From Phycisphaerae bacterium (lineage in GTDB: Bacteria > Planctomycetota > Phycisphaerae > UBA1845): 64,000 bases of DNA. Every line of letters begins with the position of its first letter. Positions within the stretch are counted from its first letter, which is position 1. The translations under genes and the position numbers were made by a program. Shown in pieces: positions 1 through 64,000 of this stretch. The notes below the pieces were generated by a model, which had not been told where the DNA came from, did not search any database, and saw only the letters and a list, made by a program, of their open reading frames with translations. The stretch lies in NCBI GenBank assembly GCA_963666835.2, contig CAXXGO010000006.1:864001-928000 (forward strand). The letters are read 5' to 3'.

Positions 1-122
1 ATTCGTCCGATCTTCCATGCCTGAAGCTCCCCGTTGGCAGCTAGTCGGTAGACCGTATCTGGCGAGACCTGCAGCAGTTCAGCAACCTGCCTTATGGTCA
101 GGATTTCTCGAGTTGCATTCAC
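1..122 (-). CDS. Excisionase-family helix-turn-helix (HTH_17) protein, runs off the window edge (not in ORF track)
   Basis: Manual translation from GTG at 122: MNATREILTIRQVAELLQVSPDTVYRLAANGELQAWKIGR...; AGGAGG RBS 5 nt upstream. Confidence 0.85.
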   Translation of the reverse strand, partial: MNATREILTIRQVAELLQVSPDTVYRLAANGELQAWKIGR

Positions 123-311
123 GTGCACCTCCTTGCGAACTGAGCCCAACAGAACGGCACGAAACCCAACAGACAGGATATCGCCAAACAAGACGTAGAT
201 GTTGATGAAGGGTTTCCAGCCTGACGGTCTGAGCTGAGGTGGGCAGTGTATAGGACTAAGAACAAGGTGCGCGCGTTAGTCCGTTAATGCGCGCTTAACC
301 AAACGTCATCG

Positions 312-1475
312 GTGCAGTACACGGGTCTTTGTGACCGCGCGCGGAGCGAAATCCCGAGACTCGGATGTGGTGGCTTCGGCACCCTCAAGGGTTGGGTGCC
401 AGATAACCACCGCATAACGGATACCGGAGAGAGCGTCCTTCTTCCCGGGGCGGCGTTGATCGTGGACGGCTCGTGGACCCATAGCGGAACATTCACCGCC
501 CTCGACGCCTCTGTGCTATTCAAGATGGCTTCGACGAGTGGGACCATGCATCTGTCCGACGTCGAATTCGTGGCCGGGGAGCTTGCGGTGCTGTCAACCG
601 GGAGCGTGATCACTCACGGGGAGTTCTACTCCGACGTTCACAACGACGGCGAGATTATAACAACGGCTGACACGTTGATCGTCGGCGATCTCGTCAACAA
701 CGCAAGCGGAGAGATCACTGTTCAGGTGGGAACAACGACCCTGATCGGGTCCTTAACCAATAACGGCACGATCGTCGGAGATCTACAAACCGCGCGGAAG
801 ATGGGCGGGCAGCGGGCAGATGGTGATGGAATCGCCGTTCAGGGCGACTACATGGCCGGGGCGCTCTCTGCGCTGGTCATGCCCGATGCGGTCTGGGCGA
901 TTTCCGTCAAGGGGCGGTATGACAATGCGGTGAACGACAGCTCGCGGTTTGACATGGTGCAAGCCGAGCTGGCCTTCGTCGGCACGGGGCAGACCCAGAC
1001 CGTCGAGGTGATGAGCACGGATATCGGAGCCGACCCCATCGGGCTTGATCGCAGAAGACCGGGGCATTTTCCGATCGGGACGTTTCGGGTCGGACCGACG
1101 GCCACGACCGTGGTGTTGGTTGATGCCCACGACAATGACAACCTCGGGCAGGCCGCTCGGGAGGCGCTCTATGTGCGCGACCTCATCGTGGAATCCGGAG
1201 CAACGTTGGCTACGGGCGAGCATGCGGTCTATTACGAATCGTTGGTGCTAAACGGCGGTGTCGATAATGCTGACAACCTGGTGGCGGTGGTCAGTGCCGA
1301 TCCGGACATCAACGGGGACGGGCAGGTGGACCTAGCTGATTATGCCAAGCTGGCCGAGTGCCTGACCGGCCCGAACGGAGGTATCGCCCCGACCTGCTCC
1401 GCCGCCGACCTCGACGGCGACCAGGATGTCGACCTGGGCGACTTGGCCATACTCCAGTACTCGTTCGTCGATTAG
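312..1475 (+). CDS. Beta-rich protein with C-terminal dockerin-like domain; probably 5'-truncated
   Basis: Paired Ca-binding loops DINGDGQVDLAD / DLDGDQDVDLGD; no signal peptide and no RBS at the ORF start. Confidence 0.6.
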   Translation: MQYTGLCDRARSEIPRLGCGGFGTLKGWVPDNHRITDTGESVLLPGAALIVDGSWTHSGTFTALDASVLFKMASTSGTMHLSDVEFVAGELAVLSTGSVITHGEFYSDVHNDGEIITTADTLIVGDLVNNASGEITVQVGTTTLIGSLTNNGTIVGDLQTARKMGGQRADGDGIAVQGDYMAGALSALVMPDAVWAISVKGRYDNAVNDSSRFDMVQAELAFVGTGQTQTVEVMSTDIGADPIGLDRRRPGHFPIGTFRVGPTATTVVLVDAHDNDNLGQAAREALYVRDLIVESGATLATGEHAVYYESLVLNGGVDNADNLVAVVSADPDINGDGQVDLADYAKLAECLTGPNGGIAPTCSAADLDGDQDVDLGDLAILQYSFVD

Positions 1476-1718
1476 CGGTTCGGTCAACAGGGAGGAAAGG
1501 CGTCAGTGGCGCCTTTTCCTCCCAATATCGTGCGCCGCGCAGATTCGTGGCTGAATATCGTCCACTATGTGGTTGTTTTTCACCTGTGTGGACCTATGTA
1601 GCCGACCGGCCGGCGGCATGACGCGACGTTGCCGTTGTGCTCCGAACTCCTGACTAGGAAAGGACTTACGGCTGCCGGGACGTTCGCCGGTGGTCTTCGC
1701 GGTCGTCCGGCGGGAAAC

Positions 1719-1746
1719 GTGTCAGGGTAGTTCTCTAGCCTGACAC
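1719..1746. repeat. GTGTCAGG...CCTGACAC palindrome (REP-like)
   Basis: 8-bp inverted repeat with inner pairing; related to the palindrome at 6498-6557. Confidence 0.55.
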
Positions 1747-1884
1747 CATTTCCCGTTCTTCAAGAACGATGTCTACCTCACGGCCCGTGTGAGTTCGGAA
1801 GTGGAGTAGCTCCCGCCTCGTCTTGCTCCACCACGCCTGCTCGCGACGCTCCATGACAAGGAAGTCCTCCATCAGCGGCCCGGC
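1735..1884 (-). pseudogene. Fragment of a DUF4143 (AAA_14 ATPase C-terminal) domain
   Basis: Manual translation GPLMEDFLVMERREQAWWSKTRRELLHFRTHTGREVDIVLEE, bounded by stops on both sides. Confidence 0.7.
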
Positions 1885-2072
1885 CTATTGGGGTTGTTCA
1901 TGATACCCAGCGCATTCCACGCTGCCGGCAGCCGTGTTCAGTGCGTTTGAAGGGGCGGGCGACTTCGTGGGGATGCATCGCGTCGTCGCATCTGGTATTT
2001 TGCTCGTTGTCGAGCGTATCAGCGTATGCGGAGACAGTCGTCCTGGGCGAACCACAGTGAAAGGGGGCTGGA

Positions 2073-3140
2073 ATGACGATCGACGAAATCCAATCGATGT
2101 TGGAGGGCCGCGGCAAGCGGTACTCTTCCGAAGAGGTCGCGCGGAGCATGAATGCCTATGGGGAGATCGTCCCGCGCTGGTACGCTGAGCTGTGGACTAA
2201 CGCCGCGATCTTCGATGCCGACATGTACGTGTACGAGGAGGATCTCGATGACGAACTATGGGCAAAGGTCAGCGTGCTTCGACTCGACGGCCCGGACGAC
2301 GGTTGGAAGAAGGAGCAGGTTGAATTGACGGAGGCGGGGTACTTCTCGTTGGGCTCGTGGCAGGGGTATGCCTATTGGCTGATTGCGCCCTCGCGTTCGA
2401 CGGACTTGGAGGCTCCTATCCACATTATCGATCATGAACTCGTCGGTGAGGTGGACGAAATCCACGAGATCGAGGGAATCGAGACCTTCAGGGGGCTGTT
2501 GGACAGCGTAGTGAACTGGCCAATCCTGCGGGCAATTGACAAGTGGCGGGAAGTCATGGAATGCGAGCAACCGACCCCGGATCCGACCGCATCGCTCGAC
2601 GAGGGCGGGGGAGCGGAGACGGTGGCGGAGTTCTGGGAGAAGATCCCCGAGGATCGACAGATCAAGGCCGCGGAGGACTACTCCTTTGGGGTTGTGATGG
2701 GGGCTCTGGCGGGTGAGTATCCTGAGCCCGTCGAACTGGACGAGGATTACGCTGAACTACCTGAGTATATGCAGGCGGCGCTGAGGCTCGATCTTCGCAA
2801 CAAGATGCAGCGCTGGGAAGAGGCGGACATTGGGCCTCTTCCGCACTATGAAAGCGAGGAACTGCCTGACGCGTTACAGTATTTGTGGGAGCACCTCGAG
2901 GGTAGGCCGCTCGGGCCGTGGAGGCTCCAACGGGGGGGCGACCTGCTGCGTTCCCATTCTGCGGCTTTGGAACGCGGGATTCCCCACAACTTCTTCGTTA
3001 TCGGGCGGAAGGGCCAGCAGTTTGTGACGCTGGACCTTACTCGTCCCGGGGAGTTCGGCGATTGCCCGGTAGTAACCTGGCCGGACGGACAGGAGCTGGC
3101 GCCGTCGCTCGGGGACTGGTTGTTGGCACAGACGGCATAG
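2073..3140 (+). CDS. Tandem SMI1/KNR4 (SUKH)-like immunity protein
   Basis: C-terminal LPDALQYLW...FFVIG...FVTLDL...CPVV...LAPSLGDWL and similar N-terminal PRWYAELW...YFSLG...APIHIIDHE...TFRGLL; acidic. Confidence 0.65.
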   Translation: MTIDEIQSMLEGRGKRYSSEEVARSMNAYGEIVPRWYAELWTNAAIFDADMYVYEEDLDDELWAKVSVLRLDGPDDGWKKEQVELTEAGYFSLGSWQGYAYWLIAPSRSTDLEAPIHIIDHELVGEVDEIHEIEGIETFRGLLDSVVNWPILRAIDKWREVMECEQPTPDPTASLDEGGGAETVAEFWEKIPEDRQIKAAEDYSFGVVMGALAGEYPEPVELDEDYAELPEYMQAALRLDLRNKMQRWEEADIGPLPHYESEELPDALQYLWEHLEGRPLGPWRLQRGGDLLRSHSAALERGIPHNFFVIGRKGQQFVTLDLTRPGEFGDCPVVTWPDGQELAPSLGDWLLAQTA

Positions 3141-3356
3141 TCCTCGAGAATGCGTAGCTGAAGGATGGCGTTCAGTCGGGACGATCGTGGGCCCTGTCCA
3201 TCCATAAGGACGCCCCTTTGTCATCCGTTGCAGAGGGAACCGGGACGGGAACGAGCGTTCTGGAAATGGTCTCGGCATGGCTGAGTGCGATCCTGGAGGC
3301 AAGCTCTTCGACACCGCGGGACCGGGGAGCCGGCAGCACTTACGGATCAACGAATC

Positions 3357-4013
3357 ATGGAAGAACACCGTAACGAGACGATGGGCCGCAGCGGTAACCG
3401 GTGGTTTGGTCGAGTGGTCCTTGCGGTCGGGCTGTTGGCGTTGGGGTACTGCCTGTACGACCTGATGTACCCGGGGCATTTTGTGGGGGACATGTACGGG
3501 TTGGAAGTGATGGGGCGCCTCATGTTGCTTGCGGGCCCGGCGGTCGCTCTTTTGCTGAGCGGCGTGGTCCTCCATTTTGCATGGAAGAGGGAAGGCCGGG
3601 CGCCGCGCGTCGGCGCGGGCGTGGTGCTCTTGGTTTCCGCGTTAGTGCTGGTGGCAACGGCCTGGCACGTTGCCGGTTCCCGGCGGCAGGACGCTATTCG
3701 CGCACAGTATCCCACGAGAGGCACGGACGAGCTCCTTCGAATCGCCCGGGATCAGAAGGATTCGTTTGCCGTTGAGGAGTTGCTGATCCGCAAAGACCCG
3801 GCGGCCGTGCCGGGTTTGTGCGCGATTCTCCTCGACGATGACGAAAACGTGACACTAAGAGGCAGCGCGGCGCACGCCCTGGGTGAGATCGGTGGCGATG
3901 AGGCGAAAGCCGCGCTCGAAAGGGCACGATCCGGTAGCCCTCCCGAAGTGCTGAAGATCGCTATTGACTACGCGTTGGAAGTCAGGATAACGCCACAGAC
4001 TTCAGACGAATAG
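3357..4013 (+). CDS. Membrane protein (3 TM) with C-terminal HEAT/PBS-lyase repeats; ORF could start at 3285
   Basis: Three hydrophobic segments, then AVPGLCAILLDD...LRGSAAHALGEIGGDEAKAALE. Confidence 0.7.
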   Translation: MEEHRNETMGRSGNRWFGRVVLAVGLLALGYCLYDLMYPGHFVGDMYGLEVMGRLMLLAGPAVALLLSGVVLHFAWKREGRAPRVGAGVVLLVSALVLVATAWHVAGSRRQDAIRAQYPTRGTDELLRIARDQKDSFAVEELLIRKDPAAVPGLCAILLDDDENVTLRGSAAHALGEIGGDEAKAALERARSGSPPEVLKIAIDYALEVRITPQTSDE

Positions 4014-4083
4014 CCTGCGTCTTTTCGGTCGAGAGTGGTCACCCTACGCGAGCGGGGCGTCGCACTTTTTTCAATAAGACCCC

Positions 4084-4111
4084 TTGCACTGACCAAACTT
4101 ATGGGTATGAT
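4084..4111 (+). promoter_or_regulatory. Putative sigma70 promoter
   Basis: TTGCAC-N16-TATGAT. Confidence 0.5.
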
Positions 4112-4333
4112 CCCGCGATTCGTACCGAGACTACGATGTTGATTGGTTGCTTCGAGGAGAAGTACTTTTGCTCCGTTGGTCGAAACAGATGCATGCTGGT
4201 GTAACACCCCCCCGCAATGACGAAAGTCGTTCGCGCCGTCCGGTCGTCAAGCAAGATGACGGGTTAGCGGCGAACACTGCGGGCACGAGGGAGTTCCCAC
4301 CGGGTCGTAGTTAGGGTGTTTGAGCACGCACTC

Positions 4334-4374
4334 AAGCCCCAGCGGCCCGGACCAGGGTCGCTGGGGCTTTTTTT
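4334..4374 (+). terminator. Rho-independent terminator
   Basis: AAGCCCCAGCGGCCC / GGGTCGCTGGGGCTT stem followed by a T-run. Confidence 0.8.
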
Positions 4375-4686
4375 GTGGAATGAGCCGAAGCCGCCCTCTG
4401 ATGCAGCGGCCGAGCACGCTGCGATGCGGAGAGTGTGCGCGCTGCGCGTGCGTCATCGAGTTGAAACTCATCCCGGATTGTTCATGACGTTCGCATAAAC
4501 GCGCGTGACTCACTATAGCGCCGCCCCTTGCGGGTGGCGTCATGGAAACACCGGAGGCTTTGACGCCAGGGACAAGCCCTGGCGCTACATTGGTTTACGG
4601 CCTGTAATCCGTTTGGATGGACAATACGGATCAGTTGTTTTGAACGGTAGGACTATTCTCCTTCGATTGAATGAAGGCATTGAACT

Positions 4687-6492
4687 ATGAGTATCTTCAA
4701 GAATTGGTTGGAGTTGAATCTGACCCGGGCGGCCCGCGCTGGAAAGCTCGAGCGCGCTGTCGAGGTGGATGATGCATTGCAGGAGCTGGCTAATACGATC
4801 GACGCCGGCTTGAACGCGATCGTTGTGGGCGAGTCGGGCGTCGGAAAGACCACGTTGGTGCATGAGTTAGTAGCCCGGGCGACGCAAGGGCGAGGTTCGT
4901 TGCGGCTGAGGGGTCGGGTGGTCCTGCAGATTTCGTTGCGGCGGCGGCTGTCGGGTCTGGCGCAGCGTTACGAGATCTACGGAGAGGTGCAAAAGCTCTT
5001 CGACGGGATCCGGAATCTGCGTAGCCCTCCGGTCGTGTTCATTCGCGACGTGGACCTGGCCTACTCCTTCGATCTGGAGGACCAACTGGCCGGGCTGGCC
5101 TGTGCCAGTGAGGTTATCCTCATCGGCGAGGGTAGTGAGCAAACGGTGTCGGCGTTGCTTGAGCAGGAAACTGCTTTGCAGCATCGTTTCGGGATCGTTC
5201 GGGTCCAGGAGCCGGATTGGGATCGGGCCACGCGGATTGTAAACGGCTGGGCGTTGCGACAGAAAGGGAAGGAGTTCTCCGCCCTTGCGGTCGAGCAGGC
5301 GGTAGCACTCTCGCACCGTTTTCTGACGCGGAGCAAGCTGCCTCGCAAGGCAATCGATCTGCTGAAGCACGCTTCCGCGGATACGAATGCTAAAACGCCG
5401 GTAACGGCGGCGGCCGTCATCAAGCGGTTGTCCGCGCAGTACCGAATCCCGCGTGTGTTGGTCGACCCGGACGTCCCGCTTGACTTGACGAAGCTGAAGC
5501 ACTCGTTAGCCAAGTCGGTAGTGGGGCAGCAAGAGGCGGTGGCGGCGGTGGTGGACACCATCGGTGTCATCAAAGCCGGTTTGACCGATCAGCGTCGCCC
5601 GTTGGCGGCGATGCTGTTCACCGGACCGACCGGGGTGGGTAAGACGTTGATTGCCCAGACCATTGCCACGCGACTGTTCGGACGGCGTGATCGCCTGATC
5701 CGGGTCAACATGGCCGACTACAAGTCGGAAGCGGACGCGTTGCTGTTGTTCGGCGTTCCCGGTGACGGCAACACCGCGTTGCGGCGTGGCCAGTTGACGT
5801 CGCGAATGGCGGGACATTCGCTGGGCGTGCTCTTGCTGGACGAGTTCGAGAAGAGCCATCCGGCGGTCCACGACCGGTTCTTGCAGCTGATGGACGAAGG
5901 TGAGTTTATCAACGGTGCCGAGGAGCGAGTTTCGTGCCGGTCGTTCATCATTATTGTCACGACCAACGCGGGGCACGCGCACGGCGAAGTAACGGCGGTC
6001 GGGTTCCGACCCGGCTTGAACGGGCCGCAGAGCCCGGTCGACGAGTTGGCAACTCACTTTCGTTATGAGTTGCTGAATCGGTTTGACCGCGTGGTTCGTT
6101 TCAGGTCCTTGACGGAGGACGACGCCCGCGAAATCGTCATTGCGGAGTTGCGGCAGCTTCAGTCGCGTATCGGGCTGAGGCAGCAAGGTCTGACTCTTGA
6201 GGTGGACCGGCATGCGGTCGATCTGTTGGTTCGCCGAGGGTACGACGCTCATTGTGGGGCAAGGTACCTGCGCCGGACGATTGAGCAGGAAGTGACGACG
6301 GCGATTGCTCGGCTGCTGGTGTTCGGTCGGCCGCCGGAGAACGCGCGGGTTCGGATCGTGGCTTGCGGTACGACCATCGGCGCGATGTTTGCCGAACGGC
6401 GTGAGCGGGCTGAGCTTCCGGGGCGGCCGCTGCAACGAGCGGGGCTTTCGCGTCCCCCGAAACAACGGTCGAGGCCGGTCGTCGTTGCATAG
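4687..6492 (+). CDS. ClpA/ClpB-family double AAA+ ATPase lacking the N-domain
   Basis: GESGVGKT, LPRKAIDLL, VVGQQEAV, FTGPTGVGKT, LLLDEFEK, ELLNRFD, GARYLRR. Confidence 0.85.
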   Translation: MSIFKNWLELNLTRAARAGKLERAVEVDDALQELANTIDAGLNAIVVGESGVGKTTLVHELVARATQGRGSLRLRGRVVLQISLRRRLSGLAQRYEIYGEVQKLFDGIRNLRSPPVVFIRDVDLAYSFDLEDQLAGLACASEVILIGEGSEQTVSALLEQETALQHRFGIVRVQEPDWDRATRIVNGWALRQKGKEFSALAVEQAVALSHRFLTRSKLPRKAIDLLKHASADTNAKTPVTAAAVIKRLSAQYRIPRVLVDPDVPLDLTKLKHSLAKSVVGQQEAVAAVVDTIGVIKAGLTDQRRPLAAMLFTGPTGVGKTLIAQTIATRLFGRRDRLIRVNMADYKSEADALLLFGVPGDGNTALRRGQLTSRMAGHSLGVLLLDEFEKSHPAVHDRFLQLMDEGEFINGAEERVSCRSFIIIVTTNAGHAHGEVTAVGFRPGLNGPQSPVDELATHFRYELLNRFDRVVRFRSLTEDDAREIVIAELRQLQSRIGLRQQGLTLEVDRHAVDLLVRRGYDAHCGARYLRRTIEQEVTTAIARLLVFGRPPENARVRIVACGTTIGAMFAERRERAELPGRPLQRAGLSRPPKQRSRPVVVA

Positions 6493-6497
6493 CAGTG

Positions 6498-6557
6498 AAG
6501 AAGGTGCCAGGATGAGTTTTTTTTTGGCCGTCCCCTAGGCCATCCTGGCACCTTCTT
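6498..6557. repeat. 17-bp perfect inverted repeat (REP-like or terminator)
   Basis: AAGAAGGTGCCAGGATG ... CATCCTGGCACCTTCTT. Confidence 0.7.
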
Positions 6558-6640
6558 GTGTTTTATCGGATCACAAGCGGCGCCGGAGGTGGGGATACGC
6601 GCGGGTCCTCCCCGCGGTTGCTCAATTGGAATGTAGACCG

Positions 6641-6669
6641 TTGACGGGTTGTACGGCGTTCGCTACATT
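6641..6669 (+). promoter_or_regulatory. sigma70 promoter for tRNA-Glu/polX
   Basis: TTGACG-N17-TACATT. Confidence 0.6.
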
Positions 6670-6714
6670 TGCCCGACTGTGCGTCCGATGACGTCGGTAG
6701 TTACGGCTTTACCA

Positions 6715-6787
6715 GCCCCCATCGTCTAGTGGCCTAGGATACCGGCTTTTCATGCCGGCGACAGGGGTTCGAGTCCCCTTGGGGGTG
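6715..6787 (+). tRNA. tRNA-Glu (TTC), CCA not encoded
   Basis: Acceptor stem GCCCCCA/TGGGGGT; anticodon arm CCGGC-TTTTCAT-GCCGG; T-arm AGGGG-TTCGAGT-CCCCT. Confidence 0.95.
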
Positions 6788-6813
6788 GTTTTCATTCCCG
6801 TGGTAATGCGCAT

Positions 6814-8562
6814 GTGATGATCAACGCGGAGATAGGCCGGGCCTTTGAGCGGATCGCCGATTTGCTCGAGATCGACGGGGCCGACCGCTTCCGGATCAAC
6901 TCCTATCGCCGGGCGGCGCGGGTCTTCGCCGATCTGGCCGACAACGCCGCGGATCTGGCGTCCGAGGGCCGTCTGACGGATCTTCCCGGTGTGGGGAAGG
7001 GTACGGCCCAGCGGGCTCTGCAGTTCATTCAGACCGGGCGAATCGATGTACTGACCGAACTCGAAAAGAAGCTCCCGGCGGGGCTACCGGCCTTGCTCGA
7101 GATTCCCGGCCTGGGACCCAAGAAGGTCGCCTTAGCCTACCGCGAGCTGGGTGTCGGCGGGCTGGCTGACCTCAAGAAGGCGATCGGCTCGGGGGAGCTG
7201 GCCGGGTTGCCGGGGCTCGGCGAGAAAAGCGTGGCCAAGATCGCCGAAGGGCTTGCTTTTCTGGAAGGGAACCGGGATCGGGCCCTTCTGGGGGTCGCTC
7301 TGCCGATGGCGGAGAGCCTGGCCGAGCGGCTGCGGCTGTTGCCGGGCGTCCGAAGGGTGGAGATTGCCGGTTCGATCCGGCGTGGGGCGGAGACGATCGG
7401 CGACGTGGATCTGCTCTGCGACGCGGCGGACGGGAAGCGCATCGTCAGCGAATTCGTGAAGTTCGAGGAGGTTGAGAGGGTGCTGGCCCGGGGGGAGACC
7501 AAGGGCTCGGTCACGTTGAAAACCGCAAGCGGACGCGAGATGCAGATCGACCTGCGGGTCGTTGCGGGGGAGTCATTCGGGGCAGCATGGCAGTATTTCA
7601 CCGGGTCGAAACAGCACAACGTTCGGCTGCGCGAGCGGGCGGTTCGCAAGGGCTGGCGGTTGAACGAATACGGACTCTACACCGGTGAGCGGCGTCTTGC
7701 GGGGCGCGACGAGGAGGGTATCTACCGTCGCCTCGGGTTGGCCTGGGTGCCTCCAGAGCTGCGCGAGGATCGCGGGGAGTTCGAGCCTGACGCCGAATTC
7801 GGCAACCTGGTGACCGAGAACGACGTGCGTGGCGAGCTTCACGTCCACACCACGGCCAGCGATGGTCACGATTCGATAGAGGACATGGCTCTGGCCGCAA
7901 AACGGTGCGGGTACGCGTTCTTAGCGATCTGCGATCACTCCAAGAGCAGCTCGATAGCCGGGGGATTGTCCATTGCGGAGATGAAGAAGCACATTTCCGC
8001 GATCCGGGCGGCCGACCGGAAGGTCGCGGGGATCTCCGTTCTGGTCGGTTGCGAGGTCGACATCCTCTCGGACGGCAGTTTGGATTATCCGGACGAGATT
8101 CTGGCCCAATGCGATTGGGTCGTGGCGAGTATTCACTCGGCGATGGGTCGCGGGCGGGCGGACCCGCACAATCCGACGGTCCGGACCCTGGCGGCGATGG
8201 AGAATCCGTACGTTTGCGCGATCGGGCATCCTACGGGGCGGCTGATCAACCGGCGGGCGCCGATGGATCTGGATATCAACGCTGTTATCGAAGCGGCCGC
8301 ACGGACCGGGACGATCCTGGAAGTCAACGCCCATCCCGAGCGTCTTGATCTGAAGGATACACATGTTCGCAAGGCCTTGGATGCGGGCGTGGCGTTGACG
8401 ATCAATACGGACGCTCACGAGACGGCGATTGTCGGGCAATTGCGTTATGGGATTCTCACGGCGCGGCGCGGCGGGGCTACGCCGAAGGATGTGGTCAACT
8501 GCTTCACGTTGGCCGCCTTGCGAAAGCGGATTGCGGCCAAGCGCGGTGCGGCGTCCTCGTAG
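6814..8562 (+). CDS. polX: DNA polymerase/3'-5' exonuclease PolX with PHP domain
   Basis: GSIRRG.ETIGDVD, IDLR, YFTGSK.HN, HVHTTASDG, NTDAH. Confidence 0.95.
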   Translation: MMINAEIGRAFERIADLLEIDGADRFRINSYRRAARVFADLADNAADLASEGRLTDLPGVGKGTAQRALQFIQTGRIDVLTELEKKLPAGLPALLEIPGLGPKKVALAYRELGVGGLADLKKAIGSGELAGLPGLGEKSVAKIAEGLAFLEGNRDRALLGVALPMAESLAERLRLLPGVRRVEIAGSIRRGAETIGDVDLLCDAADGKRIVSEFVKFEEVERVLARGETKGSVTLKTASGREMQIDLRVVAGESFGAAWQYFTGSKQHNVRLRERAVRKGWRLNEYGLYTGERRLAGRDEEGIYRRLGLAWVPPELREDRGEFEPDAEFGNLVTENDVRGELHVHTTASDGHDSIEDMALAAKRCGYAFLAICDHSKSSSIAGGLSIAEMKKHISAIRAADRKVAGISVLVGCEVDILSDGSLDYPDEILAQCDWVVASIHSAMGRGRADPHNPTVRTLAAMENPYVCAIGHPTGRLINRRAPMDLDINAVIEAAARTGTILEVNAHPERLDLKDTHVRKALDAGVALTINTDAHETAIVGQLRYGILTARRGGATPKDVVNCFTLAALRKRIAAKRGAASS

Positions 8563-8936
8563 TGCCACCCGCGATGGCAGGTCTCGTGGCTCGACTGTAC
8601 CGCAAGTCAAGCCCCTTGGGGCGACAGGTCCTGTAGCCCCATGGCATAAGCCTGGGGAAACCGTGCGGTTGCTTCGCGTCAAGCCCCGCTAGGTGCGGCA
8701 GAACGCATCGGGGTCTGGATCGGACACCGGTGATTCAACATCATACGGAAAGCGCGTTGGCGACCGCGGGGACCTCTTCGATTATCGAAGTGCCGCCCCG
8801 GGGGGCTTGGGTTGACGGGCGACGCGATCCCGCGGCTCACGCCGCGGGCTGGGCAGAGCTGTCGCCCTGGCGGGCTGGTTCCGCGAGGCGCGCAGTTGGC
8901 GCATGTTCGTGCAACTCGAGCCATTGCGGCGTTGAT

Positions 8937-9203
8937 GGCAGGTCTCGTTCCTCGACCGTGCCCTACGAGGGGGCCGCCCGAGTGGCATGGGGCAACTTGT
9001 TGACCCGTGGGGTGTGACGCGGCGCGGACACCCACGGGCAAGCTGAAACGGCCCATAACCCGAACGCGAGGTCGAGTAGGAAACGGTACTTCACTACGCG
9101 AATCGGCGATGCCCATGCCACCCTCCTCGGCAGGTCTCGTTCCTCGACCGTGCCCTACGGGGGATGCCAACGTTGTATCATGGGGCAACTTGTTGACCCG
9201 TGG
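8937..9203. repeat. Two ~75-bp direct-repeat REP modules (8937-9010, 9129-9203); degenerate copy at 8576-8601
   Basis: GGCAGGTCTCGTTCCTCGACCGTGCCCTACG...CATGGGGCAACTTGTTGACCCGTGG occurs twice; reverse strand begins with GTAG. Confidence 0.8.
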
Positions 9204-9345
9204 AGGGAAGAATGCGATTACCTTTCTGGAGGCGGCACCAAGAAGAGAAGCGGGCCGAAGGCTCGCACCTTCGACCCGCCCGCTTTAGCCCCGACTCTTA
9301 AAGCGTCTCCCCCCATTGACTACCGTGCGGTGCCGGCGTCCGCTG

Positions 9346-10818
9346 CTAGAGCAGCGACAGAATCTGGGTGGCTTGCTGGTTTACCACTCCGAGCAGGGCA
9401 ACGCCCGCCTGCATGAGCACTTGCTGTTGATTCAGAGTCGCCGTCGCGATGGCGTAGTCCGTATCGCCGATCACCGAAGACGCTTCGGTCAAACCGGTCT
9501 GGCTGGCCTGCAACGCGTTGATTGCGCTACCGACCTGGAACTTCTGGAAGCCCCCGACGCGTCCTTGAATGGAGGCGACGTCGGAGATGGCCGCCCGAAT
9601 CGAGTCCAGCGCTCCGGCCACGTCGGTCCGCAAGTCGACGGAACCACCGGACTTGAGCTCTGACAGCCGCGAGACGGCGCCGCCTCCGCCGAGGTTATAT
9701 GTGGCGAGCGAGTCTATCCCGATCGTAGCCCGGGTGGTCGATTTGGTTCCGAGCTGGAAGGTGGCGCCCCCTGTGGCCCGGACCGTGAACGTCGAGGAGG
9801 TGTTGGCCCCCGTGTTGCCCTTGCCGAAGTCCTCGTCAAGGGTGAACGACATACTCAGCCCGTTGGCGCTGTAGGAAACGTCAAGGCCATCGGTTCCCGT
9901 GGTCTGCCCGTTGATGGTGATGACGGCGTCGGTGCCCACGGTTTTGGTGACGTCGGTGAAGTCGTTGGCGGTGCTGCTGTCGCTGGTCGCGGTGCCCCAC
10001 GAGCTATTGACCGTACCGCCGGAGATCAGCTCGAGGCTCACGAAGGCGTCGGCTCCGTACGCGGTGGAACTCAAGGTGATACCGGTGGCAGCGACCATCG
10101 CGGACACGCCGGTCTGGTCTTTGGCGGCGTTGATGGTAGCGACTACCTGGGCCTGGGTCTGCCCGCTGACGATTGAGAGGGTCGCTGCTCCGTCGGCGCC
10201 GGCGACTACGATCTCGGTCGTGCCGGTAGTCTTGGTCGTAGCGGCCGGAGTCATCAACGCGGCGGTGGCCTGAGCGGTCGCGGCGGAGGTGACCCGCGAT
10301 ACTGAGAGGGTGGTATTCGACGTGCTCTGGCTGCGGGAATAGACCCTCAGCGACTCGACGTAGTCGGAGTCGACGTTAGCCACGGCGATTCCGAAGGTTC
10401 CGTCGAGGAGCTTCTTGCCGTTGAAGTTGGTCTGGTTGACGATGCGGTCTATCGCCGAGAGGGCGTCATCAACCTGCGATTGGTTGGCGGAGATCTCCGA
10501 GGCGGTGAGGTTGGCATCACTCGCCGAGGCCTGGACCAGCGTCTGGATCTCGCCGAGCAGGTTCGATACTTCGGTGATCGCCTGGTCGGCGACCGTGAGC
10601 ATCGAATCCGTTCGCTGGTTGTTGACCAGTGACGTTTGCACCGCCCGCAGCTCGGCGTTGATCCCCTGCAGGGCGATCAGCCCGGCCGGGTCATCCTTGC
10701 CGGCGTTGATCCGCTTACCGGTCGTAAGCTGCGACATCGTCGTGGACTGGGCGGCCGCCTGCTGACTGAGGATGTTCAGCAGTGTCGTTGTGTTCGAATT
10801 CGTAATCGTGAGTGCCAT
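9346..10818 (-). CDS. fliC: Flagellin (copy 1)
   Basis: QLTTGKRINAGKDDPAGL, TNFNGKKLLDG, IGDTDYA...ILSLL. Confidence 0.93.
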   Translation of the reverse strand: MALTITNSNTTTLLNILSQQAAAQSTTMSQLTTGKRINAGKDDPAGLIALQGINAELRAVQTSLVNNQRTDSMLTVADQAITEVSNLLGEIQTLVQASASDANLTASEISANQSQVDDALSAIDRIVNQTNFNGKKLLDGTFGIAVANVDSDYVESLRVYSRSQSTSNTTLSVSRVTSAATAQATAALMTPAATTKTTGTTEIVVAGADGAATLSIVSGQTQAQVVATINAAKDQTGVSAMVAATGITLSSTAYGADAFVSLELISGGTVNSSWGTATSDSSTANDFTDVTKTVGTDAVITINGQTTGTDGLDVSYSANGLSMSFTLDEDFGKGNTGANTSSTFTVRATGGATFQLGTKSTTRATIGIDSLATYNLGGGGAVSRLSELKSGGSVDLRTDVAGALDSIRAAISDVASIQGRVGGFQKFQVGSAINALQASQTGLTEASSVIGDTDYAIATATLNQQQVLMQAGVALLGVVNQQATQILSLL

Positions 10819-11028
10819 AATCTCGACCCTCGTTTATCACACCGGATTCGGTGCTGGGACTCTGCCATACTAGCTCGGTTGAAACGTAGGATATAAAAAC
10901 GAAGGTGCCAAGCATTTGCCGGCAAAGTCCGCCGGGTCCTTCGTTTCAGGGCCCCAAGACGCGACTTGAGTCAAGTTTCTTTGGAGAATCCCTGGTCCGT
11001 TTTCCGCGTTCGAGGGCGGCCCTCTCTC

Positions 11029-11041
11029 GGGGGGGGGGGGG
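11029..11041. repeat. G13 homopolymer upstream of flagellin 1
   Basis: 13 consecutive G. Confidence 0.85.
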
Positions 11042-11193
11042 CGAAGAACTCACGTTTGACGTGCTTATTCGGACCTTGCAGGACGTAGCGTCCGTGACGC
11101 CGGTTGGACAGCGGTAAGAAGTGGATGCGGTTGAGCAGTGCCGGGGCGCGGCACGGTGTGGATTGAACTCAAACCTGTACTGCTAACGACGCT

Positions 11194-12534
11194 CTACCCT
11201 GCTTTGGCCGGCACGTAACGCCGGCCGGCGAAGACAACCGTGCCGGCCACCAGGGCCAGAAGGGTCATAACAATGACACCCCACGCGGAAACGGTCGGGA
11301 TGTCGTCGCCGTCGATCATGATGTCGACAATAACACCCTCCAGAACGGTCAGGCCGTAGGGAAACTCGTCGGGCAGTAAGTACCAGCCGTTGTAAGGCCC
11401 GCCCCAGCCGAAGTTCAGGTGGAAGTAATCGTCCGAATTGTACCCGTCAACCACAACGTTGTGCCCGGAAGTCCATTCCGCGTTGACCACCGCCAGATGG
11501 GCCGGGTAGGCGTCCTTCATGTTCTGCGCCAGGCGGTCGTAGACGTCGGCGTCGCCGTCGTCCAGCAGCTCGGCCGTGGTGCAACTGAACTTCGTGTACG
11601 CGGCCATCGCCTGGCTTACTCCGAACGTGCCGGAGCCGCCGGGGTTGTAGACCTGGGTGGCCGCGACCCCGCAAGCGAAAGTCAAAGCCGCCTTGTCGGA
11701 AGCAGTCAGCGCGATACCTCCGGCGTAGTGGTCTTCGAGCGTATCGAGGTAGCCGTTGAGTTCCGGAAATGAGGGGAAATCGTACGTTGCGTAATCGTTG
11801 TCGATCCAATACTGATTACCGCCGTAGTTGTGGTAGTAATCGTCGCCGTCGTCGAAACGCGTACCGTTTATCCGCTCGTGATAGTTGAGGATCTGCGCCA
11901 TCGCCACCGACGGACAGCCCGCGATGCTCCGAGATCCACTCGACAAATCGATCGGACAGTAGTTGTTGTACGGTGGGTCCTGATCCCAGTTGGTCTCGAT
12001 CCAGCCGCCGGTCGAGGTTGTCCCCGGTGCCGGCCATTGCTCGAGCAACCGTCCGTCCGGGGCGGTGGGGGTCACATCGAGCAACTCCGCCCACGCCCGA
12101 TGGCGGACCCGGCGGACCGCATCCGGAAGAACGGGTACGTTCTGCAGGCGGCGCTTGAGATCCGCCCGCAACATCGCGGCCAGCGGGTTGGCGCGCTCAA
12201 GATCACTACCGAAGTCGTTGTCGAACGAGTAGGCGATGACCGGGGGCAGCTCTCGGTCGGCGGCCACGACCACAAAGCCGCGCGGCTGAAGATCGAATCG
12301 GTGGTACAGGGTGACCTTGTCGTCGTCGTTCGTAACCGAACCTACCTCGCCGACCGTGAAGGTCTCGGCCAGCCCGTGCCGCGCCAGATGCGCTTCGGTC
12401 ACTCGAACGGCGGACGCTTGGTCCACAAATGATGCGCCGGAGTCCGGCAGATCCGGCTCCACCCCGAAGGCGGCGGCGGACAGATTCCAGGCCAGTGCGA
12501 CGGCTAGAAAGCGGACCTTGTACTTCGAAGTCAT
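11194..12534 (-). CDS. C10-family (streptopain-like) cysteine peptidase with prodomain and IPTL-CTERM tail
   Basis: Signal peptide; WDQDPPYN, AGCPSVAMAQI, GHNVVVDGY, FHLNFGWGG; C-terminal IPTVSAWG + TM + RR; AGGAGG RBS before ATG 12534. Confidence 0.88.
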   Translation of the reverse strand: MTSKYKVRFLAVALAWNLSAAAFGVEPDLPDSGASFVDQASAVRVTEAHLARHGLAETFTVGEVGSVTNDDDKVTLYHRFDLQPRGFVVVAADRELPPVIAYSFDNDFGSDLERANPLAAMLRADLKRRLQNVPVLPDAVRRVRHRAWAELLDVTPTAPDGRLLEQWPAPGTTSTGGWIETNWDQDPPYNNYCPIDLSSGSRSIAGCPSVAMAQILNYHERINGTRFDDGDDYYHNYGGNQYWIDNDYATYDFPSFPELNGYLDTLEDHYAGGIALTASDKAALTFACGVAATQVYNPGGSGTFGVSQAMAAYTKFSCTTAELLDDGDADVYDRLAQNMKDAYPAHLAVVNAEWTSGHNVVVDGYNSDDYFHLNFGWGGPYNGWYLLPDEFPYGLTVLEGVIVDIMIDGDDIPTVSAWGVIVMTLLALVAGTVVFAGRRYVPAKAG

Positions 12535-12955
12535 ACCTACCCCTCCTGTTTGCGGAAACGACTCTGGCGCATTGTAGCGGATCATCGCGTGGGAGCCCAG
12601 ACTTTCTTCTTAGAGGACATACAAACCGACAATTGCCAGCCGCCCTGCTCCATCCGCCACGCGAAACAGCCTCTCCGATTGAAGCCGTTTACGCGGTGAA
12701 ACCGGCCCTGGCGCTCGAGGGGCAAGTCTCTTCGGGTGGTCGGTGCCCGCTTCGTCCGCTCTTGCAGGCCGGCCGATCTTCCAGTCGGCCCACACCGCCC
12801 GGAGGTTTCGGATGAAGTAGCACCACACGCAAGTTCCCGCAATAATACGAGCGTAGCGTACGCGTTTTCGCCGGGAACGGCTGGGGACGGACTCATTGAT
12901 AGGCGACTATCCCGGATTCGCGATATGCCGAGCAGAGCTCCAGAGACTTGATCCC

Positions 12956-13729
12956 ATGACGAAACGCACACGCCCTGCACGCATACGATGGACGATTGCT
13001 GTGTTCTTGCTCTGCGCGACGGCGATTGCTTGTCTGACGATTTACATGAGAGATGTACCGAGCCGACGCTACGCGGAGGCTAAGTGCTTCACGCCGCCGG
13101 TCTGGGGGCGGAATCGAGGCGGGGTCGAGTTGATGACTTTCCCGGACAGCGAGATCCTCTTGATCCGGTCTCTTAGAGCAGGCAGCTCGAAGGGTGTCAA
13201 CGCCAGAGCCGGCAGGATTGGGACCCGTCAGGAAGACCGCGACTACTACTACAGCTTCGATCCAATGGCTGAGATGCTGACGCAGGTCGGCGAGGATAGG
13301 TGGGATGAGGCAATAGGCTCCGTCTCGACTTACACGTACGCCAGGCGCCTTCCCAAGCCTTTTCGTCGTGACACGTCCACATGGCAACTGAAAGCGGGTG
13401 GTACCATCATACCAGCTGCGGGAGATTGGTTTCACAAGATGGCGCTTTCGCCGAGCGGTCGGTTTGCTGCCGTGCTGTCCGCGGATGCGGACGGACAACT
13501 GAACCTCCCGTTCATAGGAGGTTATGCAGGCTGCACTGCCCAGCATTACTGTCAGTTGTTATCGGTGGACGAGCGTGCGTGGGTCGGGGAGCCCATACTT
13601 ATCCCGATGATATCCGTCAAAACAGGGCTTGATGTCTTCTGGTCTCCCGATGAGCGTTACGTTGTTGTCCTTGACATACAATCCGTATGCATAATACCGG
13701 TCGACACGAGTGGAGAGAGCAGGGGATGA
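12956..13729 (+). CDS. Hypothetical membrane-anchored protein, possibly beta-propeller-like
   Basis: N-terminal TM; ALSPSGRF and FWSPDERY motifs. Confidence 0.55.
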   Translation: MTKRTRPARIRWTIAVFLLCATAIACLTIYMRDVPSRRYAEAKCFTPPVWGRNRGGVELMTFPDSEILLIRSLRAGSSKGVNARAGRIGTRQEDRDYYYSFDPMAEMLTQVGEDRWDEAIGSVSTYTYARRLPKPFRRDTSTWQLKAGGTIIPAAGDWFHKMALSPSGRFAAVLSADADGQLNLPFIGGYAGCTAQHYCQLLSVDERAWVGEPILIPMISVKTGLDVFWSPDERYVVVLDIQSVCIIPVDTSGESRG

Positions 13730-13748
13730 GCGCAAGAGATGGGAGCGA

Positions 13749-13975
13749 GTGTGCCCCATCCTTGCGCAGCAAGGGTGGGGGAAGGATCGCGGCAAGAACT
13801 GCAACCAGCATGGGACGAGACTTGTCAATAAGCGAACATCTCCCCGTGCAGTGTATTGGCGGGGCATGCTTGGCATTCGCTCCGGCTATCGAAGGCAGTC
13901 AGTCCTCCACCCATCCCGGCGGGGAGTTGGCGCGGTGGTCCCGGCTCGGCAAACGCCGGGATGGATGGGGCACAC
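13749..13975. repeat. GTGCCCCAT-type REP element with terminal inverted repeats
   Basis: GTGTGCCCCATCC (13749) / GGATGGGGCACAC (13963); same family as 18337-18556. Confidence 0.65.
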
Positions 13976-14034
13976 GCGCGGGACGTGGATATGAACGCGG
14001 AGGACGAGTTCAATTAATAGATGACTGTCCCCAA

Positions 14035-15177
14035 TTAAGAGATCGGGTCGCTGGAATCCTCGAAAAGGCGGACGTAGCTCTCGTAGCGGTCCTGGCTTAT
14101 CCGGCCGGTCTCCACGGCCGCCTTGACCGCGCAATCCGCCTCGTGCGTGTGACTGCAATCGGGGAACTTGCAGTGGGCGACGTGCTCCACGAACTCCGCG
14201 AAGTGCAGCTCATACTGGCTACGCGGCACAGTGGAAAGATCAAACGAGCGAATCCCCGGAGTGTCCACTACGAAACCGCCGATCTCGAGCCGGATCAAAC
14301 TGGCCGTGGTCGTTACGTGACGACCCTTGTTGACCTGCTCCGAAATCTCGCCGGTGCGAAGCTGCAAGCCCGGCTGGACCATGTTCAACAGTGAACTCTT
14401 CCCCACGCCGCTCTGGCCGACTACCACGCTGGCCTTGCCCGCAAGAACCCCGCGCAACTCGGTGATTCCCGTGCCCTCGATCGCGCTGGTGACCAACGCC
14501 TCATAGCCGAGTTCAGCGTAAACCTTGAGCAAGGACGCTGCGCAGCCGGCCTGGTCGAGATCGATCTTGTTCATGCAGACCACGGGAGTAATCCTGCCGG
14601 CCAGCGAGGCTACGATGTACCGATCAATCAGGTTCGGCCGCGGGTCCGGCTGACCGGCCGAGCTGACGATGATCGCCTGATCTACATTGGCGACAATGGT
14701 GTGAATCCGTCGTCCGACTCTTCGGCACAGCTCGCCTTGACGCGGCCGGACCCATTCGATGACGCCTTCTCCCGCCCGATCGTCTTCGGCGGGGTCAACC
14801 CGGAACCCGACCCGGTCGCCGACGGTCACCGGGTGACGCTGCTCGATGAGCCGGGTTCGAAGGACCCTCCGCACGGTGCAAGGCCAGATGCGGTCTCCGT
14901 CGTCGACATCTGCGTACAATCCGCGCATCGCCAGCACGACGCCGTGCTGCAAGTCCGACGGCGGTTCCTTATCCTCATCAGCTTTAACGGTACGTTGCCG
15001 CGACAGTTCGCCCTTGGGCACAACACTTTCGGAGTGCTGCGCGTCGATCTCGTGCCCGTCGGCCTGGTGGGCTTGCTCGGTCCAGTCGTTACGGCGCGCC
15101 GGTTTCGTCCGGTTGCGCCGGAAAGCAACCCGGACCTTCTTGCCTTTCTTGCCGCCATGTCCACCTGGTTTACCCAC
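14035..15177 (-). CDS. rsgA: Ribosome small subunit-dependent GTPase A
   Basis: NKID, GQSGVGKSSL, GRHVTT, DTPG, CKFPDCSH.HE.DC. Confidence 0.95.
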   Translation of the reverse strand: MGKPGGHGGKKGKKVRVAFRRNRTKPARRNDWTEQAHQADGHEIDAQHSESVVPKGELSRQRTVKADEDKEPPSDLQHGVVLAMRGLYADVDDGDRIWPCTVRRVLRTRLIEQRHPVTVGDRVGFRVDPAEDDRAGEGVIEWVRPRQGELCRRVGRRIHTIVANVDQAIIVSSAGQPDPRPNLIDRYIVASLAGRITPVVCMNKIDLDQAGCAASLLKVYAELGYEALVTSAIEGTGITELRGVLAGKASVVVGQSGVGKSSLLNMVQPGLQLRTGEISEQVNKGRHVTTTASLIRLEIGGFVVDTPGIRSFDLSTVPRSQYELHFAEFVEHVAHCKFPDCSHTHEADCAVKAAVETGRISQDRYESYVRLFEDSSDPIS

Positions 15178-15372
15178 TAGCCTCTATTGTTCGGAATAGT
15201 ACGTCCGAATGTCAAGCGTCAATCCGGAGCGGCGTCCTTTTCGTCGCGGATCCTTCGGCGGTGGGACCCCTCGTTTGCGTACCGCGAGCCGGTTCCGTAG
15301 ACTGCTCGGCAGATCAGGACGCGCGGCGGGTTCTGCCGCCCTCGCGATAGTCGTTCAAACCGAGGAGTAGCC

Positions 15373-16329
15373 GTGGACCACAACTTTGGCGACCGCTTAG
15401 TCGAAGCGATCCGGGAGAAGGACGCACCCGTCTGCGTGGGGCTGGACCCGCTCATCGAGCGTCTGCCGGCCGCGCTGCTTAAGGAGCACAGTATCGACCC
15501 CGAGCAGGCGCTCGACGTGCGGACCAGCGCGAACCTCGGAGCATTAGCGGACGCGATTTTCGCGTTCGGGACCGCGGTGATCGAGGCCGTGGCCCCGCTC
15601 GTTCCGGCAGTGAAGATTAACATCGCGTTTTTCGAGCGTTACTACTCCGCCGGCATTCGGGCGTATCATCGCCTGGTGCAGCGCGCCGACGAGCTGGGCC
15701 TGCTCGTTATCGGGGACGTCAAGCGGGCCGACATCGGCCACACTTCCGCACAGTATGCCCAAGCCCAACTCGGTTCTCTTTCGCATCCGGGCTTGCAGGA
15801 GGTTGCCACGCCGGACGCCGTCACGGTCAATCCTTATTTCGGCTCGGACGGAATCCAGCCGTTCATAGACCTCGCCCGCGAAACGGGTGGCGGTCTGTTC
15901 GTCCTGGTGCAGACCAGCAACCCGTCGGCCGTTCAAGTGCAGGGTATTGAGACGGCGGACGGTTCAACGGTGGGCGAGAAGGTGGCCTCGCTGGTGCAGA
16001 GCTGGGCGGCCGCGGATGGCTTGGTTGGGGATCACGGCTACAGTTGTATCGGCGCGGTGGTATCCCCGCGCGATCTCGAATCGACGCGGCGGATTCGGGC
16101 ATTGATGCCCAACTGCATCTTCCTCGTTCCGGGCTTCGGTGCCCAGGGGCGTTCCGCTGAAGAGGTCGCGCTGTGCTTCAAACCGGACGGCACCGGCTCG
16201 ATCGTGAACGCTTCGCGCAGCGTTATCTACGCTTATCAGAAGGAACCGAGCGGTGGTGACTGGCGTGGAGCGATCGAAAGTGCCTGCCGTGATTTCGTAT
16301 CCGCGGTGCGGGCCGCGGCGCGCCCGTAA
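15373..16329 (+). CDS. pyrF: Orotidine-5'-phosphate decarboxylase
   Basis: CVGLDP, DVKRADIGHT, LVPGFGAQG, NASRSVIYA. Confidence 0.95.
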   Translation: MDHNFGDRLVEAIREKDAPVCVGLDPLIERLPAALLKEHSIDPEQALDVRTSANLGALADAIFAFGTAVIEAVAPLVPAVKINIAFFERYYSAGIRAYHRLVQRADELGLLVIGDVKRADIGHTSAQYAQAQLGSLSHPGLQEVATPDAVTVNPYFGSDGIQPFIDLARETGGGLFVLVQTSNPSAVQVQGIETADGSTVGEKVASLVQSWAAADGLVGDHGYSCIGAVVSPRDLESTRRIRALMPNCIFLVPGFGAQGRSAEEVALCFKPDGTGSIVNASRSVIYAYQKEPSGGDWRGAIESACRDFVSAVRAAARP

Positions 16330-16691
16330 CGCACCGTTAAACCGGCGGACCGACGACGGTCGCCGGCAATGCCCCTATAAGTCCGCCGGTTCTCGGCCCC
16401 CGCTAAGCGGACCGCGGCACGTGGGTGGAGCGTCCCATTACCGCCGCCGCTACCGCCGGATAACCACCTGGCATCCGGTAACCGGTTTCGCCGTCTTTTA
16501 TGACCACCGGTAATCACTTCGTTGCGCAGCGTCGCAATGGCTTGTAGCCCTGGAACCCTACCGAGATCGGACTTTCACGGATTCCTGATCGGACGCCGAG
16601 CCCGCCCGGCGAGGTATAATGTCATATCTCTGGCACTCTGCGCCGTTTACGCTCGATAACCACGGTCCTCTTATTTTTTCTCAAAAGGGAC

Positions 16692-16719
16692 TCAATTACG
16701 CGGCAAGGTTGCCCGATTG
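16692..16719 (+). promoter_or_regulatory. Possible sigma28 (FliA) promoter of flagellin 2
   Basis: TCAA-N16-CCCGATTG, a partial match to TAAA-N15-GCCGATAA. Confidence 0.35.
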
Positions 16720-16843
16720 CAGAACCTGGAATGCGAGAAGTCTCCGCAGACCGAAGACGGTATCGGGGAGAATGCGAATACGGACGTGATGGGGCGCGAC
16801 CGAGCCCCGCCGGTCCGAACGGTGCGACACAGGAGTCACGCAC

Positions 16844-18316
16844 ATGGCACTGACGATCACGAACACTCAGACGATGACGCTGCTGAACATCATCAACCGG
16901 CAGACGTCCGCCCAGACCACCACGATGAAGCAGCTTACCACCGGCAAGCGGATCAATGCCGGTAAGGACGATCCCGCCGGGCTGATCGCGCTGCAGGGGC
17001 TTAACGCCGAATTGCGCGCGGTGGAGACGTCCCTGGTCAATAACCAGCGCACCGACTCCATGCTCACCGTAGCCGACCAGGCCATCGCTGAAGTATCCAC
17101 CTTGCTCGGCGAGATCCAGACGCTGGTACAGTCGTCGGCCAGCGACGCGAATCTCACCGCCGCCGAGATCTCCGCCAACCAGTCGCAGGTTGACGACGCT
17201 CTCTCGGCCATCGACCGCATTGTCAATCAGACCAATTTCAACGGCAAGAAACTGATCGACGGCAGCTTCAGCATCGCGGTCGCTAATGTCGATTCGGACT
17301 ACGTCGAGTCGCTTCGGGTCTATTCCCGTAGCCAAAGCACCTCGAACACGACTCTCGCCGTGTCCCGGGTGACCTCCGCGGCTACCGCCCAGGCCACCGC
17401 CGCTTTGATGACCCCGGCCGCTACCACCAAAACCACCGGCACGACGGAAATCGTCGTTGCGGGCGCCGACGGTGCGGCCACCCTCTCGATCGTCAGCGGG
17501 CAGACCCAGGCCCAGGTGGTTGCCACGATCAACGCCGCCAAGGACCAGACCGGCGTATCCGCTATGGTCGCCGCTACCGGGATCACCTTGAGTTCGACCG
17601 CTTACGGGGCCGACGCCTTCGTAAGCCTCGAGCTGATCTCGGGCGGTACGGTCAACAGCTCGTGGGGAACCGCGACCGGCGACAGCAGCACGGCCAACGA
17701 CTTCGCCGACGTCAGTAAGACCATCGGTACGGATGCGGTCATCACTATCAACGGACAGAGCACCGGCACCGACGGCCTCGATGTATCCTACAGCGCCAAC
17801 GGGTTGAGCCTGTCCTTCACGCTCGATGAGGACTTCGGCAAGGGTAACACGGGGGCGAATACATCCTCGACCTTCACCGTGCGGGCTACCGGAGGGGCTA
17901 CCTTCCAACTGGGGACCAGCTCCGCCACCCGAGCGACAATCGGGCTCGATTCGCTGGCGACGTATAACCTCGGCGGCGGAGGGACGATTGCCCGACTGTC
18001 TGAGCTCAAGTCCGGCGGGTCCGTCGATCTGCGGACCGACGTTGCCGGAGCGTTGGATTCGATTCGGGCGGCTATCTCCGACGTCGCGTCCATCCAGGGG
18101 CGAATCGGCGGGTTCCAGAAGTTCCAGGTCGGCAGTGCGATCAACGCCCTGCAGGCCAGCCAGACCGGGTTGACCGAAGCGGCAACCGTGCTAGGCGACA
18201 CTGACTTCGCCGTGGCAACCGCCGAGCTGAACCAGCAGCAAGTGCTGATCCAGGCGGGTATCTCTCTGCTGGGCGTAGCGAATCAGCAGGCGGCCCAGAT
18301 TCTGTCCCTGCTCTAA
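16844..18316 (+). CDS. fliC: Flagellin (copy 2)
   Basis: Same motifs and same 490-aa length as copy 1; AGGAG RBS. Confidence 0.93.
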   Translation: MALTITNTQTMTLLNIINRQTSAQTTTMKQLTTGKRINAGKDDPAGLIALQGLNAELRAVETSLVNNQRTDSMLTVADQAIAEVSTLLGEIQTLVQSSASDANLTAAEISANQSQVDDALSAIDRIVNQTNFNGKKLIDGSFSIAVANVDSDYVESLRVYSRSQSTSNTTLAVSRVTSAATAQATAALMTPAATTKTTGTTEIVVAGADGAATLSIVSGQTQAQVVATINAAKDQTGVSAMVAATGITLSSTAYGADAFVSLELISGGTVNSSWGTATGDSSTANDFADVSKTIGTDAVITINGQSTGTDGLDVSYSANGLSLSFTLDEDFGKGNTGANTSSTFTVRATGGATFQLGTSSATRATIGLDSLATYNLGGGGTIARLSELKSGGSVDLRTDVAGALDSIRAAISDVASIQGRIGGFQKFQVGSAINALQASQTGLTEAATVLGDTDFAVATAELNQQQVLIQAGISLLGVANQQAAQILSLL

Positions 18317-18336
18317 TGCTCTGTAACATACAGCCC

Positions 18337-18556
18337 GCGGGTGCCCCATTTATCCCGGCGCTTGCCGGGCTGGGAAAGCCGCGCCGATTCACCACCGGGC
18401 TGGGTGGGGGACGGACGAAGACGCGAGCGTGATTCGCATTCCGTAATCAATCCCCCACCCTTCGCGCGGTGAATAGCGTGTACGCCGTAACTACGCCTGT
18501 ATCCGGGGCTCTTTCTCCACTGCGACACAACTCAGGGCGAAGGATGGGGCACCCGC
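18337..18556. repeat. GGGTGCCCCAT-type REP element between convergent genes
   Basis: 13-bp inverted repeat GCGGGTGCCCCAT / ATGGGGCACCCGC. Confidence 0.65.
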
Positions 18557-18558
18557 CG

Positions 18559-19575
18559 TCAGGCGGAGGGGTGGGCGTCGAGATCGAGCGGGGAGACCTG
18601 TCCGGCTTCGAGCAGGTGGTATCCCAAAGCTGCGATCATGGCGGCGTTGTCCGTGCAGTAGGCTAACCGGGCCGCGTGGATGTTCAGGTTGCGGTGCTCG
18701 CACTCCTGCGTAAGTGACGTACGCAAGGCACTGTTGGCCGCAACACCCCCGCCCAGCACAACCGTAGACAGGCCGGTTTGAGCGACCGCCAACATCGTCT
18801 TGCGGACCAGCACGTCCACCACCGCCTGTTGAAACGAAGCGGCGATGTCGGACAGCTCGCCGGCCGAGAGCTTCTCCAATCCGCCGCTGGTCTTTCCGTG
18901 ACCGTGGACGTGGTAGAGCACGGCCGTCTTGATCCCGGAGAAGGAGAAATCCAACGAGCCGTGGGCCAGCATGGTACGCGGGAAGTTCACGGCTGCCGGG
19001 TCACCGCCGCGGGCGGCGGCTTCAATCTGGGGACCGCCGGGATAGGCGAGCCCCAAGATAGCCGCGACCTTGTCAAAAGCCTCCCCGGCCGCGTCGTCCG
19101 TGGTAGATCCGATCGTTTCGATCTGTGTGGGGCTGTCGATGCGGAAGAGCGACGTGTGCCCGCCGGATACGATCAGTCCGACGGCGGGCCACGGTGGTTC
19201 GTCCAGTTCGATGGCGGCGCTGTAGGCGTGGGCGTGAATGTGGTTCACGGCGACCAACGGCTTTCCCCAGGCCCAGGAGAGCGTCTTGGCCCCGGTGACG
19301 CCGATCAGAAGCGCTCCCACCAATCCCGGCCGGTTCGTTACGGCAATGGCGTCGAGGTCGTTGCCGGCGCAGCCCGCGTCGGACAGAGCCTCTTCGATTA
19401 CCGCGTCGAGCTGTTCGAGATGCGCCCGCGAGGCGATTTCCGGCACGACGCCGCCGTACTTGCGGTGCAAATCAACCTGCGACGCAACGACGCTACTGCG
19501 CACATCTTTGGCGTCGACCACGACTGCGGCCGAGGTCTCATCGCAAGAGGTCTCGATTCCGAGAATCACAGTCAT
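18559..19575 (-). CDS. tsaD: tRNA N6-adenosine threonylcarbamoyltransferase
   Basis: ILGIETSCDET, GGVVPEIASRAH, HIHAH, SGGHT, DDAAGEAFDK, CTDNAAMI. Confidence 0.97.
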   Translation of the reverse strand: MTVILGIETSCDETSAAVVVDAKDVRSSVVASQVDLHRKYGGVVPEIASRAHLEQLDAVIEEALSDAGCAGNDLDAIAVTNRPGLVGALLIGVTGAKTLSWAWGKPLVAVNHIHAHAYSAAIELDEPPWPAVGLIVSGGHTSLFRIDSPTQIETIGSTTDDAAGEAFDKVAAILGLAYPGGPQIEAAARGGDPAAVNFPRTMLAHGSLDFSFSGIKTAVLYHVHGHGKTSGGLEKLSAGELSDIAASFQQAVVDVLVRKTMLAVAQTGLSTVVLGGGVAANSALRTSLTQECEHRNLNIHAARLAYCTDNAAMIAALGYHLLEAGQVSPLDLDAHPSA

Positions 19576-19826
19576 ACCGCGTCTGTCTCTCTATCCTCTA
19601 CCGGTTTCGCTCGTCCGGCCGCGCCTCGTTCGAGGTCGTCGGTTCCGCGGCGTCCGTACCGGCATTCGACCTTTCAACCCTACCGCACCGATCGGCGGAA
19701 GTCCACAAACGCGGCTCTTCACCAGTACCGCGTGTCATTGAAGAAGACGGGCGGGATCGGCCGAAGCCGATCCCGCCCGCGATTGCCAAGCCCTGACGGT
19801 TACGCCTGTCGGGTCCGGGATACGTG

Positions 19827-21425
19827 CTATTTGCATACTCCTTTGAAGCACCGGTTCGAGCAGCATTCGTCGTTCGACGAACACGATTCGCCGCGCGAGA
19901 GGCACGACGTGCATCCGGGGATCGGGGTGTACACGCACCCACTCACGGAATCGCACGTGTCCGTTGTGCATTCGTCGCCGTCGTTGCAGGTGATCGGATC
20001 GTTGACACACGTGCCGCCCGAGCAGCTATCGGTAGTGCAGGCGTCCGCGTCGTCGCAGTCCATCGGGGTGTTCACGCACAGGCCCGCGTCACACGTATCG
20101 ATCGTGCAGGAGTCTCCGTCAGCGCACTGCGAATCAAGGCTACACGTGAATGAACAGTCGATGGCACAGTTGACTTCGTCTTCAGTCCCTTCGCAGACGG
20201 CATCACCGCAGCACGAGCCGACCGCCGGCTCAGTGGTGCAGGTGTTGCCGCTCGCGGTGCAGCGCGCATCGCCGCAGCCGACCGGGTTCGTGCCGGCGCC
20301 GTCACCGCAGCAGTACCGGCCGCTGGGCTTGCCGCCCTGGTTCCCATTGCAGTCGGCCGGGCACGACAGGCAATCCTCCCCGTCGCCGATCTCGCACACG
20401 CCGTTACCACAGCTTGCTCCGCTGCCGGCAAAGCAGTCGGTGGGGCAGTTGTTGCAGTCTTCTCCGACTTCGCAGGTCCCGTCGGAGTCACAGTCACCCG
20501 TTCCCATGCAGACCAGTTGCAGGCCGCAATCCATGAGGTCGTCGCAGTCGGTGTAGCCGTCGCAGTCCTCGTCGATACCGTCATCACAGACCGACTCGTG
20601 CAGCGGTGGAGCCCCGCAATCCGTGAAGCAATCGCAGGCAATCTCACCCGGATCGCACACCAGGTCCCCGTCACAGACAACGTCCGCACAAAGCGGATCC
20701 GCCGAGCAATCCTGGTCGGTGCAATCCGGGAAGCCGTCACAGTCGTTGTCCTTGCCGTCGCCGCAGGTGGACTCGCTGACCGGAGGAGCTCCGCAATCGG
20801 CCGGACAGTTGCAGCCGTCTTCGCCGGCAAAGCACGTGCCGTTGCCGCACTGAATCGGTACTCCCGTCAACGTAACGGAATCGAAGAAGTGCGTCCGTTG
20901 CGTCTCCCAGACGATGTCGTAGCCGAACGCGACGTATACCGTGGTGAGAGAACTGACCGACAGGGTCCGCTGCATACTGAATGAATCCCAACCGTCCTCA
21001 GTGATGGCGTCGATGCGCTCTCCGTAGCTGGTCTGCGTAAAATCCGATTCCATGGTGGGCTCGTAGGGGCCGATGAACCCGATCGCGTACCACGACGTCA
21101 GGTCGTTATGGCCATCGGACCACAGGTGATAATTCAGCCCAATCGTCCACGTGCCGGCGGGGAGCTGCAGCTCACGCACCATGTAGACCTGGCCGTCGTC
21201 ATTCCTGCCGTCGGCCGTGAAATCAAGTGATGACAGACCATCCTGGGCCTGCTCCGTGGAGGGCCACACCGACCACGCGATGGGTGGATTGCCGATCCGA
21301 GCGCGCCAGGGCCCGAACCCGTCCTCAAAGGACTCGAAGATCGTGTCTGCGGTCGCTGGGGCCCCCGCCGTCAACAACCCGAACACAAACGCGATCGCGC
21401 AGATTGCTCGCATGCTTCTCAACAT
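19827..21425 (-). CDS. Secreted cysteine-rich repeat protein
   Basis: Signal peptide; CGNG.C...E.C..CP.DC, CxDGxDNDCDG and CDDxDxCTxDxC repeats; C-terminal knottin-like C-C-CC-C-C. Confidence 0.8.
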   Translation of the reverse strand: MLRSMRAICAIAFVFGLLTAGAPATADTIFESFEDGFGPWRARIGNPPIAWSVWPSTEQAQDGLSSLDFTADGRNDDGQVYMVRELQLPAGTWTIGLNYHLWSDGHNDLTSWYAIGFIGPYEPTMESDFTQTSYGERIDAITEDGWDSFSMQRTLSVSSLTTVYVAFGYDIVWETQRTHFFDSVTLTGVPIQCGNGTCFAGEDGCNCPADCGAPPVSESTCGDGKDNDCDGFPDCTDQDCSADPLCADVVCDGDLVCDPGEIACDCFTDCGAPPLHESVCDDGIDEDCDGYTDCDDLMDCGLQLVCMGTGDCDSDGTCEVGEDCNNCPTDCFAGSGASCGNGVCEIGDGEDCLSCPADCNGNQGGKPSGRYCCGDGAGTNPVGCGDARCTASGNTCTTEPAVGSCCGDAVCEGTEDEVNCAIDCSFTCSLDSQCADGDSCTIDTCDAGLCVNTPMDCDDADACTTDSCSGGTCVNDPITCNDGDECTTDTCDSVSGCVYTPIPGCTSCLSRGESCSSNDECCSNRCFKGVCK

Positions 21426-21992
21426 AAAACGCCTCCTTCGTGTGTACAGGCGGCACTTTCCGCCATCCGGAATTACCGTTCTCGCCGTTCGACCGACTCA
21501 ATGCCGCTCCCGGAAGGTGGCCGCGGATCTCAAGCTGCCGTTGGGCTGTGAGCAGTGTTGAACTCGCGGGATGCGAGGCACGGCTCAAGCGGTATCAGCA
21601 CACCCGTATCTGCGCACTACTTCCTCAGGATACGGCTCTAGAAAGGCGTCTGTCCCGATACGCACTTCCTGCGGCGCGGTCCAACACCGGTTACCGGCAC
21701 TGCGCCGCCTTCACAGAGACAAACCTACCGCCGGGTGCGATCCCCTGCATCCGCACCACATGGCCCTCCCCAGAAGCTGACGACCAGACGACGGCGACCC
21801 CGGTTCCTTAGTCTGCCGGAAACCGAGGGCATCGTATAATGCAACCAATCCCTCTATTAGGCAATCCGTATTCGGCGCCGGTTTTCGCTAATCGGGCACC
21901 GAAGAAGTCCCTCTCCAGGCGTTGGGGGGCACGGTTGCACGAATCGTCAGGCGGTCTATCATCGCGCAAGGTCAGGATGAGGACTAAAACAC

Positions 21993-22286
21993 ATGACATT
22001 TGACGAGTTACAGGCGATCATCGAGAAGATGTACAGTGACAAAGACAGAGCGCGGGGCACGCCGGCGACGTTTCTGTGGTTGACCGAGGAGATCGGCGAG
22101 CTGGCGTCCGCATTGCGCGAAGGCACTCACGCGGAGAAGTGCGCGGAGTTCGCCGACGTGATCGCCTGGCTGGTGACCCTGGCCAACATCAACAACGTGG
22201 ACCTGACCGAGGCACTCCACGCCAAGTACGGCAACGGCTGCCCGGGATGCGGGCATTTTGTTTGCGAGTGCGACTCCAAGCCCTGA
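21993..22286 (+). CDS. MazG-like nucleotide pyrophosphohydrolase
   Basis: WLTEEIGELA...EFADVIAWL; C-terminal CPGCG..VCEC. Confidence 0.85.
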   Translation: MTFDELQAIIEKMYSDKDRARGTPATFLWLTEEIGELASALREGTHAEKCAEFADVIAWLVTLANINNVDLTEALHAKYGNGCPGCGHFVCECDSKP

Positions 22287-22390
22287 TCGCCTCGCAAGAC
22301 CGCGTTTTGGTTCCTATAACCACCAACTGCAAATGCCGTCTGGGAAAGGCGTCTTTGTTGCGCGTGGTACTGCGTCGATGCTACTCTCGC

Positions 22391-22405
22391 CGGCACTACG
22401 CTCGC
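22391..22405 (+). promoter_or_regulatory. Possible sigma54 -24/-12 promoter for the cytochrome-hydrogenase operon
   Basis: CGGCACTACGCTCGC has GG-N10-GC spacing. Confidence 0.3.
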
Positions 22406-22597
22406 ACTCAGACTGTGATTGAGGCGATGTGCTGATGACGCCGAAACCCCGGATTTTCTTGAGTTCGGATGCTCCTCCAGCTATTATTGGTATTCATTAA
22501 GAGCAGGTACGCGGGGCGTCTTGGGTCGGTTTTCGCCAATCCGAACGGGGTGTCTCTGCAAATACGTTTTTGATGCAAGCAGCATGGAGTGCTGGTG

Positions 22598-25069
22598 ATG
22601 AATGACTATCCATTCCGGGTCGCCCGCCGGTTTCAGCGGGCCGGTTCGCTCGGAGTTGCCGTGGCCTTCGGTATCGTGACCCTTGGCGGGGTAGGCGCGG
22701 CACACGCGGCCGATCGCATGGTGTTATGCGAGGAATTCACGAACCAATATTGAGCGGCGTGCTCTTACGCGGGTCCCGCGTTAGGCTACCTCGTCGACAT
22801 CTACCCTGAGTCGTTCGCGTTCGTACAGTATCACATGTTCGACGACTACGATGACCCGTGGAGCGATGGTCGGTGGTCGTATTTCGGCGCCGAGCACACT
22901 CCGACGACCATCTTCGACGGGGTTGATTACGTCGAGGGCGGAATCAGCGATACTAACCAGCAGTATCACATCTTCCGAACCAACCACTTTCTCCCGCAGC
23001 GCGCGGTGCCGACGGATGTGACGCTCGAGCTGGCCGGTGAGTTCGTTACCGGGCAGACTTACCAGATCACGGCCACCGTGGGCATCGAGGCGGGGGGAAC
23101 GGGCAAGACCGTCCGGGTCTACATGGTGCAAGTTCTGGACCACTGGCCGGCGTCGCCGAGCTACTCGCGCAACACGTTCAAGCAAGCGGGCGACGTCAAA
23201 GAGATCACCCTCGCTCCCGGCGAGACCGATGCTGCGGTGGAGATGTTTACGTTCGACGCGGATAGCTGGGCGAATCAGGAGGAGATCCGGATCATCGCGT
23301 GGGCCCAGGCCGCGGAGGATGCCGGTCCGGTCGAAATGTACCAAGCCGCGGTTCTGAACTGGCCGCTGGTCTCCGCCCCCGGCGACGCCGACGGTGATGG
23401 CATTCTGGACGGGGCGGACAACTGCCCGCAGCACTACAACCCGACCCAGGACAACGGCGACACCGACGATTTCGGCGACGTGTGCGACAACTGCGATACG
23501 ACGGACAATGCGGACCAGGACGATGGTGACGACGACAGCGTCGGCGATGCCTGTGACAACTGTCCGGCACTACATCATCTCGATCAGGGCGATAACGACG
23601 GCGACGGGGTCGGTAATCCGTGCGACTGGTGCCCCGACGTTTCCGCTCCCGGCGGGGTGGACGAAGACGGGCGTTCCCTGGGAACGATCGACCTCGATTG
23701 CGACGTGGACGGCGACGACCTGGCCCTGTTCAACGGGTGTTTCACCGGTCCGGATATCACGGAACCGCCTCCGGGATGTGATCCGGCCGATTTCGCCCGG
23801 GCGGATCTCGACGGAGACATTGACGTCGACCTGGGCGACCGGGCGATCTTCGATCAGAACTACACCGGCCCGCTGGTCGGGCCGGCGTTGTACACCGGGT
23901 CCACCGCCTGTTCTACTTGCCACTCGACGAATCACACGGAATGGGCCGAGACCATCCACGCCACCGCGTTCGATACACTGGTAGCGAGCGGAGACGGAGA
24001 CAACCCCTTGTGCTTCCCGTGCCACACGGTGGGGTACGCGGAGGCGAGCGGTTTCGTCGACTTGGCCACCACACCGCAACTTGCGGACGTTCAATGTGAA
24101 AACTGCCATGGAGCCGGCAGCAACCACATCGCGTCTCCCGGCAGCGCGTCGATGACGATTGACCTGGCCTCGAACCTCTGCGGAGCGTGCCACCAGTCAT
24201 GCCACGGGTTGTGCGGGGACGATCACCATCCCCAGTTCGAACAATGGTCGGAGTCCAAGCACTCCACGGCGCTGAGCGACATTCAGTGGGAGCCCGGCAC
24301 GGTTGCAGAGTGCCTCGAATGTCACTCCACGGACTACCGCATGGCCCCCGCAGGGGATAAGCCCGGCCTGTTCGAAGTAGTGTTCGATCTAGAGTGCGTG
24401 GCCTGCCACGACGCTCACGGAGGGCCCAACGTCGGCCAGCTTCGCCTGCCGCCGCGGCAGTTGTGTGCCGAGTGCCACACCACCGGCGTGGTGGTGCCCG
24501 GCGAAGAGCCCGAGCAACCGCAACTCGAAGCCCTGCACGGGGAAGGCGGCTTCAAGCTGGACGGCACCTCGTTGAAAGGGCCTTATACCGAGCACTGGTG
24601 GGGAATCCCGACGGAATGCGCCGCCTGCCATGTGTTCGCCGAGCCCTACGGCGGGCCGGATCAGCCGGTCAACAGCGGGCACACCTTCGAAGCGAACCGG
24701 CGGGCTTGCGGCCCGTGCCACACGGAAGAATCCGCCAACGCCCTGCTGGGCATGTTGCAGGGAGAGATCTCGGCACGCCTGGCGGGCATCGCCCATTACT
24801 TCGATCCTGGTGATCCGCTGTATGTTGACCCGGCGACCCTGACCCCGGAGCAGTTGGCCCGGTACAACGTTGCCAAGTTCAACTACGAGTTCGTGATCGC
24901 GGACAGGTCCCACGGCGCGCACAATCCCGGCTACGCCCGGGCGTTGCTGGCCCAGACTGAGTTCTTTTTCGGGATCACACCCTGGTTGCTTCAACCGGGA
25001 GGAGACGATATTCCCGCGCCGGCCGACGGTGTTCTGGAGATTGCAGAAGGAGCGGAGGTGGGCCGATGA
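22598..25069 (+). CDS. Predicted selenoprotein (823 aa, Sec52): signal peptide, UxxC Omp28/thioredoxin-like domain, TSP3 repeats, dockerin-like domain, nine-heme cytochrome c
   Basis: ATG 22598 is in frame with the listed ORF 22835-25069 through a single TGA (22751-22753): MVLCEEFTNQY-U-AAC-SYAGPAL; nine CxxCH motifs; stop overlaps next start (ATGA). Confidence 0.85.
22754..22787 (+). promoter_or_regulatory. Bacterial SECIS-like hairpin
   Basis: ACGCGG-GTC-CCGCGT stem (22767-22781); GGTC apex follows the TGA after an 18-nt spacer. Confidence 0.75.
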
Positions 25070-26058
25070 GGATCACTCGACGTGAGTTCCTGAAAGCGGC
25101 TGCGGCCATGGTCGCGGCGGGGAAGATGGCTCCCGTAGCATTCGCGAACCTGCAGGAGACTCTGCGGGGCGAAGGCGCGCCACGAGTCATCTGGCTGCAA
25201 GGGGCGGGTTGCGACGGATGTGCGATCTCGCTGTTGAATTCCGTGCATTACACGACGGTCGACGACCTGCTGGTCAACACGATCGATCTGGAGTTCCAAA
25301 ACAACCTCATGGCCGCGGCCGGTGATCTTGCGGTATCGATCGCGCAAGCCGCCGCCGCCGAGCCCGGCTATATCCTAATCGTTGAGGGGGCCGTCCCCAC
25401 CGGAGCGAGCGGCCAGTATTGCCGGCTGTGGTCGGGAATGACGATGCACAGTGCCCTGCTCGCGTACGGCCCGGACGCCGGCAGTATTATCGCGTTGGGG
25501 GCTTGCGCATCGTTCGGGGGGGTCTCGGGTGGGGCGCCGAACCCGACCGACGCCCAAGGTGTGGGCGACATCATCGGAGACGACCCGCGGTTGATTAACA
25601 TCCCAGGTTGTCCGGCCCACCCCGATTGGCTTGTGGGCACTCTGACGTACCTGCTGACCACGGGGCATACTCCGCCGTTGGATGAGTATCACCGGCCTTT
25701 GGAGTATTTCGGCAAGCGGATTCACGACAACTGCTTCAAGCGGCGCGAGTATTGCGGTACCGGGGTTTTTGCCTCCAACCTCAGCGAAGAGGGCTGCATG
25801 GAGTTCCTCGGCTGCAAGGGCAAGAAGACCTACGCTGATTGCCCGATCCGCAAGTGGAACAGCGGTGAAGAGGGCGGCAGCGGTGTGAACTGGTGCATCG
25901 GGGCGCGGAGTCCGTGTCTTGGTTGCGTGGAGCCCACTTTCCCGGACGGGATGTCTCCGTTCTACGTGTATTCGCCTACCCCGGAGAAACTCGAGGGGGG
26001 CGCCGGCTCCGAAACGCTGCAGACCAAACCGCAATCGATTGACAAGAAGCCGAGTTGA
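25066..26058 (+). CDS. [NiFe] hydrogenase small subunit, Tat-exported, group 1a-like
   Basis: TRREFLK Tat motif; CDGC, GAC, PGCP, HDNC, GCKG, NWC...PCLGC; no C-terminal TM anchor. Confidence 0.93.
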   Translation: MRITRREFLKAAAAMVAAGKMAPVAFANLQETLRGEGAPRVIWLQGAGCDGCAISLLNSVHYTTVDDLLVNTIDLEFQNNLMAAAGDLAVSIAQAAAAEPGYILIVEGAVPTGASGQYCRLWSGMTMHSALLAYGPDAGSIIALGACASFGGVSGGAPNPTDAQGVGDIIGDDPRLINIPGCPAHPDWLVGTLTYLLTTGHTPPLDEYHRPLEYFGKRIHDNCFKRREYCGTGVFASNLSEEGCMEFLGCKGKKTYADCPIRKWNSGEEGGSGVNWCIGARSPCLGCVEPTFPDGMSPFYVYSPTPEKLEGGAGSETLQTKPQSIDKKPS

Positions 26059-26106
26059 AACACCGGCTGGTGAGCTAAGAAGCCCTAGTCATTTGGGGAG
26101 AGATAT

Positions 26107-27555
26107 ATGGCGACGACGATCACAATTGACCCGGTAACCCGCATTGAGGGCCACCTCGAGATCGAAGTGACCGTCGATCTGGTCGGCGGTGACCAGCAGG
26201 TCATCTCCGCCAAGAGCGTGGGGAAGATGTTCCGCGGGTTCGAGATGATCCTGGCCGGTCGGGACCCGCGCGATGCCGCGCAATACACCCAACGCATTTG
26301 CGGAGTGTGTCCGGTGTCTCATGCGATGGCCTCGACCAGGACGCTGGACAACGCCTTTGGGGTCACTCCCCCGGACAACGGCCGGATCGTGCGCAACTTG
26401 ATCCTCGGGGCGAACTTCATCCAATCCCACGTGTTACACTTCTACCACCTTTCGGCGGTAGACTTCATTGATACGACGGGACTGCTGGATCTTTCGCCGT
26501 GGGCTCCGCGCTACGTCACTGCGGACATGGCGACCGGGGCTACGGCCGGCACGCTGGTGAACAACTACCTCGCGGCACTTGCTATCCGACGTAAGGCGCA
26601 TCAGATGGGGGCTATTTTCGGAGGCAAGCTCCCGTGTACCGGTTCTTTTGTGGTCGGTGGGGTCACTGAAGTAGTCAGCGCGGAGAAGATCGCCGAGTTT
26701 AGGAGTCTCCTGACGGAAATTCGCAGCTTCATCGATAACGTGTATATAGCGGATGCCACGACGGTGGCAGGTCTGTTCCCGGATTACTACTCGCTTGGTG
26801 TCGGAAACGGCAATCTGCTTGCCTATGGCGCTTTCGACCTTAACTCCGCGGGCACCAGCAGACTCTTCGCAAGCGGGCGGCGTACGGACGGCTCGGCGCA
26901 AGCGATGGACCCGGCCGACATAACCGAACGGGTAACGTATTCGTGGTATACGCCGGCCTGCGACGACCTTAACCCCGCCGCCGGCGCGACGGAGCCGGAC
27001 GCCGCCAAGCCCGGGGCCTATTCCTGGATGAAGGCCCCGCGCTATCTGAATAAGGCGCACGAACTGGGACCGCTGGCGCGGATGTGGATCAACGGGTATT
27101 ACACCAACGGCGTATCCGTGCTCGATCGGATCGTAGCCCGGGCGCAGGAGGCGAAGCTGATTGCCGATACGATGGACGGCTGGCTGGATCAACTGGTTCC
27201 GGGCGATCCGGTTTATCAGTCCAGTTCGATTCCAACTACCGCCAGTGGAGTGGGGCTGACGGAGGCGCCTCGCGGAGCGCTGGGGCATTGGATGGACATC
27301 GATAGCTCGGTGATTTTGCGTTATCAAGTGGTTACGCCGACCAATTGGAATGCCTCGCCGCTGGACCATCTGAATCAACCGGGTCCGATCGAAGCGGCGC
27401 TGGTGGGTACTCCCGTTGCGGATATGAGCCAGCCGATCGAGGTTCTGCGCGTGGTTCACTCCTTCGACCCGTGCCTGGCTTGTGCGGTCCACATGGTCCG
27501 GCCGGACGATCGATCGAAGGGTTCGAGAATAGTGATTCAGCCGGGTATCGCCTGA
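26107..27555 (+). CDS. [NiFe] hydrogenase large subunit
   Basis: IDPVTRIEGH, RICGVC (L1), EAPRG.LGHW, DPCLACAVH (L2) plus cleavable C-terminal tail. Confidence 0.96.
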   Translation: MATTITIDPVTRIEGHLEIEVTVDLVGGDQQVISAKSVGKMFRGFEMILAGRDPRDAAQYTQRICGVCPVSHAMASTRTLDNAFGVTPPDNGRIVRNLILGANFIQSHVLHFYHLSAVDFIDTTGLLDLSPWAPRYVTADMATGATAGTLVNNYLAALAIRRKAHQMGAIFGGKLPCTGSFVVGGVTEVVSAEKIAEFRSLLTEIRSFIDNVYIADATTVAGLFPDYYSLGVGNGNLLAYGAFDLNSAGTSRLFASGRRTDGSAQAMDPADITERVTYSWYTPACDDLNPAAGATEPDAAKPGAYSWMKAPRYLNKAHELGPLARMWINGYYTNGVSVLDRIVARAQEAKLIADTMDGWLDQLVPGDPVYQSSSIPTTASGVGLTEAPRGALGHWMDIDSSVILRYQVVTPTNWNASPLDHLNQPGPIEAALVGTPVADMSQPIEVLRVVHSFDPCLACAVHMVRPDDRSKGSRIVIQPGIA

Positions 27556-27592
27556 CCGGGTCGGCCGGCTGATGGTGTAGGTTCTAACTGAC

Positions 27593-28138
27593 ATGATCTT
27601 GCCACCACGACAAACCGAACGCGCCCGCGTGGAGAAGTGTCCGGTCCTCATTCTGGGCGTGGGCAACATCCTGATGCGCGACGAGGGCGTGGGCGTGCGG
27701 GTAATAGAGGCGATGGGAGAACGCCCGATCCCGCCCGGCGTCGAGTTGTTCGACGGTGCCACGGCCGGGATCGATCTGCTCGATGCCCTGGCCGATCGGC
27801 GCAAGGTCATCGTGATCGATGCGATGGACGGACATTGCGAGCCGGGCACCGTACTGCGGCTGTGTCCGGAGGATCTGACTCCCAGCCCCGGGCAGAGCGT
27901 CTCGTTGCACGAGGTCGGCTTCCTGGAAACTCTGACAATTGCCGGGCGGCTTGGCGCCGCTCCGGAGGAAGTGGTTATCTACGGCGTCCAACCCCAAGTG
28001 GTGGAGTGCGGATTGGATCTGTCCCCCGAGATCTCGCGGTTGGTCCCGCGGATCATCGAGCTGGTGATGGCGGATGTGGATAGTGGCGTGTGCGGCTCCG
28101 TTCCGCGGCAAGAGCCGGAAAGAGAAAGCTCATTATGA
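27593..28138 (+). CDS. Hydrogenase maturation protease (HyaD/HybD family)
   Basis: LGVGNILMRDEGVG, DGATAG, IDA, SLHEVG. Confidence 0.93.
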   Translation: MILPPRQTERARVEKCPVLILGVGNILMRDEGVGVRVIEAMGERPIPPGVELFDGATAGIDLLDALADRRKVIVIDAMDGHCEPGTVLRLCPEDLTPSPGQSVSLHEVGFLETLTIAGRLGAAPEEVVIYGVQPQVVECGLDLSPEISRLVPRIIELVMADVDSGVCGSVPRQEPERESSL

Positions 28139-29286
28139 AGCGTTTGGCACTTTCATCGATAGTCCTTTTGGCAGCGCTGGGTTTCTCCGGAACGGCTTGG
28201 GCGGAGCCCGCGTGGGGCGTCAACTGTTTGAGTTGTCACGGTGGCTGGCAGACCGACACGGTGTTCATCTTGAACGAAGACGGGACGGCCGATCCCGACG
28301 AGAGCGCCACCGGCGCACCGGATCGCGGGAGCCTTCCCGTTTTCATGGCTTCCCCGGGTGACACCAAGACGCTGGAGATGGAGCTGGTCGGGCTGTCCCC
28401 CGAAGATACTTATGCGGTCGAGCTCAAGCGGCTGCGTTTCCTCGGAGTTGTCTCCGGCAAAGAGCTGACGTACACCGGTGATTGTGCGTGGCCTTACTGG
28501 GGCGAGCCCGGAAAATACTTCACAGAACCGCCGATTAGCTATGAATGGGGCTCAGATCCGACAGCATTCAGCTTCGATCTGACCGTGCAACCGGATGCAC
28601 CCTACGACTACTATGACCTGGTTTTCGCGGTAGCGGGCAAATGGGCGGCCGACGGCGGCCTTTTCTATGATGAGCAGCATTTCTATCTGCGCGTGACCGA
28701 GATACCTTCGGCCCCTCTGGCTATCGATGAGCCCAAGAACCGGTACATCTCCTTCAATGCCCAGGCCGTGGGTACGTCAGCCATCCAAGTGGAATTGGTG
28801 GCCAGCGATCCGTTCCCGGGTTCCAGCGGAATGCTCGGCTGGGTGGAGGAGCCGGACGCAAACGGTCTGGCCGGTATTGGGGATACTCCGGTCTTCCGCA
28901 CTTGGGATGAATCGGCCGTTCACATTGGTGACTGCGGAATCGTGCCGGGATCCGAATACCAACTCCGGGCTTCATTCGACGGAGAGACGATGTCCGATCC
29001 GACAACGGTTAACACGGCGGACGTACCGGCTCCGAAGTATTGGGCGGACATGGTCGGCGGGTTCGTCGGCGATGCGTGGTTGGGCCCGAACGGGATCGTC
29101 AACATGAGCGACATCCAGGCGGCCCTGCAGCGTTTCTCCGGGTCCCCGAGTGCCCCGCCGTTGACCTGGGTCGATCTCGACAGCGAAACGCCCAACGGTC
29201 TTATTAATATGACGGATATTCAGCAAGCGGTCGGCGGGTTCAAAGGCATGCCGTACCCGTTCGGCGATCCGGTATCCTGCCCGTAA
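28135..29286 (+). CDS. Secreted mono-heme (CxxCH) protein with C-terminal dockerin-like repeats
   Basis: ATG 28135 overlaps the protease stop; signal peptide ending AWA; CLSCH near mature N-terminus; PNGIVNMSDIQ / PNGLINMTDIQ. Confidence 0.75.
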   Translation: MKRLALSSIVLLAALGFSGTAWAEPAWGVNCLSCHGGWQTDTVFILNEDGTADPDESATGAPDRGSLPVFMASPGDTKTLEMELVGLSPEDTYAVELKRLRFLGVVSGKELTYTGDCAWPYWGEPGKYFTEPPISYEWGSDPTAFSFDLTVQPDAPYDYYDLVFAVAGKWAADGGLFYDEQHFYLRVTEIPSAPLAIDEPKNRYISFNAQAVGTSAIQVELVASDPFPGSSGMLGWVEEPDANGLAGIGDTPVFRTWDESAVHIGDCGIVPGSEYQLRASFDGETMSDPTTVNTADVPAPKYWADMVGGFVGDAWLGPNGIVNMSDIQAALQRFSGSPSAPPLTWVDLDSETPNGLINMTDIQQAVGGFKGMPYPFGDPVSCP

Positions 29287-29328
29287 CCAAATGGGGATTG
29301 CCGAGCGGAAGGTAGTGGCAGAATCCAA

Positions 29329-32115
29329 TCAGGGCGCGGTGTCGGAACGCGCCGCGACGAGGTCGGCCACCTCGACGGGTCGAGCCGCTTGGGGCACGCC
29401 GTCAAGCAACAGCTCGGACCCCGTTTGAACGACGGTGGTCTGGGCGCAGCCGTCGAAGACGACATCTCGGGCGGTGAGACTCGCCGGGCCGAAGACCGCC
29501 TTCTTCTGGTAAGCGGTAAGTCCGAGACGGGCTCGGCTGATCGCCGCGCCTGAGATTTGCACGACCGACTCGTCCTTGCCGGCCACCCCAATACCGACGT
29601 CCGATGCGGTGAGTGACGTGATTGTGACATGACTCTTCTCGCCGACGGACACGGCCTTGTCGCTGACTCGCTCGGCGATGATCCGATCCGTTCGCACGGT
29701 GCTGCCGGAGAAATCGAGCGCATCACCGCCGATGTCCGCAAACCGGCAGTCCTCAATCACACCGGTAATGTAATCACCGTCGAAAGCGTCGGAGGCGCAC
29801 CGGGAGAATGTACATTGACGAATATCGCTGCGCGCGTGAATGACGTTAAGAGCGTCCTCGCACAGGCTGTCGGTGAAATCCACATGAGCCAGACTCACGG
29901 CACTCTTGTAGAATGTAACACCTCCGGTGAGCAGCCAGCCGCCGCGATGGACTCCGGAAGTGTGGCGGACTACCGCGTGCTCCCAAGTGGACTCGACTGG
30001 GGACTCGGATACCGCTACTCCTCCCCATTTGCCGGATTGTGAGTCGAGTACGATCGGTTCTGCCGCTGTGCCCGTAAGGTGCAGCGGCCCCGTCGAATAC
30101 AGAACGGCCGTCGGTTCAAACCGAAGCGTGGCCCCGGCTGCGATGTCCAGGCTTGCTCCCGCAGGCAGAACCAGGTCGCCCTCGACGTTCCAGTCTCCCG
30201 GTGGGACCCGAAACGCGTTGTCATCGGTGCGTTCGAGGAACGGATGTGAACCGAGAACTTCTTCGGTACTGGGCGGAGGCGGGACCGGGCCTTGCTCGGA
30301 ACGCGGCGGGCGCTTCGGCACCTTCGCCCAGCGATAGTCACCCTGCCCGGGGAAACGCAAGGCCACTTCGATGTCCGGGGTCTTTCCGGATTCGCTCCGC
30401 GGTCCGCTCGGAGCGATGGGCACGCGGAATGACGCCAATACCAGCGAATGGAGTTCGTCTTCGCGGTATCTCATCTCGTCGAGACCCGAGGGTACCATCG
30501 CTACTGAGTGGTCCGGGTTCTCCCAGACGCCGATCTGTCGCCCGCCGACCCACACCCGCGATGCATGGATCAACGGACCGGAGTTTATGCGAAAACCGAC
30601 GATCTCAATCGGCAATACCGTCGTGTTCCGCAAATCCACGGCGAATACCGGATGCTCGAACCCCGCGGTGCGGTCCCGGGTAGCCGAGGCGAGAACCATG
30701 TTGTCCGTATGGATGGTCTCGCGGATATACTGCTGACGCTGAGCGAGTTGTCCCCACGGTGGGGTAAGATCGGATCCGGTCCGGCACTTCGGATCGGACT
30801 CGAACTCCCGTTTCAACGCCAGTTGCAACTGCTCGAACCGTGGTTCCAGCTCCTTACGCAACTGCTCGAGGTAGGTCGGGTCGCTGATCCGCTCGAGTTC
30901 CTCTAAGTACAGCCGGGCGACGGCGGGGTCGCGTAACGGGCCGCTGATAGTGCGATCGTCCAATTGCCCGGGGATCAATACGGCGTCGGAATCCCCCCAC
31001 AGAGGCATGGCATCGAAGCCGATAGGCTCGAGCCTGGCCGTGACCGGGTTGAAATAGAACCGGCTGTTTTGCCAGAGCACGGCATGCCACGCCCGCCACA
31101 GATCGACGATGGCCGTGTAACGTGCCAACTTTCTGGCATCGAAGACCTGATCCGCCGGTCGGCGGCCCTCCTGAAACGCCCGAAGGGCTTCGAAGGCCTC
31201 ATCGCGCTGCGCGCTGAGAATGCCGTCTCTTTTGACTCGGTGAGTATCAAAGGACCTAAGATCCTGAACCTGCCATGCCGACATCCGTGTGGCGATGTCC
31301 CAATCGGACCAGCGCCAACCACGCAGATCGGTCTCGTTGTTCCACCAGACCCAGCGGCGCGAGACTTCGTCGCCACGCCACTCGCCGGAGTCATCGAAGG
31401 CCACAATTACGCCCTCGCGGCGACCGTGGGCTTCGAGCAGCTCCTTGGAGAAATGTTCTTCGAGGGCGTAAATGCCCTTGTCTTCTCCGTTAATAACCAA
31501 GCGAACGAATTGGTAGCGCACCGCGAGTATCCCCTCACGACGTAGGTTCTCCAGGAAGCCCCACTCGTTGAGGTAGAAGCGGGTCATAGGATGCTGGAAG
31601 GACATCGTCCGCATGCCGAACGGGCGATCATCCCCTTTCACTTTCACTCGGAAAGACCATTTGTCCGTGCTCCAATGGGCGGTCCGACCGCCCTTGAGCC
31701 TGATCCGCACGGGAGTCACGCGGCCGTCATGAGTGAGTTGCCCGGGAACGAAATCCTCGTCGGTTTGGCGGAGGAACCCGTCACGCAGAGCGGTCTCGCC
31801 TTGTTCCTTCAGTTTGCGGATGTGCTTCGGTTTGATATCCACGAGGACTACTGGTAGTTGCTCTTCCGCGGCCACTTTCGCGAAGTGTTCGGAGATAAGC
31901 TCGGGCGCGTTAGTTGCGGCCGCTACGGCGGATTTGAGCTTCCCCACCGCAATCCAATCCCAGTGCTGCCACTTAGCGTACGCCCCGGCGAGAAACACCG
32001 CCGTCAGAAGCAGGGCGTGCAACGCCCATCGACGCCATCGCCGGCGGCGGGGCGTGCCCGTCTGGTTCTTCGGGGAGGGCTCCAACTGGCTCTCACGGCT
32101 GGATTCGGCAATCAT
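29329..32115 (-). CDS. CotH-family kinase with C-terminal beta-helix
   Basis: RIRLKG, WSFRVK, GIYALEEHF, NSRFYFNP...EPIGFD; EDALN / SDAFDGD / GDALDFSGS / DKAVSVGE repeats. Confidence 0.82.
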   Translation of the reverse strand: MIAESSRESQLEPSPKNQTGTPRRRRWRRWALHALLLTAVFLAGAYAKWQHWDWIAVGKLKSAVAAATNAPELISEHFAKVAAEEQLPVVLVDIKPKHIRKLKEQGETALRDGFLRQTDEDFVPGQLTHDGRVTPVRIRLKGGRTAHWSTDKWSFRVKVKGDDRPFGMRTMSFQHPMTRFYLNEWGFLENLRREGILAVRYQFVRLVINGEDKGIYALEEHFSKELLEAHGRREGVIVAFDDSGEWRGDEVSRRWVWWNNETDLRGWRWSDWDIATRMSAWQVQDLRSFDTHRVKRDGILSAQRDEAFEALRAFQEGRRPADQVFDARKLARYTAIVDLWRAWHAVLWQNSRFYFNPVTARLEPIGFDAMPLWGDSDAVLIPGQLDDRTISGPLRDPAVARLYLEELERISDPTYLEQLRKELEPRFEQLQLALKREFESDPKCRTGSDLTPPWGQLAQRQQYIRETIHTDNMVLASATRDRTAGFEHPVFAVDLRNTTVLPIEIVGFRINSGPLIHASRVWVGGRQIGVWENPDHSVAMVPSGLDEMRYREDELHSLVLASFRVPIAPSGPRSESGKTPDIEVALRFPGQGDYRWAKVPKRPPRSEQGPVPPPPSTEEVLGSHPFLERTDDNAFRVPPGDWNVEGDLVLPAGASLDIAAGATLRFEPTAVLYSTGPLHLTGTAAEPIVLDSQSGKWGGVAVSESPVESTWEHAVVRHTSGVHRGGWLLTGGVTFYKSAVSLAHVDFTDSLCEDALNVIHARSDIRQCTFSRCASDAFDGDYITGVIEDCRFADIGGDALDFSGSTVRTDRIIAERVSDKAVSVGEKSHVTITSLTASDVGIGVAGKDESVVQISGAAISRARLGLTAYQKKAVFGPASLTARDVVFDGCAQTTVVQTGSELLLDGVPQAARPVEVADLVAARSDTAP

Positions 32116-32287
32116 GGCTGGCCGTCTCTCATTCTCTCTCTGCTAAACCCGGATCCGGTCCCGCCCGGATTGCGGGCGCGGGAGGTCCGAGAACTCTTCA
32201 CCATGATTGAGTTATCGGCACCAACCGCGACGACCTGATCTTCAGTCCGCAGGACTGTTCGATGCCCGTCGAGCAGGGGGCTCGACC

Positions 32288-33406
32288 CTACCGGGTGCTG
32301 CAGCCGGCCCAGTAGTCGAGGTCGTAATGCTCCGGCCGGGCCAGCGGTACCCCTTCAAGGCCGACGGTAACCAGCCGGACGTCCTTGCCTTGCACGTAGA
32401 CATCGATGACGTGGTTCCAAGTGCGTTCGGGGAGATACCCTCGGCAACCGGTGGCGATTAGATGCACGCCGTCGAGTCGGTCGTAGATGATCGGAGCGTT
32501 CTTGCCGACGTCGCCCGCGAACAGATACACCGGCTTGTCGACGGCCAGCTCCCGCAGCAACGGAAAGACAACATCCCAGAAAGGGTGCCGGATGGTCTGT
32601 TGCCGGTCAAGATCACCCGCGGCATCGATCGAGGTCGCGTTGGCGAGCGGGATGACGTTGCGATAGCGTTCGTTGCCCCAGAACCACATCACCCGGTGCA
32701 TGAAGAGAAACACGTGATCGATTGTGTCGTCGGTTTGGGCTTCCCGGAGTGCTTCCATCAGGAAATCGAGCTGGGCACCGTCGAATCCCTGAGGGTAATC
32801 CAATGTGCAAAGCACAATCGCCAGACTGCGTCCGAGGCGGGTCGCGTGATACTCGGGACCGTATCTCGCCCGGTACCATTCCAGGCTTTCTTCGCGGGTC
32901 GGTCTCATCCGAATGTCATGGCCGCCAAGGGCCAACAACACCGGGCCGGAAACCCGCGTCCGCACCGCCGCGTCGTAGAGATCCCAGTTCTCCTCCCCCG
33001 TAGTCGTCTGTATATCGCCCAGGATCGCCAACGCCGTGCTGGCGGTTCTGATGCGCTCCATTCCGGTGACGAATGACCCAATGAACGGATACCGCGGATC
33101 CACCTCGGATCGAAGATGGCCCGCGACCGTGAACCGGTAGTCGTAGTCGGCGGGCGGACGCGATATGTCAGCCGGCGTAACGGGTCGACCTGAGAAGCAC
33201 TCCCAAGATTGATCGTACATCGACTTGGACGGCATAGCGGCAGCCGGGGCGGGACGCGTTACTCCGCGCACGAACTGTCGAAAACGCCAGCTTGCCTGAT
33301 AGAGCAGCAGCGCTCCGAGCACGGTTCCCGCCACGAACAGGACAAGGACGAGCCGCGGCGGGACCCGACAAGCTGATCGACCATGCATGTCCCCTGCAGA
33401 AACCAA
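32288..33406 (-). CDS. Membrane-anchored metallophosphoesterase-fold protein
   Basis: N-terminal TM; VAGHLR, ILGDI, LGGHD, FLFMH, LFAGD. Confidence 0.65.
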   Translation of the reverse strand: MVSAGDMHGRSACRVPPRLVLVLFVAGTVLGALLLYQASWRFRQFVRGVTRPAPAAAMPSKSMYDQSWECFSGRPVTPADISRPPADYDYRFTVAGHLRSEVDPRYPFIGSFVTGMERIRTASTALAILGDIQTTTGEENWDLYDAAVRTRVSGPVLLALGGHDIRMRPTREESLEWYRARYGPEYHATRLGRSLAIVLCTLDYPQGFDGAQLDFLMEALREAQTDDTIDHVFLFMHRVMWFWGNERYRNVIPLANATSIDAAGDLDRQQTIRHPFWDVVFPLLRELAVDKPVYLFAGDVGKNAPIIYDRLDGVHLIATGCRGYLPERTWNHVIDVYVQGKDVRLVTVGLEGVPLARPEHYDLDYWAGCSTR

Positions 33407-33415
33407 AACACTCTC

Positions 33416-35212
33416 CTATTGCTTCGTGCCTCGGTTTTCCGTGTTCTGCCGTAGCGAAGCCTCCGCGTGGCGTTGCGCGTGAAACTCCAGAGGTTGGGCA
33501 TCCGGCGAAAGGACCACCCAGCTCTCGGTCTGGTCCGACGCCCGCCACGCCTCCCAGGCGGTGTCCGTCGTGGCAAAACAGAAGCGACCGAATCGCGAGA
33601 ACTTCTCCCAGCCGAAGGCGGTTACCGTCCCATCCCGCGGCGTATTCTGAAACTCGGCCGGAGACATGCCCGAGAAGACCGTCACATACAGATAAGGAAA
33701 CAAACCCGGGGCGTCGACGAAAATCCGATCATACTGGTCGCCATGATCGCGGGCCCATTGGCCGATGGCGACCAGGTCATTCTGAGCTCGATCTCCGTGC
33801 CAATCGGGCTGCCGCAGATAACGAACGACGTTGAACGTCCCGGCCGCAGCGATGAGCACCGCCACCGCTGCCGTAGCCGCCCAAGCCGCTCGTACGGAGG
33901 ACGTTCCCGCGCCGCCCTGCAGTTTTGCCCATCCACGGCTGAGGATCGTCCCGAACGTCACGGCCCCCAAGGCCGCCAGGATCGGATACAACGCCCAGAC
34001 GCCCGATGCACGCATGGGGTGCGGGTTGAGCCGGCCGACCGCAGCGGGCATCAGGCAGATGAACGTCGCGCCCAGCAGGAGCAACGTTGGAAGGTGTCGC
34101 CGCCACGCTGTCCGCACGAGAGCGACCAGCATTCCGAAATACAGAAACGGCAGCGAGGCCAGACTCAACCGCGCGGCACTCAGGATGCTGTCCTCGCCGA
34201 ACGAGAAGAACAGATGACGCGGGTCCAGGTTCAAACCGGCGTTGAAGATCACCTTCCGGAACCACCAGTGCAGCCCGTTAGTCAGCGGCGGCACCACGTT
34301 GACAGCCCGCGTGAAGAAATGCTCCGGCCGGCTCAGCATGGCGTAAAGCTGCGGAGCGGCGCCGATGCCCACGCAACCCGCGAAGAGGACGAGTACGCCA
34401 CCTGTTTGCCGCCACTTCCCTCGGAGAACGCCTACCTGGCTCACCAGCAGCGTCGCTCCGAAGACCGCGAACAACAAACCGCTGAGCCGCAACGCTCCGT
34501 ACGCACTGGTAGATAGTCCGATTGCCAGCCCGGCCGCCGCAATCCAAACCGGAGCTTTCTCCCGCCTTACAAGAGGTTTGCTCCAGGCGGGCAGGCTGGA
34601 AGCCTGCGCTACTTGCCGCCGCGCGCTGCCGAGGGCATCGAGTGTCTTCAACAGCAGGTAGACGATCAGGACCGCAAAAAGCGGCGGCAGACACCCGCCG
34701 GTGTGAGCCTGCCGCGAGTACAACACGTGGATCGGAGAGAATACGACCAGCAGCAACGCCAACACCGCCCCCCGCGGCCCAAGCAGGCGCCGGGCGACGG
34801 CGAAGACCAGGATCACCGTCAACACGCCGGCGATAGCGGCCGGGAGCCGCCCGCTCCATACGGAGAATCCCCCGATACCGGTGCTCAGAGCCGCGAGGTA
34901 AACGTAAAGACCCGGGTGGTAGTCACCGGGGCCCATTCCGCGAATGATGATCGGCCAGGCCTCACCCGCCCGATCCGCCCCGGTGGTGGCTAGACTGTAA
35001 CCGTCATAGATATCAGAAAGTTCGTCCTGGTGCAGCGGCAACGGATACTGGTCGAGAGCAGCGAATCGCAAGAACGCCCCAACAACGACGATGGCAACGA
35101 TCAGCCCACGATGTGCCCACGTGGTGGATCCGTCCCGAGCACTCGCACCGGGCGAGCGGCCGAGGACGGAATCGCGATGGTCCTGAGTCAGGTTGGCGCT
35201 GTCGCTCGTCAA
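33416..35212 (-). CDS. ArnT/PMT-like (GT-C) membrane glycosyltransferase
   Basis: LRF..L...P..LHQDE, HPGLYVYL, GRLPAA, multiple TM segments. Confidence 0.8.
   Translation of the reverse strand: MTSDSANLTQDHRDSVLGRSPGASARDGSTTWAHRGLIVAIVVVGAFLRFAALDQYPLPLHQDELSDIYDGYSLATTGADRAGEAWPIIIRGMGPGDYHPGLYVYLAALSTGIGGFSVWSGRLPAAIAGVLTVILVFAVARRLLGPRGAVLALLLVVFSPIHVLYSRQAHTGGCLPPLFAVLIVYLLLKTLDALGSARRQVAQASSLPAWSKPLVRREKAPVWIAAAGLAIGLSTSAYGALRLSGLLFAVFGATLLVSQVGVLRGKWRQTGGVLVLFAGCVGIGAAPQLYAMLSRPEHFFTRAVNVVPPLTNGLHWWFRKVIFNAGLNLDPRHLFFSFGEDSILSAARLSLASLPFLYFGMLVALVRTAWRRHLPTLLLLGATFICLMPAAVGRLNPHPMRASGVWALYPILAALGAVTFGTILSRGWAKLQGGAGTSSVRAAWAATAAVAVLIAAAGTFNVVRYLRQPDWHGDRAQNDLVAIGQWARDHGDQYDRIFVDAPGLFPYLYVTVFSGMSPAEFQNTPRDGTVTAFGWEKFSRFGRFCFATTDTAWEAWRASDQTESWVVLSPDAQPLEFHAQRHAEASLRQNTENRGTKQ
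34591..34612 (-). repeat. GTAG-type REP palindrome inside the glycosyltransferase CDS
   Basis: GTAGC-GCAGGCT-TCC-AGCCTGC on the minus strand. Confidence 0.65.
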
Positions 35213-35517
35213 GCGTATTTACCTACCGGCCGGCGCTCGGTCGAAGAGCGACACCCGAACCGGCCTTCGATCCGGGCGCGCACCGTCCGCACAACGTCCA
35301 CGGAAGTTATCGGTCGGTGCGAGCAGTGACTGAAACGCCCCAGGGTGGCTCCGCGGCACTCATCCTGCCCGCCCAGCAATCGAATCGGCCGGGCCGTTTG
35401 CACCGGAAACGCCCGCCGCTCTACAATGCCGCCTCGTTGTACAAAGGTGAGTACCCTGAATGCGGTCTGAATCCCGACGGGCCGCCATCTGCCGCTCGGC
35501 GGCACGGAGGCTAGGCC

Positions 35518-36285
35518 ATGAAACCAGTGATCCTGACTCTTGCTTCTCTCATCGTTGCCGGAACCTGCTTGGGTGGTCAGCCGGCCGACAGCTCCGCGGC
35601 AAAGGTCGACACGATTCTGAGTCAGCTTGAGAAACGCAGCGATGGACTCAAAGACATCCGGTGCAAGGTGGTTTTCGTGGAGGATGACCAGATCAACATG
35701 ACTACCCGTCGGAAGTTCGGGAGTATCCTCTTTCTGATCGCAGAGCCTAATCCGCTGTTTTTGATCCACTTCGAGAAGACCGAGGTGGACGGCATGCTGC
35801 GTCCGCAGGAATGGTATCTGTTCGACGGGCAATGGCTGCACGAGGCGATCGAGCGGATTAAGCAGGTCACCGAGCGGCAGATCGCCCGACCGGGCGAGAA
35901 GATCGATCTGTTTGACCTGGAGACTGCTCCATTCCCCCTGCCTTTCGGCCAGGAGAAGGAGAAGATCCTCAGAAACTTCGAGGTTACGCTGGTCCCGCCG
36001 GCCGAGACGGACCCGGCCAACACCGATCACCTGGTGTGCGTGCCCAAGCCGCAAACTCGCATGCACCGCAAGTACGACAAGATGGAGTTCTTCGTTCGCC
36101 GCGATCTGCACCTTCCCAGCCGGATCGTGGTGACCAAGAACGATGGGGAAGAGGTCAACGCGGCCGACTTCCCCGACCTTAGCGAGAAGTCCCTCAACGC
36201 AGGCGTGCCGGCGGCGGCCTTCAAGCGGCCCTCCGCGTGGAAGAAATACGAGGTTGTCACCGAAGAGGCCGCCTCGACCGATTGA
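35518..36285 (+). CDS. LolA-like periplasmic lipoprotein carrier-fold protein
   Basis: Signal peptide; FDGQWLHE, PFPLPFGQ, LPSRI. Confidence 0.6.
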   Translation: MKPVILTLASLIVAGTCLGGQPADSSAAKVDTILSQLEKRSDGLKDIRCKVVFVEDDQINMTTRRKFGSILFLIAEPNPLFLIHFEKTEVDGMLRPQEWYLFDGQWLHEAIERIKQVTERQIARPGEKIDLFDLETAPFPLPFGQEKEKILRNFEVTLVPPAETDPANTDHLVCVPKPQTRMHRKYDKMEFFVRRDLHLPSRIVVTKNDGEEVNAADFPDLSEKSLNAGVPAAAFKRPSAWKKYEVVTEEAASTD

Positions 36286-36506
36286 GCCGCACTGAGGCAG
36301 GTTCCTCAGCAAGGTGCGGCCGGGGCGTTGCTTCACGACGTGGGTGGATGTACCCTGCTCCGATAGAGTTTTCGATTACTTCCCAGCACTGATAGTGCGG
36401 TTTGCGAGGTCATAGAGGAGTCTCTCACGAGCGGGGATGTTAGATACGGCACTGTCGCGAGTCGCCATCAAACTTGCGCCCGATAATAACACACCGGAGA
36501 TTTCTG

Positions 36507-37616
36507 ATGGATACTATGAAGGCGGTCGTCAAGACTAGACCGGAATTCGGAGCAGAGCTCCAGGACAAGCCCATGCCGAAGCCGGCTCCCGGCTGGTTGA
36601 TCGTCAAGGTGCGGGCCACGAGCATCTGCGGGACCGACGTACACATATACAAATGGGATCCGTGGTCTGACGGGCGGATCGGGGCCAAGGCGCTGCCGCA
36701 GATTCTGGGGCACGAGGTAGCCGGCGAAGTCGTCGAGGTCGGACCGCATTGTCAGCGGATCAAGGTCGGTGATTACATCTCGGCCGAAACCCACATCTAC
36801 GATCCGGGTGACCTGACCAGTATGCTCGGCTCGCTGCATGTGGGCGCTCACATGAAGATCCTCGGCGTCGATTTCGACGGCTGTTTCGCCGAGTACTTTG
36901 CTTTGCCGGAATCGATCTGCTGGCCGAACGACAAGAGCATCCCGCCGGAAGTCGCGGCTATCCAGGAGCCGCTGGGCAACGCCTGCTATGCAGTGCTCGG
37001 AGAGGACGCGGACGTCGCGGGCAAGAGCATGGTCATCACCGGTGACGGACCGATCAGCTTGTTCGCCATCGGCGTCGCCCGAACGGTCGGGGTCGCCAAG
37101 ATCATCCACTTCGGCAAATACGACACTAACATGGAGATCGCCCGCAAGATGGGGGCCGATCTGCAGATGTATACGAACAAGACGAGCGCTCAGGAGCGGC
37201 TCCAGTTCGTGATGGACCACACCGGCGGCAACGGCGTGGACATCGCCCTCGAGATGGTCGGTTCGCAGGACTCGGTGAACGACTGTTTCGCCATGGTTCG
37301 CAAAGCCGGCCGGCTCACCGCGTTCGGGATCGCCGCTGAATCACGTCTGCCGGTGGACTACAACAACGGAATCGTCTTCAAAGGGTGCCAGATTCACGGC
37401 ATTAACGGCCGGAAGATCTTCGACACGTGGTATCGTAACTGCAATCTGCTCGCCGCCGGTCGGCTCGATCCGACTCCGGTGATCACGGACATCTTCACCC
37501 TCGGCGATTTCGAAAAGGGCTTCGGGAAGATGATGGAACGGCCGCGTACGAGTGCGAAGGTCGTGCTGTTCCCCGACGATACGGAATACCAGGCGGCTTT
37601 GAAGCGGCGCGGTTAG
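36507..37616 (+). CDS. tdh: L-threonine 3-dehydrogenase-like MDR dehydrogenase
   Basis: SICGTDVHIY.WD.W, GHEVAG, QEPLGNA, GINGRKIFDTWY; adjacent to kbl. Confidence 0.85.
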   Translation: MDTMKAVVKTRPEFGAELQDKPMPKPAPGWLIVKVRATSICGTDVHIYKWDPWSDGRIGAKALPQILGHEVAGEVVEVGPHCQRIKVGDYISAETHIYDPGDLTSMLGSLHVGAHMKILGVDFDGCFAEYFALPESICWPNDKSIPPEVAAIQEPLGNACYAVLGEDADVAGKSMVITGDGPISLFAIGVARTVGVAKIIHFGKYDTNMEIARKMGADLQMYTNKTSAQERLQFVMDHTGGNGVDIALEMVGSQDSVNDCFAMVRKAGRLTAFGIAAESRLPVDYNNGIVFKGCQIHGINGRKIFDTWYRNCNLLAAGRLDPTPVITDIFTLGDFEKGFGKMMERPRTSAKVVLFPDDTEYQAALKRRG

Positions 37617-37715
37617 AGTAAGGTGAAGTCGTGTCACTCGACGACGGGTGACGATTCAACGTGTTAACAAACGTCGCGGACGGCGACCAGGCTGAAGTTA
37701 ATCGGAGCAACGAAC

Positions 37716-38957
37716 ATGTTTGGCAGGATGAAGGATGATCTCCAGAAGGAGTTGGCCTCGGTACGGGAGGCTGGTCTGTATAAGGAAGAGCGCTACATTC
37801 TAGGCCCGCAGGCGGCGGACATCAGCGTCGAGTATCCCGAAGGTGCTCCGAAGCAGAATGTCATTAACTTCTGTGCGAACAACTACCTCGGCCTTTCTTC
37901 GCACCCGGACGTGGTAGCGGCGGCCAAGGACGCCCTCGAAACCCACGGGTACGGCATGAGCAGCGTGCGGTTCATCTGTGGAACCCAGGACATCCATCGC
38001 CGGCTCGAAAAGCAGATTGCCGAGTTCTTCAAGACCGAAGATACGATCCTCTATTGCGCCTGCTTCGACGCCAACGGCGGTTTGTTCGAGCCGCTATTGG
38101 GCAAAGACGACGCGATCATCACCGACGCACTCAATCACGCGTCGATTATCGACGGAATCCGGCTCTGCAAGGCCACCCGCTACATCTACAAGAACAACGA
38201 CATGGCCGAGCTGGAGGACAAACTGAAGGAGGCCCAGGGGGCCCGCTACCGGATCGTCGCGACCGACGGGGCGTTCTCCATGGACGGGACCGTCGCCCAG
38301 CTCGACAAGATCTGCGACTTGGCCGACAAGTACGATGCTCTGGTCATGGTCGACGATTGCCATTGCACGGGTTTCATGGGTAAGCACGGCCGCGGCTCCA
38401 CCGAATACTGCGGCGTCATGGGCCGCGTCGATATCATCACCGGTACGCTGGGCAAGGCGCTGGGCGGAGCTTCCGGCGGGTTCACAACCGGCCGCAAGGA
38501 GATTGTGGAACTGCTGCGGCAGCGCAGTCGCCCGTATCTGTTCAGCAATACGGTCTCGCCGATCGTGGTGAAGGCGTCGATCACGGTGTTCAACATGCTC
38601 ACCAAGTCGACCGAACTGCGGGATAAGGTCATCGCCAACACGATGCGTTTCCGCGAGGGAATGACCGCGGCCGGCTTCGACATCAAGCCGGGCGATCACC
38701 CCATCGTCCCGATCATGCTCTACAATGCGAAGCTCAGTCAGGATATCGCCCGCGACATGTACGCCGAGGGCATCTTCGTAATCGGCTTCTTCTACCCGGT
38801 GGTCGGCAAGGGCTTGGCCCGCATTCGCTGCCAGATGTCCGCGGCTCATGATACCGCCCACGTCGACAAGGCCATCGCGGCCTTCACCAAGGTGGGCAAG
38901 AAGTACGACATCCTCGGCAAGACCAAAGAGGAGATCATCGCCAAGTACGGTGAGTAA
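37716..38957 (+). CDS. kbl: Glycine C-acetyltransferase (2-amino-3-ketobutyrate CoA ligase)
   Basis: [46 protein letters not shown]. Confidence 0.96.
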
Positions 38958-38994
38958 GGCCGGTAGGGTCCGCTTTGCGGACCATCAGACTTGA

Positions 38995-39025
38995 CGTAGG
39001 GCACGGTCGAGGTACGAGACCTGCC
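38995..39025 (+). repeat. REP copy, same family as 8937/9129, in opposite orientation
   Basis: CGTAGGGCACGGTCGAGGTACGAGACCTGCC; followed by palindrome CATGGCCCACGCTTGCGTGGCCATG. Confidence 0.8.
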
Positions 39026-39131
39026 GGGTGCCGGGTGCCGGGTGCCATGGCCCACGCTTGCGTGGCCATGAGGCGGATGCAGTCTGCACAGCCAACACGG
39101 CAGATGACTCTTACAAGGCGCTCGCGGACAG

Positions 39132-40385
39132 ATGTTCAGATTCGTTCATGCCGCCGACCTGCATTTGGATAGCCCGTTCAAGGGAATCACTGCCGAATCC
39201 GAAACCGTCGCTCAGGCGTTACGCTCGGCCACGTTTGAAGCGTTCGACGCCTTGATCGAGTTATGCATCGAGCGCGAAGTCGCTTTCCTACTGATTGCCG
39301 GCGATGTGTACGATGGAGCCGATCGCAGCCTGCGCGCGCAGCTCCGCTTTCGCGACGGCTTGGATGAACTCGCCCGCCACGGCGTCCGTGTGTTTGTCGT
39401 TCACGGTAACCACGACCCGCTGGATGGTTGGGCCTCGGCGATCAACTGGCCCGACGGCGTCCACATCTTCGGCGGGGACGAGGTCGAGACCGTCGAGGTC
39501 GAAGTGCTCGGCAAGGCAATCGCGGCCGTCTCCGGGATCAGCTACAGGAATCGGCGCGAAGACCGCAAGCTCTTTCAGCATTTCGAGGCCACCCGGCCGG
39601 AGCTGTTTCAGATCGGGCTCCTTCACTGCAACTGCGGCGGCAACACGGCCCATGAGGACTATGTCCCCTGCCTGCCGGAGGATCTCACTCAAGTCGGTTT
39701 GGATTACTGGGCGCTGGGGCACGTTCACACTCGGGCGGTGGTAAGCGAAGACCCGTGGATTGTCTATCCCGGAAATCCGCAAGGGCGCAGTATTCGTGAG
39801 ACCGATCAGCGCGGGGCTTTCCTGGTTACGGTGGACGACGGGGGCAAGGTCGACCTGGAATTCTGTCCACTTAACGCCGTGCAATGGCTGGCCGACGAGG
39901 TTTCGATTGACAATCACACCACTATCGACGCTATCGATCGGGCGTTGTCGACCAAGGTGGAGGAACTGCGGGAGAAAGGTGGCGGTCGCCCGGTTGTGTG
40001 CCGACTCTCCTTGACCGGTCGCGGCGTGTTGTATCCCGAACTGCTTCGCAACGACGGCATCGGCGACTTGCTAATCCGGGCACAAGAAAGTGGGCTCACT
40101 GACGACCCGTTCGTGTGGGTGCAGGAGATCGAAATGGCGGCCCGCCCGAACGTGGACTTGGCCAGGCTCCGCGACGAACGCGACTTGTTGGGGCAGGCGC
40201 TTTCGATCGCGGAGGAACTCGGGCGGACTCCGACCTTCTCTAAGGAACTGCACCCTGCAATCGCTCCGCTCTTTGAGGATTCGCGGACCAGAAAGGTGTT
40301 GGATCCGCTCTCGCCCGACGAGCTTCACCGGTTGCTGGCCGATGCGGAGCTGCTTTGTGTTGACCTGCTGGCGAGAGACGAATGA
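39132..40385 (+). CDS. SbcD/Mre11-like DNA repair nuclease (YhaO-type)
   Basis: HAADLHLD, AGDVYD, GNHD, WALGHVH, YPGNPQGR. Confidence 0.9.
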   Translation: MFRFVHAADLHLDSPFKGITAESETVAQALRSATFEAFDALIELCIEREVAFLLIAGDVYDGADRSLRAQLRFRDGLDELARHGVRVFVVHGNHDPLDGWASAINWPDGVHIFGGDEVETVEVEVLGKAIAAVSGISYRNRREDRKLFQHFEATRPELFQIGLLHCNCGGNTAHEDYVPCLPEDLTQVGLDYWALGHVHTRAVVSEDPWIVYPGNPQGRSIRETDQRGAFLVTVDDGGKVDLEFCPLNAVQWLADEVSIDNHTTIDAIDRALSTKVEELREKGGGRPVVCRLSLTGRGVLYPELLRNDGIGDLLIRAQESGLTDDPFVWVQEIEMAARPNVDLARLRDERDLLGQALSIAEELGRTPTFSKELHPAIAPLFEDSRTRKVLDPLSPDELHRLLADAELLCVDLLARDE

Positions 40386-43300
40386 GAATCACCGCCCTGC
40401 ACATCAACAGCTTCGGCATCTTCCGCGGAATGTCGCTGCCGGACGTGCCGCCGGGGCTCGTACTCATCCAAGGCGACAACGAGGCCGGTAAGAGCACGCT
40501 GTTGTGGTTCATCCGCGGCATTCTCTTCGGTTATCCCGACGGACGGTCGCGAGATCCGGGTTATCGACTCGGCGACGGAGAGACTCACGGCGGACGCCTG
40601 GAGATTGTCACTGACCACGACATTCCGTACACGATAGCGCGCCGGGGCGTGCGCGGCGGTGGAGAGGTGACCATTACGGACTCCGCCGGCGGCAGCGGGA
40701 GCCTTCACGACCTACTTGGCGGAACCACGGCGCAGCTCTATCGCAATATCTACGCGTTCAGCCTGTCCGAACTGCACACCATCGACTCACTGCAGGCTGA
40801 CGGTGTCAAAGGCGCGATCTACGGAGCGGCCTCCGGCACTGCGCTGATGGCGCTGCCGCAAGCCCGGAAGATAATCAGCGATAAGCTCGACGATACGTTC
40901 AAATCGCGCGGACAGAAACAGCAGATCAACATCCGGCTTGCAGAACTTGATGCCATCAACGAGAGCCTGCGCGAGACCTCCAAGGACATCGATAGATACA
41001 ACGAGGCATGCACGCAGTTGACGAAGACGGAAGCGGAGCTCGGCGAACTGCTGAGTAGGATGCGTGATAGCCGGATTGAATCCGGGCGGATCGATACGCT
41101 TCTGAAAGTATGGCCTGAGTGGGTCAAACTCCAAGACTGTGAGGAGAACCTGAGAAACCTGCCTCTTGTTGTCGAGTCCTTCCCGGAGGACGGGCTGGGG
41201 CGATTGGAGACCGCGAACCAGGTCCTTCTGCAAAACCGGGAGCGTCTGCGAGAACTGGTGGAGGAGCACGCGATTTTGCGCCGCGATATTGCGGACCTGA
41301 ACGTCGATCCTGATGTTCTTGCAGCCGGTGAGACCATCAGCGTTCTGACCGAAAGCCGTGCGGGATACCTTGCCGCCCGCGCGGACCTTCCCTTGAAGCG
41401 ACAGGCCCACGCATCCGTCGATGCCGAGATTGCGGAACTGCGCCGACGCCTGGGGCCGGGCTGGACGGAGGAGGAGATCCGCACGAGTGACTGCTCTGTG
41501 TCAGCGCGGGAGGCTATTCGCAGGCATGACCAGGGTCTGACTGTTGCCGGAGAGGAGCTCGCCCGCGCGGAGCAAGACGCGGCCGCCCGAGAGGAGACCC
41601 ACAAGCAGACTGTCGCCGATGAACAGAGAGCTCGGAAGAAGGTAGAGCAGTTCGCCGATTCCGACGCGGTTGATGAACAGTTGGTGCGTAGACTGCAGAC
41701 CAAACGCGAGCTGTTCCGCGAGGCGGCGACGGACTTGCCTCAAGTCCAAGCCGATCTGAACACCGCCCGGGCTCGCGTCTTGCAGAACGTCAGGGAAATC
41801 GACGCCCGGTGGACGGTTGAGAACGTGGCCAACTTCGATGTCTCCGTTGCGGCGCAGCAGAAGATTCAAGACTTCGCCGACCGACTCGAGATAACGAAGC
41901 AGGATCGGGATAAGGCCGAATCGCTCCGTATAGCCGCGGTGGAGTTGTTGCGGGCCGGCCGTGAGCAACGCGACGCTGTCCAGGAAGAGTTGGAGCAACT
42001 GCCCGAAGGCTTCGATCGGGATGAACTAACCCGGCGCCTGGCCGCGATTTCCGCACTGGAGGGCGCACTACGCGAGCGCACCGAAAACGCCCGGGAGATC
42101 CGGTTCAGCGAGGCACGGCTCGGCGACAAGCGGCAAGAGCTGACCCGACTGAAGCTGCAGTCTCCCGCGTCGAACAAGGTGCCCCGGTGGGTACCGTTTC
42201 CGGCCCTCTTGATTGCCGCAGCGGCGCCGGTTGCTGGGTGGGCGCTTGGCCAACTGCCGGAGGCGGGGGGTGTTAGTGCCCTGTTTGCGGTGGTCGCCGT
42301 CTTGTGCTTTGCGTGGCGGCGCAGAACCGAAGCGAGATCCGCCGGAGCGCAGAAAGCTCATACCGCCGCGGTCGAAGAGCTGAGCCGCGAGATCCGCAAC
42401 CTCGAATCCGAGCTGGCGGTACTTGCCGAAGGCGAGGTCGCCCGCGAAGAGAAGATCGACAAGCACGCCCGCGCGGCGGCTCTGTCTGCCAAGGCCGATG
42501 CCGAGGAGATCAGCACCGCCCGGGAGAGCATCGAACACGACCTGGATGTACTTAAGAGCAGAGATCGGCTGGAGGCCGACCTGCGCAAACGCAACGAAGA
42601 AGTGCAACGCCTTACCGACAAGCTGGCCGAGACCGATCGGGTATTGCAGGCGCACGCCGACGAAATGGCGGGCGTGAAAGACGATTGGCGGAATCACCAG
42701 CAGCACTTGGGGCTCGCTCCGGAGAGTGCGGTCCAGACCGTGCAGCTCATCTTCACCAAGGTGGCGGCCGTGCGGGATCAGATCGCCGGGCTCGAAGAGC
42801 TCGAGAAGCGAATCGCGCGAATGTCCACCGGCCGTGACAGCTATCTGGATCTTGCTCGACAGGCTCCTCCGCTTGCTCCTTATTGCGAGGGACCGCCGGC
42901 GGATCTGCTCAGTGCGGTGGACCGCTTTCTGGAGGAGGTGCAGCGTCAACAGGACAACATGAAGGAACGGGCGCTGGCCCAGCGTAACCTGGCCGAGGTC
43001 GGCCGGCGCGTGATGGCCGCAAGTGACGCGCTGAAACAGGCCCGGGAAGCCCTGGACACCGCCGCTCGGCGGCAGACCACCGCACAGACCGCGTGGCAGG
43101 AGTGGTTGACCCAGCGCGGATTCGATGGGGACATGTCACCGCCGACGGCGCTGGACACCCTGAAACTCATCGAGGACGGGGTCAGGATGCTTCGGGAACG
43201 TGACCAGCTTGATGACGTGATCGCACGGCTGGATGCGGAAACTGCCGGCTACGAGCAGACTGCGGCCGCGGTTTTTGAGAAGCTGAACCGCTCGGTGCCC

Positions 43301-44329
43301 GGGTCTGACGATCTCGCGGCACGGGTTGAGGAGCTTGGCCGGGAGTTGGCGCGCAACAGAGACGACGCCACGCGCCAAGACACCATGCAGCGGCAGGCGG
43401 AGCACCTGGCCGCGCAGATCGAATCAGCCCGCCGACAGGCGGAGGAGTCGGCCCAGACGATCGCGACGCTGTTCAAAGAGGCCGACGTTGTTGATGAAGA
43501 TACATTTCGCAAGTACGGCCGGTTGTACGCCGAGCGGGTCGGCCTGGGCGACGCGATCGAGCAGGCGAAGTCCACCATTCGCGGAATCTCCGGCGAGATG
43601 GACCTGGAGCTTCTGAAGACGAAGCTGGCGGAGACCTCCCGGGAGCAACTTGACGTGCGGCAGGGCGAGGTCCTTGGGGAGGTTGAGGAACTCGAGAAGC
43701 GGTCGCACGACCTGCGCGATACGAAGGCGGAACTGACGAACAGAATCGAGGCCATGAGGACCGCCGACACGGTTTCGCGGCTACGGGCGGACCGGGAGCG
43801 AGTTCTCGCGGAGATTCGCCCGCTGGCACTGCAGTGGACCCGCTACGCTCTTGCCGAAATGTTATTGGACCGGGCGGGCAAGCGATTCGAGAAAGAGCAA
43901 CAACCCCGAGTAGTACGTGACGCGGCCGAGTTCTTCGGCAGAATGACCGGTGGGAAGTACGAGAGGGTCGTTGCCCCAGTAGGTGCTGATACGTTCGAAG
44001 TTGTGACCGCCGCGGACGCCGAGCGCCGGACCCCCGACCAGCTCAGCCGTGGAACGACGGAACAGCTCTATCTGGCGCTGCGTTTTGGATATATCCGCCT
44101 GCGTGCCGCCGATCACGAGCGGCTTCCCATCGTAATGGACGATATTCTGGTGAACTTCGACCCGCAGCGCGCCACCAGGGCCGCCGCGGCGATTCTCGAA
44201 CTGGCGCGGGAGCACCAGGTTCTGTTTTTCACCTGCCACCCCGAGACGGTCGCCCGGTTCCGGCGCGAAGACCCCACCCTTCCGCTCTACCGGCTCCGCG
44301 AATCCTCGCTGACCGTCGAAACTCCGTGA
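40382..44329 (+). CDS. YhaN-type SMC-like ATPase (AAA_27) with central TM hairpin
   Basis: GDNEAGKST, long coiled coils, LSRGT.EQLYLALR, MDDILVNFD, FTCH. Confidence 0.9.
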   Translation: MRITALHINSFGIFRGMSLPDVPPGLVLIQGDNEAGKSTLLWFIRGILFGYPDGRSRDPGYRLGDGETHGGRLEIVTDHDIPYTIARRGVRGGGEVTITDSAGGSGSLHDLLGGTTAQLYRNIYAFSLSELHTIDSLQADGVKGAIYGAASGTALMALPQARKIISDKLDDTFKSRGQKQQINIRLAELDAINESLRETSKDIDRYNEACTQLTKTEAELGELLSRMRDSRIESGRIDTLLKVWPEWVKLQDCEENLRNLPLVVESFPEDGLGRLETANQVLLQNRERLRELVEEHAILRRDIADLNVDPDVLAAGETISVLTESRAGYLAARADLPLKRQAHASVDAEIAELRRRLGPGWTEEEIRTSDCSVSAREAIRRHDQGLTVAGEELARAEQDAAAREETHKQTVADEQRARKKVEQFADSDAVDEQLVRRLQTKRELFREAATDLPQVQADLNTARARVLQNVREIDARWTVENVANFDVSVAAQQKIQDFADRLEITKQDRDKAESLRIAAVELLRAGREQRDAVQEELEQLPEGFDRDELTRRLAAISALEGALRERTENAREIRFSEARLGDKRQELTRLKLQSPASNKVPRWVPFPALLIAAAAPVAGWALGQLPEAGGVSALFAVVAVLCFAWRRRTEARSAGAQKAHTAAVEELSREIRNLESELAVLAEGEVAREEKIDKHARAAALSAKADAEEISTARESIEHDLDVLKSRDRLEADLRKRNEEVQRLTDKLAETDRVLQAHADEMAGVKDDWRNHQQHLGLAPESAVQTVQLIFTKVAAVRDQIAGLEELEKRIARMSTGRDSYLDLARQAPPLAPYCEGPPADLLSAVDRFLEEVQRQQDNMKERALAQRNLAEVGRRVMAASDALKQAREALDTAARRQTTAQTAWQEWLTQRGFDGDMSPPTALDTLKLIEDGVRMLRERDQLDDVIARLDAETAGYEQTAAAVFEKLNRSVPGSDDLAARVEELGRELARNRDDATRQDTMQRQAEHLAAQIESARRQAEESAQTIATLFKEADVVDEDTFRKYGRLYAERVGLGDAIEQAKSTIRGISGEMDLELLKTKLAETSREQLDVRQGEVLGEVEELEKRSHDLRDTKAELTNRIEAMRTADTVSRLRADRERVLAEIRPLALQWTRYALAEMLLDRAGKRFEKEQQPRVVRDAAEFFGRMTGGKYERVVAPVGADTFEVVTAADAERRTPDQLSRGTTEQLYLALRFGYIRLRAADHERLPIVMDDILVNFDPQRATRAAAAILELAREHQVLFFTCHPETVARFRREDPTLPLYRLRESSLTVETP

Positions 44330-44432
44330 CAGTCAGTCAACATGCGACATGTGCGGTGGGGGAATCTCCACGTGCAACGCCCGGGACCGACCACCCTTCC
44401 ATGCCACCGGCAAACCAATGTAGCGCTAGGGC

Positions 44433-44461
44433 TTGACTCGGGCTGCCCGATCCGATAGGAT
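44433..44461 (+). promoter_or_regulatory. sigma70 promoter
   Basis: TTGACT-N17-TAGGAT. Confidence 0.65.
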
Positions 44462-44462
44462 G

Positions 44463-44485
44463 GGGGTGTTACGATGTAATATTCC
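44463..44485. promoter_or_regulatory. Zur-box-like operator overlapping the transcription start
   Basis: GGGGTGTTACGATGTAATATTCC aligns ungapped to the proteobacterial Zur consensus GAAATGTTATA-N-TATAACATTTC. Confidence 0.5.
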
Positions 44486-44488
44486 ACG

Positions 44489-44815
44489 ATGCGGGTGGAA
44501 CCTAGGGTGATTCGATCGGTTCTGACAATCTCGTTTGGGGCGATGTTGACTGTGGTGGCCAGCGGATGGCCGGCGGCGTCTCATCTGCAGGCTTGCCACG
44601 AGCATCACAGAGAAGGGTCTCATCACGACTCGGACCGTTGCATTGTTTGCCAGACGTTGGTGGCGGCGTCCCAAGGCCTGCAGGTCGCTCCGGCCGCGGA
44701 TATGCTCGAGGTCGCTTATTCCGTTGATGATCATCAACCACCGTCCACTCGGATTCGAGGGCCGGTCGAGTTCCGATCGGCGACTCCCCGCGCCCCCCCT
44801 GAATTCGTTTCCTAG
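44489..44815 (+). CDS. DUF2946-like protein (His-rich, CxxC, C-terminal RAPP)
   Basis: Hydrophobic N-terminus, HEHH...HH, CIVC, PRAPP. Confidence 0.75.
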   Translation: MRVEPRVIRSVLTISFGAMLTVVASGWPAASHLQACHEHHREGSHHDSDRCIVCQTLVAASQGLQVAPAADMLEVAYSVDDHQPPSTRIRGPVEFRSATPRAPPEFVS

Positions 44816-44981
44816 AACATTGTTGAGTTTGCGGTTCGACGTTGTGGGTGTTCGCGGCGCAGTTATGCGCTGACCATAGCGCGCCGGGTAAATCAAACCG
44901 TGCATAGTTCGCGGTAACCGTTCGGTGCGCGAGTAACTTGGAGTACGCGCCGGGTTCAACGCCCGGTGAATGGAGGGTGCA

Positions 44982-45893
44982 ATGATCAAACGACCGATCT
45001 TGGTGATTCTTACGGTGTTGTTGTTTGTCGGGTCTGCGCTGCAGGGACGGGCTCGGGGCGAAACGTGGGGAACTGCGACGTCGCTTTCATCCCAGGACAG
45101 TAGTGCCTGCCCGTTGGCACATACCCATATCGGCAAGAACCCGACATGGAGGCCGGATTGGAGTGACCCCGGCAACTCGGCCGGCGCCACCGATCCGGAC
45201 CCGACCGATGACAACAAACTGTGGTTGTTCTCGATTCCGCCGGTGCATGCGGTTGCGCCTACCCCGGGCTGGCCGAACTGGGGAGAAGAGAACAGTACCC
45301 CGTTCTTGCTACTATCGCCCGCGACTAATCCGAACGGCGATCCGATCTACAAGCCGGGAGACTCGTCGCAGATACTGTACGAAAGTTCTTTCATGTACAG
45401 CGCCGTCGACGGATACGACGATCCGAACGGGGTACTTCATATTGACGGATGGCACTCGGCCCACGGCCCGCAGGGGGCTTGGAACCTCGAGAGCGTCGAC
45501 CAGGCAACCGAGCCGTCGTGGGACATCCGTCTGGTGCGCGAGAGTGTAAGCCTTGCGCAAGATGACTTCTTCATGGCCTTGCCGAATGGCACGACCGTTC
45601 TGACCGCCGACGGTGACGAGTACGCTCTGCAAAAGAGGTGGCTCGATGACTTCTCTGCATGGGGCATGCACGAGCACATGAGCTTCAACTTCTGGCTCGC
45701 CGCTGATGGAAGCGACCTGGGGAGTGAGGTTGTCGCGACGTTCAGCGCCTACGACGCTGGTGGCATGTACACCCCATCGGATGCGTTTGACTTCCGCTTC
45801 AGGGTCGTACCCGAACCTGTGACTCTGAGCATGTTGATGCTCGGCGGGGTCGGGCTGGTCATCCACCGTCGCACCAGGATGAGTCACGTATGA
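44982..45893 (+). CDS. PEP-CTERM surface protein, His-rich, putative metal binding
   Basis: Signal peptide; [23 protein letters not shown] + TM + RRTR. Confidence 0.85.
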
Positions 45894-45993
45894 CAAAGGT
45901 CTGACGGTCGGCGCGGAGGGTGCGGTCTGCCGGACCCTCCCGCGCCGACCTCGGACGATACTCGCTAAGCGGAAACACGAAAGGAGGCCCGCC

Positions 45994-46728
45994 GTGAGAA
46001 GGACAAAGGCGTTTACGCTGATCGAACTTCTTGTCGTTGTTGCCATCATCGCCCTGCTGATCGCCATGCTGTTGCCGTCGCTGCAGAGAGCTCGGGCGCA
46101 AACCAAGACCATGAGGTGCATGAACAACTGCAAGGAGATCGGACTGGCCGTCGAGCTGTACGGTCAGAACAACTTCGGTCGCTTTCCCCTCAGCGGCGGG
46201 CATGGCGGTGTCGCAGACCCGCAGACCTGGTGGTTCAACGTGTTGGCCCGCGCGGATGTCAATACCTCGCTGCTCTACCGATGTCCAACGGACCCGGCGG
46301 AGAATTTCGTTGACTGGGAGAAGGTGGACTGGGAGGGGGTGGACGACGAGTTCCTCACGAAGCTCCAGGAGAAGCGCTGGGGCAGCTATGCCCTCAACTA
46401 CTTGATGGCCAAGGAGCCCAACCCGTATTGCCACCGCCTTTCGCGAATCAAAAAGCCCACCCACACGATCTTCATCGCTGAGGCGGCGGACACGCTGGCG
46501 GGAGTAGACCACGTGCATCCGGAGCGGTTCCTGCTCATGCCCCCGGAACGCCAGGTGGCCATCGAACGCCACCTCGGCAAGGCCTGCTACCTGTTTGTGG
46601 ACGGGCATGTGGATACCCTGACCCTGGCGGATACCTGGGAGCCGGGAAAGCGGAACCTCTGGGATCCCAAAAACGCGCCCACCTGGAGTGATGATCTGAC
46701 GGCGCCGACACCGCCGCCGAAACCCTGA
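45994..46728 (+). CDS. Prepilin-type N-terminal cleavage / H-X9-DG (DUF1559-like) protein
   Basis: [36 protein letters not shown]. Confidence 0.9.
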
Positions 46729-46864
46729 CGTCGTCCGGCAGTCTACTACTAAGTCACACCTGGGTTCTCGGGTGGGCCACCGCTCTTGGGCGGTGCAGGG
46801 ACGGGGCACGGTGCGGAACGTCGAGCGAGACAACATTGCTATTACAACACCTGGAGATGAAACC

Positions 46865-47626
46865 ATGATGCTGCCACACAAGATAGCCGCGGCCACGTCC
46901 CTTATTGTGCTCGTGGCGTTCCAGCCGGTCCGTGCGGACCACGGCTGACCACTTGACCATTTTGCAATTGGTCAATTGCAGGGAAAGCTCTTTGCGGATG
47001 TTGAGGAACTGTACCTCACGCACACGGGGAAGCCGTATCGAAGCCATTACCCACTGAATTACTCGTGGTATCTCAACGCCTACGTAAACGGCGAACCGGG
47101 TTCCGAGCAGATTGAGAATGACCCCGAGCACGAACTAGTAGGAACGCCGGAGACAACGTACGACGTCTGGCTCGATATCGTGGCCCTGTCTCCCAGCCTC
47201 TACGTGTACGTGACAAACGCAGATACCTGGTATTTTGAGGGGGACCGGATTCACCTGAGCAACGTCCCTTATCACCACGTACACGTGGACTACTGGGTGT
47301 TGGCCGCGGACTACGACGAGAATGACCTTATCTACGCCGTCTATAGGTTAGTCGACGAGCAAGACCGGTACGAGCCTTCCGCCGACTTTGCGGTAGTGTT
47401 CAACCGGTCCGTGCCGGGGGACTTTGCATCCGACGGGCATATCGACCTGCAGGACTACGTTCAGATGGCGGCCGCTATGACCGGGCCGGGGACCTCGCAG
47501 CCGGACGCGGAACTTGCAGATGTTGACTACGACGGTGACGACGATGTTGATCTGCGGGATGCTGCTCAGTTCCTGCGCTGTTTCAGTGGCCCGGATGAAC
47601 ATCCTGATCCAAGATGCGCGGAATGA
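46865..47626 (+). CDS. Predicted selenoprotein (253 aa, Sec28): secreted His-rich protein with C-terminal dockerin-like domain
   Basis: GGAG RBS; ATG 46865 gives signal peptide ...PVRA then DHG-U-PLDHFAIG, in frame with listed ORF 46976-47626 through TGA 46946-46948; HHVH; DFASDGHIDLQD / DYDGDDDVDLRD. Confidence 0.8.
46949..46980 (+). promoter_or_regulatory. Bacterial SECIS-like hairpin
   Basis: TGCAATT-GGTC-AATTGCA perfect stem (46963-46980); GGTC apex follows the TGA after a 21-nt spacer. Confidence 0.7.
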
Positions 47627-47709
47627 CCGGCGCTGTCGGATTAGGTCTATCGTTCGGGAAGAAGGTGTATCCGGATGGTCCATGGAATTAACGTAGCGCC
47701 GCGGCTTGC

Positions 47710-48220
47710 CCCTCGTTGTTCTACACATCATTCGACGCATTCACCAACTGCAACCGTTCGATCTTCGATCTCGATTCTCCAGCCCGAAGGGCTCAGATGA
47801 AGTAGCCGGGGGCAAGTCCGCCAACGGCGGACGCCGCCCCCGGACCCGATCCCCACAACCTCCCTGACCCCGGTAGGGGTCAAATGCCTTGGGCGAATGC
47901 GTTTCGCGAGGCCGCCATGTCTGTCGACGCATTCTCAATAAGGTCGGATAGCGTCAACAGACGCGCGGTTCATCGACGCCGCCTCTTTCACCCTTCAGGG
48001 TGATTGGGATTGTTGGGCTCCCACCGGGGGCGGCGGCCGCTACGCGGCCTTGCCCCCGGCTACTATCTTGCAGGCTTTCAGCCTGAACACCGAGCCGGCT
48101 CGACGCCTTTCGCTGAAAAGTAAGCCGCGCCTTGCGGCCTTTCAGGCTGGGGATTGGGTCGCCGCGGAGTCGGACGGATACGCTTCGCTCGCCCGACAGA
48201 GATGTGTAGAACAACGAGGG
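47710..48220. mobile_element. MITE-like element with 20-bp perfect terminal inverted repeats enclosing a REP pair
   Basis: CCCTCGTTGTTCTACACATC / GATGTGTAGAACAACGAGGG; inner 15-bp IR GTAGCCGGGGGCAAG (47802) / CTTGCCCCCGGCTAC (48049). Confidence 0.7.
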
Positions 48221-48326
48221 TCCTGTCCCTGGCGCGGAAGCTCGCTGTGTTACGATGACGCCACCCACGAGGGATGGCGTTACAGTGCGTTACGCGCATG
48301 TATGCGAACATCGTGAACAAGCCAAG
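48221..48326. repeat. Diverged partial copy of the 51840-51998 element
   Basis: TGTCCCTGGCGCGGAAGCTCGCTGTG... colinear with TGTCCCTGGCGTGGAAGCGCGCTGTG... at ~51896. Confidence 0.7.
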
Positions 48327-48613
48327 CGAGTGACCATACTATGGCACTGTACCAGTCCACGGCACGGCGATCGGTGCGGTACGGACCGGACTACGCGGCA
48401 CGGCGACAATCTCCTTTGGTGGATACCCATAACCTCTCCCGTGCGGCAAAGTACTTGAAAAAGGGCGATAATCACGGCTGCCGAATGGCCTCCGGGGCTT
48501 TATGTGCTTCGAGATTGTCCTTTGCCCTGCCTTGCGGGTGCCCGATGAATAGGCGTGCGGGTAAGCCGCGAGTATTCGACACCTTACTCGTCGAACCGAA
48601 GGGAGGCATTGCC

Positions 48614-48874
48614 GTGGAAGAGTCCATCCACACGATAATCGAAGGGATGAACGCCGACGCCCAGATCCGCCTGTTTGTAATCCTCGACGAAACCCTTCGG
48701 GCGTGGGAAGAACGTAACCCTGCCGAGAGACCAATTTCACCCGCCGGCGAAGGCGAGGGCCATCCACCGAAACAACTGGTAGATCTGGTTCACGCCCTGC
48801 GCGATTCCGCCGATCTCGATCATCACGCCATCCCCCCCGAGCTGATGCTGATCGACCGGCCTTATCGGTATTGA
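48614..48874 (+). CDS. Small hypothetical protein
   Basis: GGAGG RBS before GTG 48614; protein-like composition. Confidence 0.5.
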   Translation: MEESIHTIIEGMNADAQIRLFVILDETLRAWEERNPAERPISPAGEGEGHPPKQLVDLVHALRDSADLDHHAIPPELMLIDRPYRY

Positions 48875-49215
48875 ACCGGGCGACCCGCAACGTGGTGCTA
48901 CGTCGCCCCCGGGGCCTTCGGGTGTGCCACTGCTCTCGAGCAGTGGACCAGCGGGATACGGTGTGGATTCAACCCGGGCCTTTACGTGTGGCAAAGCGCT
49001 TAACCTGCAAGAATGGACGGCTGGGCGATGAATGTCCGCCAGACATCATCGCCCAGCCGTGCTTTCCGCAGCCCACCGGCAGTCGGGCTGGTTACATGCC
49101 TTCCCCCTTCATCCGGCACTAGGGTCCGGTCCGCGGGGCGGGTCACGCTGTCCGGTCCCTAGACTCCGGGAAGAAGAGGAGAAAGAGGCGCGCTCGGTCT
49201 TATTCGCAAGAAGAT

Positions 49216-50034
49216 CTACGACTCCTCGCCGGATTCCGCCTTCCTTTCCTTGAGCAGTTCCTTGATCTCATCAGGCAAGTCGAAGCGGTCCTCGGGCATA
49301 TCCACATTGTACTCGATGCTCTCGGTCGTCATCCGCCGTTTCGGTCCGGCACCCGTCACCTCCTCGACGAACGGAGTTTTGATTCCGTCCACCTCCCGGT
49401 AATCACTTGAGAAGACCACCAGAGGAATGTCACCCATCGAAGTGGTAATCGTCAGCTCGGTTTTTACCAGCAGTTTGGATTCCTTCTCGTAGTACCGGGT
49501 CTCCGGCTTGCCCTCGTTGGGGGTCATTACGACCTTATAACACGGCTTGTCGTTGACGGTTTCAACGCCTACGCACTCCGCCTTCTTGAAGACCTTACGC
49601 CAGCCGGGCGTGCTGTCGAAGACCGCTCGGCGCAACGTGCCGGCTCTTTCCTCGCCCTCCTTGATTTGCGGGCCTTCCATCATGGACTTGCTCCACGCCA
49701 CTTCGCCGATGGTGCCCTCTTCGATTCTTCCGAGGGCATCTGCCTCGACCACGGCGTAACTCTTGTTGGGCTCGGCCGAGTAGCCGATCACCGAGGCCTT
49801 GATCCCCATCCCCACGAATTCGAGAGTCATCTTACTGACACTGTTGTGGATCTTGGCGTACGCGGCTTTGCCTCCTGTGGCTTTGACAAAATCGTCGACA
49901 ACGTCCTCACCCTTGGGCAACGCCTCATCGCCCGCCAGCAACGCGGCGGGAGCGATCAGCAGCCCCAGCAGCAGTGCCGTAGTGAACCACCCGAACCGGC
50001 TCGCGACCGTCTTTCCCTTGTCTGAATTAATCAT
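49216..50034 (-). CDS. Secreted hypothetical protein (LolA-like/outer-membrane sorting fold)
   Basis: Signal peptide; FVKATGG..A, SDYREVDGIK.PF, IEYNVD...F.LP. Confidence 0.65.
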   Translation of the reverse strand: MINSDKGKTVASRFGWFTTALLLGLLIAPAALLAGDEALPKGEDVVDDFVKATGGKAAYAKIHNSVSKMTLEFVGMGIKASVIGYSAEPNKSYAVVEADALGRIEEGTIGEVAWSKSMMEGPQIKEGEERAGTLRRAVFDSTPGWRKVFKKAECVGVETVNDKPCYKVVMTPNEGKPETRYYEKESKLLVKTELTITTSMGDIPLVVFSSDYREVDGIKTPFVEEVTGAGPKRRMTTESIEYNVDMPEDRFDLPDEIKELLKERKAESGEES

Positions 50035-50098
50035 CCTCAAGCTCGCCTCCATCTAGCATTATCCTGCCGAGTGCCCCTTCGAACAGAGCCCGGCCGTC

Positions 50099-50201
50099 TA
50101 ACAGTCCGTTGAAGAAGGTACAGGCACCTCGCCGAAGGCGTCTCGTAATACCGTAAGTGGGAATCGGCTCGGAGCCGGCCCCCTTTTTCAACGGCCTGTT
50201 A
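50099..50201. mobile_element. ~100-bp MITE with IS5/IS1182-like terminal inverted repeats
   Basis: TAACAGTCCGTTGAAGAAGG ... CCTTTTTCAACGGCCTGTTA. Confidence 0.7.
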
Positions 50202-51536
50202 ACCCTGATCACGTATCCAAGCCACCGCCGTCTCCAAAGCCGGATCCCGACCTTCGAGCAGAGCCGCACGCGTGGGCTGAACTTCAATATCCGGAATCAC
50301 ACCGACCCCTTCCAACACCCCGCCGCCTTCCGAGATGTAGTTGGCCGTTGCATACTGAAAGCCGTCACCGTTGGCAAGCTTCTCGATATGCGAAGGAAGA
50401 GACGCACCCGCGGTCGTCGTGCCCACCACTTTGACACGCCCCAAGCCCTGCAAGCCACCGGCCAGTATCTCCGAGGTCGACCCGGAGAGAGCGTCCACCA
50501 GCAAAACAACCGGACCGTCATACGTCTTCGGGCGCGGTTTGACAACGTACTTCAGCTCGTTATCCCGCATGTACATCGTGCCGAGCCGCTGATCTCGCTC
50601 CGCCACGAGCCAGCCGGACATCCCCATGGCCATGGCTCCGATACCACCGGGATTCCCCCGGATGTCGATAACCACCCCGTCGGCGTCCAGGAAGCTCGTC
50701 ATGGCCTTGTTGAACGTCCCCATCACCCTAGTCGGATCGAAGAACATGTTAAACGCGATGTAGCCGATGTTGCCCTCCAACATACGGGTGTCGATCCAGA
50801 CATACGTGGCCGGCAGGTGTCCGAACTGGATTCTCCGGCCCTTGTTCTCCGCACGCACGATGTCGAGCGTCACCATGTCGTCATTGCCGTCACGGAACGT
50901 CACGGCGACGGGTTCGCCGACCGGGCCGCTCAGTCGCGAGGCGACTGCTCCAGTAACTCGGTAACGCTTGCTCGGGGTCTCTTCCAGCTCATCGATGAGG
51001 TTCCGAACGATCGCGGTCACGTCCTCGTCATCCACCCGGAGGACTTCCCAGCCGGGATGCACGCCCGCTGCGGCAGCAGGAGATCCCTCCTCTACGGCGG
51101 TGACCAGAGCCTGCCCCTCCAGCACGCGTACATCAATGCCGGTTCCGCCGTCCCGGGCGCCCTCCCCGGCCGGCGATTGCAGGTCGTCATATAGCTCCGC
51201 CGGGAAGATGGCGAAGTGCGATTTCCCGAGCCGTCCGATCAGTTCGTTCATTGCCGCCCGCGATTCGGACATGACTGCAGCCTGTTCCACCTTCGGCCGC
51301 AGTTCATCGCGCGCTTTCGCCCAGTCGACCCCGCCCAATTCGGGGTCCCAATGGGTATCGTTGATCTTGGTCCACACGTAGTCGAATGACTCGAGATTGA
51401 GCTGGCGCTGCTCGACCGTCAGAGGCGGTTCTTTGGGCGTGGTCGCGCAACCCGTGAGCCCCCCGAGAAGTCCCAAGATGACAGCAAGATAAGCCCCGCA
51501 GACGGCGCGGCGATTCCGTAAAATATGTCCGTACAT
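50199..51536 (-). CDS. S41-family (C-terminal processing) peptidase, lipoprotein
   Basis: Lipobox LTGC; PDZ domain; IDIRGNPGG, SGSTSEI, GVGVIPD. Confidence 0.9.
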   Translation of the reverse strand: MYGHILRNRRAVCGAYLAVILGLLGGLTGCATTPKEPPLTVEQRQLNLESFDYVWTKINDTHWDPELGGVDWAKARDELRPKVEQAAVMSESRAAMNELIGRLGKSHFAIFPAELYDDLQSPAGEGARDGGTGIDVRVLEGQALVTAVEEGSPAAAAGVHPGWEVLRVDDEDVTAIVRNLIDELEETPSKRYRVTGAVASRLSGPVGEPVAVTFRDGNDDMVTLDIVRAENKGRRIQFGHLPATYVWIDTRMLEGNIGYIAFNMFFDPTRVMGTFNKAMTSFLDADGVVIDIRGNPGGIGAMAMGMSGWLVAERDQRLGTMYMRDNELKYVVKPRPKTYDGPVVLLVDALSGSTSEILAGGLQGLGRVKVVGTTTAGASLPSHIEKLANGDGFQYATANYISEGGGVLEGVGVIPDIEVQPTRAALLEGRDPALETAVAWIRDQG

Positions 51537-51839
51537 GATCGCTCCCTTACGTGGTCGATCGCCGTCGCGCCGGGACCCTGGAGTACCTTCCGGAACCGGC
51601 GGAAGACGGTCCTCCCAATGAGCCCCGTGCCCCGCGCGACGAAGCGCCGGACCACCGAATACAACACTACCGGCCTATCGCCGCCGGCACAAGTGTACTG
51701 CTGTAAGCTCTTGTCGCAGAAAGCAAGATCGTGTCCACGTAAAGGACGTTGCGCGTTGCCGAGCGGACATACCCTGGCAGAATGGCGATTCGAGACCTTC
51801 CGAACTCGCAACGGTCAGGCGACAGAAGCGTGTCACTCA

Positions 51840-51998
51840 CCCGGATTACTCACCCAAGCGAAGAAGAGGCGGCAAACCGATGCAGCGCCAGAGCTTGTCC
51901 CTGGCGTGGAAGCGCGCTGTGCTTCGATGGCGTCACCCACAAGGAGTAACGCTGCAGGGGGTCACGCGAATTCGTGCAAATGTCACGAATAATTCGGG
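51840..51998. mobile_element. ~160-bp MITE-like element
   Basis: Imperfect terminal IR CCCGGATTACTC / GAATAATTCGGG; homologous copy at 48221-48326. Confidence 0.55.
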
Positions 51999-52041
51999 CT
52001 AGTCCGCCATCGATTGGCGCGCAAGAATTCCGTCAGCCGTT

Positions 52042-53451
52042 CTACGAGTGGCTCATGAGATACTCGTGGATCGCCTTCGCACTGCCCTTTCCGTCGCCCA
52101 TGGCCAGAATGACCGTGGCACCACCGCGGACGATGTCGCCCCCGGCGAACACGCCCGGGATACTCGTCATGTTGTTATCGTCGACAATGATGTTACCCCA
52201 GCGGTTGAGCTCGAGCCCCGGGGTCGTCTGGGTCAGCAACGGATTCGCTCCGGTGCCGATCGCCTCGACGAACACCTGGCAGGGAATCTCGAATTCACTG
52301 CCGGCGATTGGCACGGGACGCCGCCGACCGGAGTCATCAGGCTCGCCCAGTCCCATTTTGATACACCGGACTGCGCGCACCCAGCCGTTCTCGTCGCCGA
52401 GAATCTCGATGGGGTTATTCAGCATCCGGAAGATCACGCCCTCTTCTTCGGCATGTTTGACTTCCTCGACCCGGGCCGGCATCTCCTCGCGCGAACGGCG
52501 GTAGACTAACGTTGCCGGGTTCGCCCCCAGGCGTTTCGCCGTACGCACAGAGTCCATGGCCGTGTTCCCGCCGCCCACGACGACGGCTTGGGCCGCGGTA
52601 ATCACCGGCGTGTCGGTCTCGCCGGAGCCGAACCGATAACCGCCCATCAGGTTGACGCGCGTCAGGAACTCGTTGGCCGAGTAAACCCCCTTGAGATGCT
52701 CGCCGGGGATACCTTGAAAGACCGGCAGCCCGGCCCCGTTGCCAATGAACACCGCATCGAAACCCTCTTCCTTCATCAGGTCGGGAATCGTATACGTCTG
52801 GCCGACAATCACATCGGTAAGGATCTCCACGCCGCGCGTCCGCAGAGTCTCGACTTCAGCTTCGACCACAATGTTGGGAAGCCTGAACTCCGGAATCCCG
52901 TAGACCAGCACCCCGCCGGCCTTGTGCAGAGCTTCGAAAACCGTAACGGCGTGGCCCATCTTCGCCAGCTCGCCCGCACAGGTAAGCCCGGCCGGCCCGG
53001 AGCCGACCACGGCCACCTTCTTACCGGTCGGCGGCGGAGGCTCGAAGAGATCCTTACGGTTCTCACGCGCCCAGTCGGCTACGAAACGCTCGAGATATCC
53101 CACGCCGACCGGCTCGCCCTTTTTTCCGCGGATGCACAGCTCCTCGCATTGCGTCTCCTGGGGACACACGCGCCCGGTGACTCCCGGAAGCACATTGGAC
53201 GCCAGCAGGATGTCCGCGGCCTTGTTGAGATCGTCTTCGGCCACAGCGCCAACAAAGCCGGCGATATCGATCCCGACGGGACAGCCCTCGACACATTTGG
53301 CGTCTTTGCACTGCAGGCAGCGCTGAGCCTCCTTCCGAGCGGTGGCCGGGTCGTAGCCGTCGTTGACTTCGCGGAAACAGGTAGCTCTCTCAACCGGGTC
53401 CTTCTCAGGCATCGGCTGACGGGGGATCTTCAAGCGTTCAGATGGTTTCAT
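52042..53451 (-). CDS. nfnB: NfnB/SudA large subunit of electron-bifurcating transhydrogenase (GltD-like)
   Basis: RCLQC...CVEGCP, GRVCPQETQCE, GSGPAGL, GGGNTAMD, GGATVILAMG; paired with nfnA; no gltB nearby. Confidence 0.85.
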   Translation of the reverse strand: MKPSERLKIPRQPMPEKDPVERATCFREVNDGYDPATARKEAQRCLQCKDAKCVEGCPVGIDIAGFVGAVAEDDLNKAADILLASNVLPGVTGRVCPQETQCEELCIRGKKGEPVGVGYLERFVADWARENRKDLFEPPPPTGKKVAVVGSGPAGLTCAGELAKMGHAVTVFEALHKAGGVLVYGIPEFRLPNIVVEAEVETLRTRGVEILTDVIVGQTYTIPDLMKEEGFDAVFIGNGAGLPVFQGIPGEHLKGVYSANEFLTRVNLMGGYRFGSGETDTPVITAAQAVVVGGGNTAMDSVRTAKRLGANPATLVYRRSREEMPARVEEVKHAEEEGVIFRMLNNPIEILGDENGWVRAVRCIKMGLGEPDDSGRRRPVPIAGSEFEIPCQVFVEAIGTGANPLLTQTTPGLELNRWGNIIVDDNNMTSIPGVFAGGDIVRGGATVILAMGDGKGSAKAIHEYLMSHS

Positions 53452-53514
53452 ATCCTGGTCATCACATCAACGGGCGAGCCCGCGGTTCGTTGACTGCTCA
53501 ACGATGAGCGTTCC

Positions 53515-54357
53515 TTACGGTTTATCACATTTACATTGATGAAGCCGGTCCCAGGCGATTCTCTCCTGGTCGCGGTAGGTGGTGAGCCGATCGACCAACT
53601 CGTCGAAGTCCACATCCTGGGCTTCAAACTCCGGGCCGTCAACGCAGGCGAATTTCATCTTACCGCCCACCGTTACCCGACAGCCACCGCACATGCCGGT
53701 TCCGTCGACCATGATCGGGTTGAGCGAGACAATCGTGCGGACCGAGAAGGCCGTGGTCACCTTCGCCACCGCCCGCATCATCGGTACCGGACCGGCGACC
53801 AGCACGGCCCCGATCTTGGCGCTTTTATCCTCCAGCAGCTCCTGGAGCTTGCCGGTAACGAAGCCGTTGTAGCCGTAGCTTCCGTCGTCAGTGCAGGGGT
53901 ATACGGCGTCGCAGTACTCGGCCAACTCCTTTTCAAAGATGACGTATTCCTTGGTCCGGCCGCCGATAACCGCCGACACCGTGTTGCCCGCCTTCTTGAG
54001 TGCCTTTGCCTGGGGGTTGACCACCGCGGTGCCGACGCCTCCGCCGACGAGAACGGCGTGACCGAAGTTCTCAATCTCCGTCGGCCGGCCCAGCGGGCCG
54101 ACGATGTTCAAGATACTGTCGCCCGCGTCGAGATCGCAAAGCTGTTCGGTAGTCGCGCCGACCACCTGCACTACGAGCGTGATGGTTCCCTCCTCAGCGT
54201 CCGAAGCGGCAACCGTCAACGGAATGCGTTCCCCATCCTCCCGAACTCGCAAGATAATGAAATGGCCGGGAAGATGACGCTTGGCGATCCGCGGGGCTTC
54301 TACCACGAACTGCCGAACCTTAGGGGCCAACCAATCGGCCTTGCGTATCACAAACAT
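53515..54357 (-). CDS. nfnA: NfnA/SudB small subunit (PyrK-like FAD/[2Fe-2S])
   Basis: GERIPLT, GPLG, GGGVG, MVDGTGMCGGCRV...CVDGPEF. Confidence 0.88.
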   Translation of the reverse strand: MFVIRKADWLAPKVRQFVVEAPRIAKRHLPGHFIILRVREDGERIPLTVAASDAEEGTITLVVQVVGATTEQLCDLDAGDSILNIVGPLGRPTEIENFGHAVLVGGGVGTAVVNPQAKALKKAGNTVSAVIGGRTKEYVIFEKELAEYCDAVYPCTDDGSYGYNGFVTGKLQELLEDKSAKIGAVLVAGPVPMMRAVAKVTTAFSVRTIVSLNPIMVDGTGMCGGCRVTVGGKMKFACVDGPEFEAQDVDFDELVDRLTTYRDQERIAWDRLHQCKCDKP

Positions 54358-54924
54358 GAGTACCTCTTGCCAAAAAATCCAGTTGCAGTGCCGCAAGGCT
54401 TGAGGCGATTAGACCCCCGCCGGCGACGCTTCACTTTGAATCCGGCGCCGAGCCCGTTCCGATTGGGCGTAGGCTGCACGCCACCGCCGCTAGGCCATCC
54501 GTCCTGCCTACATCAACGCGGCTCGCCCTATCCTGTCCTAACAGAGGATCTCGTTCGGACCTTGCCGATTCTCCGATACTACCCGCACGACAACACGGGA
54601 ATGTGCCCTTGTACAGGCAATTCGGATAGGTGGCAAGCCAAGGTTCGGCCTCCCCAGGCCGCAGAGTGCTCTTAAGAAAATGCGGCAGGAACGGTCCCAG
54701 TTGCCGGTACTGGCTTGCTCCAGAGGGTCGTACGGCGCGCGAGTCCTGGAACGACCGGACCGAGACCCGCTCGGCCGAAGCTGCTTGCACGCGGGCTCGG
54801 CAGACCCGACACCTCTCGGATTTGCGCGCAAAGAAACCGCACGGTACCCGGATGCGCCGGCTTCCGCGTCCCAACCTGAACCCAATCGGAATGGCCGGGT
54901 TCGGTGCCTCTGCGGGTGGTCCGG

Positions 54925-55377
54925 CTATCGTCGCTTAGCCGCTGGGCGACGCAGCTTCACTTTCATGTCACGGCGGGTGGTTCGGGTTGCCTCCACCACT
55001 TTCATGGCTTTTTTGATGTCCGGGACCTTCAGGACCATCGTGGTCTTACCGCCCCGGGCCCCACCGGTGCAGTACATGTAACCGATATTGATATGCGCCG
55101 CCGAGAGCCGGTCGCACAGGTCTGCTGCCGCTCCCGGACGGTTGGACAGAGTAACGGCAAGGACCTCGGCCTCGGAGCACGGCACGTTGAGGCTGTGGAA
55201 TACAGTGCGGGCTTCCGCTGGATCGTCCACGATCAACCGGAGCACCCCGTGCTCCATCGAGTCCATCATGGCGATCGTTCGGATGTTGACCTTAGCCTTG
55301 GCGAGTTCGCGGAACACTCTGGACAACACACCCGGTCGGTTAACCAGAAACACGGAAAATTGAACGCACTTCTCCAT
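54925..55377 (-). CDS. Tandem ACT-domain protein
   Basis: QFSVFLVNRPGVL...LSNRPGA...NIGYMY; GGAG RBS. Confidence 0.85.
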   Translation of the reverse strand: MEKCVQFSVFLVNRPGVLSRVFRELAKAKVNIRTIAMMDSMEHGVLRLIVDDPAEARTVFHSLNVPCSEAEVLAVTLSNRPGAAADLCDRLSAAHINIGYMYCTGGARGGKTTMVLKVPDIKKAMKVVEATRTTRRDMKVKLRRPAAKRR

Positions 55378-55781
55378 CAGTGGTCTCCCGTTCTTGGGGC
55401 CTCGCACCGGCGCGCAAACCTCCTTGCGCACCCGCTGACACCGAAACGCAGCAGCCTTTGAATCTTCGAAAACCAGTCAGAGCCCGGACACTAGCGGACG
55501 AGGCAGATGAGATGATTGTAGCCTCCCGAACGTTCGAACGGATCCGTCGCAATTCGCCTCCTGCTCTCCCGGCCACGCGGGCTACGCCTGCCCCGAGCCG
55601 GTCCTGCGATCGGGTGAAACCGATTGATGCGGCTGGCCCACACCCGTCGGTCCACCAACGTCCCTTGCCAGTATATTCCAGGTCCGCCCAAGCTCCAAGA
55701 CACGAAACGCCAGCAATTGCAGTCGCGCCCCGAATCCGCAGCACATGCGCGCAATCAAGAGTCTCGAACAAGTTCATCGGT

Positions 55782-55829
55782 AAAAAGAGCGGTGCCCCGG
55801 CAGCGGTATTAGCCGCCACCGAGGCACCG
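55782..55829 (-). terminator. Rho-independent terminator
   Basis: CGGTGCC...GGCACCG hairpin followed on the minus strand by CTCTTTTT. Confidence 0.55.
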
Positions 55830-55859
55830 GTTGTCAGACCTAGTCAATCAGGCCGCGGC

Positions 55860-57062
55860 CTAGTGGCCGGAGGGCTTGGCGATTCCGATTGTCGGGACGT
55901 TCGGATAAACCGCCCCGGCATCAATGGCCAGAATCCGGTTGTCGCCGGTGACGTCCTTACGCGGATCCCAGCACGGGAGCGTCGTGTTCACGCACGGCAC
56001 CGCCGGGTAAACCGCACCGGCATCAAGAGCCAGTACGCGAGCGTTGTCGTCCACATCACCCATCAAGACCAGATAGTGAACCTCGAACGGGTCCACGCCG
56101 GCCCAACTGCCGTCATTGGTGATCGCAATCCACGTATTGTGAGTCAGATTCGCGCCAACCTCCTGCACCATCAAAGTCATCGCGTCACCCGCGTCAATCG
56201 TGAAGGTGAAGCTGCCGGACAGGTCCGGACCGAACGCACCACCGGCCAACATCTGGCGGATCTTAAGATCGCCCGCGGCCGGCACGGCCGGGACGTCGCA
56301 GTCCAATGTCAGCAAAGCGTAGTTGTTCTGCGTCCGCCATAGGCTGTGCTCGTGCTCCGGCCAAGCGGAATCTAAGCTGCAAACGTCGATCACATTGACC
56401 GTCAGTTCCGTAACCGTACCCACGCCGGCGGCTTCCGTGGCCCAGAAAGGCACGCCGGTTTCATACTGCTGAATCACATTCGCGAACGGAACATTCGGGG
56501 CCGCGTTCATGATGCGGAGGTAGTAGGTGCCCACCGTCATCGGAGCAGTCAGCGAACCGGTGAGCAAGACCTGCGGGCTCCCCAAAGCAGCAACGTCGGT
56601 GATTACCGTACCGACCGGAAAAGCCGCAACCGGCTCGCAGACATTGCTAACGCAGTTGGACCCGCTCGGGCAGTCATCATTGTCGTCGCACAGCACTTGC
56701 CCGTTCATGATGGTGTTCTGAGCACCACCGCACTGGATCAGCTTGCCGGACTGCACGGTACCACCGTACCCGGCCGGGTTCGTGATCCCGAGGTTCCGCA
56801 CGAAGTTGTTCATCGGGGCAGTCGTGGGCGTATCCGCCTGAGCGAGATCCCCACCGGTGAATTCGAGGTCGAATCCCACCAGAGCAAGACCTTCGTTCGC
56901 AGTATCCGTCAACTCGCCGATCACGGTGTAGTCCACGGTCGCACCCGGGCCCACGTTTACCGTCGACTCACCACCCGACTTAACCGTCAGATTGATATCC
57001 GTTGCCGTGGCGACCGAGCCGCACAAGGCCACCGCCAACGCAAAGACCAACATCCTCTTCAT
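55860..57062 (-). CDS. Secreted protein with cohesin-like N-terminal domain and C-terminal dockerin-like repeats
   Basis: Signal peptide MKRMLV...ATA; V.VGPGATV.Y.V...GLALVGFDL; GDVDDNARVLALD / DVTGDNRILAID. Confidence 0.6.
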   Translation of the reverse strand: MKRMLVFALAVALCGSVATATDINLTVKSGGESTVNVGPGATVDYTVIGELTDTANEGLALVGFDLEFTGGDLAQADTPTTAPMNNFVRNLGITNPAGYGGTVQSGKLIQCGGAQNTIMNGQVLCDDNDDCPSGSNCVSNVCEPVAAFPVGTVITDVAALGSPQVLLTGSLTAPMTVGTYYLRIMNAAPNVPFANVIQQYETGVPFWATEAAGVGTVTELTVNVIDVCSLDSAWPEHEHSLWRTQNNYALLTLDCDVPAVPAAGDLKIRQMLAGGAFGPDLSGSFTFTIDAGDAMTLMVQEVGANLTHNTWIAITNDGSWAGVDPFEVHYLVLMGDVDDNARVLALDAGAVYPAVPCVNTTLPCWDPRKDVTGDNRILAIDAGAVYPNVPTIGIAKPSGH

Positions 57063-57515
57063 AACATCCGCTCCATTAAGAAAAGCGTGGGTCCGACCCA
57101 CACCGTGCCAAAAAAGACAACCAACGTAAACGGCAACCCAGGGCCTTTTCGCCACCTTGGCCGCGACCTGCGGCACCGGGGGCAACCCTGGACCACCTCC
57201 ACTACCAAACATGTCGCATGCGACCGCGTCAGGCGCGACTTTTTATTCCCATAAACCAAAGAAGTGCCTGACACTACACTGCAGGACAACGTTGGAAGAA
57301 CTGATTCTGTAGCACTTACATCATGGATTTCTCTGTGTGACTATTTGGGACGGATCAGGCGGAGGTTCTGCTCAGATTGCCGGCGAGGTACGTAGCGGGT
57401 TCGGGAAGACGGCTCGCCACCGGTGCGAGGGAACTCCCACATCAAGGATGCCGTAGGGAGCGGGAGCGATCGTAGCGTTTGACGACTCGATTGGCTTAGG
57501 CGACGCTATCGGACC

Positions 57516-59222
57516 ATGACCCCTCTTCAGTTTACCCGTAGCGTGCGCAGCCTTAACCGTCTGCGGCACATTGCCAGGGTTCTTACCCAGCACGGGTTCG
57601 GGCACATTGTCGCCCAACTCAATCTCGCGCGGTTCGTGCCGGTGTGGATGCTGCGGCGTAAGACCCGCGCCGCGCGGGTCGACGAGCGCCCGTCGTCCAT
57701 TGGACGACACCTGGCCGAGGCGTGTGCGGAGCTGGGCCCCGCCTTCATCAAGCTCGCCCAGCTTGTCAGCACTCGCCCCGACATCGTGCCGACGGAGGTG
57801 GTCGAGGAACTGCGGACTCTGCAGGATGACGTGCCGCCGTTTGATACCGCGGAGGCGATGGCAATCATCGCCGCGCAGGTCGGTCGCCCCGTCGAGGAGT
57901 GCTTTGACTGGATTGGTGACACTCCGATTGCCAGCGGCTCGATCGGACAGGTGTACAAGGCGCGGGCTCACGATGGCACCGAGCGCGTTGTGAAGGTCCG
58001 CCGCCCGCATATCGAGGAGACGATCACGCTCGATATGCAGCTTCTTCGCTGGCTGGCCGAGTCGCTGGAGAGCCTGCTGCCGGAGGCGCGGAGCTTCCGC
58101 CCGGTGATGTTCGTCAATGAGCTCGAACAGACGCTCAAGCGCGAGTTGGATTACGTGAACGAAGCTTCGGCTACCGCCCGCTTTCGGGAGGCGTTCGCAG
58201 GAGTGCCGGGCATCCGCATTCCCGCGGTCGATTGGGATCTATCGGGTCCGAGCGTGCTGACCCTCGAAGCTCTCCCGGGTACGAATGTAGACCGGATGCT
58301 CGAGCGCTCGGATGGCGAGGCCGAACCGATTGATCGGCGGCTGGTAGCCCGGCGGCTCGCAGATGCATACGTCCGTCAGGTCTTTGACCTGGGCCAATTC
58401 CACGCCGATCCGCACCCCGGGAACATCCTGGTCGAGCCGGTGGCGCGGGTTGGGCTTATCGACTTCGGACAGGTCGGCACGATCACCGACGAGCTGATGA
58501 CACAGTTGATCGTCATCGTCTACGCGTGCGTGAATAATGAGCTTGACGTGGTGATCGATACGTTGGCCGACATGGGTGCGGTCGGACGTGAGACCGACCG
58601 GGGCAGTTTGCACCGGGCGCTACAGGCGCTACTCGACAAATACCACGGCCTGCCGATCAAACGTTTCGACTTACCGACGGTGCTCGCGGAGTTTACCGAC
58701 GTCGTCCGCCGGCACGACGTGCTGATCCCGCGGGATTTGATGATGCTGTTCAAGGCGATTGGGACGGTCTCGGGGGTCGTGATCCGGTTGGACGCCGATC
58801 TCGATATGCTCGAACTGCTTCAGCCGCGGCTCAAGGAGGCCTTATCTAAAAGGTTCTCTCCGGCGCGACTCGCCCGGGCGGCGGCGCTGGTGGGTTGGGA
58901 TATGGTCAGCATCGCCCGTCAAGCCCCGCGCTATCTTCGCCAGATGATGCGTCGGGTATCAGCGGGAACGTGGCGCCTCGACATTCGGCATCAGAATATC
59001 GACCGGTTGATCCGCGAGCTGGATCGCTCCAGCAACCGGCTTGCCTTTTCGATCGTTATCGCAGCCATCATCGTGGGCAGCTCCGTCGTCATCAGCGCCG
59101 ACAGCGCTTTGACTTTGTTCGGGATCCAGGTGCAGCACTTCGGGGCTGTCGGTTATCTGATCGCAGGGATACTCGGCTTGGCGTTGAGCTGGGCCATTCT
59201 CCGAAGCGGACGGCTGCACTGA
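57516..59222 (+). CDS. AarF/UbiB (ABC1) family kinase
   Basis: LGPAFIKLAQ, ASGSIGQV, VVKVRRP, FHADPHPGN, IDFG, C-terminal TMs. Confidence 0.92.
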   Translation: MTPLQFTRSVRSLNRLRHIARVLTQHGFGHIVAQLNLARFVPVWMLRRKTRAARVDERPSSIGRHLAEACAELGPAFIKLAQLVSTRPDIVPTEVVEELRTLQDDVPPFDTAEAMAIIAAQVGRPVEECFDWIGDTPIASGSIGQVYKARAHDGTERVVKVRRPHIEETITLDMQLLRWLAESLESLLPEARSFRPVMFVNELEQTLKRELDYVNEASATARFREAFAGVPGIRIPAVDWDLSGPSVLTLEALPGTNVDRMLERSDGEAEPIDRRLVARRLADAYVRQVFDLGQFHADPHPGNILVEPVARVGLIDFGQVGTITDELMTQLIVIVYACVNNELDVVIDTLADMGAVGRETDRGSLHRALQALLDKYHGLPIKRFDLPTVLAEFTDVVRRHDVLIPRDLMMLFKAIGTVSGVVIRLDADLDMLELLQPRLKEALSKRFSPARLARAAALVGWDMVSIARQAPRYLRQMMRRVSAGTWRLDIRHQNIDRLIRELDRSSNRLAFSIVIAAIIVGSSVVISADSALTLFGIQVQHFGAVGYLIAGILGLALSWAILRSGRLH

Positions 59223-59391
59223 CGACGGCGTGGAATACCTCCTCGACGAAAATGCGCGTAGAATGTGCCACCGGCACACGACGGAGGGCGGGGTCGCGGC
59301 TGGTCCCGAGGTTCCGCGGTGTTCGACTCGGCGGGGCACGTGTCCGCGCCGGCCTTGATTAGTCCGTATCAAGCGCAAGCTGGAACTCGGC

Positions 59392-61332
59392 ATGACGATT
59401 AGACTCCGACTGACGATGGCCGTCATTGCCGTGATCTTTGTAGCCAACGCGCTGCTGTCGATGTTCACCGTCAAGTACATCAGCCGGGTCTGGCTGGAGC
59501 AGGTCCAGACCAGCGTGAGCCTGGATCTCAACTCCGCCCGAGCTGCGTACAACAACCATATCGAGGGGATCGCTCAGTTCCTCGAGGCGGTCTGCCTTGA
59601 TCGCCGGATCGCTTCCGCCTTGGCGGACGGCGACGGTGAGACATTGGATCGGCTCTTGGAGGTCGTGTATTCGCGCGGGGGGATGGACATTCTGGTTGTG
59701 CTCGACGCCGAGGGACGAGTGTGCTATCGCCCCCGCAACCCGGAGAGCCGCGCCGAGAGTATGCAATCGAACCCCATCGTCGCGAGGGTACTCGAGCAGA
59801 GAATTCCGTTTTCCGGGACCATAATCCTGTCCCGTGAGTCCCTGGAGAGGGAGGGGGCGGACTTGGCCGCACGAGCCCGGTTCACGCTTCTTCCCACCCC
59901 GGCCGCACGACCTACCGAGGACACGGTTCGAGAAGACGGTATGGTCCTCGCTGCGGCCGTGCCCATTCTGGACTCGCACGGGACCATGCTGGGAGTGCTT
60001 TACGGCGGAGACCTTCTGAACCGGCGTTATGAGATCGTTGATGAGATCAAGGACGAGGTATTCCCCCACAAGGTGTACGAAGGTCGGCAGGTCGGTACGG
60101 TGACGGTCTTCCAGGGGGACCTTCGGGTCTCTACCAACGTTACGCGGGCTGACGGTACGCGGGCGGTGGGGACGCGGCTCAGTGACGCGGTTCACGGCAA
60201 GGTCCTCGAAGAGGGCAGCATCTGGGCCGATCGAGCGTTTGTAGTCAATGACTGGTACATCACCGCTTACGAGCCGATTAGGGACCCGGGAGGCCGGATA
60301 ATCGGGGCTCTCTACGTTGGCCTGTTGGAGGCTCCGTTTGCCGATCGGGAGAGCGCGATTGTCGGGATGTTCCTGGTGGCGGTCATCGCGACTACGTTAA
60401 CGAGCCTGGCCCTGATCTTCTTCGTTACCGAGTTGGTTCTTAGGCCGATCGGGCGCATTGTCTCGATGTCCCAGCATGTGGTCCGAGGCGACTTGACCGC
60501 TCGGGTGGGAATTCGTCCGCCGGGGGAAATGGGCAGGTTATGCCAGGCTATTGATGCCATGGCCAACGCCGTCAGCCTTCGCGAAGCCCAGTTGAAATTG
60601 GCGACCAGGCAGCACATCGGTCGCACGGAGAAACTGGCGTCAATCGGACGGCTTTCGGCGGGTATCGCACACGAGATCAACAATCCGCTCACCGGAGTCC
60701 TGACTTTCGCTCACCTTCTGCGGCAGAAGGAGAACATGACGGAGCAGGACCAGCAGGATCTCGATGTGATTATCAAAGAGACCTCGCGAGTCGGTGAAAT
60801 CGTTAAGGGGTTGCTGGACTTTGCAAGGGAAAGACCGTCGATCAAGGAGCAACTGGACATAAACCAGGTCGTCGGGCAGACGATGAAGCTGATCCGGAGC
60901 CAGAAGCAGATCGAGCAGATTAAGATCGTCGAGAGTCTGACGGACGAGCTGCCGAAGATCGTCGGGGACGAGAATCAGCTTCAGCAAGTATTGTTGAATG
61001 TCCTCTTGAATGGGTGCGAGGCCATGCCGAACGGAGGGACCCTGACGGTCAGCACCACGGCGCATGACGGCAAGGTCTATGTAGATGTGGTCGATACGGG
61101 TTGTGGCATCAGTCGAGAGCATCTCGACGAGATCTTCGAGCCTTTCTTTAGTACTAAGCCCGTTGGCAAGGGTACGGGCTTGGGGTTGAGTGTGAGTTAC
61201 GGTATCATCCGACAGCATCAAGGCAGCCTGGAGGTGGAAAGCGAGGAAGGACGAGGGACCACGCTGACGATCATCCTGCCTGCGGCCGCGAGTGCTCAAT
61301 CCCCGAAGGACGACGAGAAGAAGGACCTATGA
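59392..61332 (+). CDS. Sensor histidine kinase (Cache + HAMP + HisKA/HATPase)
   Basis: RVSTNV, WYITAYEPI, AHEINNPL, DTGCG, GTGLGL. Confidence 0.92.
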   Translation: MTIRLRLTMAVIAVIFVANALLSMFTVKYISRVWLEQVQTSVSLDLNSARAAYNNHIEGIAQFLEAVCLDRRIASALADGDGETLDRLLEVVYSRGGMDILVVLDAEGRVCYRPRNPESRAESMQSNPIVARVLEQRIPFSGTIILSRESLEREGADLAARARFTLLPTPAARPTEDTVREDGMVLAAAVPILDSHGTMLGVLYGGDLLNRRYEIVDEIKDEVFPHKVYEGRQVGTVTVFQGDLRVSTNVTRADGTRAVGTRLSDAVHGKVLEEGSIWADRAFVVNDWYITAYEPIRDPGGRIIGALYVGLLEAPFADRESAIVGMFLVAVIATTLTSLALIFFVTELVLRPIGRIVSMSQHVVRGDLTARVGIRPPGEMGRLCQAIDAMANAVSLREAQLKLATRQHIGRTEKLASIGRLSAGIAHEINNPLTGVLTFAHLLRQKENMTEQDQQDLDVIIKETSRVGEIVKGLLDFARERPSIKEQLDINQVVGQTMKLIRSQKQIEQIKIVESLTDELPKIVGDENQLQQVLLNVLLNGCEAMPNGGTLTVSTTAHDGKVYVDVVDTGCGISREHLDEIFEPFFSTKPVGKGTGLGLSVSYGIIRQHQGSLEVESEEGRGTTLTIILPAAASAQSPKDDEKKDL

Positions 61333-62768
61333 GTATCCCTGAATCGGAACAGGAACTCTGTCCCGCTCAGCAAAGAGTCCTGGTCATAGATGACGAGGCC
61401 TTGATTGGTCTGAGTTGCCACCGGGCGCTCACGCCGGAAGGGTACGACGTCGACACGCGGGACGACCCCCAGGTCGGGTTACAGGTAGCGTTATCCGGTG
61501 AGTACGACATCATTCTCGTCGACCTGATGATGCCGGGGATGTCCGGCTTAGAGGTGCTCCGCCGGATCAAGGCTGCCGGGGTTACGTCGGAGGTTGTGAT
61601 AATCACGGGGCACTCCACGGTGGAATCGGCCGTCGAGGCTATGAAAGAGGGGGCGGCCGACTATCTGAGCAAGCCGTTCTCGCCGGCCCAGCTCCGCATC
61701 GTGGTCGAGAAGGTCTCCGAGCGTTCGGCGCTTATGCGCGAAAACGCGGCTCTTCGCCGGGAGCTGGAGATTCACAAGGGGTTTGAGGGCATCATCGGTG
61801 AGAGCCGGTCGATGGAGCGGGTGTTCTCGGTCTGCAAGCGAGTCGCCCCAACCGATAGCACCGTCTTGGTTACCGGAGAGAGCGGCACGGGCAAGGAGAT
61901 GTTCGTTCGGGCGATTCATCATCTCAGCCGTCGCAAGGACGCTCCGCTACTGGCCTGCGACTGCAGCTCGTTGGCTCCGACCCTGCTGGAAAGCGAGTTG
62001 TTCGGCCACGTCAAGGGGTCGTTCTCGGGTGCGGTCGCCACCAAGCAGGGTTTGTTCGAGGCCGCTAATAAGGGCACGCTGTTTCTGGACGAAGTCTCGA
62101 ATCTGAGCATGGAGACGCAGGCGAAGTTGCTGCGGGTTCTGGAGACCCAGAGGGTCCGCAAAGTGGGCGATACCGCGGAGCTTGCAATCAACATTCGGCT
62201 TATCGCGGCCACGAATCGCGACCTCTCGGAGATGGTCAAGGAGGAGTCCTTTCGCGAGGACCTCTATTATCGGCTTAACGTCGTACCGGTGTATCTTCCT
62301 CCGCTTCGGGAACGTCAGGGAGACATTGCCCGTCTGGCAATGACCTTTCTTGACCGATGTCGCAAGATCTCAGGGTCCACCGTGCGGGGATTCACGCCGG
62401 ACGCAATGGCCAAGATGGAAAGCTACCACTGGCCGGGCAACGTTCGTGAACTGAGGAACATTGTGGAGCGTATCAGCGTTCTCTGTGACTCGGAGTCAAT
62501 CGAGCTGTGGCATCTCCCCACCGAGATCCGCCAGGTATCGTCGTTCGCGTCCGTCTCGCAGCTTCCGCATCAGTGGGAGGAGTTCCGCAAGATCAAGCAG
62601 CAAGCGCGGGACGCGGCGGGTCAGGAGTTGGAACGTCGTTTTCTGACCGAGGCGTTGGAGCGTTGTGAAGGCAACGTCAGCAAGGCGGCGAAGGACGTGG
62701 GCATGCAGCGCACCAACTTTCACGCCCTGATGCGCAAGTACGGTTTGAGCGCCGACACCGTCTCCTGA
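61329..62768 (+). CDS. sigma54-dependent response regulator (NtrC family)
   Basis: REC domain; GESGTGKE, ESELFGH.KGSFSGA, LFLDE, WPGNVREL, Fis HTH. Confidence 0.93.
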   Translation: MSIPESEQELCPAQQRVLVIDDEALIGLSCHRALTPEGYDVDTRDDPQVGLQVALSGEYDIILVDLMMPGMSGLEVLRRIKAAGVTSEVVIITGHSTVESAVEAMKEGAADYLSKPFSPAQLRIVVEKVSERSALMRENAALRRELEIHKGFEGIIGESRSMERVFSVCKRVAPTDSTVLVTGESGTGKEMFVRAIHHLSRRKDAPLLACDCSSLAPTLLESELFGHVKGSFSGAVATKQGLFEAANKGTLFLDEVSNLSMETQAKLLRVLETQRVRKVGDTAELAINIRLIAATNRDLSEMVKEESFREDLYYRLNVVPVYLPPLRERQGDIARLAMTFLDRCRKISGSTVRGFTPDAMAKMESYHWPGNVRELRNIVERISVLCDSESIELWHLPTEIRQVSSFASVSQLPHQWEEFRKIKQQARDAAGQELERRFLTEALERCEGNVSKAAKDVGMQRTNFHALMRKYGLSADTVS

Positions 62769-62843
62769 CCCGGATTGCATCTTCCTCATAGACTCCATTC
62801 TCAGCCGGTGGAAGGTCCGCCTAACAAGATCGCGCGCCATACA

Positions 62844-62864
62844 GTGTATGGTCGCGGCATACAC
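62844..62864. promoter_or_regulatory. Palindromic upstream activator site candidate
   Basis: GTGTATG-N7-CATACAC. Confidence 0.45.
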
Positions 62865-62915
62865 ATCTTACGCCGAAGCTAGTCTCGTCAGCACAACCGG
62901 CGATCATCGTTTTGG

Positions 62916-62930
62916 TGGCATGCAAGTCGC
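62916..62930 (+). promoter_or_regulatory. sigma54 -24/-12 promoter candidate
   Basis: TGGCATGCAAGTCGC (GG-N10-GC). Confidence 0.55.
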
Positions 62931-63156
62931 GGTCTACCCGGACGTCGAATGAGTCCGATCGCTGTTTCCAGCTCCTCAGTCGCGATATTACCGGCCTTTA
63001 CCCACGCTTGCCGACGCCGCTTCACGGAGTCGCGGCGGCTGGCCGGCTCCTGCAGCGACGCGGTTATGTCACCTCGAGAGAGAGTTATTTCTTCTGGCAC
63101 GCCCGTTGCTCTAACCATGGTTCGGACGCGGAAGAGAAGCCGTTGAAGGGCAAGCG

Positions 63157-64000
63157 ATGTTCGATAACACAAGACTGCTGGTTGTTGATGATGAAGAGGT
63201 GATCTGCCAGGCTTGTGAGCGCATCTTCCTGCCGCACGGCTTCCGGGTGGAGAGCAGTCGCGATCCGATCGACGGGTTATGCCTGGCCGCGGAGGAAGAC
63301 TTCGCGGCGTTGCTCCTTGACATCAAAATGGCGGCGCTGGACGGGATTCAGTTTCTGGAACAGTTGCGAAAGACGAAGCCGAACCTCCCGGTGATTCTGA
63401 TCACGGGATACCCGAGCATCCAGAGTGCCGCTTCGGCGATGCGGTTGGGGGCGGTGGACTACATTACCAAGCCCTTTGCTCCTGAGCAGATTACCGAAGC
63501 GGTTCGACGAGCGCTGCGGCCCAGTACTCCGGATAACGGAGACGAAAGCCGTTGCGCTTTTACGTCGGGAGTGTTCAAGCAGTGGGTTCCGCAAGCTCAG
63601 GAGTTCCATTTCAAGAACGAATCGTGGTTCCAGCGAGGTGAAGACGGTTCGCTACGGGTCGGAGCATTGTTGACCCGCGATCAGGGCGAGGGGCTTGAAG
63701 GCGTGCGCCTCCCGCAGATCGGCGAGACGGTCTACCAAGGCCTGCCGTACGCGGCGCTGAAGACCGCAAAGAAGCCGCTGCAGGTTATTCCCGCGCCGGC
63801 CTCCGGTGTAGTGGTGGCGGTCAACGAGAGCCTGCTCGCGCGGCCGGAGCTGCTGGCGACGGATCCGTGTAAGAACGGCTGGATCGCCTGCATCTGTCCG
63901 ACGCGGTTGGAGAACGAAGCCACGTGCTGCGAGCGGCGACGGGTAGTGCTGGTTTCGGCGGATTCGGGCTCGGCCGGGGAGCAAACCGAGAAGCTCGCTT
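63157..64000 (+). CDS. Response-regulator receiver fused to a glycine-cleavage-H-like domain; runs off the window (not in ORF track)
   Basis: Manual translation MFDNTRLLVVDDEEVIC...LLDIKM...ITGY...DYITKPF, then SWFQRGEDGSLRVG...IPAPASGVVVAVNESL...DPCKNGWI. Confidence 0.85.
   Translation, partial: MFDNTRLLVVDDEEVICQACERIFLPHGFRVESSRDPIDGLCLAAEEDFAALLLDIKMAALDGIQFLEQLRKTKPNLPVILITGYPSIQSAASAMRLGAVDYITKPFAPEQITEAVRRALRPSTPDNGDESRCAFTSGVFKQWVPQAQEFHFKNESWFQRGEDGSLRVGALLTRDQGEGLEGVRLPQIGETVYQGLPYAALKTAKKPLQVIPAPASGVVVAVNESLLARPELLATDPCKNGWIACICPTRLENEATCCERRRVVLVSADSGSAGEQTEKLA

Follow-up and report, generated by a model that had tools for sequence, protein, structure and literature searches.

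Proteins resembling either end of the gene described here have been characterized separately. HBP35 of Porphyromonas gingivalis has a thioredoxin activity that depends on cysteine and also binds hemin (PMC2907840). In OcwA (TherJR_2595) of Thermincola potens, hemes 2 and 5 are open, each lying under a His-His pair (PMC6703420). Sec-bearing multiheme cytochromes are already known, namely MccSep, a UshA-like selenoprotein and an octaheme entry in the table of PMC13188914. For MccSep, it was proposed that the hemes re-reduce a Sec/Cys center in polysulfide reduction (PMC13510729). Table 1 of PMC13188914 also lists NF045500 as 'Hypothetical protein GOS_C', a predicted selenoprotein with the motif UxxC.

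We analyzed a stretch of 64,000 nucleotides of planctomycete DNA, referred to as the window, in which ATG 22598 opens a forward-strand reading frame ending with the TGA at 25067-25069. If the single in-frame TGA at 22751-22753 is read as U, the frame encodes a fusion protein of 823 aa with the motif U52-A-A-C55 (Table 1). This ATG is preceded by GGAG at a distance of 9-12 nt and lies 79 codons 5' of ATG 22835 in the same frame; after the in-frame TGA follow AAC and then 771 open codons up to the stop. Gene callers give a 744-aa form, while a preceding sequence-only reading had extended the gene through the TGA to ATG 22598, and re-translation confirmed this extension. The signal peptide which that reading saw restored is recognizable by eye as a basic and hydrophobic leader ending with GAAHA (residues 1-37), followed by ADRMVLCEEFTNQY-U-AAC, and the orthologs have a comparable leader in front of a conserved RxVLCEEF. 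The nine CxxCH motifs it had counted were found at residues 438, 472, 500, 528, 572, 600, 623, 674 and 704. Comparison with other assemblies revealed one contig covering the whole window with 0 differences, which may be the source of the window itself (X1 record 1), and two contigs from one sample of another study that cover this codon with no difference listed there (X3 record 6 and X4 record 15). Contigs of two studies thus share the TGA codon, which therefore is not an assembly error. Upstream of the fusion gene, no conservation was detected among the loci L052-L100, and the scan for promoters and terminators gave hits at chance level only.

Table 1. Features of the fusion gene and the downstream operon genes, given as positions in the window.
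Feature	Position	Strand	Basis or remark
Export signal peptide, residues 1-37, ends GAAHA	22598..22708	+	Predicted, by eye; orthologs similar
HBP35/Omp28-type domain, residues 38-258, U52-x-x-C55	22709..23371	+	Structure model, NF045500
TGA, selenocysteine U52	22751..22753	+	TGA/Cys interchange in orthologs
SECIS-like hairpin, 4-bp stem and GGTCC loop	22768..22780	+	Ortholog comparison, pairing
Cys-rich, acidic linker of thrombospondin type 3-like repeats followed by a dockerin-like pair of DxDxDxDxD loops with helices	23372..23881	+	
OcwA-like nine-heme cytochrome c domain and C-terminal helix bundle	23882..24997	+	PDB, Foldseek matches
Invariant insert C535-H536-G-L-C539, then H543-H544	24200..24229	+	Ortholog alignment
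[NiFe]-hydrogenase small subunit, twin-arginine signal	25066..26058	+	Start overlaps fusion-gene stop (ATGA)
[NiFe]-hydrogenase large subunit, DPCxxC, closest to solved [NiFeSe] enzymes	26107..27555	+	
Hydrogenase maturation protease	27593..28138	+	
Exported protein, one CxxCH near N-terminus	28135..29286	+	

For comparison of the recoded codon, 279 genomes of the same order were searched for the N-terminal domain, yielding 216 matches in 80 genomes. From 150 of these matches, the 40 best-scoring regions whose open frame reached roughly 800 codons were chosen as ortholog regions; this choice favors fusions, not any particular neighbor gene, and all 40 regions encode nine hemes. At codon 52, 18 of these orthologs have TGA and 22 have TGC or TGT, with no other codon. 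Heme-free paralogs in the same regions (n = 20) have TGA in 12, Cys in six and Gly in two cases, and two heme-free paralogs in the host genome carry TGA at the identical column followed by the same hairpin. Among 111 protein-database homologs examined, the 54 with a full N-terminus (by pattern) all have Cys at this site. Most of the remaining 57 begin just past it, as expected since gene callers stop at TGA; these 57 also include one pattern miss and three members of the CxU family described below. On a quick tree, nine changes between Sec and Cys are needed, at least four of which are forced by well-supported branches. Cys occurs in over half of the orthologs, and selA is present in four of the five Cys-form genomes tested; Sec is therefore not essential. 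The machinery for Sec insertion is found in the host genome (92% complete) with tRNA-Sec, selA, selB and two selD genes, one of which has its own TGA followed by a hairpin with a 5-nt GGTAC loop, the same loop as in both N-domain paralogs. A global reading of TGA as Trp was rejected, since TGA terminates the fusion gene and neighboring genes and the homologs have Cys, not Trp. According to record titles and database names, the relatives place in Phycisphaerae. One Thermoanaerobaculia bin contains the complete operon with TGA, nested among relatives from Phycisphaerae, which is due to either transfer or mis-binning.

In the hairpin behind the TGA, positions 18-21 pair with 27-30, counted from the TGA, and GGTC spans positions 22-25 with the T of this codon as starting point. 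The fdhF-like spacing described for this apex holds, since the fdhF record of E. coli shows the identical offset, with a 4-nt loop in place of the 5 nt (GGTCC) present here. Compared with shuffled sequences in four windows around it, the hairpin shows no unusual stability by itself (z 0.15 to -1.24), so that its significance comes from the ortholog comparison and not from folding energy. Stem and GGT apex are intact in 17 of the 18 TGA orthologs versus three of the 22 Cys orthologs, these relatives not being independent. Where the encoded peptide is AGPA, 16 TGA genes use two codon strings and 18 Cys genes use 13; the two strings of the TGA genes, again from relatives that are not independent, differ by a compensatory change. 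Among 30 distinct TGA genes, 99% of the stem cells are paired, with eight two-sided changes at one pair and no covariation at the other pairs. A hairpin pattern defined on the family itself fits 14 of the 22,927 TGA contexts of the genome, three of which belong to genes with the N-domain. Taken together, machinery, interchange of TGA and Cys, hairpin and fold support the Sec in a UxxC thioredoxin/Omp28-like domain that had been read from the sequence, and SelB/SECIS recoding almost certainly inserts selenocysteine at U52.

The N-domain was modeled with confidence (residues 38-258) as a thioredoxin fold plus an Ig-like half. A sequence search of the PDB returned nothing below E 0.65 for this domain, and its placement comes from the fold search alone: the model aligns with HBP35 (5y1a; Z 20.6, rmsd 3.0, 210 aligned residues), further matches being 2axo (Z 18.4), Omp28 (2r2c; Z 12.0) and thioredoxin (1v98; Z 10.6). 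The NCBI model NF045500 matches with 100 bits, below its cut-off of 200, and with E 8e-9 for the N-domain, and it matches all 41 orthologs (best E 1e-36). By sequence comparison, the N-domain is a distant relative of NF045500 and by the NCBI threshold not a member. It is also a mobile module, as judged from its occurrence on many heme-free secreted proteins. Between this domain and heme 1 lie about 170 residues of repeats. They had been read as TSP3-like, in agreement with Pfam TSP_3, which matches all 41 orthologs at E<=0.1 and the fusion protein weakly (E 6e-4, below cut-off). The dockerin-like pair proposed for the same region fared less clearly: dockerin type I (PF00404) has no match in the fusion protein and weak matches in eight of the 41 orthologs (E 0.002-0.1), so that 'dockerin-like' is a plausible label for the paired loops.

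The fusion gene is the first in an operon of five genes, which also encodes a [NiFe]-hydrogenase of the Cys type that is exported via Tat. Directly 3' of it, the small subunit gene is found in 38 of 41 loci (two lack it, and one contig stops short). The large subunit was identified in 36 of 41 and the fifth gene in 34 of 41, with contig ends accounting for most misses. This arrangement spans four families, and the overlap of stop and start is retained in most loci. The more distant nine-heme loci L101-L172 (n = 72) showed no hydrogenase genes within flanks of up to 7 kb. The large subunit matches the solved [NiFeSe] enzymes 5jsu, 1cc1 and 2wpn with E 1e-126 to 1e-123, scoring below the cut-off of NF045518 and above that of NF033181. 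Classification as a [NiFeSe] enzyme was rejected because the L2 motif has Cys, not Sec, in all 37 large subunits in which it was found (DPCxxC). The hypD gene is located elsewhere in the host genome. No Pfam or NCBIfam match was obtained for the product of the fifth gene, whose C-terminal domain is common to about 55 other proteins of the host genome. Because the operon contains no gene for a cytochrome b or c3, the nine-heme protein would be the obvious partner of the hydrogenase, and such a partnership is likely.

The best PDB sequence match of the heme domain is OcwA (6i5b, E 3e-24), followed by 6qvm (E 1.5e-11). Its layout is that of OcwA, with nine CxxCH motifs in the same order, a c554 half, an NrfA half and a three-helix bundle. 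Structural alignment to the OcwA type covered only the C-terminal part (Z 11.9). In the full-length AlphaFold model, N-domain and linker are confident and the heme domain mostly has pLDDT <50 (pTM 0.52); owing to this low-confidence heme part, no domain contact can be read from the model. Complex prediction of N-domain and heme domain, using Cys orthologs and with four hemes included, gave a score of 0.00 in two runs, which speaks neither for nor against a contact. Of the two His pairs known from OcwA, the one at heme 2 is kept, H543/H544 aligning with H281/H282 of OcwA, and the one at heme 5 is lost, E639/Q640 aligning with H380/H381. H666 appears to stand where OcwA has Met, in an alignment that is one residue off.

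Within the heme domain, C535, H536, C539 and H544 of the C-H-x-x-C insert and its flank are invariant in 41 of 41 orthologs, and H543 is present in 38. The insert occurs in all 107 nine-heme database homologs and in none of 53 unfused relatives with the segment between hemes 4 and 5 shown; these were the usable ones among 71 distant loci without Sec domain, eight having been skipped for their heme number and ten being out of register. Two closer unfused relatives (about 50% identity) also have no such insert. From the alignment to OcwA, the insert is predicted to adjoin the heme-2 pocket.

At the locus L101, the insert is present and the Omp28 domain is absent. Its N-terminus instead carries a signal peptide and FAFGTLCG, together with an in-frame TGA and a hairpin of 7 bp with GGTC loop. 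This second domain, named CxU, was found in 43 of the 279 genomes, and 41 of 50 matches contain a TGA. In all of the 25 best-scoring loci, the TGA follows C or Cx, and most have a hairpin; 20 of these 25 are heme-free, and five are fused to a nine-heme domain with the insert. For these five fusions, no hydrogenase lies within the fetched regions, and no member of the family was found in the host genome (92% complete). The domain has no NCBIfam match and, in 25 members, no Pfam match better than E 0.02. The model of the CxU domain is confident and all-beta (pLDDT 95). Foldseek returned nothing at E<=0.001, VIA-align gave a best Z of 4.8 among 48,161 chains, and the ESM Atlas gave no usable match; a lack of structural matches of this kind does not show a new fold. 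In a tree of the heme domains, the proteins with the insert, 48 in all, group together in a single clade (SH-aLRT 100), which splits into the hydrogenase-operon group and a group with mixed CxU and Omp28-type N-termini (support 81). As read from this tree, the N-terminal module was swapped at least once for another Sec module, the one exchange seen being a single event, and such an exchange fits a need of the heme clade for a selenol/thiol partner.

The reading we tentatively favor, although it stays somewhat short of probable, is that the exported 823-aa selenoprotein is dedicated to the hydrogenase of the same operon as its redox partner. Because the operon is conserved and lacks another cytochrome partner, the Tat-exported [NiFe]-hydrogenase would probably oxidize H2 and pass the electrons to the nine-heme chain, with the reverse direction being possible. 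The exit is more tentative: electrons might leave at heme 2, where the C535/C539 dithiol would convert one-electron heme chemistry to two-electron thiol chemistry by exchange with the U-x-x-C domain, and disulfide, persulfide/polysulfide or selenium substrates would then be reduced outside the cytoplasm. That the heme chain may be wired to the selenol, as the sequence-only reading had put it, finds comparative support in the Cys insert and in the swap to a second Sec module. All fused proteins have the insert without variation, their unfused relatives do not have it, and the N-terminal module, when exchanged, is replaced by another Sec module. Moreover, the closest fold, HBP35, is thioredoxin-active, and the hemes of MccSep as described in PMC13510729 provide a precedent, albeit in a different protein. 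Several findings speak against such a relay. The N-domain is mobile, with two paralogs of the heme-free kind in the host genome; the long repeat linker precedes heme 1; over half of the orthologs have Cys; insert and fusion arose on one branch and amount to a single event with one swap or more; and the model is poor in its heme part, so that the position of the insert follows from the OcwA alignment. An extracytoplasmic H2:disulfide (or H2:polysulfide/selenium) oxidoreductase, composed of the hydrogenase, an OcwA-type heme wire with a C-H-x-x-C loop at its end and a selenol module that can be exchanged (a UxxC thioredoxin domain or, in the sister clade, the CxU beta-sandwich domain), is conceivable as the complete system, yet on balance unlikely.

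Alternatively, the heme domain could act as acceptor of the hydrogenase and as an OcwA-like terminal reductase of iron oxides, shuttles or nitrite, with the Sec domain standing off the electron path; we consider this a serious, if doubtful, possibility. The Sec domain would then help to fold or protect a Cys-rich exported protein, or bind heme in the manner reported for HBP35 (PMC2907840). Such a role agrees with the presence of the N-domain on many unrelated exported proteins, the length of the repeat linker, the function of OcwA without any thiol domain (PMC6703420) and the mostly heme-free occurrence of the CxU domain as well (20 of the 25 best-scoring loci). It leaves unexplained, however, why the fusion is kept in every intact copy of the hydrogenase operon examined, why an extra invariant Cys pair is found exactly in the fused clade, and why the swap brought in another Sec domain.

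The insert could also serve a metal. In the sulfite reductase MccA, the copper at heme 2 is held by two Cys residues, and C535, H536 and C539 together with H543/H544 might likewise bind a metal such as copper over heme 2. The protein would then be an H2-fed reductase of sulfur or nitrogen oxyanions, with the Sec domain either maintaining its Cys ligands in reduced form or inserting the metal. Hemes 1-4 and 6-9 of OcwA superpose on MccA, whose active site is heme 2, and the lack of sulfite reduction by OcwA was linked to the missing copper (PMC6703420); in the fusion protein, the insert would put Cys and His beside the heme-2 pocket, and the heme-5 pocket is lost. The PDB search returned no sequence match to MccA, however, and we regard the metal site as improbable. 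A last alternative, that translation really stops at this TGA or that the codon stems from a sequencing error or pseudogene decay, leaving a leaderless 744-aa ORF or nothing as product, is extremely improbable. It agrees with the form reported by gene callers and with the unremarkable folding of the hairpin alone. Against it stand TGA and Cys sharing one column (18 and 22 of 40 orthologs), the recurrence of this codon in contigs from two studies and a hairpin that accompanies the TGA across orthologs. TGA is also in normal use as stop in the operon, which excludes a global Trp reassignment, and without a leader, a c-type cytochrome could not leave the cytoplasm to receive its hemes.

Returning to the favored reading of a selenoprotein partnered with the hydrogenase, both halves of the fusion have known relatives. 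The fusion, the Cys insert, the link to hydrogenase and the CxU family are absent from the table of PMC13188914, and a literature search, with most subscription journals outside its coverage, found no paper on an Omp28 selenoprotein or on OcwA with selenocysteine. The architecture had been called unfamiliar by the sequence-only reading; this holds for the fusion, which does not appear in that review table, and not for the Sec domain, which is kin of the predicted NF045500, GOS_C. What we describe is a selenoprotein family that is real but mis-annotated, and its H2-linked context is new. Roughly half of the copies in the database are truncated just behind the Sec codon, which has hidden a whole family of exported selenoproteins in Phycisphaerae. 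OcwA-type cytochromes, so far represented by a Gram-positive surface reductase, thereby gain a hydrogenase partner as new genetic context, and in this case of a Cys-type enzyme within the [NiFeSe] lineage, the Sec is found on its partner. Furthermore, a second Sec domain family (CxU) was uncovered, unmatched in Pfam and NCBIfam and lacking a clear counterpart among known structures. As Sec and Cys orthologs with about 60% identity occur naturally, the function can be studied on the Cys form, using standard cytochrome c expression in E. coli. If the relay is true, it would be a new way of coupling H2 to thiol chemistry, by which H2 serves as direct electron source for thiols outside the cytoplasm, with no need for NADPH, flavin or a membrane relay of the DsbD type; hydrogen may thus drive sulfur or selenium redox chemistry outside the cytoplasm in the host bacteria.

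Known periplasmic [NiFeSe] enzymes partner with cytochrome c3. Those of Desulfovibrio and Desulfomicrobium provide the nearest solved large subunits and share the Tat-exported small subunit with the operon described here, in which the Sec is located on the partner cytochrome instead and this partner is OcwA-like, not a cytochrome c3. With NF045500, the fusion protein shares UxxC in an Omp28-type domain followed by TSP3-like repeats, whereas the 377-position model has no nine-heme part and the table of PMC13188914 is silent on a hydrogenase link. HBP35 and Omp28 of P. gingivalis (5y1a, 2r2c) have the thioredoxin fold with Ig-like half and a CxxC in the same place, but show 12-15% identity, have Cys instead of Sec and are not fused to a cytochrome.

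Among Sec-bearing cytochromes, the UshA-like selenoprotein (NF041198) likewise combines a Sec domain with a c554-like heme segment, which matches residues 430-535 (E 1e-31); this segment alone is shared (110 versus a cut-off of 275), and the Sec domain is a different one with the motif CxU (table of PMC13188914). MccSep/ExtKL of Geobacter sulfurreducens (NF040886) is also an exported multiheme cytochrome with Sec, but it has five hemes, and its Sec is described within the heme active site beside a heme-ligating Cys (PMC13510729), while in the fusion protein it resides in a thioredoxin domain of its own, some 385 residues ahead of heme 1. Membership in this family was rejected in view of the nine hemes, an E of 0.2 to 9wt8/9wt9 and a weak match of NF040886 to one of the 41 orthologs. 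OcwA (6i5b) and the undecaheme protein 6qvm share with the fusion protein the order of the CxxCH motifs, the c554-like half, the NrfA-like half and the bundle; with OcwA, the His pair at heme 2 and the other distal His positions align as well. OcwA itself has no thiol domain and, as described in PMC6703420, no redox disulfide. Unlike OcwA, the fusion protein has its heme-5 His pair replaced and a C-H-x-x-C loop added, and it is encoded by a hydrogenase-linked gene in a planctomycete.

The Omp28-type UxxC domain of the nine-heme selenoprotein also occurs in the same genome in two heme-free paralogs, both of which have the TGA and the hairpin; one is a 523-codon frame, the other a long protein whose C-terminal part is rich in repeats. 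Two selD genes were found as well. The one on contig C1 lies within a 740-codon frame free of TGA, and the one on contig C6 contains a TGA followed 32 nt downstream by a hairpin with a GGTAC loop.

In other genomes of the order, a second, predicted family of exported selenoprotein domains was detected, here termed CxU. This domain of about 170 aa, all-beta in the predicted model, carries C-x-U or C-U close to its N-terminus, and its genes have a 7-bp hairpin with a GGTC-type loop. It is present in 43 of the 279 genomes of the order; no family in Pfam or NCBIfam covers it, and fold comparison of the model gave no clear match. Among the loci fetched, five copies are joined to a nine-heme domain. 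At one CxU locus (L209), the heme part 3′ of the domain is frameshifted or broken.

Three nine-heme paralogs with an Omp28-type domain (L061, L066 and L204) group with the CxU fusions. They carry Cys at the Sec site where it is readable, have YH in place of HH in the heme-2 pocket, and have no hydrogenase nearby. A complete hydrogenase operon with the TGA was found in a bin titled Thermoanaerobaculia (L099), where the hairpin has a GGGCC loop, yet a long stable stem (z −3.6).

Coordinates of the features discussed
Feature	Location	Strand	Remark
Heme-free UxxC-domain paralog	G000:C6:954328-955899
Heme-free UxxC-domain paralog	G000:C1:1961800-1965756
CxU domain family (predicted)	L101:6407-8254, L179-L203, L211-L214		other genomes of the order
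selD	G000:C1:1328296-1329225
selD	G000:C6:1524365-1525294
Flagellin	window 9346-10818	−
Flagellin	window 16844-18316	+
Cys-rich repeat exported protein	window 19827-21425	−	upstream of main gene, opposite strand
97-aa ORF	window 21993-22286	+	upstream of main gene

Within the window, the two flagellin genes (83% identity over 1472 nt) flank a 6-kb segment in inverted orientation. Neither the Cys-rich repeat protein gene nor the 97-aa ORF, which may resemble a MazG-type pyrophosphohydrolase, is conserved adjoining orthologs of the main gene. Across several contigs, the genome contains 17 ORFs with at least four CxxCH motifs (maximum 16) and two further hydrogenase-like large subunits. Many of its exported proteins share a terminal domain (some 190 aa, at the C-terminus) that recurs at roughly 55 sites in the genome besides window 28700-29286; this domain could act as a sorting or anchoring tag specific to the lineage.

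Follow-up and report, generated by a model that had tools for sequence, protein, structure and literature searches.

A predicted selenoprotein with a putative metal-binding selenocysteine in a surface protein cassette of Phycisphaerae

The cassette and the gene with the in-frame TGA

The window, by which we mean the whole analyzed stretch of 64,000 nucleotides from contig CAXXGO010000006.1 of a Phycisphaerae bacterium, contained a gene cassette preceded by a predicted promoter and a palindromic operator (Table 1). The genome, here called G000, is 6.0 Mb in size and 92% complete. A counterpart of the first gene, the DUF2946-like ORF, reached the cut-off in G816, and the D-H-x-H motif of the DUF1559 protein was present in all of the 14 related loci. 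The PEP-CTERM gene, the DUF1559 gene and the C/U-x-x-D-H gene, as we refer to the family of the predicted selenoprotein, were located in this order in 13 of the 14 long loci from Phycisphaerae. The PEP-CTERM gene was found in 22 of the 279 genomes of the order, nearly always beside the C/U-x-x-D-H gene. No intrinsic terminator was found in a search at the cassette. It was also noted that the intergenic segment at 47790-48130, after the last gene, is GC-rich; shadow ORFs at other genomic sites contain similar sequence, and the segment may be a dispersed repeat.

Table 1. Features of the cassette, with positions in the window unless given as protein residues.
Feature	Position	Strand	Details
Sigma70-like promoter, TTGACT-17-TAGGAT	44433..44461	+	Sole site in 44300-48200; about 1 expected by chance, weak alone
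Palindromic operator GTAwTAC-n3-GTAwTAC, putative Zur-type box	44466..44482	.	19.2 bits; just 3' of the -10 element
Small His/Cys-rich DUF2946-like ORF	44489..44815	+	First gene of the cassette; Pfam DUF2946 18.4 bits, below the cut-off of 23.7
Surface protein with PEP-CTERM, from the sister family (C/H-x-x-A-H-T-H ... H-x-H)	44982..45893	+	Cys codon TGC 45108-45110
Prepilin-type N-methylation / DUF1559 protein	45994..46728	+	D-H-x-H at 46507-46521; H-X9-DG-like C-terminus
Ribosome-binding site GGAG	46853..46856	+	From the sequence
Predicted selenoprotein gene, 253 aa	46865..47626	+	ATG 46865, stop 47624-47626, lone internal TGA at codon 28
In-frame TGA, predicted Sec28 (mature residue 4)	46946..46948	+	In U-P-L-D-H
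SECIS-like hairpin	46960..46983	+	Core stem 46963-46980, loop GGTC 46970-46973
H-x-H (His138, His140), invariant; putative other half of the metal site	47276..47284	+	40/40 aligned sequences
Dockerin-like Ca-binding tail, frequent in the genome	47414..47566	+	Pfam Dockerin_1 18 bits, below the cut-off of 22.9
Signal peptide; Ig-like putative metal-binding domain; dockerin-like tail	Residues ~1-24; 25-183; ~184-250		Residues of the predicted selenoprotein

A reading made from the sequence alone, hereafter the sequence-only reading, had proposed that the last gene of the cassette encodes a hidden secreted selenoprotein. The elements on which it relied, the GGAG, the ATG at 46865, a signal-peptide-like stretch ending in PVRA and the sequence D-H-G-TGA-P-L-D-H-F-A-I-G, were all present, and the TGA-containing frame was continuous with an ORF of 216 amino acids (46976-47626, translation table 11). 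The table-11 call starts at TTG 46976, and only this truncated product, which has neither a signal peptide nor the invariant C/U-x-x-D-H motif, is found in public collections. In the predicted full-length form, the mature chain would start with D-H-G-U-P-L-D-H-F-A-I-G and carry H-H-V-H later within a domain of 160 amino acids, followed by a tail with 2 Cys residues. The tail had 74 matches in the genome, and all of these, apart from the gene itself, matched the tail only in phmmer searches; no paralog of the N-terminal domain was found by phmmer in the genome except for the gene itself.

The TGA is not an assembly error. Contigs from 2 studies, X1 and X3, spanned positions 44400-47700 with 0 and 5 differences, none of which was listed at the TGA, and the codon was unchanged in an X5 contig covering the site; run X1 is possibly the source of the assembly from which the window was taken. 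Another record from X3 (record 15, matching 46507-47023) represents a second organism with the same junction between the DUF1559 gene and the Sec gene, in which the hairpin is altered.

The sequence-only reading had also paired the protein with the PEP-CTERM protein encoded 2 genes upstream, as the Sec and Cys variants of a single metal-binding family. The segment C-P-L-A-H-T-H-I-G with its TGC codon was found in the upstream ORF, and the later HxH and Y-x-P-S motifs were present in both proteins. A BLAST comparison of the 2 proteins gave an E-value of 0.002, which is too weak alone to decide, and a profile comparison of the 2 families gave a probability of 98.8 and an E-value of 1.4e-16, to which the signal and tail columns contributed. 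CPLDH was aligned with CPLAHTH and HVH with HEH in the profile alignment, and members of the Sedimentisphaera type (C-P-L-D-H-x-x-I-G-x-N-x-D-G ... D-D-x-K-L) bridged both families. Judging from these comparisons, the upstream protein is a true distant paralog. The proposed homology was supported, with the refinement that the upstream gene is a member of a sister family and that the true Cys counterparts of the Sec protein are its orthologs from other genomes.

The upstream protein had 204 database homologs, and one member of its family (P0069) is from Sedimentisphaera cyanobacteriorum, a cultured carrier of the cassette. Of the 117 motif-bearing proteins among the 120 listed, 96 had Cys, 20 had His, and 1 had Asp at the position equivalent to Sec, while 20 genomic loci of the upstream family contained 15 Cys, 2 His, 3 with neither residue, and no TGA. 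In G225 (L070/L090/L128, C125:14160-15789), the upstream gene has a frameshift close to its beginning and follows a truncated, stop-bearing duplicate, which may reflect decay or an assembly error.

Homologs, hairpin and selenocysteine machinery

Six-frame searches were performed in overlapping sets of 61 relatives (8 matched), 279 genomes of the order (44 matched), and 401 genomes of the class (46 matched). Among 48 distinct full-domain loci, the site was encoded by TGA in 4 and was a Cys in 44; these counts leave out the duplicates L057 and L072, a frameshifted TGC copy in G120, a fragment in G186, and distant His-type matches. The TGA forms were those of G000, G017 (62% identity), G225 (76%), and G121 (35%), all of which had an intact signal peptide and an open frame. 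The class-wide search of the 401 genomes, from which 2 strong second copies were left out, identified no additional TGA member beyond the order, and a pattern scan of metagenomes identified 2 loci, both with Cys. The G120 copy (L049, C9:308943-309421) is a Cys form that is frameshifted after about 34 residues, and the upstream gene is also in pieces there.

In a quick, unrooted tree, in which L030 and L037 are labeled as U and L036 as C at the site, the Sec forms were located in 2 clades. A constraint to a single Sec clade was rejected (AU test, p = 8.5e-7), which suggests that Sec has been gained or lost several times, with the direction left free by the lack of a root. The weakest Sec case is G121, a single codon nested among Cys forms. 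Since 44 of the 48 members use Cys, many of them in genomes with selA, Sec is dispensable. A lipobox (L-x-[AG]-C) at the site was considered and rejected, since the residue before C/U was D or E in 28 of the 48 members, and U follows D-H-G in the predicted selenoprotein.

The machinery for Sec insertion was found in G000, which contained selA, selB located just upstream of selA, tRNA-Sec, and 2 genes for selD, one of which has a TGA of its own. In each of the other TGA genomes, G017, G225, and G121, selA, selB, and tRNA-Sec scored over the cut-off, and selA did so in 17 of the 23 carrier genomes tested. No Sec machinery over the cut-off was found in G042, a genome that is 97% complete and contains a close Cys ortholog. 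The association between TGA and the machinery is consistent but not statistically strong, because many carriers of Cys forms have selA and could make Sec.

The perfect 7-bp hairpin with a GGTC loop that had been described after the TGA was confirmed, with 7 Watson-Crick pairs, or 10 pairs with G-U pairs added. The bSECIS model, as given in the available text of PMC13188914, has a loop of 3 to 9 nt with a G in the first 2 positions, located 16 to 37 nt from the UGA, and a stem of 4 to 16 bp. Here, the GGUC loop is located at +21 from the UGA with a stem of 7 to 10 bp, in agreement with the rules for loop, spacing, and stem. The free energy was -9.4 kcal/mol in a 42-nt segment and -6.8 kcal/mol in a 36-nt segment, for a model threshold of at most -7.5 kcal/mol, and longer segments favored an alternative fold. 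For the 48 nt after the TGA, the minimum free energy structure was a different one with 2 hairpins, and the GGUC hairpin was the minimum in shorter segments only, in G000 as well as in the G017 and G225 orthologs.

A GGT-loop stem of at least 7 Watson-Crick pairs at this spacing followed 17 of the 157,693 TGA triplets in the genome, by a criterion that was set after the candidates had been seen. In 3000 synonymous recodings, an equal stem was obtained in 0.8% of the trials for G000, 1.0% for G017, 2.3% for G225, and 21% for G121, so that the hairpin in G121 is not significant. The Cys orthologs in G042, G184, and G203 lacked the hairpin (43% to 77% of recodings), and the Cys ortholog in G172 retained it together with TGC (2.1% of recodings), a combination best read as a recent reversion from Sec to Cys. 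The hairpin was conserved at the nucleotide level in 3 of the TGA genes: all 6 hairpin codons were identical between G000 and G017, as compared to 34 of 83 codons elsewhere (p ~0.005), while the 5 codons directly after the TGA all differed synonymously. GGT(A/C) loops were also found in the AhpC-, SelW/Rdx-, and SelD-related TGA genes and in 3 Omp28-related TGA genes of G000. Given the Sec machinery, the 44 Cys orthologs, the TGA in 3 other genomes, and the conserved SECIS-like hairpin, we read the codon as Sec, and on this comparative evidence the protein is very probably a real selenoprotein with Sec inserted at UGA28.

The genome was also scanned for other coding TGAs, and 11 candidates were searched against family libraries. 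Selenoproteins of known types were found at C7:86324, C1:1903505, C1:1170319, and C1:1243785 (L143, L144, L145, and L146), comprising DUF1573/OS_HP2-like, AhpC/TSA (U-x-x-C), SelT/W/H (C-x-x-U), and ArsC-related proteins. Within the window, a secreted Omp28-related candidate with U-x-x-C and a GGTC-loop hairpin is encoded at 22589-25138 on the forward strand (TGA at 22751; Omp28_seleno 36 bits, below the cut-off of 200). It is a fusion protein that also has dockerin-like parts and multiheme cytochrome c parts; its gene is located directly upstream of a gene for a NiFe-hydrogenase-like small subunit, and 2 TGA paralogs are found at C1:1961944 and C6:954496. A large secreted subtilase at C6:506508 (L139:1560-2369, reverse strand) has an in-frame TGA in L-R-F-L-G-G-G-G-U-G-G-A-S-D, with a Peptidase_S8 match of 189 bits across the TGA and a weak hairpin. 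Subtilases are absent from the 119-family table in the available text of PMC13188914, and this one could be a new selenoprotein or the product of a nonsense mutation. A Cys-rich secreted-type ORF of about 1000 amino acids at C6:1476308 (L142:2149-2958, forward strand) contains a TGA in F-A-D-G-U-M-C-H and a strong GGTC-loop hairpin; it matched no Pfam or NCBIfam family and is a candidate new selenoprotein. Finally, a small membrane-protein-like frame at C3:377743 (L148) combines a C-U dipeptide with a long GGTA-loop hairpin and matched no family.

Predicted fold, regulation and the putative metal site

The residues C/U5, D8, H9, H115, and H117 (mature-domain numbering) were invariant in all of the 40 aligned members, along with Y27, P55, G70, and D141. 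The AlphaFold model was an all-beta Ig-like sandwich (pLDDT 89), and the family contained neither a CxxC motif nor a thioredoxin fold. Models of the Sec family and of the upstream protein agreed in their top templates and in the register. The tails varied between dockerin-like and PEP-CTERM, the latter being found in some Cys homologs.

The suggestion that the family is undescribed was borne out: no model for the domain was identified in Pfam or NCBIfam 20.0, and the family was absent from Table 1 (119 families) in the available text of PMC13188914. The Sec protein had no NCBIfam match at E ≤ 1, the 40 members had no match to a curated selenoprotein at E ≤ 0.1, no sequence in the PDB matched the domain, and no Foldseek match was obtained at E ≤ 0.001. 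The words PEP-CTERM, dockerin, Planctomycet, and secreted do not occur in the available text of PMC13188914, and the family was not found in passages of PMC13326102 (BSepDB) and part of its one supplement; passages of PMC4807772 treat the selenoproteins FdhA and FmdB. The family is not described in the literature searched, which mostly lay outside the subscription journals, and it is very probably a new selenoprotein family.

The operator matrix was trained on relatives only, with the window site held out, although this site had been seen before the matrix was built. Of the relatives, 13 of 22 scored above 11 bits (training sites), with a shuffled maximum of 14.6 bits. The window operator was the top match in the genome, and the second match (19.0 bits, C1:720609) was located before the sole znuACB operon, the binding protein of which has a His-rich loop. 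The operator is thus common to the znuACB operon and the cassette, where it adjoins the predicted promoter, and it has a 6-3-6 shape that we take to be like that of Zur boxes. No operator was found upstream of the cassette in G017, G225, G100, G135, and G038, the first 2 of which are Sec genomes. Two adjacent AT-rich matches to the matrix (18.1 and 16.6 bits) were noted in an intergenic region at C3:334042-334077. A small ORF rich in Cys and His (C1:720073-720417, reverse strand), which may have a DNA-binding N-terminus, was noted between znuA and the operator.

From 13 neighborhoods, 178 ORFs were picked, and of these, visual inspection selected 44 for searches in Pfam and 16 for searches in NCBIfam. 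Genes of the Fur family adjoined the cassette in G175, G670, and G762. In G100, a ZigA gene (615 bits, over the cut-off) and the gene of a true ZepA (261 bits) were located within 5 kb of the cassette. A fragment of a ZIP transporter and DtxR-FeoA genes were found near the cassette in G762, and DtxR-FeoA and FeoB genes in G121. The surroundings in G100 (L132:349-15879) form an extended metal-uptake island of PEP-CTERM genes, the true ZepA and ZigA genes, the cassette, and further prepilin/DUF1559-type genes. The metal-ligand role of Sec that the sequence-only reading had put forward, with no metal named, is supported indirectly. As the operator and the gene neighborhood point to zinc, we consider this the most likely metal.

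We propose that SelB would bind the GGUC-loop hairpin so that Sec is inserted at UGA28, and that cleavage of the signal peptide would leave a mature D-H-G-U-P-L-D-H start on the Ig-like beta-sandwich. A single metal site, for which Zn2+ is the likeliest ion, may then be made up of Sec28 and Asp31/His32 together with the remote His138-x-His140, while the dockerin-like tail would tether the protein to the cell surface as the third of 3 surface His-rich proteins of the cassette. If a Zur-type regulator of the Fur family represses both the cassette and znuACB, the protein would be made under zinc starvation and would capture external zinc for uptake. Sec would serve as a softer, fully ionized stand-in for a Cys or His ligand and not as a redox center. 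Export and tethering, a single Sec/Asp/His/His/His site, zinc, and Zur control are, as a combination, on balance probable, giving a surface zinc scavenger with Sec as a metal ligand.

The full reading is that of an unlisted selenoprotein family in which Sec is a direct zinc ligand in a Zur-regulated extracellular scavenger, with a His/Cys/Sec series over 2 sister families and at least 2 independent adoptions of Sec within Phycisphaerae, and we assign it a probability of about 0.45. The zinc-scavenger proposal is weakened by the lack of an operator upstream of the cassette in 2 of the Sec genomes and by the DtxR and FeoA(B) genes near the cassette in G121 and G762, because of which Fe or Mn is possible. 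The same DtxR, FeoA, and FeoB neighbors speak for Sec as a ligand of a metal other than zinc (Cu, Ni, Co, Fe/Mn, Cd, or Hg), with the operator belonging to another Fur-family regulator, of which the genome offers 5 genes; none of 3 scanned neighbors reached the Zur cut-off. A selenolate with 2 to 3 His residues would suit Cu or Ni, PF01297 takes in both Zn and Mn binders, and the ESM Atlas, queried with a Cys homolog, gave a weak lead (score 0.84, TM 0.69) to a cluster with the automatic name 'metallo-mystery pair four-Cys motif protein'. However, the 40 members gave no NCBIfam match to the metallo-mystery family, the znuACB operon that has the operator in common with the cassette encodes a binding protein with a His-rich loop, and ZigA and ZepA are neighbors in G100; we regard a metal other than zinc as unlikely.

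Still less likely is that Sec has a redox or covalent role, in a Se-S or Se-Se bond or as a nucleophile, and that the histidines bind metal on their own. According to the available text of PMC13188914, redox enzymes make up most of the known selenoproteins; the present protein is predicted to be secreted, its dockerin tail has 2 Cys, and the same genome encodes several secreted Omp28-related UxxC selenoproteins. A second Cys, 8 to 9 residues downstream of the site in 12 of the 48 members, is compatible with a disulfide and counts against a metal ligand; however, it is absent from the Sec-bearing members, which also lack a CxxC motif and a thioredoxin fold. Since Cys and His are exchanged at the aligned residue of the sister family, where His replaces Cys in the 20 of 117 proteins noted above, a metal ligand is favored over a redox thiol. 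The least probable is that the TGA is a true stop, resulting either from a nonsense mutation or from a leader of 27 amino acids with a restart at TTG 46976. TGC and TGA are one change apart, only the truncated product is found in the databases, and decay could account for the G121 form as well as for the damaged cassette of G225. Against this, the TGA occurs at the same codon in 3 genera of one family with 62% to 76% protein identity and frames that are otherwise open, the hairpin codons are kept while adjacent synonymous sites vary, all of the TGA genomes have the Sec machinery, and a restart would cost the protein its signal peptide and its invariant motif.

Significance and comparison with known systems

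In characterized selenoproteins, Sec is nearly always a redox catalyst or a ligand of Mo, W, or Ni in enzymes. Direct binding of metal by Sec in the remaining families is inferred and awaits proof, according to the available text of a 2026 review (PMC13188914), and a role in zinc scarcity is not listed for any selenoprotein in its 119-family catalogue as available. The zinc-scavenger reading, if true, would mean that the bacterium spends selenium to acquire zinc, which would link the use of selenium to the physiology of zinc starvation and extend the ZepA-like surface scavengers to a cassette of 3 genes in Phycisphaerae. The domain is soluble, 160 amino acids long, and confidently modeled, and it occurs naturally with Sec, Cys, and His at one site, including the close Sec/Cys ortholog pair of G225 and G172, so that the benefit of Sec as a plain metal ligand is directly testable. 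The predicted frame also corrects a database entry that lacks the signal peptide and key ligands.

The general fold was similar to that of Ig-like structures (2l7q, 6fwv, CfaB pilins, and cupredoxin-like domains), with best Z-scores of 7.3 for the Sec-family model and 6.2, which is in the range of common arrangements and uninformative on function. SaoB, SaoX, SaoC, MbdU, the SO_0444 Cu/Zn efflux transporter, and CobW-related proteins likewise have a predicted Sec outside the thioredoxin fold that is proposed to be a metal ligand, but they have other folds, the motifs CU, UxC, and UxxC, and are mostly linked to heavy-metal resistance, according to the available text of PMC13188914. The U-x-x-D-H motif and the dockerin/PEP-CTERM surface type are found in none of these families.

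The His-type pairs of PEP-CTERM and dockerin proteins in Phycisphaerae start with H-x-G-D or H-E-E-D and contain the same domain (E-values of 1e-11 to 1e-4 with profile A1); atlas clusters with a similar fold had TM values of 0.67 to 0.73 in a search with a Cys homolog. They have the same tandem PEP-CTERM and dockerin arrangement and an L-H-x-H motif, whereas their N-terminus has neither Cys nor Sec, and the pairs seen have no DUF1559 gene in between.

The closest studied relative, although a distant one, is ZepA, which binds zinc and mediates its uptake (available text of PMC10957091). The Sec protein is predicted to have in common with ZepA/All3515 (NF040463; PMC10957091, available text) a secreted, surface-associated location, conserved His residues, and a Zur-type context, and an Ig-like sandwich is predicted for each. 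The C-terminal half of the Sec family resembles ZepA, with matches in 9 of 40 members at E-values down to 1.4e-5 (sub-threshold), and hhalign of A2 against a true ZepA gave a probability of 88%. The 75-bit cut-off of NF040463 was not reached: the Sec protein had no match, the upstream protein scored 16.5 bits, and the best among the relatives was a distant His-type protein with 38 bits. Nor did any of 301 sampled Planctomycetota genomes contain a protein over this cut-off, and the one true ZepA came from the neighborhood scan. The proposed ZepA site is H-X2-9-H-[FY]-H after strand 2, as in the HHGDHFH of ZepA P0147, which has no counterpart in the Sec protein, whereas the site proposed here combines the N-terminal U/C-x-x-D-H with the C-terminal HxH. 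Because ZepA has no C-terminal HxH and its His cluster is located elsewhere, its zinc site is not transferable. A correspondence of Sec to the first His in the ZepA H-X-H-[FY]-H motif was considered and rejected, since the profile alignments, which cover the C-terminal half only, do not bring the sites together. ZepA ends in PEP-CTERM and the Sec protein in a dockerin-like tail, and the word cysteine does not occur in the available text of the ZepA paper (PMC10957091), whereas the present protein is predicted to contain Sec. The Sec protein probably works like ZepA but lies outside the ZepA family, from which it differs in score, motif position, and anchor.
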